Of a stretch of 64,000 nucleotides of DNA, positions 1 to 64,000 are shown one piece after another (within the stretch, counting starts at the first letter, position 1; every line of letters begins with the position of its first letter). The translations under genes were made by a program, and so were the position numbers. Source of the stretch: an uncultured Gammaproteobacteria bacterium (lineage in GTDB: Bacteria > Pseudomonadota > Gammaproteobacteria > DSM-16500); assembly GCA_965653045.1 (NCBI GenBank), contig CBFGYM010000002.1, forward strand, positions 2,192-66,191, written 5' to 3'. The notes under the pieces are model-generated. The model was given only the letters and a program-made list of their open reading frames with translations, had not been told where the DNA came from and did no database searches.

Positions 1-972
1 TGCCCACACCATTGTCACATAACCAAACAATACTTTCTGGCTAAAGGTCGCAACGACTTCTGAAAATATACCAAATGCTGGCAAGACTAATATATAAACC
101 TCAGGGTGACCCCAAATCCAAATTAAATTGATATACATCATAAAATTTCCACCAGCAAAATCGGTGAAAAAGTGCATATCAGCCATTCTATCTAAGGCTA
201 ATAAAGCCAATGAAACGGTTAATACAGGGAAGGCTAAGGCCACCAATATCATTGCGCATAAGGCTGACCACACAAATACGGGCATTTTCATCAACGACAT
301 GCCCGGGCAGCGCATTTTGAAGATGGTCGCAATAAAATTAATGCCTGCCATTAAAGTCCCAACGCCCGCAATTTGAAGCGACCAAATATAATAATCAACC
401 CCCACATCAGGGCTATAATATAATTCAGACAAAGGCGGATACGCGAGCCATCCGGTTTTTGCAAAATCCCCTATCACTAAAGACGCATTGCATATCATTG
501 CGCCAACAAACGTCAGCCAAAAACTCATGGAATTTAAGTATGGATAGGCCACATCGCGCGCACCAATTTGCAGTGGCACTGCAATGTTTAACAATGCAAA
601 CATCATAGGCATTGCCACAAAGAAAATCATGATCACGCCGTGGGCTGAGAAAATTTGGTCGTAATGTTCAGGCGGCAAATAGCCATAATTACTGCCCGCT
701 GACATTGCCTGCTGCGAACGCATTAATATGGCATCAGAAAAGCCACGCAGTAACATCACAAACGATAACATCAAATACATAATGCCGATTTTTTTATGAT
801 CGACGGAACAGATCCAGTCATGCCAAACCACAGGCCAATATTTAAAATAAGTGATCGCGCCAACCACCCCTAAAATTAACAACACCATAAACCCACCGGC
901 GCCCATAATAATCGGGTTGTGGTAGGGGATGGCTTCTAAGGTGAGCTTCCCAAAAATTAAATGTTCAAGCAT
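1..972 (-). CDS. cyoB: cytochrome bo3-type ubiquinol oxidase subunit I, N-terminal part (runs off left edge)
   Basis: Open to the window edge, so absent from the ORF track. Reverse translation from the ATG at 972 gives [35 protein letters not shown]...[20 protein letters not shown], a heme-copper oxidase subunit I N-terminus. It starts 3 nt after the cyoA stop. Confidence 0.85.
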
Positions 973-974
973 GC

Positions 975-1895
975 TTAATCCTTTTTCATTATTTGTAAGT
1001 TTTGACGTGGGTGTTGCGTGCCAAAAGTGTTCATGTACAACATAACCACCTCATCAAATAAAGTCGGTGATGCGCCGCTATAAACGGTGGGCAAGTTACC
1101 TTCCGAAGGAAATAGCAACCCATCATAAGCTTTCGTGTCTAATACCAATTTTGAGGTCTTAGCGGAAGTGATAAAGGCCTCCATCTCGGATGCTGAAACA
1201 ACTTTAGTCGTAAAATGCATGCCTGAGAATCCATCACCGTTAAATTGACTATTCATACCTTCGTAATCACCGACTTGATCAGCGTGAAGATATAAACGGG
1301 TTTTCATGCCGGTCATTGCGTAAATCTGGCTGCCTAATTGCGGAACAAAAAATGCGCTCATGGCCACATTGTCAGCAGTAATAGAAAATTGAATTTGTTG
1401 GTCGACAGGAATGACGAGCTCATTCACCGTTGCAATACCTTGCTGAGGGTAAATAAACAGCCATTTATACGGCAGCGCAATGGCTTGAACCACCAAGGTC
1501 GGCGCATTAGCTTGTATAGGACGATAGGGGTCTAATTCGTGGGTTTTTTTCCACGTCATTGTCGCTAAAATTAATATAATCACACAAGGCACGCCCCACC
1601 AAATCGCTTCAAGAAAGTGGCTGTGAGCCCAGTCAGGGTGGTAGTCCGCATGGTGTGCATGACGATAATGATACACAAATGCAAAACTCATAACGATAAC
1701 CGGAATGACAACGATTAACATTAAGGCTAAGGTATCAATGAATAATTGGCGTTCTTGATAGGCGATGATGCCTTTTGGGTTCAAGAGCCCATTAAGGGTG
1801 ATTTCACAGCCGGTCAGACACAAGGCAATTAATACTAAGATTAACAGCCGCAGTGAACTCACCATTGAAAATAGGGTTCGCATCCTCGCGATCAT
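975..1895 (-). CDS. cyoA: cytochrome o ubiquinol oxidase subunit II
   Basis: 306-aa ORF with a lipoprotein-type signal (LIALCLTGC), two TM helices and a cupredoxin-like C-terminal domain. Sits immediately upstream of cyoB on the same strand. Confidence 0.85.
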
Positions 1896-1988
1896 AACCT
1901 CTCCTGAGTCGGTTTTTTTCCTTCCCCTGTAGTGTAATCTAATGTTAGAATTTTCTAAAGTGGATTTTTTATTACACCTCCTGGAAGG

Positions 1989-2399
1989 ATGCTTCGCATG
2001 ACAACCCTCTTGTTTGCACGCTGGTTCGGTATCGTTTCTGTGTTACTCGCGCTTGGTGTTTTATTCAACCTTGAAGATGCCGAATCGATGGCAAAGAATT
2101 TCGTTAAATCAGAAACGGGTTATATTCTCGGCGGCGTCTTACCCATTATCTTCGGCACCTTATCGTTATTGTTTGCACACGATGTTGATGCTGATTGGAA
2201 CCTAGTCGTGCTATTTATTGGCTGCGCCATGCTAGCTGCTGGCGTTTTTCGTGTGGTATTTGTAAAACAATGGAAACAATTTATCGAGAAACATATCGAA
2301 CAAATTCCATTCTTGTTTAGTTTGTTTGGCTTAATGTTCGGTGTGTTATTGCTGTATGTCGGTTATATTGCTAATTTATTGACAGCGAGTTTAAACTAA
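1989..2399 (+). CDS. small integral membrane protein, unknown function
   Basis: 136-aa ORF with about 4 hydrophobic helices. Its 3' end overlaps the convergent pilT stop by 9 nt. Confidence 0.5.
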   Translation: MLRMTTLLFARWFGIVSVLLALGVLFNLEDAESMAKNFVKSETGYILGGVLPIIFGTLSLLFAHDVDADWNLVVLFIGCAMLAAGVFRVVFVKQWKQFIEKHIEQIPFLFSLFGLMFGVLLLYVGYIANLLTASLN

Positions 2400-3434
2400 A
2401 AACCACTCGCCCCGCGAGGTAACGGTTTTTGCAACAGAAGATGTAATGAGGTTTTTCGTTACTAACGTTTGTAGATATTGCTCAAACGTACACATGCCGA
2501 TATTCCCACTCGTTTGAATGGTTAAAGGCATGTGTGCGACTTTATCTTCTCGAATTAAATGTCGAATTGCGGCATTCGCTAGCATAATTTCAAAAGCTGC
2601 TAATAATTTTGTATCTGTCCCTCTTACCAGCGTTTGGCAAAGCACCGCTTGAATGGATTCAGCTAATAAATTTCGAATACGTGGCTTATCAGCAGGTTCA
2701 AACATATCAATAATACGGCTAATGGCTAAAGGCGAACTGCTTGCATGTAATGTCGCTAAGACCAAATGCCCGGTTTCTGCTGCTGTTAAAGCTAAACGCA
2801 CAGATTCTACATCGCGCATTTCACCAATCATAATCACATCAGGGTCTTGACGCAGTGATGAACGCAGTGCGGTTGAAACGCTTTCCGTATCGCGTCGCAC
2901 TTGTCGTTGGTTGATAATGCTTTTTTTATGTTTGAAAATAAATTCAATCGGGTCTTCAATCGTAATAATATTACAAGCGCGATATTGATTAATATAATCA
3001 ACCATCGCTGCCATTGTTGTGCTTTTACCGCAGCCTGTGGGTCCGGATAAAATAATTAACCCGTGGGGTAAAATACATAATGTTTTTAAAATGGCGGGCA
3101 GCATCAAGTCTTCAAATGAAGGAACTCGCTCAGGAATTAAACGTAATACCGCAGCAATACCATGTAATTGCCGCATCACGTTTACGCGAAAATTGCCAAT
3201 GGCTGGAATAGATAATGAAATGTCTAGCTCGTGTGATTTTTCAAATTCGGCTTTTTGTTCGGGTGTTAACGCAGAAAAAATGAGTTGTTGTGTGTGCTCA
3301 GCTTGTAATTCAGCCGCACCCGCCATGGGAATTAATTCACCGCTCACGCGCAACATTGGCTTGGAAAAAGGCAATAAATGCACATCTGAAGCACCCTGCT
3401 CCGTGGCGGCCGCCAACAGCTCCGTGATGTCCAT
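2391..3434 (-). CDS. pilT: type IV pilus retraction ATPase (PilT/PilU family)
   Basis: 347 aa. Walker A GPTGCGKSTT, Walker B-like DPDVIMIGEMRD, and typical PilT length and layout. Confidence 0.85.
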   Translation of the reverse strand: MDITELLAAATEQGASDVHLLPFSKPMLRVSGELIPMAGAAELQAEHTQQLIFSALTPEQKAEFEKSHELDISLSIPAIGNFRVNVMRQLHGIAAVLRLIPERVPSFEDLMLPAILKTLCILPHGLIILSGPTGCGKSTTMAAMVDYINQYRACNIITIEDPIEFIFKHKKSIINQRQVRRDTESVSTALRSSLRQDPDVIMIGEMRDVESVRLALTAAETGHLVLATLHASSSPLAISRIIDMFEPADKPRIRNLLAESIQAVLCQTLVRGTDTKLLAAFEIMLANAAIRHLIREDKVAHMPLTIQTSGNIGMCTFEQYLQTLVTKNLITSSVAKTVTSRGEWFLV

Positions 3435-3501
3435 TCCACACTCCTTTTTCTTATTATCTATAGTATAGCGGGATTTTTAAAAATGCGTTTTTTTAGTGAA
3501 T

Positions 3502-4086
3502 TCATAGAGATAACATCTCTCCGAAATGCCGGCGGCAGACAGCAATATAAGACTCATTACCCCCAATTTGAATTTGTTGGCCTTCGACCACTTTATGCCC
3601 GTGTTCATCAATGCGAATGTTCATAATGGCTTTTTTGCCGCATTGGCAGATTGTTTTAATTTCAACGAGATTATCTGCCCACACTAATAAATATTGGCTC
3701 CCCTCAAAAGGTTCACCGCGAAAATCACTGCGTAAGCCGTAAGCTAACACCGGCAAATCAAGTTGATCAACCACGCTGCACAATTGCTTGACTTGCGCCT
3801 TCGATAAAAACTGTGCTTCATCAACCAAAATACATTTTAAATTCGTCATCTTCGATTGTTCAGATTGAATATAATCAAAGAAATTAAATTGCGCATCAAA
3901 GATCACCGCATTTTCAGCCAACCCAATGCGCGAAGCAATTTTGCCTTCGCCGTAGCGCTTATCAACATTCGGTGTAAACAACAACACTTCCATCCCGCGT
4001 TCACGATAATTATAAGCCGATTGCAATAACACCGTGCTTTTACCTGCATTCATTGCTGAATAATAAAAATATAGTTTTGCCATCAT
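3502..4086 (-). CDS. tdk: thymidine kinase
   Basis: 194 aa. P-loop SAMNAGKST, a C-terminal Zn-ribbon cysteine pattern (CQCGKKA...CRRH), and typical Tdk length. Confidence 0.9.
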
Positions 4087-4100
4087 TTCCTCTTTTTAAT

Positions 4101-4838
4101 TTATACTGCCCAGGAAGGCAGCATGGATTGATAATGTCGACATAATTTTTTATGTTCACGATAGTGATTATCGAATTGTGAAACTCGCTGCCAAAATGCC
4201 ACCGAATGATTTAATTCTTTGGTGTGACATAATTCGTGAATCATAATATGCCGTGCTAAATTCTCTGGAAAAAATAATAAGCGATCATTTAAACGAATGG
4301 AATGGTCTGCTGAACAACTACCCCAAATAGACGACTGGCTGCGTATTGATAATGAACGATAAGGCAACCCACATTCATCACTTAAGGCTTTAAAATAAGG
4401 CGGAATTGCACGCAAAGCTTGTCTGCGCAACCACATTTTTAATAAATGAAACGCTTGCTCGTGCGCATGATCGTCAATAGACAATACCAAACACTGCGAC
4501 TTTAATTCACGCAAACGCGGCCTATCTAATTTCGGCTCAATCTTAATGGACCACGTTTTATTTAAAAAAGGCAGCGTTAATGTCGTTGGCAACACACGAC
4601 GCTCAGCAAACACCGACGCTTGCATTAAAATCCACGTTCGATGCGTTTCTAAAATAGCCGGCAAGGCGTGCAATGAAAACCGCACCGGCAGTGTAATGAC
4701 TAAACCTTCACTCGGATGAAAACGAAATTTCACATGTTTTGCGCGTTGATGTCGTTTAATGTCGTAGTTAGGCAGCCAATTCGGTGGCAACCAAGCTTGT
4801 TTTATTTCATTTATTTTATTCGGCTTCAACACGCTCAT
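4101..4838 (-). CDS. YgjP-like (DUF45/M48-related) zinc metallohydrolase
   Basis: 245 aa with the C-terminal HExxH motif IMIHELCHTKELNHS, characteristic of the YgjP/SprT-like family. Confidence 0.7.
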   Translation of the reverse strand: MSVLKPNKINEIKQAWLPPNWLPNYDIKRHQRAKHVKFRFHPSEGLVITLPVRFSLHALPAILETHRTWILMQASVFAERRVLPTTLTLPFLNKTWSIKIEPKLDRPRLRELKSQCLVLSIDDHAHEQAFHLLKMWLRRQALRAIPPYFKALSDECGLPYRSLSIRSQSSIWGSCSADHSIRLNDRLLFFPENLARHIMIHELCHTKELNHSVAFWQRVSQFDNHYREHKKLCRHYQSMLPSWAV

Positions 4839-5145
4839 ACTGCATTTGCATCAAACTTACCGAAAACGGTGAAGTCTGCCCCTTAGTGGTTCCCATTTTG
4901 CGCTCAATAGAACGCGACACATCAACAATACGCTCTTCAACAATTGGCATACGATCAACAAAATGTTTCATTTGACGAATGAGCATGTTACTGCCCGTTG
5001 TTTTAAAAACAAATGGGAATATCGCATGTAAAATACAGGCAACCCCTGCAATTAACATACTAAACCCAAAGATACTTGCGAAAAAGAAATGCTTCCAGTA
5101 CGTTTCGCCCATGCTGTGCGGATGCACGGTAAACGGATTTTTCAT
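4816..5145 (-). CDS. small membrane protein, unknown function
   Basis: 109-aa ORF with two hydrophobic helices. It overlaps the downstream gene start by 23 nt. No motif recognised. Confidence 0.45.
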   Translation of the reverse strand: MKNPFTVHPHSMGETYWKHFFFASIFGFSMLIAGVACILHAIFPFVFKTTGSNMLIRQMKHFVDRMPIVEERIVDVSRSIERKMGTTKGQTSPFSVSLMQMQYERVEAE

Positions 5146-5220
5146 AACACATCTTCCTTGGTAAATTTTCCTGTTGGCTATTGTATCCCTTTGATATATC
5201 AGACGCTAGCATTGATTCCA

Positions 5221-5249
5221 TTGACATTCCCTTACCGCCGGCGTAATGT
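5221..5249 (+). promoter_or_regulatory. putative sigma70 promoter of the rib operon
   Basis: TTGACA (5221-5226), a 17-nt spacer, then TAATGT (5244-5249), a few nt upstream of the riboswitch P1 stem. Confidence 0.5.
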
Positions 5250-5255
5250 GTTCGC

Positions 5256-5490
5256 ATTGTCTTCAGGGCAGGGTGAAATTCCCTACCGGCGGTAGTTTTA
5301 GCCAAGGTTTCTTGACTAAATGAGCCCGCGAGCGCTCCCCACGGGGAGGTCAGCAGATCTGGTCACAGGCAAGTTGGTGCCTCGCAATACAAAGGCTGCT
5401 ACATATTTGACCAAATATGGTCAAAATATCAGCAAATCAACCGCCTTACATTCCAGAGCCGACGGTCAGAGTCCGGATGAAAGAAGATAA
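5256..5490 (+). promoter_or_regulatory. FMN riboswitch (RFN element)
   Basis: Conserved RFN blocks appear in order: CTTCAGGGCAGGGTGAAATTCCCTACCGGCGGT, AGCCCGCGAGCG, GGTCAGCAGATCTGGT, ATTCCAGAGCCGACGGT, AGTCCGGATGAAAGAAG. P1 pairs tcttc with gaaga. Located directly 5' of ribD. Confidence 0.9.
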
Positions 5491-5579
5491 ATATCAATTG
5501 CTTACCTAACACAGGCTAGGTCTGTGTTCACGTGTGCATTGTTTGCCCTGTTTTGTCTATTTTTAGAACAAGGTCAACA

Positions 5580-6656
5580 ATGCACCACACGACAAATGAA
5601 TCTTACATGGCACTTGCCCTTGCTTTGGCTGAACACGGCCGCGGCACCACTTCGCCTAACCCCATGGTCGGCGCCTTAATTATTAAAGACGGCCGCATTA
5701 TCGGACAGGGGTTTCATCTTCAAGCCGGCAGCCCACACGCGGAAATTCATGCTCTCAATGAAGCAGGTTCAGCAGCGATTGGCGCAACCTTAGTGGTTAC
5801 ACTAGAACCTTGCTGCCACCACGGTCGCACCCCGCCTTGTACTGATGCGATTATTGCCGCAGGCATTACACATGTCATTATCGGCGCACAAGACCCCAAC
5901 CCTTTGGTCGCAGGCAAAGGCATCAATGCCCTAAAAGCCGCCGGCATTACCGTCACCACCGGTATCCTTGCTAAAGAAGCGCAAGCCCTAAACGTTGCTT
6001 TTAATCATTACATCACCACAAAAACGCCGTATATCACGGCAAAATGGGCCATGTCTTTAGATGGCAAAACCATCGCACGGCCTGAAGATCACCGCCAACT
6101 CACCGAAACACACGCCCTTGCACACGCGCATGTTAAACGCAGTCACATTGATGCCATTTTAATTGGCGCTAACACGGCAAAATCAGATAACCCGCAACTC
6201 ACGGCACGCGACCCTGAAACGAATCAACCTAAAGCCAATCAACCGCTGCGCTTTATATTATCTGCAAACGGTGATTTGCCTTTAACCCTACAATTACTCA
6301 ATGCACCATTAGCTGAAAACACGTGGGTAATTACGACCCATGCTTCAACACAAACTTGGCGTGATGCCTGCACGGCGCAAGGTGTTAATGTGTTACTCAC
6401 GAAAGCCGACAACAACAATAACATTGATTTACAGTCTTTAATGAAGCGCTTGGGCGAAATGGAAATAACGCATTTACTCGTCGAAGGCGGCATGAGCACT
6501 TTACATAATTTCTTCGATACTGGTCTTGTACAAGCCATTGATGTCTATCTCGCGCCTGTCATTATTGGGAATTTACCGCAGAAAAAATTAATTCACATCC
6601 AAAAACCCACTATTTTAGGGCGTGATTTACTCATTACAGGAGAGTGGTATGTTTAG
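5580..6656 (+). CDS. ribD: bifunctional riboflavin biosynthesis deaminase/reductase
   Basis: Deaminase motifs HAEIHAL and PCCHHGRTPPC, plus a C-terminal reductase domain. The start is taken at the ATG at 5580 (MHHTTNESYMALA...) rather than the track start at 5532. Confidence 0.9.
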   Translation: MHHTTNESYMALALALAEHGRGTTSPNPMVGALIIKDGRIIGQGFHLQAGSPHAEIHALNEAGSAAIGATLVVTLEPCCHHGRTPPCTDAIIAAGITHVIIGAQDPNPLVAGKGINALKAAGITVTTGILAKEAQALNVAFNHYITTKTPYITAKWAMSLDGKTIARPEDHRQLTETHALAHAHVKRSHIDAILIGANTAKSDNPQLTARDPETNQPKANQPLRFILSANGDLPLTLQLLNAPLAENTWVITTHASTQTWRDACTAQGVNVLLTKADNNNNIDLQSLMKRLGEMEITHLLVEGGMSTLHNFFDTGLVQAIDVYLAPVIIGNLPQKKLIHIQKPTILGRDLLITGEWYV

Positions 6657-7251
6657 CGGCATTACTGAAACTTTAGGCATTATTCAGCATATTCAACATG
6701 AAAATGATTGCACGCATTTGACTATTCAACATCATGGCTTATTCAACGATATTAATATTGGCGATAGTATTGCTGTGAATGGCACGTGTTTAACGGTAAC
6801 AAGCTTTGATGCCAATACATTTTCTGTCACAGCTGTTCCTGAAACCTTGCGCTTAACCAATTTAGGCTTATTAAAAAATAACGATGCGGTGAATTTAGAA
6901 CGTGCCATTCGCGCAAATCAACGCATTGGCGGGCATTATGTGCAAGGTCACATCGATACCCTCGCAACGATTAAGTCGATACAACCCGATGGCAAAGGCG
7001 CCATCATTGTTGATTTTATGCTTGATAAACAATGGCAACGTTATTTAATTCATAAAGGCTATATTGCGATTGATGGCATGAGCCTCACCGTCATGGAAAC
7101 CCACGATCAAGGCTTTAAAGTCACTTTTATTCCCCACACACAAACTGTCACTGTCGTTCAGCATTATAGTGTTGGTCATCGCGTCAATATTGAAGTTGAT
7201 ATGATGAGCAAAACCATTGAAAAATTATTAATGAAGGAGGTTGCTGTATGA
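6649..7251 (+). CDS. ribE: riboflavin synthase alpha chain
   Basis: Starts MFSGITETLG (typical MF[TS]GI), with two lumazine-binding repeats. The ATG at 6649 overlaps the ribD stop (ATGTTTAG). The track start at 6622 is rejected. Confidence 0.9.
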   Translation: MFSGITETLGIIQHIQHENDCTHLTIQHHGLFNDINIGDSIAVNGTCLTVTSFDANTFSVTAVPETLRLTNLGLLKNNDAVNLERAIRANQRIGGHYVQGHIDTLATIKSIQPDGKGAIIVDFMLDKQWQRYLIHKGYIAIDGMSLTVMETHDQGFKVTFIPHTQTVTVVQHYSVGHRVNIEVDMMSKTIEKLLMKEVAV

Positions 7252-8492
7252 AACCTGAAATTGAAGTCATTAGACGTGCACTTGAAGCCTTAAGACAAGG
7301 CAAAATGATAATCGTCACAGACGACCCCAATCGTGAAAATGAAGGCGATTTAATTATGCTGGCTGATCGTATTCAAGCGGCAGATATGAATTTCATTATT
7401 CGCAACACCAGCGGCATTGTCTGCGTTTCTATCAGTGAAGATACCGCAACACGTCTTGCATTGCCGTCAATGGTGGCGACAGGTTGCAACACCAGCGCGC
7501 GTGAAACACCGTTTACGGTGTCTGTTGATGCCAAAGAAGGGGTCACCACCGGTGTGTCCGCAGCCGATCGGACCTTAACCTCACAGTTACTCGCTGACAA
7601 ATCTGCAACCGCTGACTCTTTTGTAACCCCTGGGCATGTGTTCCCGCTGGTTGCCAAACAAAACGGTGTATTAGCCCGGCAAGGTCACACAGAAGCCGGG
7701 TTTGATCTTGCCCGCTTAGCAACCGGTGGCGCTTCTGATGCGGCGGTGTTATGTGAATTAATGAATGCTGATGGCACGATGATGCACGGCGAGGCTTTGC
7801 ATACATTCGCAAAAACGCACAATTTATTAATGATTAGCATTGCGGAATTAATCGCTTATCGTCAAGCCACCGAAACACAACTTGAAGAAACCTCGCTCAC
7901 CACACTGCCTATTCAACATTACGGTGATTTTCAATGTCGCGCGTATCGTGAAACCTTAAGCGGCCATGAACATTTAGTGTTAAGCATTCCGCCGAAGAAC
8001 GCAAAACCTGCATTGGTGCGCATTCATTCCTCTTGCTCCACAGGTGATATATTTGCCTCTTTACGATGTGACTGTCATCAACAATTGCATTATGCGTTAA
8101 AGCGTATATCAGAAGAGGGTGGCGTGTTGATTTATTTAAGCCAAGAAGGTCGCGGTATTGGGTTGGGTAATAAAATTAATGCCTATGCCTTACAAAGCAC
8201 TGGCCTAGATACGGTTGAAGCGAATATTGAGCTCGGTTTACCGATTGATGCGCGTGAATATAAAGCGGCCGCTGAAATTCTCACGCGTTTGAATTTAAAA
8301 GACATCCGTTTATTAACAAACAATCCTGCAAAAATGAATGAACTCACACAAGCCAATATTGCAAACGTCACCCGTGAAGCGATGCCTGTTTTCACCACTG
8401 ACCATAATCAACATTACTTAACAACCAAACGTGATAAATTACATCACTTTATTCAAATGCCTGCGGCCACTAAACAAGGAAATGTGAAATGA
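7248..8492 (+). CDS. ribBA: bifunctional 3,4-dihydroxy-2-butanone-4-phosphate synthase / GTP cyclohydrolase II
   Basis: 414 aa. DHBP synthase motif RENEGDLI and GCH II motif SSCSTGDIFASLRCDCHQQL. ATGA overlap with ribE. Confidence 0.9.
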   Translation: MKPEIEVIRRALEALRQGKMIIVTDDPNRENEGDLIMLADRIQAADMNFIIRNTSGIVCVSISEDTATRLALPSMVATGCNTSARETPFTVSVDAKEGVTTGVSAADRTLTSQLLADKSATADSFVTPGHVFPLVAKQNGVLARQGHTEAGFDLARLATGGASDAAVLCELMNADGTMMHGEALHTFAKTHNLLMISIAELIAYRQATETQLEETSLTTLPIQHYGDFQCRAYRETLSGHEHLVLSIPPKNAKPALVRIHSSCSTGDIFASLRCDCHQQLHYALKRISEEGGVLIYLSQEGRGIGLGNKINAYALQSTGLDTVEANIELGLPIDAREYKAAAEILTRLNLKDIRLLTNNPAKMNELTQANIANVTREAMPVFTTDHNQHYLTTKRDKLHHFIQMPAATKQGNVK

Positions 8493-8932
8493 ACCCAAAA
8501 ATAGCGATTGTTTACAGCGAATTTAACCACGAAATTACTGGTGCGTTAAAAAAAGGTGCGGTAGATCGTTTAGCTGAATTAGGCATTGAACCCTCACACA
8601 TTGAGATTGTTGCCGTTCCCGGCGCGATTGAAATTCCATACGTCGCATTATTACTCGCGAAGCAACATAAATTTGATGCGATTATTACACTAGGGTGTGT
8701 CATCCGCGGTGAAACCTCTCACTACGATTACGTGTGTGATCAAGTCAGCCAGGGTTGTCAGCGCGTGATGTTAGATTATGAAATTCCGGTTATCTTCGGT
8801 TTGTTAACCACTGAAAATGAAGCGCAAGCCTTTGATAGAATTGGTGGCGCGCACGGGCATAAAGGCCGAGAAGCCGCAGATACCACACTGACAATGATTC
8901 AACTCACACAAACCTTAAAAACCCCGTATTAA
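8489..8932 (+). CDS. ribH: 6,7-dimethyl-8-ribityllumazine synthase
   Basis: 147 aa with VPGAIEIP and TLGCVIRGETSHYDYV motifs. ATGA overlap with ribBA. Confidence 0.9.
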   Translation: MNPKIAIVYSEFNHEITGALKKGAVDRLAELGIEPSHIEIVAVPGAIEIPYVALLLAKQHKFDAIITLGCVIRGETSHYDYVCDQVSQGCQRVMLDYEIPVIFGLLTTENEAQAFDRIGGAHGHKGREAADTTLTMIQLTQTLKTPY

Positions 8933-10806
8933 GCGAGGTTTTTACCATTTTGTTTGGCTTCTAACTGTTCCCAGCGTTGATAAGCCAGGCTTAATTTTTC
9001 TTGCAGTGCGGTTAATTTCGCAAGTTCCGCTTGTACTTCAGCGGCAGGTTTTGCATAAAATGCCGTATCTGTCACACGCGCTTGCATATCTGCGCACAGC
9101 TTTTCATCAGCTTCAATTTGCTTGGGCAAGGTTTCTAATTCGTGTTGCTCTTTGAAGCTCAACTTCGTGCTGGTGACTGTGGGTTTCACCGGTGCTGGTG
9201 CTTCTTTTTGCTTTTGCAAGGCTTGTACTTGGCGTTTACGATAGCCGGACAACCATTTTTCGTAATCTTCCAAATCGCCGTCGTAAGGCAAGACATCACC
9301 ATCCGCGACTAACAAGAAAGTATCTACCGCAGAACGTAATAAAAAGCGGTCGTGCGAAACAATTAACATAGCGCCTTCAAAATCTTGCAAGGCTAAAGAC
9401 AGGGCATTACGCATTTCCATGTCTAAGTGGTTAGTCGGTTCGTCTAATAATAATAAATTCGGTTTTTGCCACACGAGCAAGGCCAAGGCTAAGCGTGATT
9501 TTTCGCCGCCTGAAAAACGCCCGACTTTACTAAAAACTTCATCGCCCACAAACCCAAATGTGCCTAAATAAGTACGTAAGGTTTGGTCTGATGAACCCGG
9601 TGCAATGCGTTGTAAATGCAATAAAGCGGAGTCATCTAAAAACAAGTGATCCACTTGATGCTGTGCAAAATACCCAACATTCAAGCCCGGTGCCGCTTCT
9701 CGCAGACCGCTGGCACTCGGCACTTCACCGGCTAATAATTTTATTAGACTCGATTTACCCGCACCGTTGGGGCCTAGAATACCAATACGGTCACGTGGGG
9801 TTAAAATTAAATTAATACGGCTAATGATAGTGCGGCCGTCGTAAGCAACGCTTGCATTCTCGCATTGCAATAAAGGGGTTGGGCGTTGGGCTGGCATTTT
9901 AAATTCAAAACTAAACGGTGTTTCTTGCGCAACGGCGCTAATCACTTCTAATTTATCTAAGGCTTTTGCACGACTTTGGGCTTGCTTTGCTTTACTGGCT
10001 TTCGCACCGAAACGGTTAATAAATGATTTTAAATGTGCGATATGCTTTTGTTGTTTTTCAAAATGCGCTTGTTGCAAAGTTAATTTCATAGCACGTGTTT
10101 TTTCAAAGGTTGAATAATCGCCGGTATAGACGGTGAGTTTTTGTTCATGTATATGCGCGATGATATTCACTGTGGCATCTAGGAAGTCTCTGTCGTGCGA
10201 AATTAAAATTAAAGTGCCTTGATACTGCTTAATCCATTCTTCCAACCACAAGACCGCATCTAAATCTAAGTGGTTAGTGGGTTCGTCTAATAACAACACA
10301 TCAGAGGGGCACATCAGCGCCCGGCCTAAATTCAAGCGCATACGCCAGCCGCCAGAAAATTCACTCACCATCATATTCTGCTCGGCAGGACTAAACCCCA
10401 AGCCATCTAATAATTTTGCAGCGCGTGAAGGGGCCGTGTAGCCATCAATGCGGTGCATTTGGTCGTGCAGCGCAATCATTTTCATGCCATCGCCTTCGTT
10501 TTCCGCTTGAATTAAGGCTTTTTCAATATCACGATATTTGGCATCGCCGGCTAGCACATATTCTAATGCGGTTTCAGTACTTGCTGGGGTTTCTTGTGAT
10601 AAATGCGCAATTTGCCAATTTTTCGGCAAGCTCACATCGCCTTTATCAGGGGTTAATTGCCCCAATAACATCGCAAATAAACTCGACTTCCCCGCCCCAT
10701 TCGCCCCAATTAAGCCAATACGCTGCCCTGGAAAAATCGTCCACTCGACATTTTCCATTAAAACACTTGCGCCGCGCCGTAAAGTAACATTTCTAAATGT
10801 AATCAT
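8929..10806 (-). CDS. ABC-F family ATPase (YheS/Uup-like), no membrane domain
   Basis: 625 aa. Two Walker A motifs (GANGAGKSS, GPNGAGKSS), two signature motifs (SGGWRMR, SGGEKSR), an inter-domain linker and a C-terminal coiled-coil tail. Confidence 0.85.
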   Translation of the reverse strand: MITFRNVTLRRGASVLMENVEWTIFPGQRIGLIGANGAGKSSLFAMLLGQLTPDKGDVSLPKNWQIAHLSQETPASTETALEYVLAGDAKYRDIEKALIQAENEGDGMKMIALHDQMHRIDGYTAPSRAAKLLDGLGFSPAEQNMMVSEFSGGWRMRLNLGRALMCPSDVLLLDEPTNHLDLDAVLWLEEWIKQYQGTLILISHDRDFLDATVNIIAHIHEQKLTVYTGDYSTFEKTRAMKLTLQQAHFEKQQKHIAHLKSFINRFGAKASKAKQAQSRAKALDKLEVISAVAQETPFSFEFKMPAQRPTPLLQCENASVAYDGRTIISRINLILTPRDRIGILGPNGAGKSSLIKLLAGEVPSASGLREAAPGLNVGYFAQHQVDHLFLDDSALLHLQRIAPGSSDQTLRTYLGTFGFVGDEVFSKVGRFSGGEKSRLALALLVWQKPNLLLLDEPTNHLDMEMRNALSLALQDFEGAMLIVSHDRFLLRSAVDTFLLVADGDVLPYDGDLEDYEKWLSGYRKRQVQALQKQKEAPAPVKPTVTSTKLSFKEQHELETLPKQIEADEKLCADMQARVTDTAFYAKPAAEVQAELAKLTALQEKLSLAYQRWEQLEAKQNGKNLA

Positions 10807-10912
10807 ATTGATGAATCAATTATTAATAATTAAGTGGGTTATTCTAACGAAATTTCAAGCTGAAGGAAATCAGTCTTTTGACGCAAAGTTAAACTTATGC
10901 AATACTGACCGA

Positions 10913-11632
10913 ATGAAACCCACTTTACAACATCGCCCTAACAGTGAATATGCTTATGAAGGCATTCGCGTTAAATTCGAGAAAGGAGAACCCCTCACCG
11001 CAGATCAGCTCAATTTTCTTTACAATTTCGAGAAATATCTAAGCGCGCATCATCAAGACTCGTTTCTTAAGTTTTATCTTAACCCTTATTATCGTCATCA
11101 TTCAGCGCAAGAATCTTTTCTCATTCACGGCGATACGTTTAACCTTGACACCATCAAACACCTTAAAAAACGTATTCATGCATTAATTGATGCGCATAAA
11201 CACCCTATTAGTTTTCACCTGAAGCCCGATCAATTCTTAGCATTCCGTGCAGCCACCACCAAAGAACTTATTTTATTTCACGGAAACCATTTCCTCACTG
11301 GTGCTCCCTTTTTCCCGGGCGGTGTTCCACACGTTATTTATTTTCAATGGGGTAACTTATTCGGCGTGGCTAAATATGCCATTTTAGCTGAAGAACACGC
11401 CGTTAAAGGCAACGTTTTTATTTATTTTGAAGACATGCACGAACGTTTGTTAACAGAATGTGTTCACACCTACCAATCTGAACACCTCATTAAACCACAA
11501 CCCACCCCACCTCTTACACCCAAACCCATTCCACAACCCGCCCCTAAACCAAACATCCAATCACCCTTTAGCATTCCCAAATTAACCCTCGCTCGTTTTC
11601 AATCATCAGACGACACTAAATCAAAGCGCTAA
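10913..11632 (+). CDS. hypothetical protein with proline-rich C-terminal tail
   Basis: The track ORF 10538-11632 overlaps the ABC-F gene. The first plausible start outside that gene is the ATG at 10913 (MKPTLQHRPN...). The tail reads KPQPTPPLTPKPIPQPAPKPNIQSP. No recognisable domain. Confidence 0.5.
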   Translation: MKPTLQHRPNSEYAYEGIRVKFEKGEPLTADQLNFLYNFEKYLSAHHQDSFLKFYLNPYYRHHSAQESFLIHGDTFNLDTIKHLKKRIHALIDAHKHPISFHLKPDQFLAFRAATTKELILFHGNHFLTGAPFFPGGVPHVIYFQWGNLFGVAKYAILAEEHAVKGNVFIYFEDMHERLLTECVHTYQSEHLIKPQPTPPLTPKPIPQPAPKPNIQSPFSIPKLTLARFQSSDDTKSKR

Positions 11633-12304
11633 ATAAGCCTTTCGTTCTTTGAGAGAAAAACGTTCAATTGCGTAACGTAGGGCGGTGCGGGGCATGGTGG
11701 GGCTGTGTTGATTGAGGAATTTTTTTAAGAGGGTGATGTCTCGTTTGCCAACTTCGCGCAGCATCCAGCCGGTGGCTTTGTGAAGAAGGTCTTCTTTGTC
11801 GTCCAATAATAATTTTGCGATTTTAAGCGTATCTTGGTGGTCGTCGTGACGAATGAACCACCACGTTGATACAATCGCAACGCGGCGTTCCCATCGATTT
11901 TTTGATTTTACTAACGTATATAAAATATCACGTTTACGTTCTAGTAAATACGCGCCTAATAAATACGGTGCACTGTCATCAACACCGTCCCAATCACGAA
12001 TATATTTGATGCCTTTTAAATAAAAAGTAATAATTTTTTCTTGTTCAGCATCATCCGCTTTTAAATATTGTCGACGCAATACAGCGTGCGCTAAAGAGCG
12101 CGCTTCGTGGATGTCTGATTTCATTAGCAGCCGTAATGAAGATAACGATAAACACTCAAATTCTTTCGCAATTTTTTTAATGTCAGCCGCAGGCACACCT
12201 AAAAAAATATCGTCTTTACAATGCTTAAAAAAAATAGGCGAACGCTTAGCCCGCGCCGCATCACCTCGGTCACGTAAACGCGCTATTGCGTGTTCATCAT
12301 TCAT
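11621..12304 (-). CDS. DNA alkylation repair protein (AlkD-like HEAT-repeat family)
   Basis: Helical-repeat protein resembling the DNA alkylation repair family (…WWFIRHDDHQDTLKIAKLLLDDKEDLLHKATGWMLREVGK…). The start is taken at the ATG at 12304, which has a GAGGA RBS. The alternative start is 12361. Confidence 0.65.
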   Translation of the reverse strand: MNDEHAIARLRDRGDAARAKRSPIFFKHCKDDIFLGVPAADIKKIAKEFECLSLSSLRLLMKSDIHEARSLAHAVLRRQYLKADDAEQEKIITFYLKGIKYIRDWDGVDDSAPYLLGAYLLERKRDILYTLVKSKNRWERRVAIVSTWWFIRHDDHQDTLKIAKLLLDDKEDLLHKATGWMLREVGKRDITLLKKFLNQHSPTMPRTALRYAIERFSLKERKAYLAL

Positions 12305-12383
12305 TCTCTTTTCCTCAGAAAGGCTATTGACCTTGTTCAAATTGTCCGGCAAGCTGAGCATTCATTTCAGAGTCGAGCGCGCC

Positions 12384-13187
12384 ATGAGCAACACGCCCAG
12401 CCACCTAAAAAAACATTATTGGTTAGTTTTTCAACAAGATTGCTTGCTGCTATTAAACCCCGAGGCAGAACAACCCTTCCCCGATGAAGCGCTGGTGTTA
12501 CCGCTTAAAACAAACTTTATCCGCGAGCATCTGCTATTGCAAGATGAAAATTCTTTAATTTACTGCGCTGAAATTGCTGAAAATAGCCCAATCACCGCTC
12601 CATTTACGATTATTTCATTACGTAACGCCCTCGAAGCGCTAGGCAGCGAATGGTATACCATTGCAGCGAAAGCTTATAGCATTATTCACTGGGATAAAAA
12701 CCACCGTTTTTGTGGCCGCTGTGGCGCTGCGACCTTCCAACCAGCCGAACGTTTTGAGCGCGTGTGCTCGAATTGCTCACTCACGTTTTACCCACGCATT
12801 TCACCTTCCATTATCGTATTAATCAAACGCGGCGATGAAGTGCTCATGGCGCGCAGCGCTCACTTTAAACCCGGTGTTTATGCCTTTATTGCGGGCTTTG
12901 TTGAACCCGGTGAAACCATAGAAGATGCCGTGCACCGTGAAGTCAAAGAAGAAGTCGGCATTACGATCAAAAATTTACAATATTTCGGCTCGCAAGCGTG
13001 GCCTTTCCCTGATTCTTTAATGCTTGCGTTTTACGCCGACTATGACAGCGGTGAATTGCAACTCGACCCTTTTGAAATTGAAGATGCAGGTTGGTATCAT
13101 TATAATCATCTACCGGGTCGTCCTTCTTCACAAGTGAGCATTGCCGCTAAATTACTTGATCATTATCTTAGGAGTAAGCAAGCATGA
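12384..13187 (+). CDS. nudC: NADH pyrophosphatase (Nudix)
   Basis: Zn-ribbon CGRCGAAT...CSNCS followed by the Nudix box GFVEPGETIEDAVHREVKEEVGI. Start at the ATG at 12384 (MSNTPSHL...); the track start at 12111 lies antisense inside the neighbouring gene. Confidence 0.85.
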   Translation: MSNTPSHLKKHYWLVFQQDCLLLLNPEAEQPFPDEALVLPLKTNFIREHLLLQDENSLIYCAEIAENSPITAPFTIISLRNALEALGSEWYTIAAKAYSIIHWDKNHRFCGRCGAATFQPAERFERVCSNCSLTFYPRISPSIIVLIKRGDEVLMARSAHFKPGVYAFIAGFVEPGETIEDAVHREVKEEVGITIKNLQYFGSQAWPFPDSLMLAFYADYDSGELQLDPFEIEDAGWYHYNHLPGRPSSQVSIAAKLLDHYLRSKQA

Positions 13188-14188
13188 ACATTCGCGATAA
13201 TTGGTGGGAAGAAAAACGCTCTGCTTACTTATACGGCATTATGGCAAGCACTGAAAAAAATCATTTACATAAAAAATTATTCTTCGATTTACAAGCAGCT
13301 GCCGAAAGACAAGCTGCTAGCTGGGCGAAAACATTTCACGAAAAATATCCCAACGAAACATTAACCTTCCAACTCGATTTTCGTACAAAACTGGTTACGC
13401 AACTCGTTCGCTTATTAGGCGTTGAACGTGTTCATTTCATTTTATCTGCCATGAAAATTCGCGGCATGTCTGTGTTTTCAAAATTCCACAGTGAACATCG
13501 CCACACCAGCGGCAGCAGCGCTAATAATATACGTGCCGCCGTGTTTGGTATTAACGATGGCTTAGTTTCAAATATGAGTTTAATTTTAGGAATTGCAGGC
13601 GCGAATGCCAGCCCACAAGTGATCATTCTTGCGGGAGTTGCTGGTTTACTCGCCGGCGCGTGCTCCATGGGGGCAGGCGAATATATTTCTGTGCGCACCC
13701 AACGCGAAGTCTACGAATATCAAATTGCCATTGAAGAAGAAGAATTACGAGAATATCCTGAAGAAGAAATTGATGAGCTCACCTTAATTTATCAAGCGCG
13801 TGGCATTCCGAAAGAACAAGCACTTCAGCTCGCGACCATCATGATTAACAATCCTGAAACAGGCTTAAACACTCTTGCACGTGAAGAGCTGGGTTTAAAC
13901 CCTGATGATTTAGTCTCCCCAGTCGGTGCCATGCTTTCATCTTTCTTTGCTTTTGCTATCGGCGCCTTTATTCCGCTCGTGCCGTTTTTAAGACACGATG
14001 GCAGCTTGTCTTTATATTACAGCATGGGGTTCACAGGCATTGCCTTATTTTGCATTGGCGCGGCCTTGAGTTTATTCAGCAACCGTAATGCCATTTGGTT
14101 AGGCTTAAGAATGCTTGGTATTGGTGCCGCCGCAGGCGCCGTGACCTATGAAATAGGGCGGCTCCTGGGCGTGACCTTAGGGGCGTAA
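13184..14188 (+). CDS. VIT1/CCC1-family (iron/manganese) transporter
   Basis: 334 aa with GEYISVRTQRE, a central acidic loop (EEEELREYPEEEIDE) and C-terminal TM helices typical of the VIT family. Confidence 0.7.
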   Translation: MNIRDNWWEEKRSAYLYGIMASTEKNHLHKKLFFDLQAAAERQAASWAKTFHEKYPNETLTFQLDFRTKLVTQLVRLLGVERVHFILSAMKIRGMSVFSKFHSEHRHTSGSSANNIRAAVFGINDGLVSNMSLILGIAGANASPQVIILAGVAGLLAGACSMGAGEYISVRTQREVYEYQIAIEEEELREYPEEEIDELTLIYQARGIPKEQALQLATIMINNPETGLNTLAREELGLNPDDLVSPVGAMLSSFFAFAIGAFIPLVPFLRHDGSLSLYYSMGFTGIALFCIGAALSLFSNRNAIWLGLRMLGIGAAAGAVTYEIGRLLGVTLGA

Positions 14189-14194
14189 GCGTTG

Positions 14195-14398
14195 TTATTT
14201 CTTGAATTTATCAAGATATAATAAATAGCCTAAATACCCTGCGCCTGCGCCAATGGCAATTAATACTAAACGGCCGAGCACGGTGCCTAAAATCGCTTCA
14301 ATTAAATTAAAGCCAAATAAGCCCATTAACCCTAAGTTGATACCGCCTACTAACAAGGCAATATAAGCGACCCAACCATAGATGTTAAATTCTTTCAT
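14195..14398 (-). CDS. DUF378-type small membrane protein
   Basis: MKEFNIYGWVAYIALLVGGINLGLMGLFGFNLIE... The ATG at 14398 is preceded by an AAGGAG RBS. The track start at 14413 is a TTG inside that RBS region. Confidence 0.6.
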   Translation of the reverse strand: MKEFNIYGWVAYIALLVGGINLGLMGLFGFNLIEAILGTVLGRLVLIAIGAGAGYLGYLLYLDKFKK

Positions 14399-14499
14399 GA
14401 GACACTCCTTCAAAGTGAAATCAATCGGTTACCGCCCATCAGCATATCAGAAACCAAATAAACGTGCGAGCCCTCGCAAACCCAGTTAGAATACGGCCT

Positions 14500-15162
14500 A
14501 TGAACCTTACGTCCACACAAGTGCATTTATATTTTTTCAGTCTGGCACTGCCAGAACCGGCCAAAGCGCAGGCGCTTGCCCTGCTTTCACCGGCTGAGCA
14601 GGCCCGCGCGGCACAGTTTCGCTTTCCACATCATCGTGATTCTTTCATTGCGGCGCATGCAAAGTTGCGTAACGTATTAGCAACCTATCAAGGGAGTGAC
14701 CCTGCAGCCTTGGTGTTTGAAACCGGTGTGCATGGTAAACCTGCGTTGTTAGCATCCGAATTCACATTTAATTTAGCGCATTCGCACGACTTTGGCTTGA
14801 TTGCCGTGGGTAAAAAATTGGCTCTGGGGGTCGACATTGAAAAATATCAAGACAAAGCCAAACTCGATGTTGCTGAGCGGTTTTTTAGCGTGGATGAAGT
14901 GCGATATTTACACAGCCTCAGTGAGGCTGAACAAAAGCAGGCTTTTTATCATGTGTGGGCGAAGAAAGAATCTGTGGTAAAAGCCATAGGCACGGGCATA
15001 CAGCAATCACTAACTTCTTTTACGGTGCCCTTATCAACTTTACCGGGTGATGTCATTATTGAAAATCAAACTTGGCGGGTTCGCACATTAAATATAAGCC
15101 CCGATTTCGCGGCGGCTTTGGCAACACACCCCAGTGTCACCGACGTGCTTGTCCAAAAATAA
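14500..15162 (+). CDS. 4'-phosphopantetheinyl transferase (Sfp type)
   Basis: Motifs GKPAL, FNLAHSHDFGLIAV, GVDIE and WAKKESVVKAIG. Start taken at the ATG at 14500. Confidence 0.8.
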   Translation: MNLTSTQVHLYFFSLALPEPAKAQALALLSPAEQARAAQFRFPHHRDSFIAAHAKLRNVLATYQGSDPAALVFETGVHGKPALLASEFTFNLAHSHDFGLIAVGKKLALGVDIEKYQDKAKLDVAERFFSVDEVRYLHSLSEAEQKQAFYHVWAKKESVVKAIGTGIQQSLTSFTVPLSTLPGDVIIENQTWRVRTLNISPDFAAALATHPSVTDVLVQK

Positions 15163-15272
15163 TACTTCCAAAAACGTACAGGCTTGTCAGCTTATACGCA
15201 CAACGTTCAAACCTACTTTCACGCTATACTGAATTTAACTTCCCCCCCTCTTTTTCATGCAAGGAGTCTCAC

Positions 15273-15611
15273 ATGCCCTACCAAACATTTGAAAACCACT
15301 GGAAAATTTTTACAGATTTGGTAGACGAGATTCCTGAGGTGAAAGACGAGAAAATGAAAACCTTACAAGAACGTTATGTTGAGCAGAACATCCATATTTT
15401 AAACGATGTTTTGTTAACGAGTATTGAAAATTTGCAGCGTTTAAAAGTGGCTAAAAATTCAAATGATGTAATTTGCGCACAAGCACGCTTAACCAATGAC
15501 GTTAGCAAAAAATTATCACTCTCGGCGCAACGGTTTTTAAACGCTTCCCTTGGGCATATTGCCGATTATAATGATTGGTTAAAAGCCCATTGTGATTTAG
15601 CCACCGATTAA
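15273..15611 (+). CDS. small helical protein, possibly phasin-like
   Basis: 112-aa ORF beginning at the ATG at 15273 behind an AAGGAG RBS (15261-15266). It is all-helical with a weak resemblance to phasin family proteins. The longer track ORF (15072) overlaps the PPTase gene. Confidence 0.35.
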   Translation: MPYQTFENHWKIFTDLVDEIPEVKDEKMKTLQERYVEQNIHILNDVLLTSIENLQRLKVAKNSNDVICAQARLTNDVSKKLSLSAQRFLNASLGHIADYNDWLKAHCDLATD

Positions 15612-15683
15612 ATACACCCCTTGCAACACGCACCACATCCGGGCAGAATCGAAACTATTGCTAGCAAAACCGAGGTTGCCCGT

Positions 15684-16919
15684 ATGTCTTGCCTTTATTA
15701 TTCTGATAATCAATTAACCATTGAAAACACGCCCATACACCGCATTATTGAAAACGTCGGCACACCCGCTTATGTTTACAGTCAACAAACCCTTTTAAAC
15801 AATTACCAACAATTAACTAACGCGTTTAAACAACAACCCCATACCGTGTGTTATGCCGTCAAAGCCAATAGCAATTTACACTTATTGCGTTTACTGGCTG
15901 AGGCGGGGTCTGGCTTTGATGTGGTTTCCCTGGGTGAATTACAACGCGTGATTGAAGCTGGCGGCAGCGCGCAAAAAACCATTTTCTCTGGTGTTGCTAA
16001 AACTGAATTTGAACTACGTGAAGCGATACGCTTGGGTATTTATTGCATCGATATTGAATCAGAAGCAGAATTCGAACGCTTAGCCGATATTGCTGCGGAA
16101 TTGACACAACCGGTGAAGGTTGCTATTCGTGTCAACCCCAACATTGATGCGCAAACACACGCGCATATTTCCACGGGCTCTTATGCCAATAAATTTGGTG
16201 TGCCGTCTTCTGAAGTCATTACACTGGCAAAAACCATTGCCAATACACCCCACTTAAAACTGATTGGCTTAGCCGCACACATCGGCTCACAAATGACAAC
16301 GCTCGACCCCATTATCGCTTCCGTCACCCATTTATTGTCATTAATTGAAACTTTATCAACCCTAAATATTCACCTGACACACATTAATATTGGCGGCGGT
16401 TTGGGCATACCCTATCGTGATGAAACTCCACCCAGTTTTGATGCTTACGGCACCGCAATTTGCACATTATTAAAAAACAAAAAATTAAACTTAATGTTAG
16501 AACCCGGCCGCGCTTTAATTGCAAATGCAGGGTGCTTAGTCACACGTATTGAATATATCAAACAAACGCCTGAGAAAAATTTTTTATTAGTCGATGCCGG
16601 CATGAATGATTTAATGCGCCCGGCTTTATACGAAGCTTGGCATAATATTCTACCGCTTACGTTATCAGAGGCACCACTCGTCAATTACGATATTGCAGGA
16701 CCTGTGTGTGAATCCGCTGATTTTTTAGGCAAAGATAGACCGCTTGCCGTTAAAGCCGGTGATTATTTAGTGGTGGCTGATGCTGGCGCTTATGGTTTTA
16801 GCATGAGTTCGAATTATAACTCACGCTATCGTCCGGTTGAAGTCTTAGTGCATGATCAAACCTTTCGTGTTATTCGTCGACGAGAAACTTTTGCAGACAC
16901 CATTGCCATGGAGGCATAA
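15684..16919 (+). CDS. lysA: diaminopimelate decarboxylase
   Basis: PLP-lysine motif YAVKAN, GGGLGIPY, EPGRALIA and GPVCESADFL. Start at the ATG at 15684 (MSCLYYSDNQL...). Confidence 0.9.
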   Translation: MSCLYYSDNQLTIENTPIHRIIENVGTPAYVYSQQTLLNNYQQLTNAFKQQPHTVCYAVKANSNLHLLRLLAEAGSGFDVVSLGELQRVIEAGGSAQKTIFSGVAKTEFELREAIRLGIYCIDIESEAEFERLADIAAELTQPVKVAIRVNPNIDAQTHAHISTGSYANKFGVPSSEVITLAKTIANTPHLKLIGLAAHIGSQMTTLDPIIASVTHLLSLIETLSTLNIHLTHINIGGGLGIPYRDETPPSFDAYGTAICTLLKNKKLNLMLEPGRALIANAGCLVTRIEYIKQTPEKNFLLVDAGMNDLMRPALYEAWHNILPLTLSEAPLVNYDIAGPVCESADFLGKDRPLAVKAGDYLVVADAGAYGFSMSSNYNSRYRPVEVLVHDQTFRVIRRRETFADTIAMEA

Positions 16920-16921
16920 AA

Positions 16922-18067
16922 ATGGATTTTCGCTTAACGCCCGATCAACTCGCTATTCAAGCGATGGTTCACACCTTTGCTGAGAATGAAATTGCTCCGC
17001 ATGCAGCCGAATGGGATAAAACCCATTATTTTCCGCAATCTATTTTAAAAAAAGCGGCAACGCTGGGGTTAGCAGCCATTACTGTCAAAGAAGACGTTGG
17101 TGGTTCAGGGTTGAGCCGCGTTGATAGCGCTTTAATTTTTGAAGCTTTGGCAACGGCATGCCCTTCAACCGCTGCGTATTTATCCATACACAATATGGTG
17201 GCATGGTTAATTGATCATTACGCGAATGAACCCTTACGCCACGCGTGGTTGCCTCGCATGAGTCAATTAGACGTGTTTTCTAGTTATTGTTTAACCGAAC
17301 CCAATGCGGGGTCCGATGCCGCTTCTTTAAAAACCACGGCAATCAAACAAGGCGATTATTATCTTTTAAACGGCGCAAAGGCCTTTATTTCTGGCGGATC
17401 GGTCAGTGATTTATACGCCGTGATGGTTCGCACGGGTGGGGAAGGGTCTGACGGTATTAGTTGTGTGTTAGTTGAAAAAGACACCCCGGGTTTACATTTT
17501 GGTAAGTGTGAAGATAAGCTCGGCTGGCATAGTCAACCAACAGCGATGGTGTATTTTGAAAATTGCAAAGTGCCCGTGAGTAACCGTGTGGGGGAAGAAG
17601 GGCAAGGGTTTAAAATGGCTTTGTCTGCACTCAATGGTGGGCGTATTAATATTGCCGCGTGTTCATTGGGGGGCGCGAAAGCGTGTTTAGACCATACCAA
17701 AACTTATTTACAAGAACGTTCGCAGTTCAAACAAAAGTTGGCGCAGTTTGAAGCTTTGCAGTTTCGGTTTGCCGATATGTTAACCGAGTGGGAAGCATCG
17801 CGTTTGATGGTCTACCGTGCGGCGCATGCCCTAGATACACAAGACCCGCAAGCCATCACGTATTGCGCGATGGCAAAACGTTTTGCAACCGATGCCTGTT
17901 TTAATATCACCAATCACGCCATGCAATTGCACGGCGGCTACGGTTATTTGACGGAATACCCGATTGAGCGTTACTTTCGTGACTTACGCGTGCATTCTAT
18001 ATTAGAAGGCACGAATGAAATTATGCGCTTAATTATTGCGAAACAGGTGTTAGGTCGTGCAAAATAA
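16922..18067 (+). CDS. acyl-CoA dehydrogenase (short/branched-chain type)
   Basis: 381 aa with typical ACAD motifs (CLTEPNAGSD, AFISGG, ILEGTNEIMRLII). Confidence 0.85.
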   Translation: MDFRLTPDQLAIQAMVHTFAENEIAPHAAEWDKTHYFPQSILKKAATLGLAAITVKEDVGGSGLSRVDSALIFEALATACPSTAAYLSIHNMVAWLIDHYANEPLRHAWLPRMSQLDVFSSYCLTEPNAGSDAASLKTTAIKQGDYYLLNGAKAFISGGSVSDLYAVMVRTGGEGSDGISCVLVEKDTPGLHFGKCEDKLGWHSQPTAMVYFENCKVPVSNRVGEEGQGFKMALSALNGGRINIAACSLGGAKACLDHTKTYLQERSQFKQKLAQFEALQFRFADMLTEWEASRLMVYRAAHALDTQDPQAITYCAMAKRFATDACFNITNHAMQLHGGYGYLTEYPIERYFRDLRVHSILEGTNEIMRLIIAKQVLGRAK

Positions 18068-18183
18068 TATCTGATTTATAACTTATGTTTATAATTTAAT
18101 CTTGTGTGAGATATTTCTGGTCTCAATGCTATCTTTTTTTTATAAAATGAGAGAAAATTGCATAAAGTGTTTCTTAAAAATGG

Positions 18184-18996
18184 ATGAACATGGCAAATTC
18201 ACCCTTAAAGTTGACCGGCGTTGCACTCACTGAGGCGAATATCAGTCACTTTTTGAAACAAAAACCTGCCGTGGCCTGGGTTGAAGTAAATACTGAACAT
18301 CATCTCGTTGAAGGCGGCCGCATTAAACATCAATTACATCAACTTCGAGAACACTATCCGGTGAGTTTACACGGGTTGGGTTTATCACTCGCGTCACAAG
18401 ATGAATTAAATTGGTCGTATCTTTCTAAACTCCGTCAATTATGCCAACAGATTGATGCGTGTTTGGTGTCTGATCATTTAGCGTGGTCGTCATTGAATGG
18501 ACATTATTTTCATCAGACTTTGCCGTTTCCTTATACCGAAGAAATGCTTGTCGCCCTAATTGCACGTGTTGAGCGAGCGCAAGAAATGTTAGGTCGGCAA
18601 ATTTTAATTGAAAATTGCGTGCAGCACGTGCATTTTTCACAGAACACCTTGACCGAAGCTGAATTTTTAAATGAACTCGCGAAAGCCACACACTGTGGTA
18701 TTTTGTTAGACTTAAGCGCCGTGTATGTGAGTGTTGAACACACCGGTTTAACAATTATTGATTATTTAAAAACGTTATCAGGTCACTTCATTCAAGAAAT
18801 TCATTTGGGCGCTGTGAATAAGCACGAGACAATTTCACCGGCGCTATGGGATATGTATGCGGAAGTGATTAAACACGTCGGTCGCAAGCCCACTATCATT
18901 GAATCTGAATTGTCACTTGAAGATATCACCGCTGATGCACAACACGCAGAATTGCGCATGAGAGAAACCTATGTTGCCACAAAATTGGCAGGATGA
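18184..18996 (+). CDS. DUF692/UPF0276 family protein (MNIO-type putative peptide-modifying oxidase)
   Basis: 270 aa. The WVEVNTEHHL...YPVSLHGLGLSLAS...LVSDHLAW pattern is typical of DUF692. Confidence 0.75.
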   Translation: MNMANSPLKLTGVALTEANISHFLKQKPAVAWVEVNTEHHLVEGGRIKHQLHQLREHYPVSLHGLGLSLASQDELNWSYLSKLRQLCQQIDACLVSDHLAWSSLNGHYFHQTLPFPYTEEMLVALIARVERAQEMLGRQILIENCVQHVHFSQNTLTEAEFLNELAKATHCGILLDLSAVYVSVEHTGLTIIDYLKTLSGHFIQEIHLGAVNKHETISPALWDMYAEVIKHVGRKPTIIESELSLEDITADAQHAELRMRETYVATKLAG

Positions 18997-19693
18997 TTTT
19001 GCTGAATCGTTGAATAGTGATCACCCGTTTGCGGAGGGTGCATCGCCGCTGGCAAATTTGCAAATTTATCATCGTGATTATCAAATAAAATTAATTGAGG
19101 CTTTGAAAAAAACGTTTGCGCTGACTTATGCAGAATTAGGCGAGGAACAATTTACCATCGTTGCGAAATCGTATATCACGCAATATCCCCCTTCTCAGCC
19201 TTTGTTGCATGCGTATGGTGAATATTTTTCAACGTTATTGCGTGAAGAAGAAAGCACGCAACACATGAGTTATTTATCTGAGTTGGCTGATTATGAATGG
19301 TCGTTTCATTTAAGTGATTTAGCGCCGGCTGCAGACTGTTTAACATTGTCGGCCTTAGATATTATTCATCAAGAAAACCCCCAAACAATTTTTTTAAGTT
19401 TGCACCCAACAGTAAAGTTATTAGAATATCGCTCTCCCATTCTAAGCATTATTTCTTCGGCGGAATTTGCTCCCTCCGCTGAACATACCTATTGCCTCTT
19501 ACACCGCCCGGCAAATGATGTTTGTGTCATCCCACTCACCTTAGCCGATTACACATTCCTCTCCATCCTCGCCGACAACCAACCCCTCAGCACCGCCCTC
19601 GCAACCTCGCCCGTTGGCCCAAAACTGCCGTATTTTATCGAGTTAGGCCTGTTTTGCGAGTTAGATTGCACTCGTTTTCAAACGAAACTCTGA
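18971..19693 (+). CDS. DUF2063-type partner protein of DUF692
   Basis: 240 aa, overlapping the DUF692 gene by 26 nt. The N-terminal region (LQIYHRDYQIKLIEALKKTF) resembles the DUF2063 family that normally follows DUF692. Confidence 0.6.
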   Translation: MLPQNWQDDFAESLNSDHPFAEGASPLANLQIYHRDYQIKLIEALKKTFALTYAELGEEQFTIVAKSYITQYPPSQPLLHAYGEYFSTLLREEESTQHMSYLSELADYEWSFHLSDLAPAADCLTLSALDIIHQENPQTIFLSLHPTVKLLEYRSPILSIISSAEFAPSAEHTYCLLHRPANDVCVIPLTLADYTFLSILADNQPLSTALATSPVGPKLPYFIELGLFCELDCTRFQTKL

Positions 19694-19885
19694 AATTGCG
19701 TCTATTTTCAAACAATCGCGTGCGTTTTCACACCTTCTTTTAGATTCGCAGCGATTTTTTGACATATCTTTCGTGTTTTAAGCGAATATATCCTATCATT
19801 TTCTACACTTAGGCATGCATTATATGAGCAAAATTCCCGTGGGTTACGCTGCAATCTGCGAAAAACTGACTCTTCCCCAAATAAG

Positions 19886-20281
19886 GTCAATACTGTTTCT
19901 CACCATTCCGGTATTCTGCAAAATGATATTAACGCACTTATCAATCGATTAAACAGCCATAATGATGCTAACAAACGCTCACTTGCCGATCAATTAAGAA
20001 CATTCAAAGCGCTTTCTATTTGCATGATGGCAATTGGGGCGTTATTGGCAACCATCGGTACACTTTCATTACTTGTTTCTGCCGGCATGATTACAACCGG
20101 TGCACTTGCGCCCTTAGGTATGATAACTGCTGCTGGTGCTGGCGTGATGACCTTTTTTGGCGTCATCATTACAACTGCAGGCGCTGGTCTATTTGCAACA
20201 CGCCATGAACTCAAAAACCCACTTCACAGCCTAAAAACCATCGAAACCACGTTGAAAAAGCAAACCAACCTAAAAAAATAA
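19886..20281 (+). pseudogene. truncated member of the GTPase-hairpin family: C-terminal hydrophobic module only, no GTPase domain
   Basis: The frame is open from 19763 but the first ATG is at 20024. Translation ...INALINRLNSHNDANKRSLADQLRTFKALSICMMAIGALLATIG...LAPLGMITAAGAG...LFATRHELKNPLHSLKTIETTLKK aligns with the C-termini of the ORFs at 21708, 22986 and 24129. The DNA string atttgcatgatggcaattgggg is shared with 23857-23878. Confidence 0.65.
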
Positions 20282-20337
20282 CCGGTATGACCGCCTCCAT
20301 TTCAACGATACCTGATCTTGCAACACTTTTGTAGATA

Positions 20338-20432
20338 CTAAGAACAGGGCGGTTGGTTAAACCGCCTTTCAAATTCAGATGGTGATGCGTATTCTAAGGT
20401 TGAATGACGTCTTTGGTTATTATAAAACACTG
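20338..20432 (-). mobile_element. IS3-family transposase C-terminal remnant
   Basis: The minus-strand translation VFYNNQRRHSTLEYASPSEFERRFNQPPCS-stop matches the conserved C-terminal end of rve-type IS3 transposases (FYNxxRxHSxLxYxSPxEFE). Nothing upstream is retained. Confidence 0.7.
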
Positions 20433-27699: not shown

Positions 27700-28158
27700 T
27701 TATCGTGGTAAAGGTTTAGGGTTGAATTTCGGGGTAAAATCGGGCGCATGCGTTAAACGATATTGATTTTCTAATTCGTTACGATCAGCCTCATTGGTAT
27801 TGGCAATATTATCACTCGGCAAGACATTCACTTGCGGGTCTATGCCGCTGAATTGGGCTTTATCACTTAAAATAGGGTGTGCGCGGTAGGTGCTGTTCAT
27901 ACCGTTGCCGCGTGATTCACGAAATTGGTTTAAGGGGATTTTTCCCTCTTTCATTTGTTGACGTTGGTCGCGCAATTCTTTTTGTTTTTTAACGCGATTT
28001 TCATGCCCATCACGGTGAACAGCTAATAAACGACGTTTTTCATCAGGCGGTAATAGATCATCCCGGAGGGATTCTGTGCCGACAAACCCCCGAAATTTTA
28101 CTTCTCCACCCCGCCCCCCGGCGCCAGATTCATCGTCTTTATCTTTATTATCAATCAT
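27700..28158 (-). CDS. hypothetical charged/disordered protein
   Basis: 152-aa ORF located 6 nt upstream of the ankyrin gene on the same strand. Rich in D/E/K/R/G, with no recognisable motif. Confidence 0.45.
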   Translation of the reverse strand: MIDNKDKDDESGAGGRGGEVKFRGFVGTESLRDDLLPPDEKRRLLAVHRDGHENRVKKQKELRDQRQQMKEGKIPLNQFRESRGNGMNSTYRAHPILSDKAQFSGIDPQVNVLPSDNIANTNEADRNELENQYRLTHAPDFTPKFNPKPLPR

Positions 28159-28231
28159 TTAGCACTTCTCGTTTTTGTTGGGTTTCTTGTTGAATTATAG
28201 CATTTTTTAATGAAAAACGGCCTGACTTTCA

Positions 28232-28415
28232 AATTTCGTGCTAGTCTCAAACGAAGCGTAGGGCGTGATTAGCGGCATGTTTTTCGCCGCGTAATCCGCC
28301 AACCTTAAAAGCTTTTAAAATTTAAAAAGCTTTAATCGTTGGCGGATTACGTCAAACGTAAAAAACACGTTTGCCTAATCACGCCCTACGCTTCGTTTGA
28401 GACTAGCACGAAATT
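28232..28415. repeat. 184-bp nested palindrome (MITE/REP-like, possible bidirectional terminator)
   Basis: The 41-nt arms 28232-28272 (aatttcgtgctagtctcaaacgaagcgtagggcgtgattag) and 28375-28415 are perfect reverse complements. An inner pair is cgtaatccgccaac / gttggcggattacg. The AT-rich palindromic centre is aaaagcttttaaaatttaaaaagcttt. Confidence 0.9.
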
Positions 28416-28422
28416 AGCGTTA

Positions 28423-30372
28423 TCAAATATTCATCGGTAAAATCACCATCTCCTTCCCATGAAAGTGTAAAACGCGTTGCAGGGTAATTGCGGTTTCATT
28501 GTGGAGCAGGCGTGTGACAAAATTATCGCGCTCAAAAATCAGCTTACACGAAAAGAAAATCGCATTTTCATAATGCTGGGTAATGGTTTCCGCCAATCGA
28601 GCCAACTCTTCTACCGTATCTGTCCCAAACGCCGCATAAGCTTCCGCCGCTAATCCATATTGCTGACAATACGCCACAAAATAATTCAAACGTGCATTCA
28701 CTTCTTCGCGCATAGACTCAAGCTTACCCTGCCCCGCAAAACTCTCCACATCTACAATGCCCGCACTCACAAAAATAAAATTTTTAAAATGATGCGGAAA
28801 CAACCGTATCACATTCAACAACGTGTGCATCGCCACACCCGTACTTTTACCGACAAAAATAACCGCCGTTGGCAAACTGGCATCCAACTGTGTTTTTTGC
28901 AAAGGTAAATTAATGGGTTGATTCAACTGCACATCAATCGCGCGTAACTTGTCGCTCAGCCTGTCGTAATGTCGTTTAATCCATAAACACGTCACCACCA
29001 CCGCAAACGTAATTAACACGGTCAACCAACCGCCAGATTCAAATTTTGAAATCAGCGTAATACACAAAATACTACTCGTAATAAAAAACGCAAACGCCGA
29101 TAAAGCCAAACGCCAGCGCCAACGTAACAAAGTTATCTTACGCTGTTTAATCCAATAAACACACAAACCTAGCAACGATAACGAAAAAGTAATAAACACA
29201 TTAATAGAATATAAAATTACTAACAGTGAAACTTTGCCACGGCACCAAAGCAAAATACCCATTGCGAAAATGCCAAATAATATCACGCCGTTTTGCACCA
29301 CTAAGCGCGTTGATAAATGCCGAAACCGATTCGGCATCCAACCATCAATTGCCATATTTGCAAGCACGGCGGGCCCTGCCAAAAACCCAGTGTTTGCCGC
29401 AACAAACAATAATCCGGCTTCTAGCAATAAAGTAATAAATAAGGCTGCGCGCCCCGCCTCAGAAGGTCCTAAAATTTGATGAAACACGACCGCATTTAAG
29501 GTTTGACCCGCTTGTGGCACCGGTTGCCACAATAAGAATAATAAAATCATGCCGGCTGCTGTCATACTCAAGGACAAAGCCATATACAACATTGTCCACT
29601 TACCCGTACTCACGCGTGGCTCACGCAAACGGTTCACATTATTTGAAACTGCTTCCAAGCCCGTATACGTACCACTCCCCAAGGAATAGGCATGCAACAC
29701 TAAGGCCAACACGGGTAGCAACCCTAAGGTTTGCACACTTCGCTTCGTATCATCCCACGTATTCGGAATAATTAAACTTAACCCTTGATGATGAATGGTG
29801 ATGCCGTAAAGAATTAAGCCCACATGCACCACAAAAAACCCTAAAAAAATCGGCATGAGAATCTTAATGGATTCTTTCATGCCTCGCATATTCAGTAAAA
29901 TCAGTAAAAAGATCACGCCGACTTCTGCTGCTAATTTATCAGCCTGGTGTGCCGCAGGAATTAAAGAATAAAACGCATCCATCGCACTCGCGGTTGAAAC
30001 CGCAATGGTTAAGGTATAGTCAACAATTAATGCAGCCCCGGAAATTAACCCTAAATGTTTACCGAGCAATTCAGATGCGACTTTATAACCACCACCGCCG
30101 CTTGGGAATAATTCAATGACTTGGTTATAGCCCACTGAAATCACAAATACAGTGATTGCCGTTGCAATTGCTATATACAATGCAAGATAGGTATGTGTCC
30201 CTAAGGCAATATACGCCTCTTCAGGGCCGTAACACGTTGAAGATAAACCATCAGCGCCCAACCCCACCCACGCGAGCAGGGCAATGAGCGACACATGTTT
30301 TAATATTTGCGGATTGAAAGGATTTAAAGGCTGTCCAACAATCGCTTCTTTCATCCGTGACAAAAAAGACAT
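28423..30372 (-). CDS. APC-superfamily permease with C-terminal cytoplasmic domain
   Basis: 649 aa. About 12 TM helices with an APC-like N-terminus (GLGADGLSSTCYGPEEAY), followed by a soluble C-terminal domain of about 170 aa. Confidence 0.65.
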   Translation of the reverse strand: MSFLSRMKEAIVGQPLNPFNPQILKHVSLIALLAWVGLGADGLSSTCYGPEEAYIALGTHTYLALYIAIATAITVFVISVGYNQVIELFPSGGGGYKVASELLGKHLGLISGAALIVDYTLTIAVSTASAMDAFYSLIPAAHQADKLAAEVGVIFLLILLNMRGMKESIKILMPIFLGFFVVHVGLILYGITIHHQGLSLIIPNTWDDTKRSVQTLGLLPVLALVLHAYSLGSGTYTGLEAVSNNVNRLREPRVSTGKWTMLYMALSLSMTAAGMILLFLLWQPVPQAGQTLNAVVFHQILGPSEAGRAALFITLLLEAGLLFVAANTGFLAGPAVLANMAIDGWMPNRFRHLSTRLVVQNGVILFGIFAMGILLWCRGKVSLLVILYSINVFITFSLSLLGLCVYWIKQRKITLLRWRWRLALSAFAFFITSSILCITLISKFESGGWLTVLITFAVVVTCLWIKRHYDRLSDKLRAIDVQLNQPINLPLQKTQLDASLPTAVIFVGKSTGVAMHTLLNVIRLFPHHFKNFIFVSAGIVDVESFAGQGKLESMREEVNARLNYFVAYCQQYGLAAEAYAAFGTDTVEELARLAETITQHYENAIFFSCKLIFERDNFVTRLLHNETAITLQRVLHFHGKEMVILPMNI

Positions 30373-30381
30373 GGGTAAACT

Positions 30382-31278
30382 CTATTTTTGTGAATTTAAA
30401 CGTGCAATGCGTTTCTCAATGGGCGGATGGGTTGAAAATAAACTCAACCACGAGGCTTTACTTTCAATTTTCAATGCCGCCAACGACGGTGCGCGATCAT
30501 CTTCTAAGGCAACCGTTGCACCTAAGCGTTGTAGTGCAGCAACCATATTGTTTGTGCCTGCCAATTTCGCACCGCCCGCATCCGCACGGTATTCACGATA
30601 ACGCGAAAAGGCCGCAACCAAAATTGACCCCAGCAGTGTAAATAATATATCGAAAATAAACGTGCAAATATAATAAGTAATATCAGACATGCCGCCTTCA
30701 CGTTCTTCTCCGCGTGATAAGGCAACCGCAATGGCATAAGCAAGAATGCGTGAAAAGAAAAGTGCAAACGCATTGATAATGCCTTGCAGCAAGGTCATCG
30801 TGACCATATCGCCGTTCGCAATGTGTGAAATTTCATGCCCTAAAACACCTTCAATTTCAAGCCGATTCATGCCTGATAATAAACCAGAAGATACAGCCAC
30901 CAACGCATGACGCTGTGAAGGCCCCGTGGCAAAGGCATTGAGTTCAGATGAATGATATATGCCGACTTCAGGCATTGTCTTCAACCCAGCACGCTTGGAA
31001 AGATCACGCACAATTTCAAGTAAAAACTGTTCTTCACGGGTAGCCGCATTAGGTTGAATAATCACAACGCCCATTGCCATTTTTGCGATAAATTTGGATA
31101 ACAACAATGAAATAAGTGAACCACCCATGCCCCAAATTAAACAAAAAATAGCAAGTTGTTGGTAATTAATGCCGCGCGCGCTTAAATAACCGTGTAAACC
31201 CAGCGCGCTTGTGACGAGTGAAATAGTCGCGATAACTAATAAATTCGTGCCGAGAAATAACATAACGCGTTTTAACAT
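30382..31278 (-). CDS. htpX: protease HtpX (M48 zinc metalloprotease)
   Basis: 298 aa. HEISHIANGD zinc motif, four TM segments and typical HtpX length. Confidence 0.9.
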   Translation of the reverse strand: MLKRVMLFLGTNLLVIATISLVTSALGLHGYLSARGINYQQLAIFCLIWGMGGSLISLLLSKFIAKMAMGVVIIQPNAATREEQFLLEIVRDLSKRAGLKTMPEVGIYHSSELNAFATGPSQRHALVAVSSGLLSGMNRLEIEGVLGHEISHIANGDMVTMTLLQGIINAFALFFSRILAYAIAVALSRGEEREGGMSDITYYICTFIFDILFTLLGSILVAAFSRYREYRADAGGAKLAGTNNMVAALQRLGATVALEDDRAPSLAALKIESKASWLSLFSTHPPIEKRIARLNSQK

Positions 31279-31313
31279 AAGTTCACCTCATATCTATTGA
31301 TGGCATTGTACAC

Positions 31314-32075
31314 CTATTTTGGTTGTAAGCGAATACCGCCATCTAAGCGGATAGTTTCACCATTCAACATGCAATTTTCGATAATTTGCTGCGCTAGCAT
31401 TGCGACTTCATCCGGTTCTGCCAACCGTTTCGGGAACGGCACGGCTTCTGACAGTTTTGCTTTGGCATCGGCGGAAAGTTGTTCAAACATGGGTGTGTTG
31501 ACAAGACCCGGTGCAATGCCCATCACACGAATACCAAATTGCGCCAATTCACGTGCAGCCGGTAAAATCATACCGACAATTGCACCCTTAGAAGCGCTAT
31601 AGGCCGTTTGCCCAATTTGACCTTCAAAGGCAGCTACCGATGCAATATTAATAATGACACCACGCTCACCCGTCGGCAGTGGGTTGGATGGAATCATTGC
31701 AGCGGCGGTCAAGCGCATCATATTGAAGGTGCCAACAACATTCACTTGCAAGACTTTCTGATATTCTTCCAGGGGCATGGGACCTTGTTGATTGACCATG
31801 CGGCGCGTGTGCAAGATGCCTGCACAGTTAATGAGTATGCGGATATCGCCGTGAGCCGCTTGGGCTTTGCTTAAAGCGTCTTGAACGCTCGCTTCATTGG
31901 TCACATCACAGGCAATGCCTAAGCCGCCGATAGATTTTGCGACTTGCGCTACTTTTTCGAGGTTCACATCTAACAACGTGACTTTCGCGCCCTGTTGGCT
32001 CAAGCGTTGCGCCATCGCAGCGCCCATGCCGGAAGCACCGCCTGTAATAATGGCTGATTGATTTTGAAGGTGCAT
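31314..32075 (-). CDS. short-chain dehydrogenase, 3-hydroxyacyl-CoA dehydrogenase type-2-like
   Basis: TGGASGMG cofactor motif and the YSASK catalytic motif. The start at 32075 (MHLQNQSAIITGG) is preferred over 32108, which would leave only 26 nt to the divergent etfB. Confidence 0.75.
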   Translation of the reverse strand: MHLQNQSAIITGGASGMGAAMAQRLSQQGAKVTLLDVNLEKVAQVAKSIGGLGIACDVTNEASVQDALSKAQAAHGDIRILINCAGILHTRRMVNQQGPMPLEEYQKVLQVNVVGTFNMMRLTAAAMIPSNPLPTGERGVIINIASVAAFEGQIGQTAYSASKGAIVGMILPAARELAQFGIRVMGIAPGLVNTPMFEQLSADAKAKLSEAVPFPKRLAEPDEVAMLAQQIIENCMLNGETIRLDGGIRLQPK

Positions 32076-32134
32076 GATTTCATCCGTATTTAGTGTTAAT
32101 GTAATCATAGAATATACCCCCTAAGGAGTGTGCG

Positions 32135-32884
32135 GTGAAAGTATTAGTTGCGATTAAACGCGTGCCTGATTACAAAACAGTCATTCGTCTCAAGGCAGAT
32201 GGCAGCGAGGTTGAAACAGCCAATGTGAAAATGAGTGTTAATCCCTTCGATGAAATTGCAGTGGAAGCCGCGGTTCAGTTGAGAGAGCAAAATATTGCAA
32301 ATGAAGTGGTGGTGGTGAGCATTGGCACTGATGCAGTGCAAGAAAGTTTGCGGGCAATGTTAGCCTTGGGGGCTGATCGTGCCATTTTAATCAAAAAAGA
32401 GGGTTCTATTTCACCGCTGAAAACAGCGCACTATTTAAGAAAATTGGTAGAACAAGAAAAACCATCGTGTGTCATTCTTGGGAAACAAGCGATTGATAGC
32501 GACGATAATCAAGTCGGGCAAATGCTAGCAGGATTGTTGCGTTGGCCCCAAGGCACGTTTGCGTCTAAAATTGTGATGAATAATGATAAAGTGCATGTCA
32601 CACGTGAAATTGACGGTGGGCTGGAAACGTTATTATTGAAATTACCTGCGGTGATTACGACAGATTTGCGTTTAAATGAGCCGCGGTATTTATCGTTACC
32701 TAATATTATGAAAGCGAAAACGAAACGCTTAGATATGATTGCAGCGACTGATTTATTAGAAGACGCGACAGAGTCGCTACGCACCGTGAGCGTTGCAATG
32801 CCTGAGAAAAAACGGGCAGGCGTTAAGGTTGAAACGGTCGCGGAATTGGTGAAAAAATTGAAAGAAGAAGCGAAGGTGCTCTGA
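32135..32884 (+). CDS. etfB: electron transfer flavoprotein beta subunit
   Basis: MKVLVAIKRVPD... is a typical EtfB N-terminus. GTG start at 32135 behind an AAGGAG RBS (32123-32128). Confidence 0.9.
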   Translation: MKVLVAIKRVPDYKTVIRLKADGSEVETANVKMSVNPFDEIAVEAAVQLREQNIANEVVVVSIGTDAVQESLRAMLALGADRAILIKKEGSISPLKTAHYLRKLVEQEKPSCVILGKQAIDSDDNQVGQMLAGLLRWPQGTFASKIVMNNDKVHVTREIDGGLETLLLKLPAVITTDLRLNEPRYLSLPNIMKAKTKRLDMIAATDLLEDATESLRTVSVAMPEKKRAGVKVETVAELVKKLKEEAKVL

Positions 32885-33822
32885 TGACGATTTTAATTTT
32901 AGCAGAACATGATAATCAGCGGGTAAAATCAGCCACGTGGCATGTGATTACTGCGGCGAAAGTATTAGGTAGTGAAATTGATGTCTGTGTATTGGGGCAT
33001 CAGTGCGCAACGGTGGTGAGTGAATTACAACAATGTGCCGATGTACGCACGGTGTTAGTGGCTGATCATGCGGTGTATGCACATCAATTAGCGGAAAATT
33101 CAGCCGATGTGGTTGTGAGTTTAATGGAAGCGTATGATTATTTATTGGCGCCAGCAACCACGTTTGGGAAAAATGTGTTGCCGCGTATTGCTGCGTTGTT
33201 GAATGTGTCGATGGTGAGTGATGTGGTGAAGATCGTGTCGGCAAATACGTTTGTGCGGCCAATTTATGCGGGAAATGTGTTGGCAACGGTTGCCTTGGAT
33301 GATGCGAAAAAGTTAATGACCATTCGTGCGACGGCATTTCCGGCGGCTGTGATAGGCTCATCGCAAGCCAGTGTGAAGAAAATTGATGTCGTGGTTGAGA
33401 ATACGTTATCACAATTTGAAAATCAGTCGTTAACTAAGAGTGAACGGCCGGAATTAACCGCCGCGCGTGTGGTCGTGTCAGGTGGGCGCGGGTTAAAGAG
33501 TGCAGAGAATTTTCATTTGGTGGAGGAATTGGCTGATCAACTCGGAGCGGCTGTGGGCGCGTCTCGCGCAGCGGTTGATGCCGGGTTTGCACCGAATGAT
33601 TATCAAGTGGGGCAAACGGGTAAAGTGGTTGCCCCTGATTTATATATTGCGATTGGAATTTCGGGTGCGATTCAGCATGTGGCGGGGATGAAAGATAGTA
33701 AAATCATTGTAGCGATTAATAGCGACGCCGAAGCACCAATTTTTGAAGTCGCCGATTATGGGTTGGTGGGGGATTTGTTTACCGTGTTACCGGAATTGAA
33801 AAACACTTTGAAAACGACATAA
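32884..33822 (+). CDS. etfA: electron transfer flavoprotein alpha subunit
   Basis: 312 aa. FAD-binding region PDLYIAIGISGAIQHVAGM. Overlaps the etfB stop by 1 nt. Confidence 0.9.
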   Translation: MTILILAEHDNQRVKSATWHVITAAKVLGSEIDVCVLGHQCATVVSELQQCADVRTVLVADHAVYAHQLAENSADVVVSLMEAYDYLLAPATTFGKNVLPRIAALLNVSMVSDVVKIVSANTFVRPIYAGNVLATVALDDAKKLMTIRATAFPAAVIGSSQASVKKIDVVVENTLSQFENQSLTKSERPELTAARVVVSGGRGLKSAENFHLVEELADQLGAAVGASRAAVDAGFAPNDYQVGQTGKVVAPDLYIAIGISGAIQHVAGMKDSKIIVAINSDAEAPIFEVADYGLVGDLFTVLPELKNTLKTT

Positions 33823-33827
33823 ACGCA

Positions 33828-33854
33828 GCCTCCCTTGCCCAACACAAGGGAGGC
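33828..33854. terminator. stem-loop between convergent genes (putative bidirectional terminator)
   Basis: gcctcccttg (33828-33837), loop cccaaca, then caagggaggc (33845-33854): a perfect 10-bp GC-rich stem. Lies between the etfA stop and the stop of the convergent 503-aa ORF. Confidence 0.65.
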
Positions 33855-33866
33855 TCAGTCTTAAAA

Positions 33867-35378
33867 TCAAGGCAAAATCTGCGGCAAGCCTTGTATATCA
33901 CAAATTTTTTCTTTCTTTTCCATCGCAAAGATAAAATCAGGCAATGATATTAATGCCTTAATCCAGGCCACTTTGTTCTCATGATCAGGTTTATCTGACT
34001 CCAACGATACATACAAAGATAATAAGGACTGCAATCCTGCCGCCGTCATACTAAACGGCAATACCACAACCCCCATCGCACAATTCGCAATGGCATTCCC
34101 TATGCCCTCTAATACACTTGCAAATATCGTTGTTGTAATCGCTGGTAATAATTGGTCTCGTGCGATATGGCTCATCTGTGTTGCTATAATCGCACCCGAT
34201 GGGCCGAACACCACAAACCCCGCACTTCCTGCAGCGCTATCTAATAATGCACCGCCCATACTAGATAACACGGTTGGAATGACAAAATTTCGTGTTGCAC
34301 TCTGAAAAACTGATTTTACGCCAAATGTCGCTAAATAGGCTGTCATCGCATGTGTTTTCGATTGAATAAATCCCGGTTGATTTTTCTCTAACACTAAACT
34401 TGCTAATTCTTTTTCTACCCACACTTCCATTTCATTTAAACATTGCTCAGTCTCTTGAATTCCTATTATTTTACCAATCTCTAACAAGTGCGGTGATCTT
34501 TTGACTAATTCAATATGTTGCTTTAACATGCCTAATGCCATTTCTCGACTATCAATAGAAGCTGCGCCGTAGGAATTTAAATTCATTGCTTTCAATGCTA
34601 TTTTATATAACACACTATTAGGTTTTCTTAATTTACACTCTGCCTCAAGGCTTTTTAACAAATAAAACAAACACCCTTGTAATACTAAATTTGAGGGCAA
34701 ACAATTACCATCTTCGATATCAGATATTTTCTCTTGATAAATACCCTGCACACTTTCATACATCCATTTGATAAATTGAAGCGCACGTTCTCGCACAGGA
34801 TTAGGCCACCATCGATTAGCGGTTTCTTCACGATAGGCTTTCGGAATATCGATAAATGCTTTTTTAAAAACCTCAGGCACCGGTGGTTGTCTTAATAAGT
34901 TTTCAATTTTTTGATTTTGTTTTGCTAACTCAGCACGAATCACGCTAATAATATCTGCCAATAACGTTGATTTTTTCTGATAATTCACGGTGAACGATAA
35001 CTCATCTGGAAAGGTTTCACTGACGTGATGATAAAATTCGACTAAATGAATTAATATTTTTTCAGAAGAAGGCTGATGAGCATCCGTCCACAATAATGCG
35101 TTTTTAATTTTTTGTGTTAAACGACTATAATTTGGCAAGTAATGGTATTGACGGTCTATCAATGTCAACACAAATACATAAGCAGAAAACAAAACATTCT
35201 TTTTATCTTCATCTGTTGCACCACGCGCTTCAATGACTTGTTGCACAATCGATTTAATCAATTTAATGAGTTCAACGCGCGCCGGGTTAGGGTTGCTTAC
35301 GCTCAAATAAGACACTTCAATCTCATCAATCGCATCTATCATTGTGTTGACCGATGGCATTTCAAATGGCATAGCCAA
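33867..35378 (-). CDS. hypothetical protein with C-terminal Gly/Ala-rich hydrophobic region
   Basis: 503-aa ORF. The N-terminal 370 aa are helical with no recognised motif. The C-terminal region VIPTVLSSMGGALLDSAAGSAGFVVFGPSGAII...AIANCAMGVVVLPFSMTAAGLQSLL is hydrophobic. Confidence 0.55.
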   Translation of the reverse strand: MAMPFEMPSVNTMIDAIDEIEVSYLSVSNPNPARVELIKLIKSIVQQVIEARGATDEDKKNVLFSAYVFVLTLIDRQYHYLPNYSRLTQKIKNALLWTDAHQPSSEKILIHLVEFYHHVSETFPDELSFTVNYQKKSTLLADIISVIRAELAKQNQKIENLLRQPPVPEVFKKAFIDIPKAYREETANRWWPNPVRERALQFIKWMYESVQGIYQEKISDIEDGNCLPSNLVLQGCLFYLLKSLEAECKLRKPNSVLYKIALKAMNLNSYGAASIDSREMALGMLKQHIELVKRSPHLLEIGKIIGIQETEQCLNEMEVWVEKELASLVLEKNQPGFIQSKTHAMTAYLATFGVKSVFQSATRNFVIPTVLSSMGGALLDSAAGSAGFVVFGPSGAIIATQMSHIARDQLLPAITTTIFASVLEGIGNAIANCAMGVVVLPFSMTAAGLQSLLSLYVSLESDKPDHENKVAWIKALISLPDFIFAMEKKEKICDIQGLPQILP

Positions 35379-35565
35379 ACCTCCTCTGTCATGCGCTTTC
35401 TACCAGTGTATTCAATAATCATTAAGAAAATCTTATGACCGATTTTTTAATGTTATTAAATGCTCACTAGGGAAAGTAATGTTTATTAAAAACACATCTT
35501 GTTAAAAGTTGACATCAGATCGCGTCCTTGTCATCCTGAGACAACATTAGCGCAGGGAAGTTTTT

Positions 35566-36753
35566 ATGTCAAAACCAGATCCGATTGTTATTGTCAGCGC
35601 CATTCGTACGCCGATTGGAAATTTATTAGGCGAACTCACCGCAATCAACGCCACGACTTTAGGCAGCGAAGTCATCCGTGCAGCCATTCAACACGCCGCG
35701 CTCACCCCAGACGACATTGATGAAGTCTTCATGGGCTGCGTATTACCTGCCGGCCTTGGCCAAGCGCCCGCAAGACAAGCGGCACTTGGTGCAGGATTGC
35801 CAACCCATGTCCCGTGCACCACGCTGAATAAAGTCTGCGGGTCTGGCATGAAAGCCATCATGCTCGCACACGATGGCTTGCTTGCCGGGTCTTATGACGT
35901 TGTGGTTGCCGGCGGCATGGAGAGCATGACCAATGCCCCGTATTTATTGAAAAAAGCGCGCGCAGGCTATCGCCTCGGTCACGGTGAATTATTCGATCAT
36001 ATGATGCTTGATGGGTTAGAAGATGCGTATCAACCCGGTTGCTCTATGGGCTTTTTTGCCGAAGAATGTGCGAAAACCTTGCATATTAGTCGTGAAATGC
36101 AAGATGCTTACGCGAAACGCTCGTTTGAACGCGCAATACACGCAACAGAACACCATTTATTCGACGCTGAAATCACGCCCATTACTTTAAAAACGAAACA
36201 AGGTGACATCAGCATCACCAAAGACGAACACCCTTTCAGTGTTAACCTCGATAAAATGCCTAGCTTGAAGCCCGCGTTTATGACTGATGGAACCGTCACC
36301 GCTGGCAATTCCAGCTCAATTGCTGATGGTGCAGCTGCCTTGGTTTTAATGCGTGAATCAGAAGCGCTTAAACGCAACTTAAAACCCATTGCGATCATTC
36401 ATGCACACGCAAGTGCAGCAAAGGCGCCTTCCGAATTTACCACCGCACCCATTGACGCCGTGCATACATTGCTACAAAAATGTCATTGGACGATTGAAGA
36501 AGTCGATTTATACGAAGTGAATGAAGCCTTTGCTGTCGTTGCACTTGCCTTTATTCAGGCTTTAAATTTATCAGCTGATAAAGTCAACGTTCACGGTGGT
36601 GCTTGCGCACTCGGTCACCCCATTGGTGCAAGTGGTGCACGCATCGTCGTGACGCTATTAAACGCTTTAAAAACCCTCGGAAAAAAACGCGGCGTTGCGA
36701 CACTTTGCATCGGCGGCGGTGAAGCGACTGCACTCGCTGTGGAGTTATGCTAA
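35566..36753 (+). CDS. acetyl-CoA C-acetyltransferase (thiolase II)
   Basis: Active-site motifs LNKVCGSGMKA, NEAFA, GGACALGHPIGASGAR and CIGGGEA. Confidence 0.9.
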   Translation: MSKPDPIVIVSAIRTPIGNLLGELTAINATTLGSEVIRAAIQHAALTPDDIDEVFMGCVLPAGLGQAPARQAALGAGLPTHVPCTTLNKVCGSGMKAIMLAHDGLLAGSYDVVVAGGMESMTNAPYLLKKARAGYRLGHGELFDHMMLDGLEDAYQPGCSMGFFAEECAKTLHISREMQDAYAKRSFERAIHATEHHLFDAEITPITLKTKQGDISITKDEHPFSVNLDKMPSLKPAFMTDGTVTAGNSSSIADGAAALVLMRESEALKRNLKPIAIIHAHASAAKAPSEFTTAPIDAVHTLLQKCHWTIEEVDLYEVNEAFAVVALAFIQALNLSADKVNVHGGACALGHPIGASGARIVVTLLNALKTLGKKRGVATLCIGGGEATALAVELC

Positions 36754-38363
36754 TGCGTGAATCAATGGAATTTGATGTGGTGATTGTGGGCGCGGGTCCC
36801 GGCGGGCTCTCAAGCGCTATTCGTTTAGCCACTTTAGCGAAAGAAAATAATGTAACATTATCTATTGCCATTATTGATAAAGGCAGTCAGGTTGGTTCAC
36901 ATATTTTATCAGGTGCCGTGCTTGAACCCCGCGCACTGAATGAATTGTTGCCCAATTGGGAGAGCTTAAATCCGCCAACGCACACCCCTGTCACCGCTGA
37001 CGAATTTTTATATTTAACACAGGCACGCGCTTTTAAACTTCCCACGCCCCCTCAAATGAAAAATCACGGGAATTTCATTATCAGTTTAGAAGCATTCTGT
37101 CGTTGGTTAGCCACGCAAGCTGAATTATTAGGCGTGAATATTTTCCCAGGTTTTGCAGCCAGTGAATTTATTTTAGAAGATAATATCGTACGCGGTATTA
37201 TCACCGGTGATCAAGGTATTGATAAGCACGGACAACCCAAAGCCAATTTTCAAGCCGGTATTGAACTACGTGCAAAACAAACCGTTTTCGCAGAAGGATG
37301 CCGCGGTTCACTCAGCCAACAACTCATGCAGCATTTTGATTTGCGGAAAAATGCGGATCCACAAACCTATGCGCTGGGCATTAAAGAACTGTGGGAAATT
37401 CCCAAAGAGAAACATCGCGCAGGCGCTGTAACGCATACGATTGGTTGGCCCTTAGATCATCACACTTACGGCGGTTCTTTTTTATATCACTTCGGTGATA
37501 ATTTAATTTCACTCGGGTTTGTTGTGGGTTTAGATTATCAAAATCCTTATTTTAACCCTTACGAAACCTTCCAACAATTTAAAACACACCCACGCATACA
37601 ACCCTTATTAGAAAATGGTAAACGCATTAGCTATGGTGCACGCACCTTAATTGAAGGTGGCTGGCAATCTTTACCCACCTTAACTTTTCCGGGGGGTTTA
37701 CTCGTTGGTGATGCCGCTGGGTTTTTGAATGTGCCGAAAATTAAAGGCACGCACACTGCTATGAAATCAGGCATGTTAGCTGCTGAAACCCTGTTTAAAC
37801 ATCTCACTGAAACAACACCCCTCAGCGCTTATCAAACCACTGTTGAAAAAAGTTGGTTAGCGACGGAATTAAAACAAGCTCGAAATATTCGCCCAGGGTT
37901 CCATTGGGGTTTGTGGCCAGGATTAATCAATGCCGCCATCGACACTTATTTATTTCGAGGGAAAGCACCGTGGACTTTACATCACAAAAAACCTGATTAT
38001 GCTTGTTTAACACCGGCTGCAAAATCGAAAAAAATAACTTACCCAAAGCACGACCAACGCATTACCTTCGATTTAATGAGTTCTGTGTTTTTAACACAAT
38101 CAACGTACGATGAAAACCAGCCCAATCACTTAAAATTAAAAAATCCGTCCGTTGCAATTGATATCAATTACAAAGATTATGCATCGCCTGAGCAACGTTA
38201 TTGTCCTGCTGGTGTTTATGAAATTGTTGAGTCGCCACCGCGTTTACAAATCAATGCGGCCAACTGCATACAATGCAAAGCTTGCGATATTAAAGACCCC
38301 ACACAAAATATTGTGTGGACGACACCAGAAGGGGGCAGCGGGCCGCAATACCACAATATGTGA
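36747..38363 (+). CDS. electron-transfer flavoprotein:ubiquinone oxidoreductase
   Basis: FAD motif FDVVIVGAGPGGLS and a C-terminal 4Fe-4S motif (CPAGVYE...CIQCKACDIKDP). The start is ambiguous (36747, 36753 or 36765). Confidence 0.9.
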   Translation: MLMRESMEFDVVIVGAGPGGLSSAIRLATLAKENNVTLSIAIIDKGSQVGSHILSGAVLEPRALNELLPNWESLNPPTHTPVTADEFLYLTQARAFKLPTPPQMKNHGNFIISLEAFCRWLATQAELLGVNIFPGFAASEFILEDNIVRGIITGDQGIDKHGQPKANFQAGIELRAKQTVFAEGCRGSLSQQLMQHFDLRKNADPQTYALGIKELWEIPKEKHRAGAVTHTIGWPLDHHTYGGSFLYHFGDNLISLGFVVGLDYQNPYFNPYETFQQFKTHPRIQPLLENGKRISYGARTLIEGGWQSLPTLTFPGGLLVGDAAGFLNVPKIKGTHTAMKSGMLAAETLFKHLTETTPLSAYQTTVEKSWLATELKQARNIRPGFHWGLWPGLINAAIDTYLFRGKAPWTLHHKKPDYACLTPAAKSKKITYPKHDQRITFDLMSSVFLTQSTYDENQPNHLKLKNPSVAIDINYKDYASPEQRYCPAGVYEIVESPPRLQINAANCIQCKACDIKDPTQNIVWTTPEGGSGPQYHNM

Positions 38364-38409
38364 AGCTGTGATATAATAGGCAATCAGTCTTTTAATCATC
38401 AGGAGTGTT

Positions 38410-39834
38410 ATGCTGAGCCGATTATTAAGAAAGAAGCCCATTACCCATCACAGTCATCACTCAGACTTACACCGCACCCTCACTGCTTTCGACCTCACCC
38501 TCATGGGCATTGGTGCCATTATTGGGGCAGGCGTTTTCGTGATTACCGGGATTGCAGCCGCGACCAAAGCAGGCCCTGCAGTCACCCTCTCCTTTATTCT
38601 GGCAGGCTTTGCCTCAATGCTCGCCGCACTGGCCTATGCTGAGCTTGCTTCTAGCGTTGGCGGCACAGGCAGTGCCTATAGTTACGCTTACTCCGGGTTT
38701 GGTGAATTCGTTGCTTGGATTATTGGGTGGAATTTATTACTCGAATATTTAATGAGTGTTTCAACCGTTGCGATTGGGTGGGCAGGCTATGTCAGTAATT
38801 TTTTTGAATCTATCGGCTACCCCATGCCTAAAGATTTATCGACCAACCCGTTCGATGGCGGCGTTATCAATTTACCGGCGTTTTTGATTATTCTTGCCAT
38901 CGGTGGACTACTTTGTTTAGGCGTGCGACAAAGTGCGCGTTTAAATAATGTGATTGTTGCAATTAAACTCAGCACGATTGCCTTTTTTATGATTGTCGCA
39001 GCGTTTAATTTCAATATTGAACACTGGCATCCGTTTATGCCCTTTGGGGCTATAGGGGTTGTGCAAGGTGCCGCGCTCGTGTTTTTCGCGTATATCGGCT
39101 TTGATGCACTCTCCACCGCTGTTGAAGAAGCCATTGAACCGCAAAAAAATATCCCCATCGCGATTATTTTATCTTTAATTGTCTGTACCTTGGTTTATAT
39201 TGTGGTTTCAGGCTTATTAACCGGCATTGACACCTACAAAGATTTAAACGTTGGTTCGCCTGTGGCACATGCTTTATTGCAAATTGGTTATCGTTCTGCA
39301 GCTGGTATTGTGGCCTTAGGCGCAATTGCTGGGTTAACAACCGTCATGCTCATTATGTTTTATGGATTAACTCGCATTATTTTAGCAATGTCACGCGATC
39401 ATTTACTCCCGAATGCTTTAGCTAAAGTGAACCCAAATACTAAAACGCCGGTGAGAGCCATTGTCATTTGCGGTTTATTAATGGCGCTGGTTGCAGGGTT
39501 CTCACCCATAGCGCACGCAGCTGAACTAGTGAATATTGGCACGCTCGCTGCTTTTGTGTTCGTGTGTTTAGGCGTCATGGTCTTACGCATCACACACCCC
39601 GCTTTAGAGCGACCCTTCAAATTACCGTTAAACCCACTATTCCCATTATTAGGCGCTGCCGCTTGTGTTTATTTAATGTATTATCTCTCCACCGTTACTT
39701 GGTGGCGCTTTTGGATTTGGTCAGCACTCGGCATTATTATTTATTTTAGTTACGGTTACCGAGCGGCTGCGCACGTGACGCACATGCCAAGTTCACCCGA
39801 GAAAAAGGTAGATGATTTAGATAAGCCGCAATGA
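38410..39834 (+). CDS. APC-family amino acid permease
   Basis: 474 aa with 12-13 TM helices and a typical amino acid/polyamine transporter N-terminus (LTLMGIGAIIGAGVFVITG). Confidence 0.8.
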   Translation: MLSRLLRKKPITHHSHHSDLHRTLTAFDLTLMGIGAIIGAGVFVITGIAAATKAGPAVTLSFILAGFASMLAALAYAELASSVGGTGSAYSYAYSGFGEFVAWIIGWNLLLEYLMSVSTVAIGWAGYVSNFFESIGYPMPKDLSTNPFDGGVINLPAFLIILAIGGLLCLGVRQSARLNNVIVAIKLSTIAFFMIVAAFNFNIEHWHPFMPFGAIGVVQGAALVFFAYIGFDALSTAVEEAIEPQKNIPIAIILSLIVCTLVYIVVSGLLTGIDTYKDLNVGSPVAHALLQIGYRSAAGIVALGAIAGLTTVMLIMFYGLTRIILAMSRDHLLPNALAKVNPNTKTPVRAIVICGLLMALVAGFSPIAHAAELVNIGTLAAFVFVCLGVMVLRITHPALERPFKLPLNPLFPLLGAAACVYLMYYLSTVTWWRFWIWSALGIIIYFSYGYRAAAHVTHMPSSPEKKVDDLDKPQ

Positions 39835-40669
39835 AGCGGCCCGCATCAACCAAGGCATTTAAATCAACCCCGGTTTGAATGCCTAACCCATTTAACAAAT
39901 ATACGACGTCTTCTGTTGCCACATTGCCTGCGGCTCCTTTTGCATACGGGCAACCGCCTATGCCTGCAACCGATGAATCAATGATCGATACGCCACATTC
40001 CAAGGCCGCGTAAATATTCACAAGCGCTTGACCGTAAGTATCGTGGAAATGCACGGCGATTTGATCAATCGGCACCGCTGTTTGCACGCAATTTAATAAA
40101 GCTTTGGTCGCAAGCGGTGTACCCACGCCAATGGTATCGCCCAACGATATTTCATCGCATCCCATTGCTAATAATGTCGCGGATAAATCTCGCACTTTTT
40201 CAGGAGAAATCTCTCCCTCGTACGGGCAACCTAATACGCAAGACACATACGCACGGACCCGCAAACGATGTTGCTTTGCTAAAGCTGTCACGGACTGCAT
40301 GCGTGTTAAGCTCTCTTCCACTGAACAGTGGGTGTTTTTTTGTGAAAAGGCCTCCGAAGGCGTGGTAAAAATAGCAATTTCATCAGCACCAGCAGCCAGG
40401 GCTGCTTCAAATCCTTGCACATTGGGCACGAGCACAGGGTAGCGCACACCCGGTGTTTTTGTGATGCCGTGTAAAACAGCGGCGCCATCAGCCAGTGCGG
40501 GTATGCGTTTCGGTGACACAAAACTCGTCGCTTCTATTACTTTTAAGCCGGTTTGTGAAAGTTTATTAATAAACGAAATTTTTATATCTGTCGGCACAAA
40601 GACAGCTTCATTTTGCAAACCATCACGTGGGCTAACTTCAACAATCGTCACGTTTTTTGGAAAACTCAT
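39746..40669 (-). CDS. liuE: hydroxymethylglutaryl-CoA lyase
   Basis: VEVSPRDGLQNE N-terminal motif and a TIM-barrel HMGL-like pattern (HFHDTYGQAL). The 3' end overlaps the convergent permease gene by 89 nt. Confidence 0.85.
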   Translation of the reverse strand: MSFPKNVTIVEVSPRDGLQNEAVFVPTDIKISFINKLSQTGLKVIEATSFVSPKRIPALADGAAVLHGITKTPGVRYPVLVPNVQGFEAALAAGADEIAIFTTPSEAFSQKNTHCSVEESLTRMQSVTALAKQHRLRVRAYVSCVLGCPYEGEISPEKVRDLSATLLAMGCDEISLGDTIGVGTPLATKALLNCVQTAVPIDQIAVHFHDTYGQALVNIYAALECGVSIIDSSVAGIGGCPYAKGAAGNVATEDVVYLLNGLGIQTGVDLNALVDAGRFIAAYLNHLPFSRVNLACASRAQPLGNRN

Positions 40670-41451
40670 TTCGCACCTCGTTTGGCTTTTGCATCCAAAA
40701 ATGCTTTCAACCCTATTTTTGCTTCCGGTGTCATGCGCAAATCGGCTAAATGTTTTGCGGTTTCATGCGATAAATCAGTCGTCATTGCACGATATTGTAT
40801 GTTACTCAATAATGCTTTAATTGCATGGATACTACTGGGTTCATAGGCGGCTAATTGATGTGCTAAGGCATTTGCTGCACGCATCATCGATTTTGTGTCA
40901 TCGTAAACGGCGTGAATTAGGCCGATGTTTTTTGCGATTTCTGCACCAAAAACCTCACCTGTTAAAAAATAATAACGTGCGGCACGTTCACCCATTGCAT
41001 TTACCACATAAGGGCTGATAGTTGAGGGGGCTAAATTTAGTTTCACTTCGGGAAAACCAAAATTGGCTGAGGATTCAGTCAAGACAATATCGGCTGCTGC
41101 TAACAAACCTAAACCTCCGCCACGCACTGCGCCTTGTGTTAAGACAAGGGTTGGTTGCGGCATGTGATGCCATTGATATAATAAGGCCGCTAATTTTTCG
41201 GCATCTTCGCGGTTTTCAGTCTCATTTGCAGCGGCCATCTTTTGCATCCAGGTAATATCAGCGCCTGCACAAAAATGTTCGCCTTCCCCTTGCAGAATAA
41301 TGACGCGTGAACGATGTGAATCTTGAATTTGTGTTAATACCTCACTTAATTCAGCGATAAGCTGTCCATCTATCGCATTGCGTTTATGTGGGCGGTTCAG
41401 TGTAATGCTCGTCACGAATTGTTCGTGATGTACAATTAAACTTTTTTCCAT
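40666..41451 (-). CDS. liuC: enoyl-CoA hydratase family (methylglutaconyl-CoA hydratase by context)
   Basis: 261-aa crotonase fold (ILQGEGEHFCAGADI). Positioned between mccB and the HMG-CoA lyase gene. Confidence 0.75.
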   Translation of the reverse strand: MEKSLIVHHEQFVTSITLNRPHKRNAIDGQLIAELSEVLTQIQDSHRSRVIILQGEGEHFCAGADITWMQKMAAANETENREDAEKLAALLYQWHHMPQPTLVLTQGAVRGGGLGLLAAADIVLTESSANFGFPEVKLNLAPSTISPYVVNAMGERAARYYFLTGEVFGAEIAKNIGLIHAVYDDTKSMMRAANALAHQLAAYEPSSIHAIKALLSNIQYRAMTTDLSHETAKHLADLRMTPEAKIGLKAFLDAKAKRGAK

Positions 41452-41454
41452 GCG

Positions 41455-43062
41455 TTACATCCTAAATAAGCCGAAGTTTGTTTTTTCAATAGGCGCATTC
41501 AAGGCAATTTGAAAACTGCGCACCACAACTTCACGGGTTGATAAAGGGTCGATAATGCCATCGTCCCACAATCTTGCACTCGCATAATACGCTGAAGCTT
41601 CTTTAGCGTATTTTTTTAAGATAGGGGCTTTTAAATTATTTTCATCAGTTTCTGTGAATGTTTCACCGTGTCGAATTTTTTTATCTTTAGTCACTTGCAC
41701 TAAAACACTCGCCGCTTGTTCACCACCCATCACAGCAATGCGTGCATTCGGCCACATAAATAAAAACCGTGGTTCATAAGCTCGGCCGCACATGGCGTAA
41801 TTGCCTGCACCATAACTGCCGCCGATAATAACCGTCACTTTTGGCACAGCAGCACACGCCACGGCATTCACTAATTTTGCGCCGTGTTTCGCAATGCCTT
41901 CTGATTCCACTTTGCTACCGACCATAAACCCGGTAATATTTTGTAAAAATAAAAGAGGAATGCCGCGCTGCGTACATAGTTCGATGAAATGCGCGCCTTT
42001 GACCGCGGCTTCTGAAAATAAAATGCCATTATTCGCAATAATACCAACGGGTATGCCTTCCATGTGCGCAAAGCCACAAATTAAGGTTTTGCCATATAAG
42101 GCTTTGAATTCATCAAAATGCGAGCGATCCGTAATACGCATAATAATTTCACGCACATCAAACGGATAGCGCGAATCGGCCGGAATAATACCGTAAATAT
42201 CCTCTGGGGAAATGGTTGGTGCAGCCGGTGTTTGCATCAGCACACGGGCTGCTTGTTGCCAATTTAAATTTGAAATGACCACACGTGTTTGTTTTAAAGC
42301 ATCTTCATCATTCTCAGCATAATAATCAGCAACGCCTGATTGACGACAATGCACATCGGCGCCGCCTAAAGCTTCTGCGGTGATCACTTCACCCGTTGCA
42401 GCTTTCACCAGCGGCGGGCCTGCTAAAAAGATTGTGGCTTGTTGCTTCACCATAATACATTGATCAGCCATTGCGGGAATATATGCGCCACCAGCTGTAC
42501 ACGACCCCATCACCACGGCAATTTGTGGAATCCCTGCTGCTGATAAACGCGCTTGATTGAAAAATATTCTGCCGAAATGCGTTTCATCAGGGAACACTTC
42601 ATCTTGCATGGGTAAGAAAGCGCCGCCAGAATCGACTAAATAAACGCAGGGTAAATGATTTTGTTCTGCAATTTTTTGGGCGCGTAAATGTTTTTTCACC
42701 GTAATGGGGTAATACGTACCACCTTTTACCGTGGCATCATTGGCAACAATCATGCAATCAATACCGTGAATTTTTCCTATGCCCGTAATAATGCCACCGG
42801 CAGGTAATTCATCGTCGTATAATTCAAAACCCGCGAGTAATGATAATTCAAAAAAAGTAGTTTTCGGGTCAATTAACGCTGCAATACGTTCACGCGGTAA
42901 TAATTTACCGTGTTTACGGTGACGTTCTTTTGCTTTTTCACCGCCTCCGCTTAATAAGGTTTGTGATAAAGCTTTCCATCCATCAACGGTTGCGCTCATT
43001 ACGCTTTCATTGTGTTGAAACATGCTGTCTTTGGGTTTCACTTGCGATTTCCATTCGCTCAT
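41455..43062 (-). CDS. liuB: methylcrotonyl-CoA carboxylase, carboxyltransferase (beta) subunit
   Basis: Carboxyltransferase of about 535 aa (…[14 protein letters not shown]…, …[16 protein letters not shown]…). Start taken at the ATG at 43062 with an AGGA RBS; the track start at 43104 would overlap ivd. Confidence 0.85.
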
Positions 43063-43075
43063 CGCGTTTTCCTTT

Positions 43076-44236
43076 TTAATGGTCTGAGAATAATTCGCGT
43101 CCAATTAACATGCGGCGAATTTCAGAGGTGCCTGCGCCAATTTCATAAAGCTTTGCATCGCGCCATAAACGACCAACCGGATATTCATTCACATATCCAT
43201 TGCCGCCTAGGCATTGAATGGCATCGCTCGCCATAGACGTAGCGCGTTCTGCCGTAAAGAGAATAACCGCAGCGGCATCTTTACGAGTGGCGGTGCCGCG
43301 GTCACACCCGTCTGCCACGGCATATAAATAAGCTTGTGAGGCGCTTAAATCAGCATACATATCGGCTAATTTCGCTTGCATCAATTCAAATTCGCCGATG
43401 GGTCGACCGAATTGTTTACGCTCACGCACGTAGGGCAACACATTATCCATACACGCCATCATAATACCGACGGGGCCTGCCGCTAAAACAACCCGTTCAT
43501 AGTTCAAACCGCGCATTAAGACTTCTGCACCTTTGTTCACTTCCCCCAACACATGGGTTGCCGGTATGAAGCAATTCTCAAAAATTAATTCACACGTATT
43601 TGACCCACGCATACCTAATTTATCGAGTTTTTGAGCCGTGCTAAAACCTGTGAAGGTTTTCTCAACAATGAACGCTGTAATACCGTGAGAACCACCACTT
43701 GGGTCGGTGCGCGCATAAACGACTAATACATCGGCATCCGGTCCGTTGGTGATCCACATTTTTGTGCCATTTAAACGATAACCATTTTCATGTTGCTCTG
43801 CTTTAAGTTGCAAATTCATTACGTCTGAACCGGCTTGCGTTTCACTCATCGCAAGCGCGCCCACCCATTCACCCGTGCATAATTTCGGAAGAAATGATTT
43901 TTTCTGTTCAGAAGTGCCGTTCAAGTTTATTTGATTAACACATAAGTTACTATGCGCACCGTAACTCAAGCCAATAGAAGCAGAAGCACGACTAATTTCA
44001 GCCATGATGATGGTGTGAGCAAGATAGCCAAGGCTAGAGCCGCCAAACTCAGCAGGCACCGTCACACCTAAGACACCTAATTGACCGAGTTTAGGCCACA
44101 ACTCTCGGGGAAAGGTATTTTTATGATCGATTTCAGCAGCAAAAGGCGCAATTTCGCGCTCTGCAAATTCTCTGATTGATTCACGCAGTAACTCCATTGT
44201 CTCGCCTTGTGCAAACTGCAAAAATGTCATTCCCAT
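43076..44236 (-). CDS. liuA: isovaleryl-CoA dehydrogenase
   Basis: 386-aa ACAD ([22 protein letters not shown]). First gene of the leucine-catabolism cluster. Confidence 0.85.
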
Positions 44237-44391
44237 CCTCCGATTGACAGGCTATACTAGGTTGAATTTGATTGTACCTAAATTTTGTGCATATTGTTAC
44301 AATTGGCAAAAAGAAAATCTTAAGTCTATCTTAAGCTAATTACTTTAATATTGAACGAGTACGGAAATCTTAATTCACGCAGGAGAGCTCG

Positions 44392-45369
44392 ATGCCATTA
44401 CCCAATCCAAAAGTCTTAAAAGCTTTACTGAATATTTATGCGCACGATATGCGGCATCTTAATGTCAAACCTAAGACCATGTATGATCAAGTCACCACCG
44501 CTTTTACAAATTCCGTTTCTACTGTCATTGGTGGTTACACCAATTCACAACTTCAAACCATTTGTGAAAATGTTTTCGCAAAGTTTAATAATAAAACAAC
44601 CGTTCAACAATGGTTAGAGGTTGCCAACGACCTTGCCGTTGAAGCACTCGATGCACACAATGCAAAATCAAGCTTAGCCATTGCAATTCACATGACCTCT
44701 CCTGATTCAAAACTTTGTAATACGTTACACGCGATTCGCACCTATATTATTTATATCATTACGCAAGATGAGCTATTGAAACGTGAGTATGATGCGATAA
44801 TCAATGAAGAAAATAAAAGTGTTGCCGCACTGGAAGAAAAACGCATTGCAACACTCGAAGAAGGTAACGATGCCTATAATACGTTCTCTCAACAAAATGA
44901 AAAACTCGTAAGGCTTGCGTATATTGGACATTTTGAATCAACCGTTCGTGCGGCTGAACGCAATTTATTTGGCCTACCGTGTAAAAATAGCAAACAAGGC
45001 AATATCCCGTACACCTTGGCTCATAATTACTTTGAAAAATTCTATGAAGAAAACTTGCGTTTTGATATTACGGGTGCGACGTTCAGTGAGTGGGAACATC
45101 AAACCATCAATAAACCCGATGAGCCTGAACTTAATACGTTTCGCTCACCCACACCAAATGCCCTCAATCGACGTTCTCCTTCCAGCCCGCTTGAGCGTGG
45201 CATGTTTAGCGCAAGAGGGTCACAAGAGAGTGTGTCTTCTAAAGGCTCAGTGAAAGAAGGCGGGCCTTCATCCTCCTCTGAAGAAGCGAGCAGTGAAGTT
45301 CCGCCGCCGCCACCTGGTCGCCCAGGCGCCTCGCACAGTGCCTCGCAAGGTGACGGCGACCCTTCTTAA
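44392..45369 (+). CDS. hypothetical protein with S/E/P-rich disordered C-terminus
   Basis: 325-aa ORF. The tail reads GPSSSSEEASSEVPPPPPGRPGASHSASQGDGDPS. No recognisable domain. Confidence 0.5.
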   Translation: MPLPNPKVLKALLNIYAHDMRHLNVKPKTMYDQVTTAFTNSVSTVIGGYTNSQLQTICENVFAKFNNKTTVQQWLEVANDLAVEALDAHNAKSSLAIAIHMTSPDSKLCNTLHAIRTYIIYIITQDELLKREYDAIINEENKSVAALEEKRIATLEEGNDAYNTFSQQNEKLVRLAYIGHFESTVRAAERNLFGLPCKNSKQGNIPYTLAHNYFEKFYEENLRFDITGATFSEWEHQTINKPDEPELNTFRSPTPNALNRRSPSSPLERGMFSARGSQESVSSKGSVKEGGPSSSSEEASSEVPPPPPGRPGASHSASQGDGDPS

Positions 45370-45435
45370 CGTTAAACCGCCCGCCAGCACTGATTCTGCT
45401 GGCGTTTAGGGTAAACTTTCCGTATTATCGCGCCT

Positions 45436-46620
45436 ATGAAAAAAATACTCTTAAAAAAAGGCGAGGATGGAAGGCTGCGTCAAGGCCACCTCTGGGTCTA
45501 TAGCAACGAAATTGACACGACAAAAACACCCCTTTCTGGCTTCACAGCCGGCGAACTTGTGGGCGTTTTAGACTTTCACGGCGCAAAATTAGGCGTGGGC
45601 TATATTAACCCCCAGGCTTTAATTGCCGTGCGTTTAATCAGCACACAGCCGGGCGCACAGCTTGATTTATCGTTTTTAGTGAAACGCTTACAAGCAGCTT
45701 TGGCGCTGCGTGAAAAGCAATTTTCAACACCGCATTACCGTTTAGTGTTTAGTGAAGCCGATGGCTTGCCAGGCTTAGTGGTTGACCGTTACGGTGATCA
45801 TTTAGTCGTTGAAATGAATACTGCGGGGATGGATGCAGTGAAAGACTTGGTGCGCGATGCTTTGCAACAAGTTATTCCTAGCGCAACGTCTATTTTAATG
45901 CGTAATGATAATGCCATGCGCGTGCATGAAAAATTATCGGCAAACCCTGAAAATTTATTGGGCTTAACACCGGCTGAAGTTGAAATTCAAGAAAACGATG
46001 TGCGTTTTTCTATTCCTTTGTTGGCCGGTCAAAAAACTGGTTGGTTTTACGATCATCGTTTGAATCGTGCTCGTTTAAAAGCCTATGTGAAAGATCAAAC
46101 CGTCTTAGATGTGTTTAGTTATTTAGGTGGTTGGGGTGTACAAGCCGCTGCGTTTGGTGCAGCGCAGGTAACCTGTATTGAAGCGTCTAAACTTGCGTCT
46201 GATTTAATTCAACATAATGCGGCCTTAAATGCCGTTTCTGAAAAAGTATCGGTAATCACAGACGATGCGTTCGATGCGATGAAGGCGTTAATTCAAGCGG
46301 GTAAAACCTTTGATGTGATTACACTAGACCCCCCTGCGTTTGTCAAACGGGCAAAAGACAGACGTGAAGGCATGCTGGCGTATCAGCGTGTGAATGAGTT
46401 GGCATTGAAGTTGTTAAACCCGGGTGGTGTGTTAGTGAGTTGCTCGTGTTCTATGCATGTGACGATGGAAGAATTACAATCGTTAGTGCAACGCGCGGCT
46501 GTGAAAACCCGTTCAACTTTGCAATTATTAGAACGCGGACATCAAGCGCCTGATCATCCTGTCCATCCAGCAATACCTGAGACAGATTATTTGAAGGCGA
46601 TCATTTTCCGGAAAATTTAA
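45436..46620 (+). CDS. rlmI: 23S rRNA (cytosine-C5) methyltransferase RlmI-like (PUA + class I SAM MTase)
   Basis: 394 aa. N-terminal PUA-like region (GHLWVYSNEI) and a SAM-binding region (VLDVFSYLGGWG...TLDPPAF). Confidence 0.8.
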   Translation: MKKILLKKGEDGRLRQGHLWVYSNEIDTTKTPLSGFTAGELVGVLDFHGAKLGVGYINPQALIAVRLISTQPGAQLDLSFLVKRLQAALALREKQFSTPHYRLVFSEADGLPGLVVDRYGDHLVVEMNTAGMDAVKDLVRDALQQVIPSATSILMRNDNAMRVHEKLSANPENLLGLTPAEVEIQENDVRFSIPLLAGQKTGWFYDHRLNRARLKAYVKDQTVLDVFSYLGGWGVQAAAFGAAQVTCIEASKLASDLIQHNAALNAVSEKVSVITDDAFDAMKALIQAGKTFDVITLDPPAFVKRAKDRREGMLAYQRVNELALKLLNPGGVLVSCSCSMHVTMEELQSLVQRAAVKTRSTLQLLERGHQAPDHPVHPAIPETDYLKAIIFRKI

Positions 46621-46641
46621 AAAACACCGAGATCATTTTTT

Positions 46642-47499
46642 ATGCTTAACGAAATCATTGACGAGCTGCGTTCACTGCGAAAAATCTTAAAAAAAGATTT
46701 CCTCGCCCCATTAACGTCTGATCAACGTGCCGCTTTATTTTCTGCTTTCAAAGAAATTTTCAAAACCGAAGAAGACGTTTTACATTTCCAAGGGAAAATT
46801 TTAAATAAAATTAAAAGAAACCTGCGCGATGAAAATAACCCTTATTTTTCCGAACAATTGTCTCCTTCACCACAATCTGCTTTAAGTTTTATTTTAAGTA
46901 TGAATTTTTCAGTGTTGAAGGCAAACGAAGCTGAAGCACAAGCCTTTTTAAAAGGGTTTGATAATGCTGAAATTAAATCCACTCCGAATATGACAAAACT
47001 CACGGTCAAAGAACGTTATTGGAAATTTTGTCAGCGACATCCCTTTTTAATTGCAGCGAGCATTGCGGCTATTTCAACGACCTTGTTATTAGGTGCATTT
47101 GTTTTAATGAGTGCCCTACCCCTGTTACTGCCGCCTTTTTTAAGCCTCACTGCCGGCATCTTTTTTAGCTTAGGGCTAAGCATTGCGGGCAACCTAGTTT
47201 TCACCGGCTTAGTGGGTGCTATTATTCGAAAAGTCAGCAATGTTGTGCTATTCAAAATGTCGAGCCAAGCTGAAAAACGGGGCGAGATGACAATCACTTC
47301 AAGCTTAAAAACGATGGTCGATGCCCTTGAACAACGCGCTATTCAAAAAAGCCCGAAAGATCAACGAGATAAAGCTTATTTAACCAAACCAGACCGTGAG
47401 GCTTTCACGCACTTAATTATCAAATTCACCACGTTTAAATATCGCATTCCGGAAACCACCGCATTAATTCAATCAAAATTTTATACCCTGCGATACTAA
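46642..47499 (+). CDS. hypothetical membrane-hairpin protein (paralog 1 of a pair)
   Basis: 285 aa. ERYWKFCQRHPFLIAASIA is followed by a hydrophobic stretch of about 65 aa. Shares three blocks with the next ORF. Confidence 0.6.
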   Translation: MLNEIIDELRSLRKILKKDFLAPLTSDQRAALFSAFKEIFKTEEDVLHFQGKILNKIKRNLRDENNPYFSEQLSPSPQSALSFILSMNFSVLKANEAEAQAFLKGFDNAEIKSTPNMTKLTVKERYWKFCQRHPFLIAASIAAISTTLLLGAFVLMSALPLLLPPFLSLTAGIFFSLGLSIAGNLVFTGLVGAIIRKVSNVVLFKMSSQAEKRGEMTITSSLKTMVDALEQRAIQKSPKDQRDKAYLTKPDREAFTHLIIKFTTFKYRIPETTALIQSKFYTLRY

Positions 47500-47630
47500 A
47501 ATTGCCTATTTTTGAATAAGTTACTAACCCATCACCCACCCCTCAACCCTGCTATTTTTGATAGACACAACCTGTTTATCGCTGTACAATGTGGAAAAAT
47601 ATTGCACAAAATAACATCGAGGGGATTGTA

Positions 47631-49037
47631 ATGCCGAGTGAATCTTCTAGTTTACTTGACTACATTGATAGTATTATTAAAATAGAAAACACGCCTGAAC
47701 TCAAATATTTAACATCGAGTTTAGAGACTTATTTAATCGTTGATTCTATTGAAAATAAATTAGAAGCACTGAATCGCATTTACAAGAAATTAAAAAGGTC
47801 GCATTCAGAAGAGCAGAATCCTGTTCTTGTTGCTTTATTCTCAATCATTTTATCGAATGCCTTTCCTAACAAAAAAACCATTTCAGAAACTGACATTGAT
47901 GCAGTCAATAAGCTTTTTCGTCGTTGTTTACAGCATGGTTTCATTACGTTTTTCATCACGTTATTTGAAAATGAAACGGTTAATGACAGCGTTTTTTCAG
48001 ATCAATTACTCAATGATATTTTTGAAACGACAGGTGCGAGTCTTGGTAATAGAAAAATTAACCCAATGATTAAACATCGTAAACAATGTTACGATGCAAA
48101 TATCTATGTTCAAGATTTATTAACTCATCAATTATATTTAAGTGATCCGACAGTCACAGAAAAAGAATATATTCTTAATTATTTAAAAAATCATTTTAAA
48201 ACAGAGAAAGCACTTCGTGATTTTCAGTCTAGTCTTTTGAAACAAATTCATGAAAATCGCGCTGAAAACCAATATTATTCTAATGAAAGAAAGCCATATA
48301 AGACAGCACTTGGTTTTATCTTGCGAGTGACCTTTCCTTTATTGCAATGTAACAATTCATCCATCATTAATAGTTTTTTAGAAAAGCCGTATCGAAAACT
48401 GCCTTCTCATCAAAGTGAACTGCCGCTGCCTGTTAAACAACCAAATCGTTTTTGGTCGTTTTGTCAACGCCATCCTTATCTCGTTTCATTCGGAATTGCG
48501 CTTGGCGTGCTTGGTTTAGCTATTGGTGGATTAGCTACTTTTGGTGTTTTACATTTTCTGCTCGCAACCCCGATTATTGCTGCTGCGTTTTTTGTGCTGT
48601 CGCAAGCAACTTTAACCGGTGCTATATCACTGTTCTTAAAACCAATTAGCAGACATTTTTCTAAAACGCCTATCGTAATTCCGCAGGACAACAGAGCAAA
48701 TGAACCTAATTTAAGTTTTAATCTCTCAGCGTCTACAACGGCTATGTTACAACCTTTATTGTCTGAAACTGTAGAATTCAAAGAATGTGAAGCGTCTGAT
48801 TCCAGTGATGATCATTTAGATCAAGAAACTGAATTGTCTCTAAACAGCGTTGCATCTTCGTTACCACGTCGTAAATATTGGGTAGACGTCACTAAACCTG
48901 CGGTTATTGAATCTTCGGATGATCGTACCAATATCGCAAGACTAATTGCACGATTTACGATTAAACCCCGTACCCGAAAAACCACAAGCGTTCCAGTGAC
49001 TGAATCTACGCCACTCTTATTAAATAAAAGCTTTTAA
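47631..49037 (+). CDS. hypothetical membrane-hairpin protein (paralog 2, N-terminally extended)
   Basis: NRFWSFCQRHPYLVSFGIALG plus a hydrophobic hairpin. Blocks FKTEKALRDFQSSLLKQI and ARLIARFTIKPRTRKTT match paralog 1. Start taken at the ATG at 47631 behind GAGGGG; the track start is 47589. Confidence 0.6.
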   Translation: MPSESSSLLDYIDSIIKIENTPELKYLTSSLETYLIVDSIENKLEALNRIYKKLKRSHSEEQNPVLVALFSIILSNAFPNKKTISETDIDAVNKLFRRCLQHGFITFFITLFENETVNDSVFSDQLLNDIFETTGASLGNRKINPMIKHRKQCYDANIYVQDLLTHQLYLSDPTVTEKEYILNYLKNHFKTEKALRDFQSSLLKQIHENRAENQYYSNERKPYKTALGFILRVTFPLLQCNNSSIINSFLEKPYRKLPSHQSELPLPVKQPNRFWSFCQRHPYLVSFGIALGVLGLAIGGLATFGVLHFLLATPIIAAAFFVLSQATLTGAISLFLKPISRHFSKTPIVIPQDNRANEPNLSFNLSASTTAMLQPLLSETVEFKECEASDSSDDHLDQETELSLNSVASSLPRRKYWVDVTKPAVIESSDDRTNIARLIARFTIKPRTRKTTSVPVTESTPLLLNKSF

Positions 49038-49049
49038 AATTTTAAAAAG

Positions 49050-50468
49050 CTACCCCTTCACCAACGCATGATCCGGGTCGAATGATTTCAGCTTCCGCCA
49101 GGCGCTTTGTTGTTTTTCATCCAACTGAGCCACAAACTCTTCCAACGTCACCACCGTAATGCCTTCTAGTTCCCGCAAGGCAAAACGTCTTAACAAGGCT
49201 CGAATTTGCGGCGACCCCACCACCGATTCTTTGGTATATTTATTCGACTGCAAACGCAAAATAGTACTAATGGCTGGTTCTGCAAACGCAGTAAAGGCCT
49301 TCATGAACTTGGTTTTCGTGCGTTTTGGCAATGCTTCAATCACCTGCTCTATCGCCTCTTCCCGATACGCCTGATATTGATCTTGAATATTCTCGGCCAT
49401 CTTGCGAATTTCGCTCATTTCAATTTCCGCTCTCGCGTCTTGAATGGAGATAATATCTGCCGATTTAGTCTTGGGTGGCTGGAAATCTTGCTTAATGGCA
49501 CTGATTAAATACGCCGCCTTATTTTTCACCCTGCCCGACTTGAACCCCCGCGAACTTTCTACCATCTCAATTTTCTTTTGAATGTAGTCAGCCTCGTGCT
49601 TACTCATCAAATCATCCGCCTGCTTCTCACTGAGCTCAAATTTTGCGATTAACACGGTTTTAAGATTGGTGAGTGTATTGAGTGCCTCGGCTGTCACGCG
49701 TTGCCTGTTGCCCAAGCGTGTGCGTTTGGCGCGCTCTTTCAGCATAAAGCGCACACGCACCACCTTGCGCCCTTCTTTCCCGTACTCGGGCTCTATAATT
49801 AAATCAGAGTACATATTGACTTCTTCAATCGCTTTGTCTAACACACGGCGCTTGAAGTCACGAAAAATATCGTAGTTACCTGGCAACACACCCATTAATT
49901 TTTTGAACAAGTCCATTTCAAACCATTTGGTCTGTGGCAAACCCCGATACCGAATGCAGTTTTCATATAAGGCTAACCCGTAGCTCGACCGAAACCGAGA
50001 CTGAATGACTAAATCGATCTTGCCGAACATCGACGGTGAATGCAGCAATTGCTTCATACGCGGCGAATACGCGAAATAACACAAAGGGCCTTCCAAACTC
50101 ACACTTGCTAAAATAGAACTGGCTGTCCAATTCTCCGTGCCAGTTTTATCATCAATTAAATTCCATTCAATGATGGTTGAAATTAACCCACGCAAAGCTT
50201 CTTTAATCACGGCGTGATTATTGCCTTGATAGCCAATTAAACGACAAAGCTGCTTCACTGTTATTTCATGCTCTTCTTTTACCATCATTTCATGATAGGC
50301 ATGATACAGCAGCGCATTACTTACTTTGCGTTGTAATAAACTGAGTGTATTTGAACAGTGTATGGTTGCTGCGTGTTTTTTTAATTCACGTTTTTCCGAT
50401 ACAACTATTTCTCCCACATCCGTCACTTGTTGTCCCATTGTTGTCACATTCGCTCCCATAAATGTCAC
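49050..50468 (-). CDS. repA: plasmid-type replication initiator (Rep_3/RepB-like), start uncertain
   Basis: Winged-helix initiator-like N-terminal half (LSLLQRKVSNALLYHAY...ITVKQLCRLIGY...). Lies next to phased direct repeats and a divergent parAB. The first 19 or so codons of the track ORF are simply the iterons read in frame (VTTMG, VTDVG). Confidence 0.7.
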   Translation of the reverse strand: MTFMGANVTTMGQQVTDVGEIVVSEKRELKKHAATIHCSNTLSLLQRKVSNALLYHAYHEMMVKEEHEITVKQLCRLIGYQGNNHAVIKEALRGLISTIIEWNLIDDKTGTENWTASSILASVSLEGPLCYFAYSPRMKQLLHSPSMFGKIDLVIQSRFRSSYGLALYENCIRYRGLPQTKWFEMDLFKKLMGVLPGNYDIFRDFKRRVLDKAIEEVNMYSDLIIEPEYGKEGRKVVRVRFMLKERAKRTRLGNRQRVTAEALNTLTNLKTVLIAKFELSEKQADDLMSKHEADYIQKKIEMVESSRGFKSGRVKNKAAYLISAIKQDFQPPKTKSADIISIQDARAEIEMSEIRKMAENIQDQYQAYREEAIEQVIEALPKRTKTKFMKAFTAFAEPAISTILRLQSNKYTKESVVGSPQIRALLRRFALRELEGITVVTLEEFVAQLDEKQQSAWRKLKSFDPDHALVKG

Positions 50469-50516
50469 ACATTATCCCATAGACGTCACGAACTTTACCA
50501 TAAACGTCACATTTCA
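50412..50516 (+). repeat. five direct repeats with exact 21-bp phasing (putative iterons / oriV)
   Basis: TCCCAT-N4-GTCAC cores at 50412, 50433, 50454, 50475 and 50496 (tcccacatccgtcac, tcccattgttgtcac, tcccataaatgtcac, tcccatagacgtcac, taccataaacgtcac). An AT-rich stretch follows to 50689. Confidence 0.8.
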
Positions 50517-50689
50517 AGCGATTTATTTCTTCATTATCAATTGGTTACAACACTGTAAACAAAAGATAAACGAAAGATAAACAAAAACACAACGGCATAG
50601 CGTTGTTATTTTTATAATTTTATCTGTTTCGTGTAGCTTAACAAGTGATATAGTAAACATTATCGTAATACAACGACAGGAGTCCATTT

Positions 50690-51559
50690 ATGGAAGTCAT
50701 CGCTTTTGTTAACAATAAAGGAGGGGTTGGTAAAACAACCTGTAGTAAATTAATGGCAGAGTATTTAAGTAAACGCAAAAAAATGCGTACGCTTTGCATT
50801 GATTTCGATCCGCAATGTAATTTTTCTCATCAATATCTTGATATGGAAATTGACCCTGCAGCCCCTGAAGGGTTAATGCCACCCATTCATCCTGATTTTG
50901 ACCCTTTAAATCCGGAAGATAATGAATGGGACGGCCGTAGCAGTATTGCTGAAATTTTTTATGGTCAAGGTGTGGTTCCTTACCCAACTTATGTTGATAA
51001 ATTGGACATAGCGCCTGGACATGCAGAAAAATTACTCACCGCTGAATCAGTTCGACGTTCTGAAGTCGTCGATAAAGTTCATAAACAACTCGCACAATTT
51101 TTAAATTCACCGGATGTGAATGCTGCGTATGATGCCGTTGTGATTGATACGGCACCCTCAAAAGGGCCTTTAACTATTAGTGTGATTAAAGCAGCAACGC
51201 ATATTGTGATTCCATCAGTGATGGAAGAACAACCCGTTCAAGGGATTTATGGGATGTTGCAATTGTGGATGCAAGAATCACTCATGCGTGATAAGTCTAA
51301 GCCATTGAATTTAGTGGGAATTTTACCTAATATGTTCAAACAAACACGCTTACACAAAGATATTCTAAAAAGTCTGCAAGATAATCAAGCCATTGGTAAA
51401 TATGTATTGCCTGTGAAATTTTCACAGCGCATTGTCTTTGCTGAAGTCGATGCGGCGGATTCTGCACCGCGTTCAATTTTTGATTTTCCGGAACAACAAG
51501 TTGCAAAAGCAGAAGCGGAAGAAGTTTGTAGCCACATTGCTGAGAGGATCTTCGCATGA
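50690..51559 (+). CDS. parA: ParA-family partition ATPase
   Basis: 289 aa with the deviant Walker A motif NNKGGVGKTT. Transcribed divergently from the rep gene. Confidence 0.9.
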   Translation: MEVIAFVNNKGGVGKTTCSKLMAEYLSKRKKMRTLCIDFDPQCNFSHQYLDMEIDPAAPEGLMPPIHPDFDPLNPEDNEWDGRSSIAEIFYGQGVVPYPTYVDKLDIAPGHAEKLLTAESVRRSEVVDKVHKQLAQFLNSPDVNAAYDAVVIDTAPSKGPLTISVIKAATHIVIPSVMEEQPVQGIYGMLQLWMQESLMRDKSKPLNLVGILPNMFKQTRLHKDILKSLQDNQAIGKYVLPVKFSQRIVFAEVDAADSAPRSIFDFPEQQVAKAEAEEVCSHIAERIFA

Positions 51560-52575
51560 CACGTAAAAAACGATTTGGTATTTCAGAAGCGCTTACACGC
51601 GGTTTAAGTGAAACAATACACGTCGTCGAAAACAATACAGGACGATATCGTAATGTGGTGATGCCCTTATCACGTATTGAGCTAGACCCTGATAACCCAC
51701 GAAAATTACTATTGACCTTAAATGATGTGCGCAATGGCATTTCACCCAATGATGCTGAACACACCAAAAAGCAGCAAGAACTTGAGAGCTTGCAAGAACT
51801 GGCACATACCATCAAAACTAGCGGTGTGATCAACCCCGTCGTCGTTTATAAATTAGGTGAAACTTACCGTGTTGTGGCAGGTGAAAGAAGATGCCTTGCT
51901 TCTATTCTAGCTGGGAAGCAAGAAGTCGATGCACGTGTATTTACTGAAAAGCCCAAAGGCTTTGATTTGAAGCTGATTCAATGGATAGAAAACACAGCAC
52001 GTGAAGATTTAACCTTGGATGAGCGCCTAGGGAATGTACGCGATATTTTAAACGAATATCAACTGCAACACGGTGATGCTGATGTGACAGGCACTTTAAT
52101 TAAAAACATCACGGGTTTGTCTTTGTCTCAATCAAGCTATTACTTGGCGGCAATTACAGCACCAGAAGATGTGCGTGCCGCCATCAAAGCGGGTTCAGTC
52201 AAAAACCTTGATAAGGCTGCGCTGATTGCCGGGGTTACCGAAAAGACATTAAGACACGATATGTTAGTTGCCTGCGAGAATGGTTCTAGCTTAAAAGAAT
52301 TGAAGTTAATGTTGACCAAAACAAAGCAAACGCAAAAGCTAACCGTGGTACAACCAGCGAAAGTGACACGTGGGCGTGTCGCGAAAAAGGTGAACATGGG
52401 TTCAACAACGCAACCGAAAGTGATTAAGACATTGGTGAGTTGTGTGCTTTCGCATAAAAGCTATGATAAATTCACAACCTTATTTACAAATGTACGTTGG
52501 GATGATTTTGGTCAGTCGACGAAAGCGTTTAGAAAACTCGTTCAACTTTTGGAATCGGAAACGGCGGGATCATGA
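51556..52575 (+). CDS. parB: ParB-family partition protein
   Basis: 339 aa with the ParB-box motif VVAGERRCLASILAG. ATGA overlap with parA. Confidence 0.85.
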   Translation: MTRKKRFGISEALTRGLSETIHVVENNTGRYRNVVMPLSRIELDPDNPRKLLLTLNDVRNGISPNDAEHTKKQQELESLQELAHTIKTSGVINPVVVYKLGETYRVVAGERRCLASILAGKQEVDARVFTEKPKGFDLKLIQWIENTAREDLTLDERLGNVRDILNEYQLQHGDADVTGTLIKNITGLSLSQSSYYLAAITAPEDVRAAIKAGSVKNLDKAALIAGVTEKTLRHDMLVACENGSSLKELKLMLTKTKQTQKLTVVQPAKVTRGRVAKKVNMGSTTQPKVIKTLVSCVLSHKSYDKFTTLFTNVRWDDFGQSTKAFRKLVQLLESETAGS

Positions 52576-52934
52576 TGCAAAACAAATGTGTGACTTCAAT
52601 TAAATTGCAAAAAAATCTTCATCGACAATTGCAACGACGGATTATTGAAGACGGCTATGGGATGCGTGGTAAAAGTAAATGGATTATTGAAGCTGTTCAG
52701 TCGTTGTTAAAGATTGATGATTTTCCAACCCTGGTGGATATTGCTGAAGATATGGATCATTTAAGCGATATCGTGAGTATTCGCTTGCCTGAAGACTTAA
52801 TGGTGAAAATCGAGCAAGCTGCTATTCATGTACGTAAGCAATATCCGTTAATTGAGGGGGTTAAAAGTAATTTAATCCGTGCGAGTATCATTCAGCGCTT
52901 ACTTCGAGAGACAGCTTCGGTCACCGAAGTTTAG
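52572..52934 (+). CDS. small protein with two ribbon-helix-helix-like units
   Basis: 120 aa, with an ATGA-type overlap onto parB. Two beta-alpha-alpha units: TSIKLQKNLHRQLQRRIIE...WIIEAVQSLL and VSIRLPEDLMVKIEQAAIHV...NLIRASIIQRLL. Confidence 0.5.
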   Translation: MMQNKCVTSIKLQKNLHRQLQRRIIEDGYGMRGKSKWIIEAVQSLLKIDDFPTLVDIAEDMDHLSDIVSIRLPEDLMVKIEQAAIHVRKQYPLIEGVKSNLIRASIIQRLLRETASVTEV

Positions 52935-52989
52935 TGTAAGTCGTTGTATTTTAACAAGTTAATTAAATATTAAATAGCTGCTAAAACCC

Positions 52990-53028
52990 TCCCATAAGTG
53001 TCACATATCAAATGTGACGTTTATGGGA
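52990..53028. repeat. inverted pair of iteron-like sites followed by a T-run
   Basis: tcccataagtgtcac (52990-53004), a 9-nt spacer, then gtgacgtttatggga (53014-53028), which is the complement of tcccataaacgtcac. Followed by ggtttctttttt. Confidence 0.8.
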
Positions 53029-53092
53029 GGTTTCTTTTTTGGCGGGTGTAAAAATGTTCTATGTGGAACTTTTTTGACGGGGCGTGTGGTTG

Positions 53093-53212
53093 TCGTTCAT
53101 CCTTCGAGACGGCCTGCGGCCTCCTCAGGACGAACGGGATAGATATGCGGTTTCACCGTTCGTCCTGAGGAGCGCGTTTTCTGCGCGTCTCGAAGGACTC
53201 GAAGGGTGGACG
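53093..53212. repeat. two REP-like elements in inverted orientation
   Basis: gtcgttcatccttcgagacggcctgcggcctcctcaggacgaacggg (53093-53146) and ccgttcgtcctgaggagcgcgttttctgcgcgtctcgaaggactcgaagggtggacgg (53156-53212). Same family as at 22.8-26.3 kb. Confidence 0.85.
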
Positions 53213-53229
53213 GGATAAAACCACCCTAT

Positions 53230-53258
53230 ATGACAGGCTTAATAAAATAGCGTAGAAT
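53230..53258 (+). promoter_or_regulatory. possible sigma70-type promoter upstream of fliM
   Basis: ATGACA (53230-53235), a 17-nt spacer, then TAGAAT (53253-58). Sequence match only. Confidence 0.3.
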
Positions 53259-53293
53259 AAAAGAACGTAACAAGATAAAGGATTGCGAGCTTA

Positions 53294-54226
53294 ATGGAAG
53301 AGCGTAATGTCTTATCACCGGAAGAAGTCGAAGCCATTTTACAGGCTGCTCAAAAGAGTGGTGAGGTTGCTAATGAAGAAGCAGCCGCAGCGCCTGTGGC
53401 CGATGAAAACGGCAGCCTTATTAATACACACGCTCTCAATGTTATCTTTGATACCTTCTGTACCGAACTCGAAAACAAATTTACTGTTTTATTACGCAAA
53501 AAAGTCACAGTTAAATCTAACCCCTTCGCCGTTGCTAAAGTGTCTGAATGTTTAAAGCAAGCGTCTGAGCGCGATGTTTACTCTGCCTTTAAAATGCACC
53601 CTAGCGAATGCTATAGCATTATCTCTGTAGAATACCCTTTCTTAGATCAGTCAATTAACTTGCTCTACGGCGGCAAGATGCAAGAAAAAATTGGCGAAGA
53701 AAACTGGTGCGGAAAAATTGGGATTATTACCGGTGAAAAAATCAGCCGTGTGATTTTGGGTTGCCTTGCTGATGCCAGTAAAGAATACGGTAAAGTGGAA
53801 TACGAACACTATAAAACAAATCGTATAATCTCTAACGTCAATAATATGCAAGAAGAAGACGAAGTGTATTTTGCAACCTTTAGCCTTGTTTTTGAAGAGT
53901 TTGAGGCGAAATTTACAATTCACGTGAATAAACTTTTATTTGAAACCCTCATTCCGAATAGCGTTGGTAAAAATCAGCATCAGGATAAAGATTTTTGGCG
54001 CAGTGCGATTAAAGCAGAAATGATGGATTCTTACGTCACTGTCAGCATGAATTTAAACGATGTTAATGTAAAAGTGAAAGAATTTATGGAATTGAAAGAG
54101 GGAGATGTTATCCCTATTTCAAATCCAACGCTTGTTTACGTTTGTTTGAATCATTTAAAGCTATATCGTGCGGTGGCAGGGCAATCTAACGGGAATATGG
54201 TGGTGAAAGTCGTCAGTCAAATTTAA
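53294..54226 (+). CDS. fliM: flagellar motor switch protein FliM
   Basis: 310 aa. The N-terminal LSPEEVEAIL resembles the CheY-P binding motif (LSQxEIDALL). Middle and C-terminal SpoA-like domains; followed by fliN. Confidence 0.8.
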   Translation: MEERNVLSPEEVEAILQAAQKSGEVANEEAAAAPVADENGSLINTHALNVIFDTFCTELENKFTVLLRKKVTVKSNPFAVAKVSECLKQASERDVYSAFKMHPSECYSIISVEYPFLDQSINLLYGGKMQEKIGEENWCGKIGIITGEKISRVILGCLADASKEYGKVEYEHYKTNRIISNVNNMQEEDEVYFATFSLVFEEFEAKFTIHVNKLLFETLIPNSVGKNQHQDKDFWRSAIKAEMMDSYVTVSMNLNDVNVKVKEFMELKEGDVIPISNPTLVYVCLNHLKLYRAVAGQSNGNMVVKVVSQI

Positions 54227-54237
54227 TGGGGTGAGGC

Positions 54238-54585
54238 ATGGAAGAAAACCAGCAAAATACACCGAGTTCAACACCTGAGGCAAGCACAAGCCAAACCGTG
54301 GGCGCAACCCTAGAACAAGCTTTGTTCAAAGGTAAAGGCATGGATTTTTTAAATGACGTGCCAATCACCTTAACCATTGAGGTTGGTAGAACACAAATTA
54401 AAATTCGTGATTTATTAAATTTATCGAAAGATTCTATCGTCGATTTAAACAAAGGCGCTGGAGAACCCGTTGATATTTTTGCAAACGGAAAATTAATTTC
54501 AAAAGGGAATATCATCACAGCCAATGGAAAATACTGTGTTCGATTAACTTCAATTGCACAACCTGTCATTGAAAAATCGGAATAG
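54238..54585 (+). CDS. fliN: flagellar motor switch protein FliN
   Basis: 115 aa with SpoA domain LTIEVGRTQIKIRDLLNLSKDSIVDLNKGAGEPVDIFANGKLISKG. Confidence 0.85.
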   Translation: MEENQQNTPSSTPEASTSQTVGATLEQALFKGKGMDFLNDVPITLTIEVGRTQIKIRDLLNLSKDSIVDLNKGAGEPVDIFANGKLISKGNIITANGKYCVRLTSIAQPVIEKSE

Positions 54586-54593
54586 GGAGCTTT

Positions 54594-54908
54594 ATGATTG
54601 CGCAAGTGGTCTTAAATTTATTGCTCGTCCTTAGTTTGGCCTTTGCCTGTTATTGGGCGGCCAAAAAAATGCGTTATCGAACCGTACTGGGCGCAGCGGC
54701 AAATATTAAAATTTTGAGCATGTTATCATTGGGTACCAAAGAAAAAGTCGTATTGTTGGAAGTTGAGGGCGAAAGAGTGCTCGTGGGTGTCACACCACAG
54801 CAAATGACGACTTTATTTCATATCAGCGAGCGTACTTCAGAGTCGAAATTGCACAATTTCAATGAAATATTTCAAAAAAAATTCAGTGAAACAAGTGAGC
54901 AAGCATGA
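54594..54908 (+). CDS. fliO: flagellar biosynthesis protein FliO
   Basis: 104 aa with a single N-terminal TM helix and the KVVLLEVEGERVLVGVTPQQMTTL core, in the fliN-fliP position. Confidence 0.75.
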   Translation: MIAQVVLNLLLVLSLAFACYWAAKKMRYRTVLGAAANIKILSMLSLGTKEKVVLLEVEGERVLVGVTPQQMTTLFHISERTSESKLHNFNEIFQKKFSETSEQA

Positions 54909-55657
54909 TTAAGCGAGTACGTTACTGGCAATGGGGCTTGGGCTTCGCACTTCTCATGGTGTGTGGTGTTGCTTGTGCCGGCATTAGTGATGTGCCTTTA
55001 ATTGTTGCCAAGCAAACTAACAATGTCACCAGCTACAGCTTAAGCATTAAAATTATCGCGTTAATGACATTATTAACGGTCATGCCTGCCTTATTAATAA
55101 CAACCACCGCATTTACTCGCATCATTATTGTGCTTGCCATTTTAAGACAAGCCATTGGCATTCCTAACGTACCGACAAACCAAATTCTCATTGGGTTAGC
55201 GTTGATTATGACCTTATTTGTAATGCGGCCCGTGATTGATCATGTAAATGAAGTGAGTGTGCAGCCGTATATGGCTGGGAAAATCACTGAAGAAGCCGCA
55301 ATCACCGCCGCAATGGTTGATTTAAAAGCTTTTATGATGAAGCAAACACATAAAAGTGACTTAAATTTATTTTATAAATTATCGAAAACACCGGTTGCAA
55401 CCAATGGAGACCACCCATTTTTAGTGGTTCTGCCAGCCTACATTACCAGTGAATTGAAAACCTCATTTGAAATTGGATTTTTAATTTTTATTCCTTTTTT
55501 AATTATCGATTTAGTGGTTGCCAGTATTTTAATGTCTATCGGGATGATGATGTTATCACCGATGATTATTTCATTACCGTTTAAAATTCTATTCTTTGTT
55601 TTGGTCGATGGTTGGAGTCTCATTGCAGCGAGTTTGGTGACCAGTTTCCGTGTTTAA
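54905..55657 (+). CDS. fliP: flagellar export gate protein FliP
   Basis: 250 aa with a signal-like N-terminus and conserved FliP blocks (FTRIIIVLAILRQAIG, GFLIFIPFLIIDLVVASILMSIGMMMLSP). Confidence 0.9.
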   Translation: MIKRVRYWQWGLGFALLMVCGVACAGISDVPLIVAKQTNNVTSYSLSIKIIALMTLLTVMPALLITTTAFTRIIIVLAILRQAIGIPNVPTNQILIGLALIMTLFVMRPVIDHVNEVSVQPYMAGKITEEAAITAAMVDLKAFMMKQTHKSDLNLFYKLSKTPVATNGDHPFLVVLPAYITSELKTSFEIGFLIFIPFLIIDLVVASILMSIGMMMLSPMIISLPFKILFFVLVDGWSLIAASLVTSFRV

Positions 55658-55673
55658 CGGATGATGGAGCGCT

Positions 55674-64000: not shown

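Follow-up and report, generated by a model that had tools for sequence, protein, structure and literature searches.

Organisation of the module

Within the window, i.e. the whole 64-kb stretch of DNA that was analysed, a rep gene and an oppositely oriented par operon lie on either side of an AT-rich spacer, and further iterons and a palindrome follow past the operon (Table 1). All six elements that the first-pass annotation had listed at this locus were present, and its core reading, a canonical iteron origin with a partition cassette among normally chromosomal genes, holds.

Table 1. Features of the module, with positions in the 64-kb window
Feature	Position	Strand	Basis or remark
rep, Rep_3-family initiator (WH1 + WH2)	49050..50447	-	Pfam Rep3_N and Rep3_C; identity to plasmid initiators and orthologues
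Iteron array, five direct repeats in exact 21-bp phase, nTCCCAYnnnnGTCAC	50411..50515		Overlaps rep 5' end
AT-rich spacer, presumed DNA-unwinding element	50516..50689		29.3% GC vs 42.0% in the window
parA, small Walker-type partition ATPase, 289 aa	50690..51559	+	Pfam AAA_31, CbiA
parB, ParB/Spo0J-family centromere-binding protein	51556..52575	+	Pfam ParB_N, TIGR00180
orf3, 120 aa, predicted single-chain tandem ribbon-helix-helix (RHH) DNA-binding protein	52572..52934	+	AlphaFold2 and Foldseek
Outlying iteron cluster, two full motifs, inverted	52988..53030		Motif scan and hairpin score
parS-like palindrome ATGTTCTATGTGGAACT, candidate centromere	53055..53071		Palindrome in related loci

The rep ORF (49050-50468, minus strand) matched both Pfam Rep3_N (E 1.9e-15; 57.9 bits, cut-off 22.4) and Rep3_C (E 1.3e-14; 54.6 bits, cut-off 21.1), in agreement with its earlier description as a Rep_3-like initiator gene. 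The gene is intact and encodes a C-terminal extension of about 220 aa. Gene callers placed its start at 50447, giving a protein of 465 aa; the reading frame stays open across the iterons, which leaves the choice of start codon ambiguous within 50417-50468. Rep showed 40-46% identity to plasmid initiators from Legionella, Aquicella and Coxiella (QpH1) and 62-66% identity to orthologues on Aquicella second replicons. Homology to NCBIfam RepE was weak (E 9.4e-06).

The five iterons described before were found in their 21-bp phase, running into the start of rep. Of the six exact matches to the motif CCCAYNNNNGTCAC in 64 kb, four belong to the array and the other two to the outlying pair; the fifth array iteron differed from the motif by one mismatch. 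At one mismatch or fewer, 15 matches were obtained, compared with 3.4 +/- 1.7 in shuffled sequences, and none of 100 shuffles reached 15; in the scan of the 64-kb window the iteron motif was specific to the module. Arrays at the same position were observed in 10 related lineages, among them the cultured species A. siphonis and A. lusitana, with 3-5 copies at a spacing of 21 or 22 bp. The outlying pair was inverted, as annotated; the end previously given for the whole locus (53028) clips it by 2 bp. It also scored as a terminator-like hairpin, its 19-bp stem preceding a T-run, where the par operon ends. One to three motifs occurred at the outlying position in L001, L003, L005, L006, L012, L019 and L020, where they were mostly inverted, with a direct orientation in L006 and three copies in L003. 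A canonical DnaA box (TTATCCACA, at most one mismatch), which is present in many iteron plasmids, was not found in the origin, and no DnaA-box cluster was observed there.

The spacer is AT-rich, as had been noted, and its lowest 100-bp window was among the lowest 0.7% of all 100-bp windows. The direct repeat that had been reported in it as two copies proved to be three tandem 11-bp repeats at 50556-50588 (TAAACAAAAGA, TAAACGAAAGA and TAAACAAAAAC), two of which were taken from the repeat report and the third read off the sequence, matching the consensus of alignment A1. In this alignment of eight species the 11-mer block and the GTTGTG/GTAAC..TTGAT blocks were nearly invariant. The spacer also holds the promoter and ribosome-binding region of parA.

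ParA matched Pfam AAA_31 (E 3.7e-22) and CbiA (E 7.2e-16), as well as NCBIfam ParA_partition at E 9e-22, under the cut-off of that model; across species it was 87-91% identical. ParB matched Pfam ParB_N (E 7e-12) and passed NCBIfam TIGR00180 (64.3 bits, cut-off 58.45). The parA-parB and parB-orf3 junctions are both ATGA overlaps, i.e. the operon is translationally coupled, as had been proposed for its first two genes. The third gene, orf3, reached no Pfam family at cut-off (RHH_1, E 0.08; NikR RHH, E 0.27), and its previous assignment as a small tandem-RHH gene is supported by structure prediction rather than by sequence. The AlphaFold2 model, with 50 homologues, predicted the order beta-alpha-alpha, linker, beta-alpha-alpha (pLDDT 81.2; one of five models confident). 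Its best Foldseek matches were 104-118-residue chains of the F-plasmid relaxosome, with a probability of 0.91-0.99, a TM of 0.56-0.66 and E-values of only about 0.1; the matched complex contains TraY, a single-chain RHH pseudo-dimer. The orf3 protein was 75-80% identical across species, and orf3 was the third operon gene in every relative in which the locus extended far enough past parB.

In L001, where it is a perfect 16-mer, and in L005, L006, L008, L019 and L020, a TGTTCYAYRTRGAACA-type palindrome was observed 20-40 bp past the outlying iterons; in L003 the distance is about 140 bp. This palindrome type is similar to the chromosomal parS TGTTNCACGTGAAACA, and judged by its sequence the parS-like palindrome at 53055-53071 is a putative ParB site and part of the module.

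GC skew and related second replicons

Cumulative GC skew near 50.5 kb, a check suggested by the first-pass annotation, showed an inflection that favours an active origin. The cumulative G-C minimum over 73.9 kb was located at 50,593, within the AT-rich spacer, in line with the proposal that the module is the main origin of its replicon. Top-strand third-codon GC skew left of 50.5 kb was -0.10 for plus-strand and -0.11 for minus-strand genes, and right of it +0.09 and +0.16, respectively. The sign thus flips for genes on both strands, indicating that the switch is tied to replication and not to transcription. In an additional 10 kb to the right the skew stayed positive, and in eight of 10 related loci the cumulative minimum was found within about 50-400 bp of the rep-parA spacer. 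The module behaves as a live origin.

The Rep orthologue of A. siphonis is encoded on LR699120.1 (421,424 bp), separate from a 2.41-Mb chromosome, and that of A. lusitana on LR699115.1 (281,037 bp), separate from a 2.15-Mb chromosome; both are PacBio assemblies reported as one unitig per replicon. The A. lusitana replicon is orthologous to that of the window, with identities of 66% for Rep, 91% for ParA, 64% for ParB and 80% for orf3, and so is the A. siphonis replicon (Rep 64%, orf3 homologue 78%). Both share with the window the iteron motif and array and the rlmI/leucine-catabolism neighbours, and A. lusitana also has the outlying iteron pair. They differ in belonging to other species, probably other genera, and in a GC content of 45% and 48%, compared with 42% in the window; the par-side flank of A. 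lusitana, unlike that of the window, lacks flagellar genes. Aquicella is listed as a genus with a multipartite genome (PMC10272867). No description of the origin or chromid status of its second replicons was found in the literature, although sequence records exist.

On the rep side, the same neighbours recurred in eight other lineages: an rlmI-like gene, IVD, MCC carboxyltransferase, ECH, HMG-CoA lyase, a permease, ETF-QO and thiolase. Identities were 63-66% for Rep and 63-64% for ParB, and 58-59% for RlmI and 72-78% for IVD among the neighbours, so that Rep and ParB have diverged in parallel with the adjacent genes, as expected for co-inheritance. For each of ParA, ParB, RpoN, RibBA and FliP of the window, the longest contig carrying it was the same, at 401,058 bp, and none of six window proteins looked up occurred on a contig of more than 1 Mb. 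In one relative the module lies 147 kb inside a contig of 749,608 bp; the size of the replicon, and perhaps its status, varies among lineages.

Status of the replicon

From these data it is quite probable that the 4-kb module serves as active origin and partition cassette (oriV-rep-parABS) for a secondary replicon of about 0.4 Mb, a chromid-like megaplasmid, whose host is an uncultured member of the Aquicella clade (Coxiellaceae, Legionellales). Two earlier explanations, that the contig is a megaplasmid or chromid and that the replicon uses the module as its own origin, are mutually compatible and both supported, by the skew minimum in the spacer, the separate Aquicella replicon records and the length of the longest contig. 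An ordinary dispensable megaplasmid with the module as its active origin, on which the 'core' genes (rib operon, lysA, rpoN and flagellar genes) would be accessory copies or unneeded, seems unlikely. It would suit the par-side flank, which differs among species and holds group II introns, transposases and toxin-antitoxin genes, and the flagellar cluster, which adjoins the module in the lineage of the window only. RibBA had no close Aquicella orthologue among the best 120 matches listed, the 64 kb contain no tRNA, rRNA or ribosomal-protein gene, no universally essential gene was present among the genes seen on the replicon, and one further small replicon of A. lusitana bears the title 'plasmid 4' in its GenBank record. 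Against such dispensability stand the parallel divergence described above and a rep-side synteny of at least 15 kb in eight other lineages, whose GC spans 37.5% to 47.7%. Over the sampled stretches, GC of replicon and chromosome agreed within 0.4 points, at 47.7% and 48.1% in A. siphonis and 44.9% and 44.7% in A. lusitana. Moreover, lysA and rpoN scored above NCBIfam equivalog cut-offs, and the rib operon has retained its FMN riboswitch.

That the replicon has fused with the main chromosome, or is the main chromosome, with the module as an embedded origin alongside or replacing oriC, is very improbable. Chromid-chromosome fusions are known in other multipartite bacteria, and the 749,608-bp contig might point in this direction; however, the 401,058-bp maximum common to five window proteins, none of them on a contig above 1 Mb, is near the size of the A. 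siphonis replicon. The absence of a DnaA-box cluster at the origin also argues against fusion, and the skew forms a sharp V centred on the module, which a recently silenced or minor origin would not yield. Hardly any credence is left for a small iteron plasmid recently integrated in the chromosome, an inert remnant between REP-like elements and an AT-rich palindrome, as the first-pass annotation had also considered. The module is indeed compact (4 kb) and self-contained, and C. burnetii strains with plasmid sequences integrated in the chromosome are known (PMC10098735). The REP-like sequence (53081-53215), taken before as the right edge, is nevertheless a dispersed repeat with at least nine further copies in the window and represents a 121-bp insertion absent from a sister strain; it was rejected as an edge marker, and the integration idea therefore fails. 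In addition, the window has no tRNA gene, no integrase or recombinase domain is recorded for any of the genes called within 10 kb of the module, and module GC (0.40-0.41) is near the window average of 0.42. All module genes are intact, the skew minimum falls on the module, and its neighbours are unchanged in lineages whose Rep is only 63-66% identical. The replicon thus looks like a long-inherited second replicon (chromid or megaplasmid) of Aquicella-like relatives of Coxiella and Legionella rather than a small plasmid that landed in a chromosome.

Proposed function and comparison with known systems

We infer binding of Rep to the iterons, of ParB to the parS-like site and of the RHH protein to DNA. 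By homology and anatomy, Rep monomers would occupy the five phased iterons and open up the neighbouring AT-rich region, in which the 11-mer repeats lie, and replication would then proceed bidirectionally. Bound Rep may also repress its own gene, because the iterons overlap the rep 5' end. The outlying iteron cluster, 2.5 kb off, probably limits initiation by Rep titration or origin pairing ('handcuffing'), on the model of the initiation-limiting incA of plasmid P1 and incC of plasmid F. Acting with the small ParA, ParB on the neighbouring parS-like palindrome would segregate the copies, and the predicted tandem-RHH protein is most likely a regulator of the par operon or a builder of the centromere complex. 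The replicon would be old and vertically inherited, with an ancestry common with a plasmid lineage that includes Coxiella QpH1 and Legionella plasmids.

The system is an iteron/ParABS secondary replicon, a relative of Coxiella QpH1, and is kept across the clade; no account of it was found within the literature searchable. QpH1 is a low-copy plasmid with ParA/ParB from Coxiella burnetii, a member of the same bacterial family as the host of the window. Over two thirds of its length, the QpH1 Rep_3 initiator shows 45-46% identity to that of the window, and the QpH1 iterons also have a 21-bp phase, with a related core (CCTGCAAAYGTCKC compared with CCCAYnnnnGTCAC in the window). QpH1 too has an AT-rich region and extra inverted iteron copies, which in QpH1 lie past rep. 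Its homologous minimal replicon, CBUA0036-0039a (shuttle vector pQGK), has four 21-bp iteron-like repeats and sustains autonomous maintenance in C. burnetii (bioRxiv 10.1101/2020.03.22.001875). In QpH1, however, parA, a parB-like gene and rep are codirectional with iterons upstream of parA, whereas rep and par diverge around the origin in the window. QpH1 ParA is annotated at about 406 aa, compared with 289 aa here, a tandem-RHH third gene is not annotated, and iteron specificity differs, with no match of the window motif in the QpH1 locus.

Like the module, the classical low-copy iteron plasmids P1 (oriR/incC-repA-incA-parABS) and F (oriS/incB-repE-incC-sopABC) have an initiator of the WH1-WH2 type, phased iterons that adjoin an AT-rich region and overlap the promoter region of rep, another, separate cluster of iterons, and a type I partition system next to these. 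Unlike in P1 and F, neither a DnaA box nor GATC sites were found in the window origin; the second iteron cluster is located past the par operon, in only 2-3 copies, ParA has the small size of the chromosomal/Ib class, the tandem-RHH gene is additional, and the replicon, with metabolic and flagellar genes on it, is tenfold larger. TraY of plasmid F is like the predicted orf3 fold, with two beta-alpha-alpha modules in one chain (Foldseek over 102-114 columns), but the two sequences are only 13-15% identical; TraY acts as an accessory protein of the relaxosome at oriT, whereas orf3 comes third in a partition operon and has no relaxase nearby. Compared with other chromids of Gammaproteobacteria, the candidate replicon belongs to another host order and is much smaller (0.27-0.75 Mb), and its initiator is of the Rep_3 family, in contrast to RctB in Vibrio chromosome 2. 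Like the Pseudoalteromonas chromid and Vibrio chromosome 2, it would be a large, stable secondary replicon with plasmid-type replication and partition genes, and it shares with Gammaproteobacteria chromids normally chromosomal genes and a chromosome-like composition.

A probable replication origin and its GC skew

All of the elements proposed in the first-pass annotation were recovered in the oriV-rep-parABS module of about 4 kb: a Rep_3-like initiator gene, five 21-bp-phased iterons 5' of it, an AT-rich stretch with direct repeats, a divergent and translationally coupled parA-parB operon, a small third gene (orf3), and an inverted iteron pair. The parS-like palindrome was absent from that list.

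Features of the replication and partition module (window positions)
Feature	Position	Strand	Description
rep	49050-50468	-	intact ORF; both winged-helix domains of Rep_3 initiators
iteron array	50411-50515		five copies of nTCCCAYnnnnGTCAC at exact 21-bp spacing
AT-rich spacer	50516-50689		between iterons and parA; 29.3% GC vs 42.0% for the window
parA	50690-51559	+	Pfam AAA_31 and CbiA; Walker-type ATPase
parB	51556-52575	+	ParB_N; TIGR00180 cut-off passed
orf3	52572-52934	+	120-aa ORF
outlying iteron pair	52988-53030		inverted; matches to the iteron motif
parS-like palindrome	53055-53071		single copy; candidate centromere

The Rep protein matched Pfam Rep3_N (E 1.9e-15; 57.9 bits against a cut-off of 22.4) and Rep3_C (E 1.3e-14; 54.6 against 21.1). 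A disrupted rep gene, or one without homology to initiators, had been named as a reason to abandon the replicon reading, but the ORF is uninterrupted and encodes both domains. At about 465 aa, Rep is far longer than classical Rep_3 initiators. Its C-terminal 220 aa or so (window 49050-49720, residues about 250-472) matched no Pfam family above threshold; this part is partly common to the Reps of Legionella and Aquicella plasmids, whose alignments extend to residues 394-414.

All exact matches to the iteron motif CCCAYNNNNGTCAC fell within the module, where four belong to the array and two to the outlying pair. When one mismatch was allowed, 15 matches were obtained compared with 3.4 +/- 1.7 in shuffled sequences, and none of 100 shuffles reached 15. 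The iterons were conserved in 10 related lineages. They overlap the 5' end of rep, and the ORF continues through them; at 21 bp, or seven codons, each repeat is read as a heptad. An outlying cluster of one to three iteron motifs was present just past orf3 in all seven relatives with loci reaching that far (L001, L003, L005, L006, L012, L019 and L020). Its copies were mostly inverted, with three copies in L003 and a direct arrangement in L006. The inverted pair of the window additionally has the score of an intrinsic terminator for the par operon. Since the copies in L006 are direct, the conserved feature is the iteron sequence and not a hairpin.

The AT-rich spacer holds three tandem 11-mers at 50556-50588. 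Alignment of the rep-parA spacers of eight species revealed near-invariant blocks comprising the ribosome-binding/leader region of parA, GTTGTG, the three 11-mers (TTTTGTTTAnn) and GTAAC..TTGAT, beyond which iterons at 21/22-bp phase run into rep. An Rfam scan of the window gave no replication-control RNA, the sole match being an FMN riboswitch. Sites found in a promoter scan were no more numerous than in shuffles, and no promoters were assigned.

The cumulative G-C curve, calculated over 73.9 kb (the window plus 10 kb rightward), fell steadily to a minimum at 50,593, within the spacer, and then rose; the inflection around 50.5 kb, the absence of which had been put forward as a refutation, was thus found. 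GC skew of the top strand at third codon positions was computed per gene strand to separate replication from transcription. To the left of 50.5 kb it was -0.102 for + genes (26 genes) and -0.111 for - genes (18 genes), and to the right +0.088 (10 genes) and +0.163 (4 genes), respectively, with values of +0.08 and +0.17 in the 10-kb rightward extension. The sign of the skew follows the side of 50.5 kb and not gene orientation. In eight related loci (L001, L003, L004, L005, L006, L012, L019 and L020) the cumulative minimum lay about 50-400 bp from the rep-parA spacer; the exceptions were L002, where it lay farther off, and L011, which is almost without a left arm. An inert remnant would not give such a skew pattern, and the leading-strand skew of both arms points to bidirectional replication.

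Two other explanations of the module were rejected. One was a chromosomal oriC. No DnaA-box cluster was found, so that the module is not an oriC: the box TTATCCACA (up to one mismatch) had zero matches in 50380-50700 and was not enriched across the window, and no DnaA or DnaN domain was on record among the genes called in the window. DnaA boxes are common, but not universal, in origins of iteron plasmids. The other explanation, a small plasmid or genomic island integrated into a chromosome, had drawn on a REP-like element at the right edge of the module and an AT-rich palindrome at the left. The REP-like sequence (53081-53215) proved to be a 121-bp insertion absent from the sister strain L008, which is otherwise alignable here. 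Further copies of its unit, about 50 nt long, were found at 22800-22849 (one) and within 25238-26269 (at least eight). The element is a dispersed and mobile repeat, not a junction. The palindrome GCTTTTAAAATTTTAAAAAGC (49029-49049) lies between the convergent stops of a 482-aa ORF and rep, and resembles the usual spacer or terminator of a convergent gene pair rather than a junction. No tRNA was found in the window, no integrase or recombinase domain was on record for genes called within 10 kb of the module, the GC content of the module resembles that of its surroundings, and its neighbours are the same in all relatives examined. The REP-like family itself is GC-rich and hairpin-forming, with a 127-nt copy folding at -71 kcal/mol and at least nine further copies in the window, mostly clustered in one intergenic region.

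The par operon and a candidate centromere

The parA/parB and parB/orf3 junctions, as read from the coordinates, are ATGA overlaps. The third gene had been described as a small tandem ribbon-helix-helix (RHH) gene, a claim supported by the predicted structure, whereas sequence searches gave only sub-threshold matches. Among curated RHH families, RHH_1 matched the C-terminal half with E 0.08 and 13.3 bits, under the cut-off of 20.5; a PDB profile search with orf3 gave, for the N-terminal half, the RHH domain of NikR at a sub-threshold E of 0.27, and there was no NCBIfam match. Alignment of the two halves to each other with hhalign (28% identity, E 0.013) was suggestive at most. An AlphaFold2 model built on 50 homologues, which superseded an unusable single-sequence model (pLDDT 39), showed two beta-alpha-alpha units joined by a linker (E5-12/H14-26/H31-46 and E66-73/H74-90/H97-111) with pLDDT 81.2 and pTM 0.75, only one of the five models being confident. 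The best Foldseek matches of this model were chains of the F-plasmid relaxosome, of which TraY is a component (104-118 residues; probability 0.91-0.99, TM 0.56-0.66). The model thereby supports a TraY-like, single-chain tandem RHH protein with two beta-alpha-alpha modules per polypeptide.

A search for canonical parS (up to four mismatches) gave no match at a conserved position in the window, and the variant, parS-like palindrome emerged only through comparison with relatives. Palindromes of the form TGTTCYAYRTRGAACA were located 20-40 bp past the outlying iterons in L001 (a perfect 16-mer), L005, L006, L008, L019 and L020, and the counterpart in L003 lies about 140 bp past them. This conserved palindrome, which resembles chromosomal parS and has a counterpart at the matching position in seven other loci, is a candidate centromere. 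Another sequence, TTAACAAGT, was considered as a shared operator and rejected, as it is not conserved in L008.

Relatives of the replicon and its gene content

In a large protein collection, more than 120 clusters of Reps of about 465 aa were 62-95% identical to the window Rep. Aquicella lusitana, with a longest contig of 281,037 bp, and Aquicella siphonis (AQUSIP_26380), with one of 421,424 bp, are represented among these clusters. The corresponding replicons, LR699115.1 and LR699120.1, are PacBio records with one unitig per replicon, separate from the chromosomes. The Aquicella genome paper lists replicons LR699114-118 and LR699119-120 (bioRxiv 10.1101/852004), and the chromosomes (LR699114 and LR699119) measure 2,154,315 bp and 2,411,764 bp (PMC10272867 supplement). 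For ParA, ParB, RpoN, RibBA and FliP of the window, the longest contig was a common one of 401,058 bp, and none of six window proteins looked up was carried on a contig of more than 1 Mb. Related metagenome-assembled genomes (MAGs) are labelled 'uncultured Coxiellaceae' or 'Gammaproteobacteria'. Because of the Aquicella replicon records and the 401,058-bp contig, the window most likely belongs to a replicon of about 0.4 Mb that corresponds to the second replicons of Aquicella and is carried by an uncultured bacterium of the same clade.

Both the origin architecture and the synteny on the rep side were the same in eight other lineages. The genes on this side encode, in order, an rlmI-like methyltransferase, isovaleryl-CoA dehydrogenase (IVD), methylcrotonyl-CoA carboxylase beta (MccB), enoyl-CoA hydratase (ECH) and HMG-CoA lyase, followed by a permease, ETF-QO and thiolase; the par-side flank is variable between relatives. 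Identity to relatives was 63-66% for Rep, 63-64% for ParB and 75-80% for orf3, and among the neighbours 58-59% for RlmI, 72-78% for IVD, 71-74% for MccB and 45-51% for ECH. Divergence of the replication genes has kept pace with that of their neighbours, as long vertical co-inheritance would predict. ParA was 87-91% identical between lineages (window against L005, L006 and L012), compared with about 64% for Rep and ParB and about 59% for RlmI, which indicates unusually strong constraint on this ATPase.

The slot between the rlmI-like gene and rep varies by species, with 0-2 genes of differing lengths. In the window it holds two adjacent ORFs without a family match (46642-47499 and 47589-49037, both +), which have a similar motif (..W.FCQRHP..) followed by long hydrophobic stretches; the slot may hold lineage-specific membrane or effector proteins. 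Plasmid-like cargo was observed in the par-side flanks of two related loci (L019 1985-3601; L020 1-1113 and 2645-3493), namely a protein with the CBUA0006_C domain, which is named after a Coxiella plasmid ORF, RVT_1 reverse-transcriptase genes, hipBA-like toxin-antitoxin genes and a second ParB-like gene.

The genes surrounding the module are, as the first-pass annotation had stated, normally chromosomal: the rib operon, lysA, tdk, cyoAB, ETF genes, an rlmI-like gene and flagellar genes were all present, together with ETF-QO and leucine catabolism genes. Both lysA (494.8 bits against 297.9) and rpoN (400.2 against 277.35) passed NCBIfam equivalog cut-offs. The FMN riboswitch (RF00050, 5255-5492, +; 94.2 bits, gathering score 66.2) immediately precedes ribD in the cluster ribD-E-BA-H, and the riboflavin operon of this replicon therefore retains its normal regulation.

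The chromid criteria attributed to Harrison et al. 2010 reportedly comprise replication and partition of plasmid type, a base composition within about 1% of that of the chromosome, core genes whose counterparts in related taxa are on the chromosome, and conservation across a genus or wider clade. The module is a plasmid-type replication and partition system, and its conservation is clade-wide, as judged from the Rep clusters and from the architecture and synteny common to the eight other lineages. Base composition was compared in relatives only, on samples of 11-14 kb, with 47.7% GC for the replicon vs 48.1% for the chromosome in A. siphonis and 44.9% vs 44.7% in A. lusitana. No tRNA, rRNA or ribosomal-protein genes were found in the 64 kb, and the best 120 matches listed for RibBA contained no named Aquicella homologue. 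We call the replicon chromid-like; that it is instead an ordinary megaplasmid is improbable.

Several other gene groups were observed on this chromid-like replicon. The flagellar set (53294-63880, and positions 1-10000 of L017) includes fliM-like, fliN, fliO, fliP, motBA, flgA, flgI, flgJ, a flagellin gene, fliD, fliS and flgBCDE, and is apparently large. FliM is divergent, scoring 94.6 bits where the cut-off is 219.6. In the usual gene order fliQ/fliR are expected after fliP; in their place stand a complete sigma-54 gene, a gene with an HD domain and an ORF of 803 aa without a family match. Flagellar genes are absent at the corresponding position of the A. lusitana replicon. Three tandem genes with Ras/Roc/Arf small-GTPase domains (21708-25223, +) adjoin an ankyrin-repeat gene (26308-27693, -); judged by their domains, the products would be eukaryote-like proteins typical of Legionellales secreted effectors, encoded on a second replicon. 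Next to lysA and an acyl-CoA dehydrogenase gene are two paired genes (18184-19693, +) that encode MbnB_TglH_ChrH and HvfC_N domains.

Working model and comparison with known systems

From the intact, conserved parts and the replication-type skew switch centred on the spacer, both directly observed, we infer the following working model. By analogy with Rep_3 plasmids, Rep monomers would attach to the five iterons and open the 11-mer region beside them, and replication would run in both directions from the module. Since the iterons overlap the 5' end of rep, bound Rep should act as a repressor of its own gene. A plausible role of the outlying iterons is to hold back initiation through titration or handcuffing, as do the iteron clusters incA of P1 and incC of F. 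ParB bound at the candidate palindrome would, together with the small ParA, segregate the copies. Longer plasmid ParAs have an N-terminal DNA-binding domain that is used to regulate their own operon; the tandem-RHH protein of orf3 is most likely a regulator of the par operon or a centromere accessory factor.

Legionellales genomes are usually treated as one chromosome plus accessory, dispensable plasmids. On a broader reading, to which we assign an even chance, the Aquicella clade of Coxiellaceae, here well over 100 metagenome lineages, would have in common a chromid of 0.27-0.75 Mb that is ancient, vertically inherited and descended from the plasmid lineage to which QpH1 also belongs. Its origin would have a fixed layout, with five iterons, 11-mers, a divergent operon of parAB and the tandem-RHH gene, outlying iterons and parS. 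In some lineages its cargo would comprise lysA, riboflavin synthesis and the complete flagellar regulon together with a sigma-54 gene belonging to it. If this is true, multipartite genomes would be an ancestral trait in part of the Legionellales, with a natural series from plasmid (QpH1) to chromid, and QpH1 and the Aquicella replicons would provide a comparative system for that transition. A clade-wide second replicon with motility, cofactor and amino-acid genes would also alter assembly, binning and completeness checks of Legionellales MAGs: contigs carrying rep and parAB may be set aside as 'plasmid', which would remove the flagellar, rib and lysA genes from the bin as well. The 4-kb cassette could provide the backbone of stable low-copy vectors for Aquicella and allied amoeba pathogens, a use that the QpH1 origin has already had in Coxiella.

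The element type, an iteron/ParABS secondary replicon, is already well known, the Aquicella replicons already have sequence records, and one survey places Aquicella among genera with multipartite genomes (PMC10272867). A literature search yielded no paper joining 'Coxiellaceae' and 'chromid', and no description of this replication origin or of its clade-wide conservation.

In a plasmid collection, the best matches of Rep were initiators of plasmids of Legionella, Aquicella and Coxiella burnetii (QpH1-type), at 40-46% identity; the large Aquicella replicons were absent among the PLSDB matches, the best of which was 46% identical. The nearest tested system is the CBUA0036-0039a region of QpH1, in which an AT-rich region accompanies four 'atypical' iterons of 21 bp; this region is sufficient to maintain a plasmid in C. 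burnetii (bioRxiv 10.1101/2020.03.22.001875). Like the module, QpH1 has iterons (CCTGCAAAYGTCKC) at 21-bp phase and, as found here, two inverted copies beyond its rep gene. Its ParA, however, has about 406 aa, compared with 289 aa for the ParA of the module. The two systems have the same logic and different specificity.
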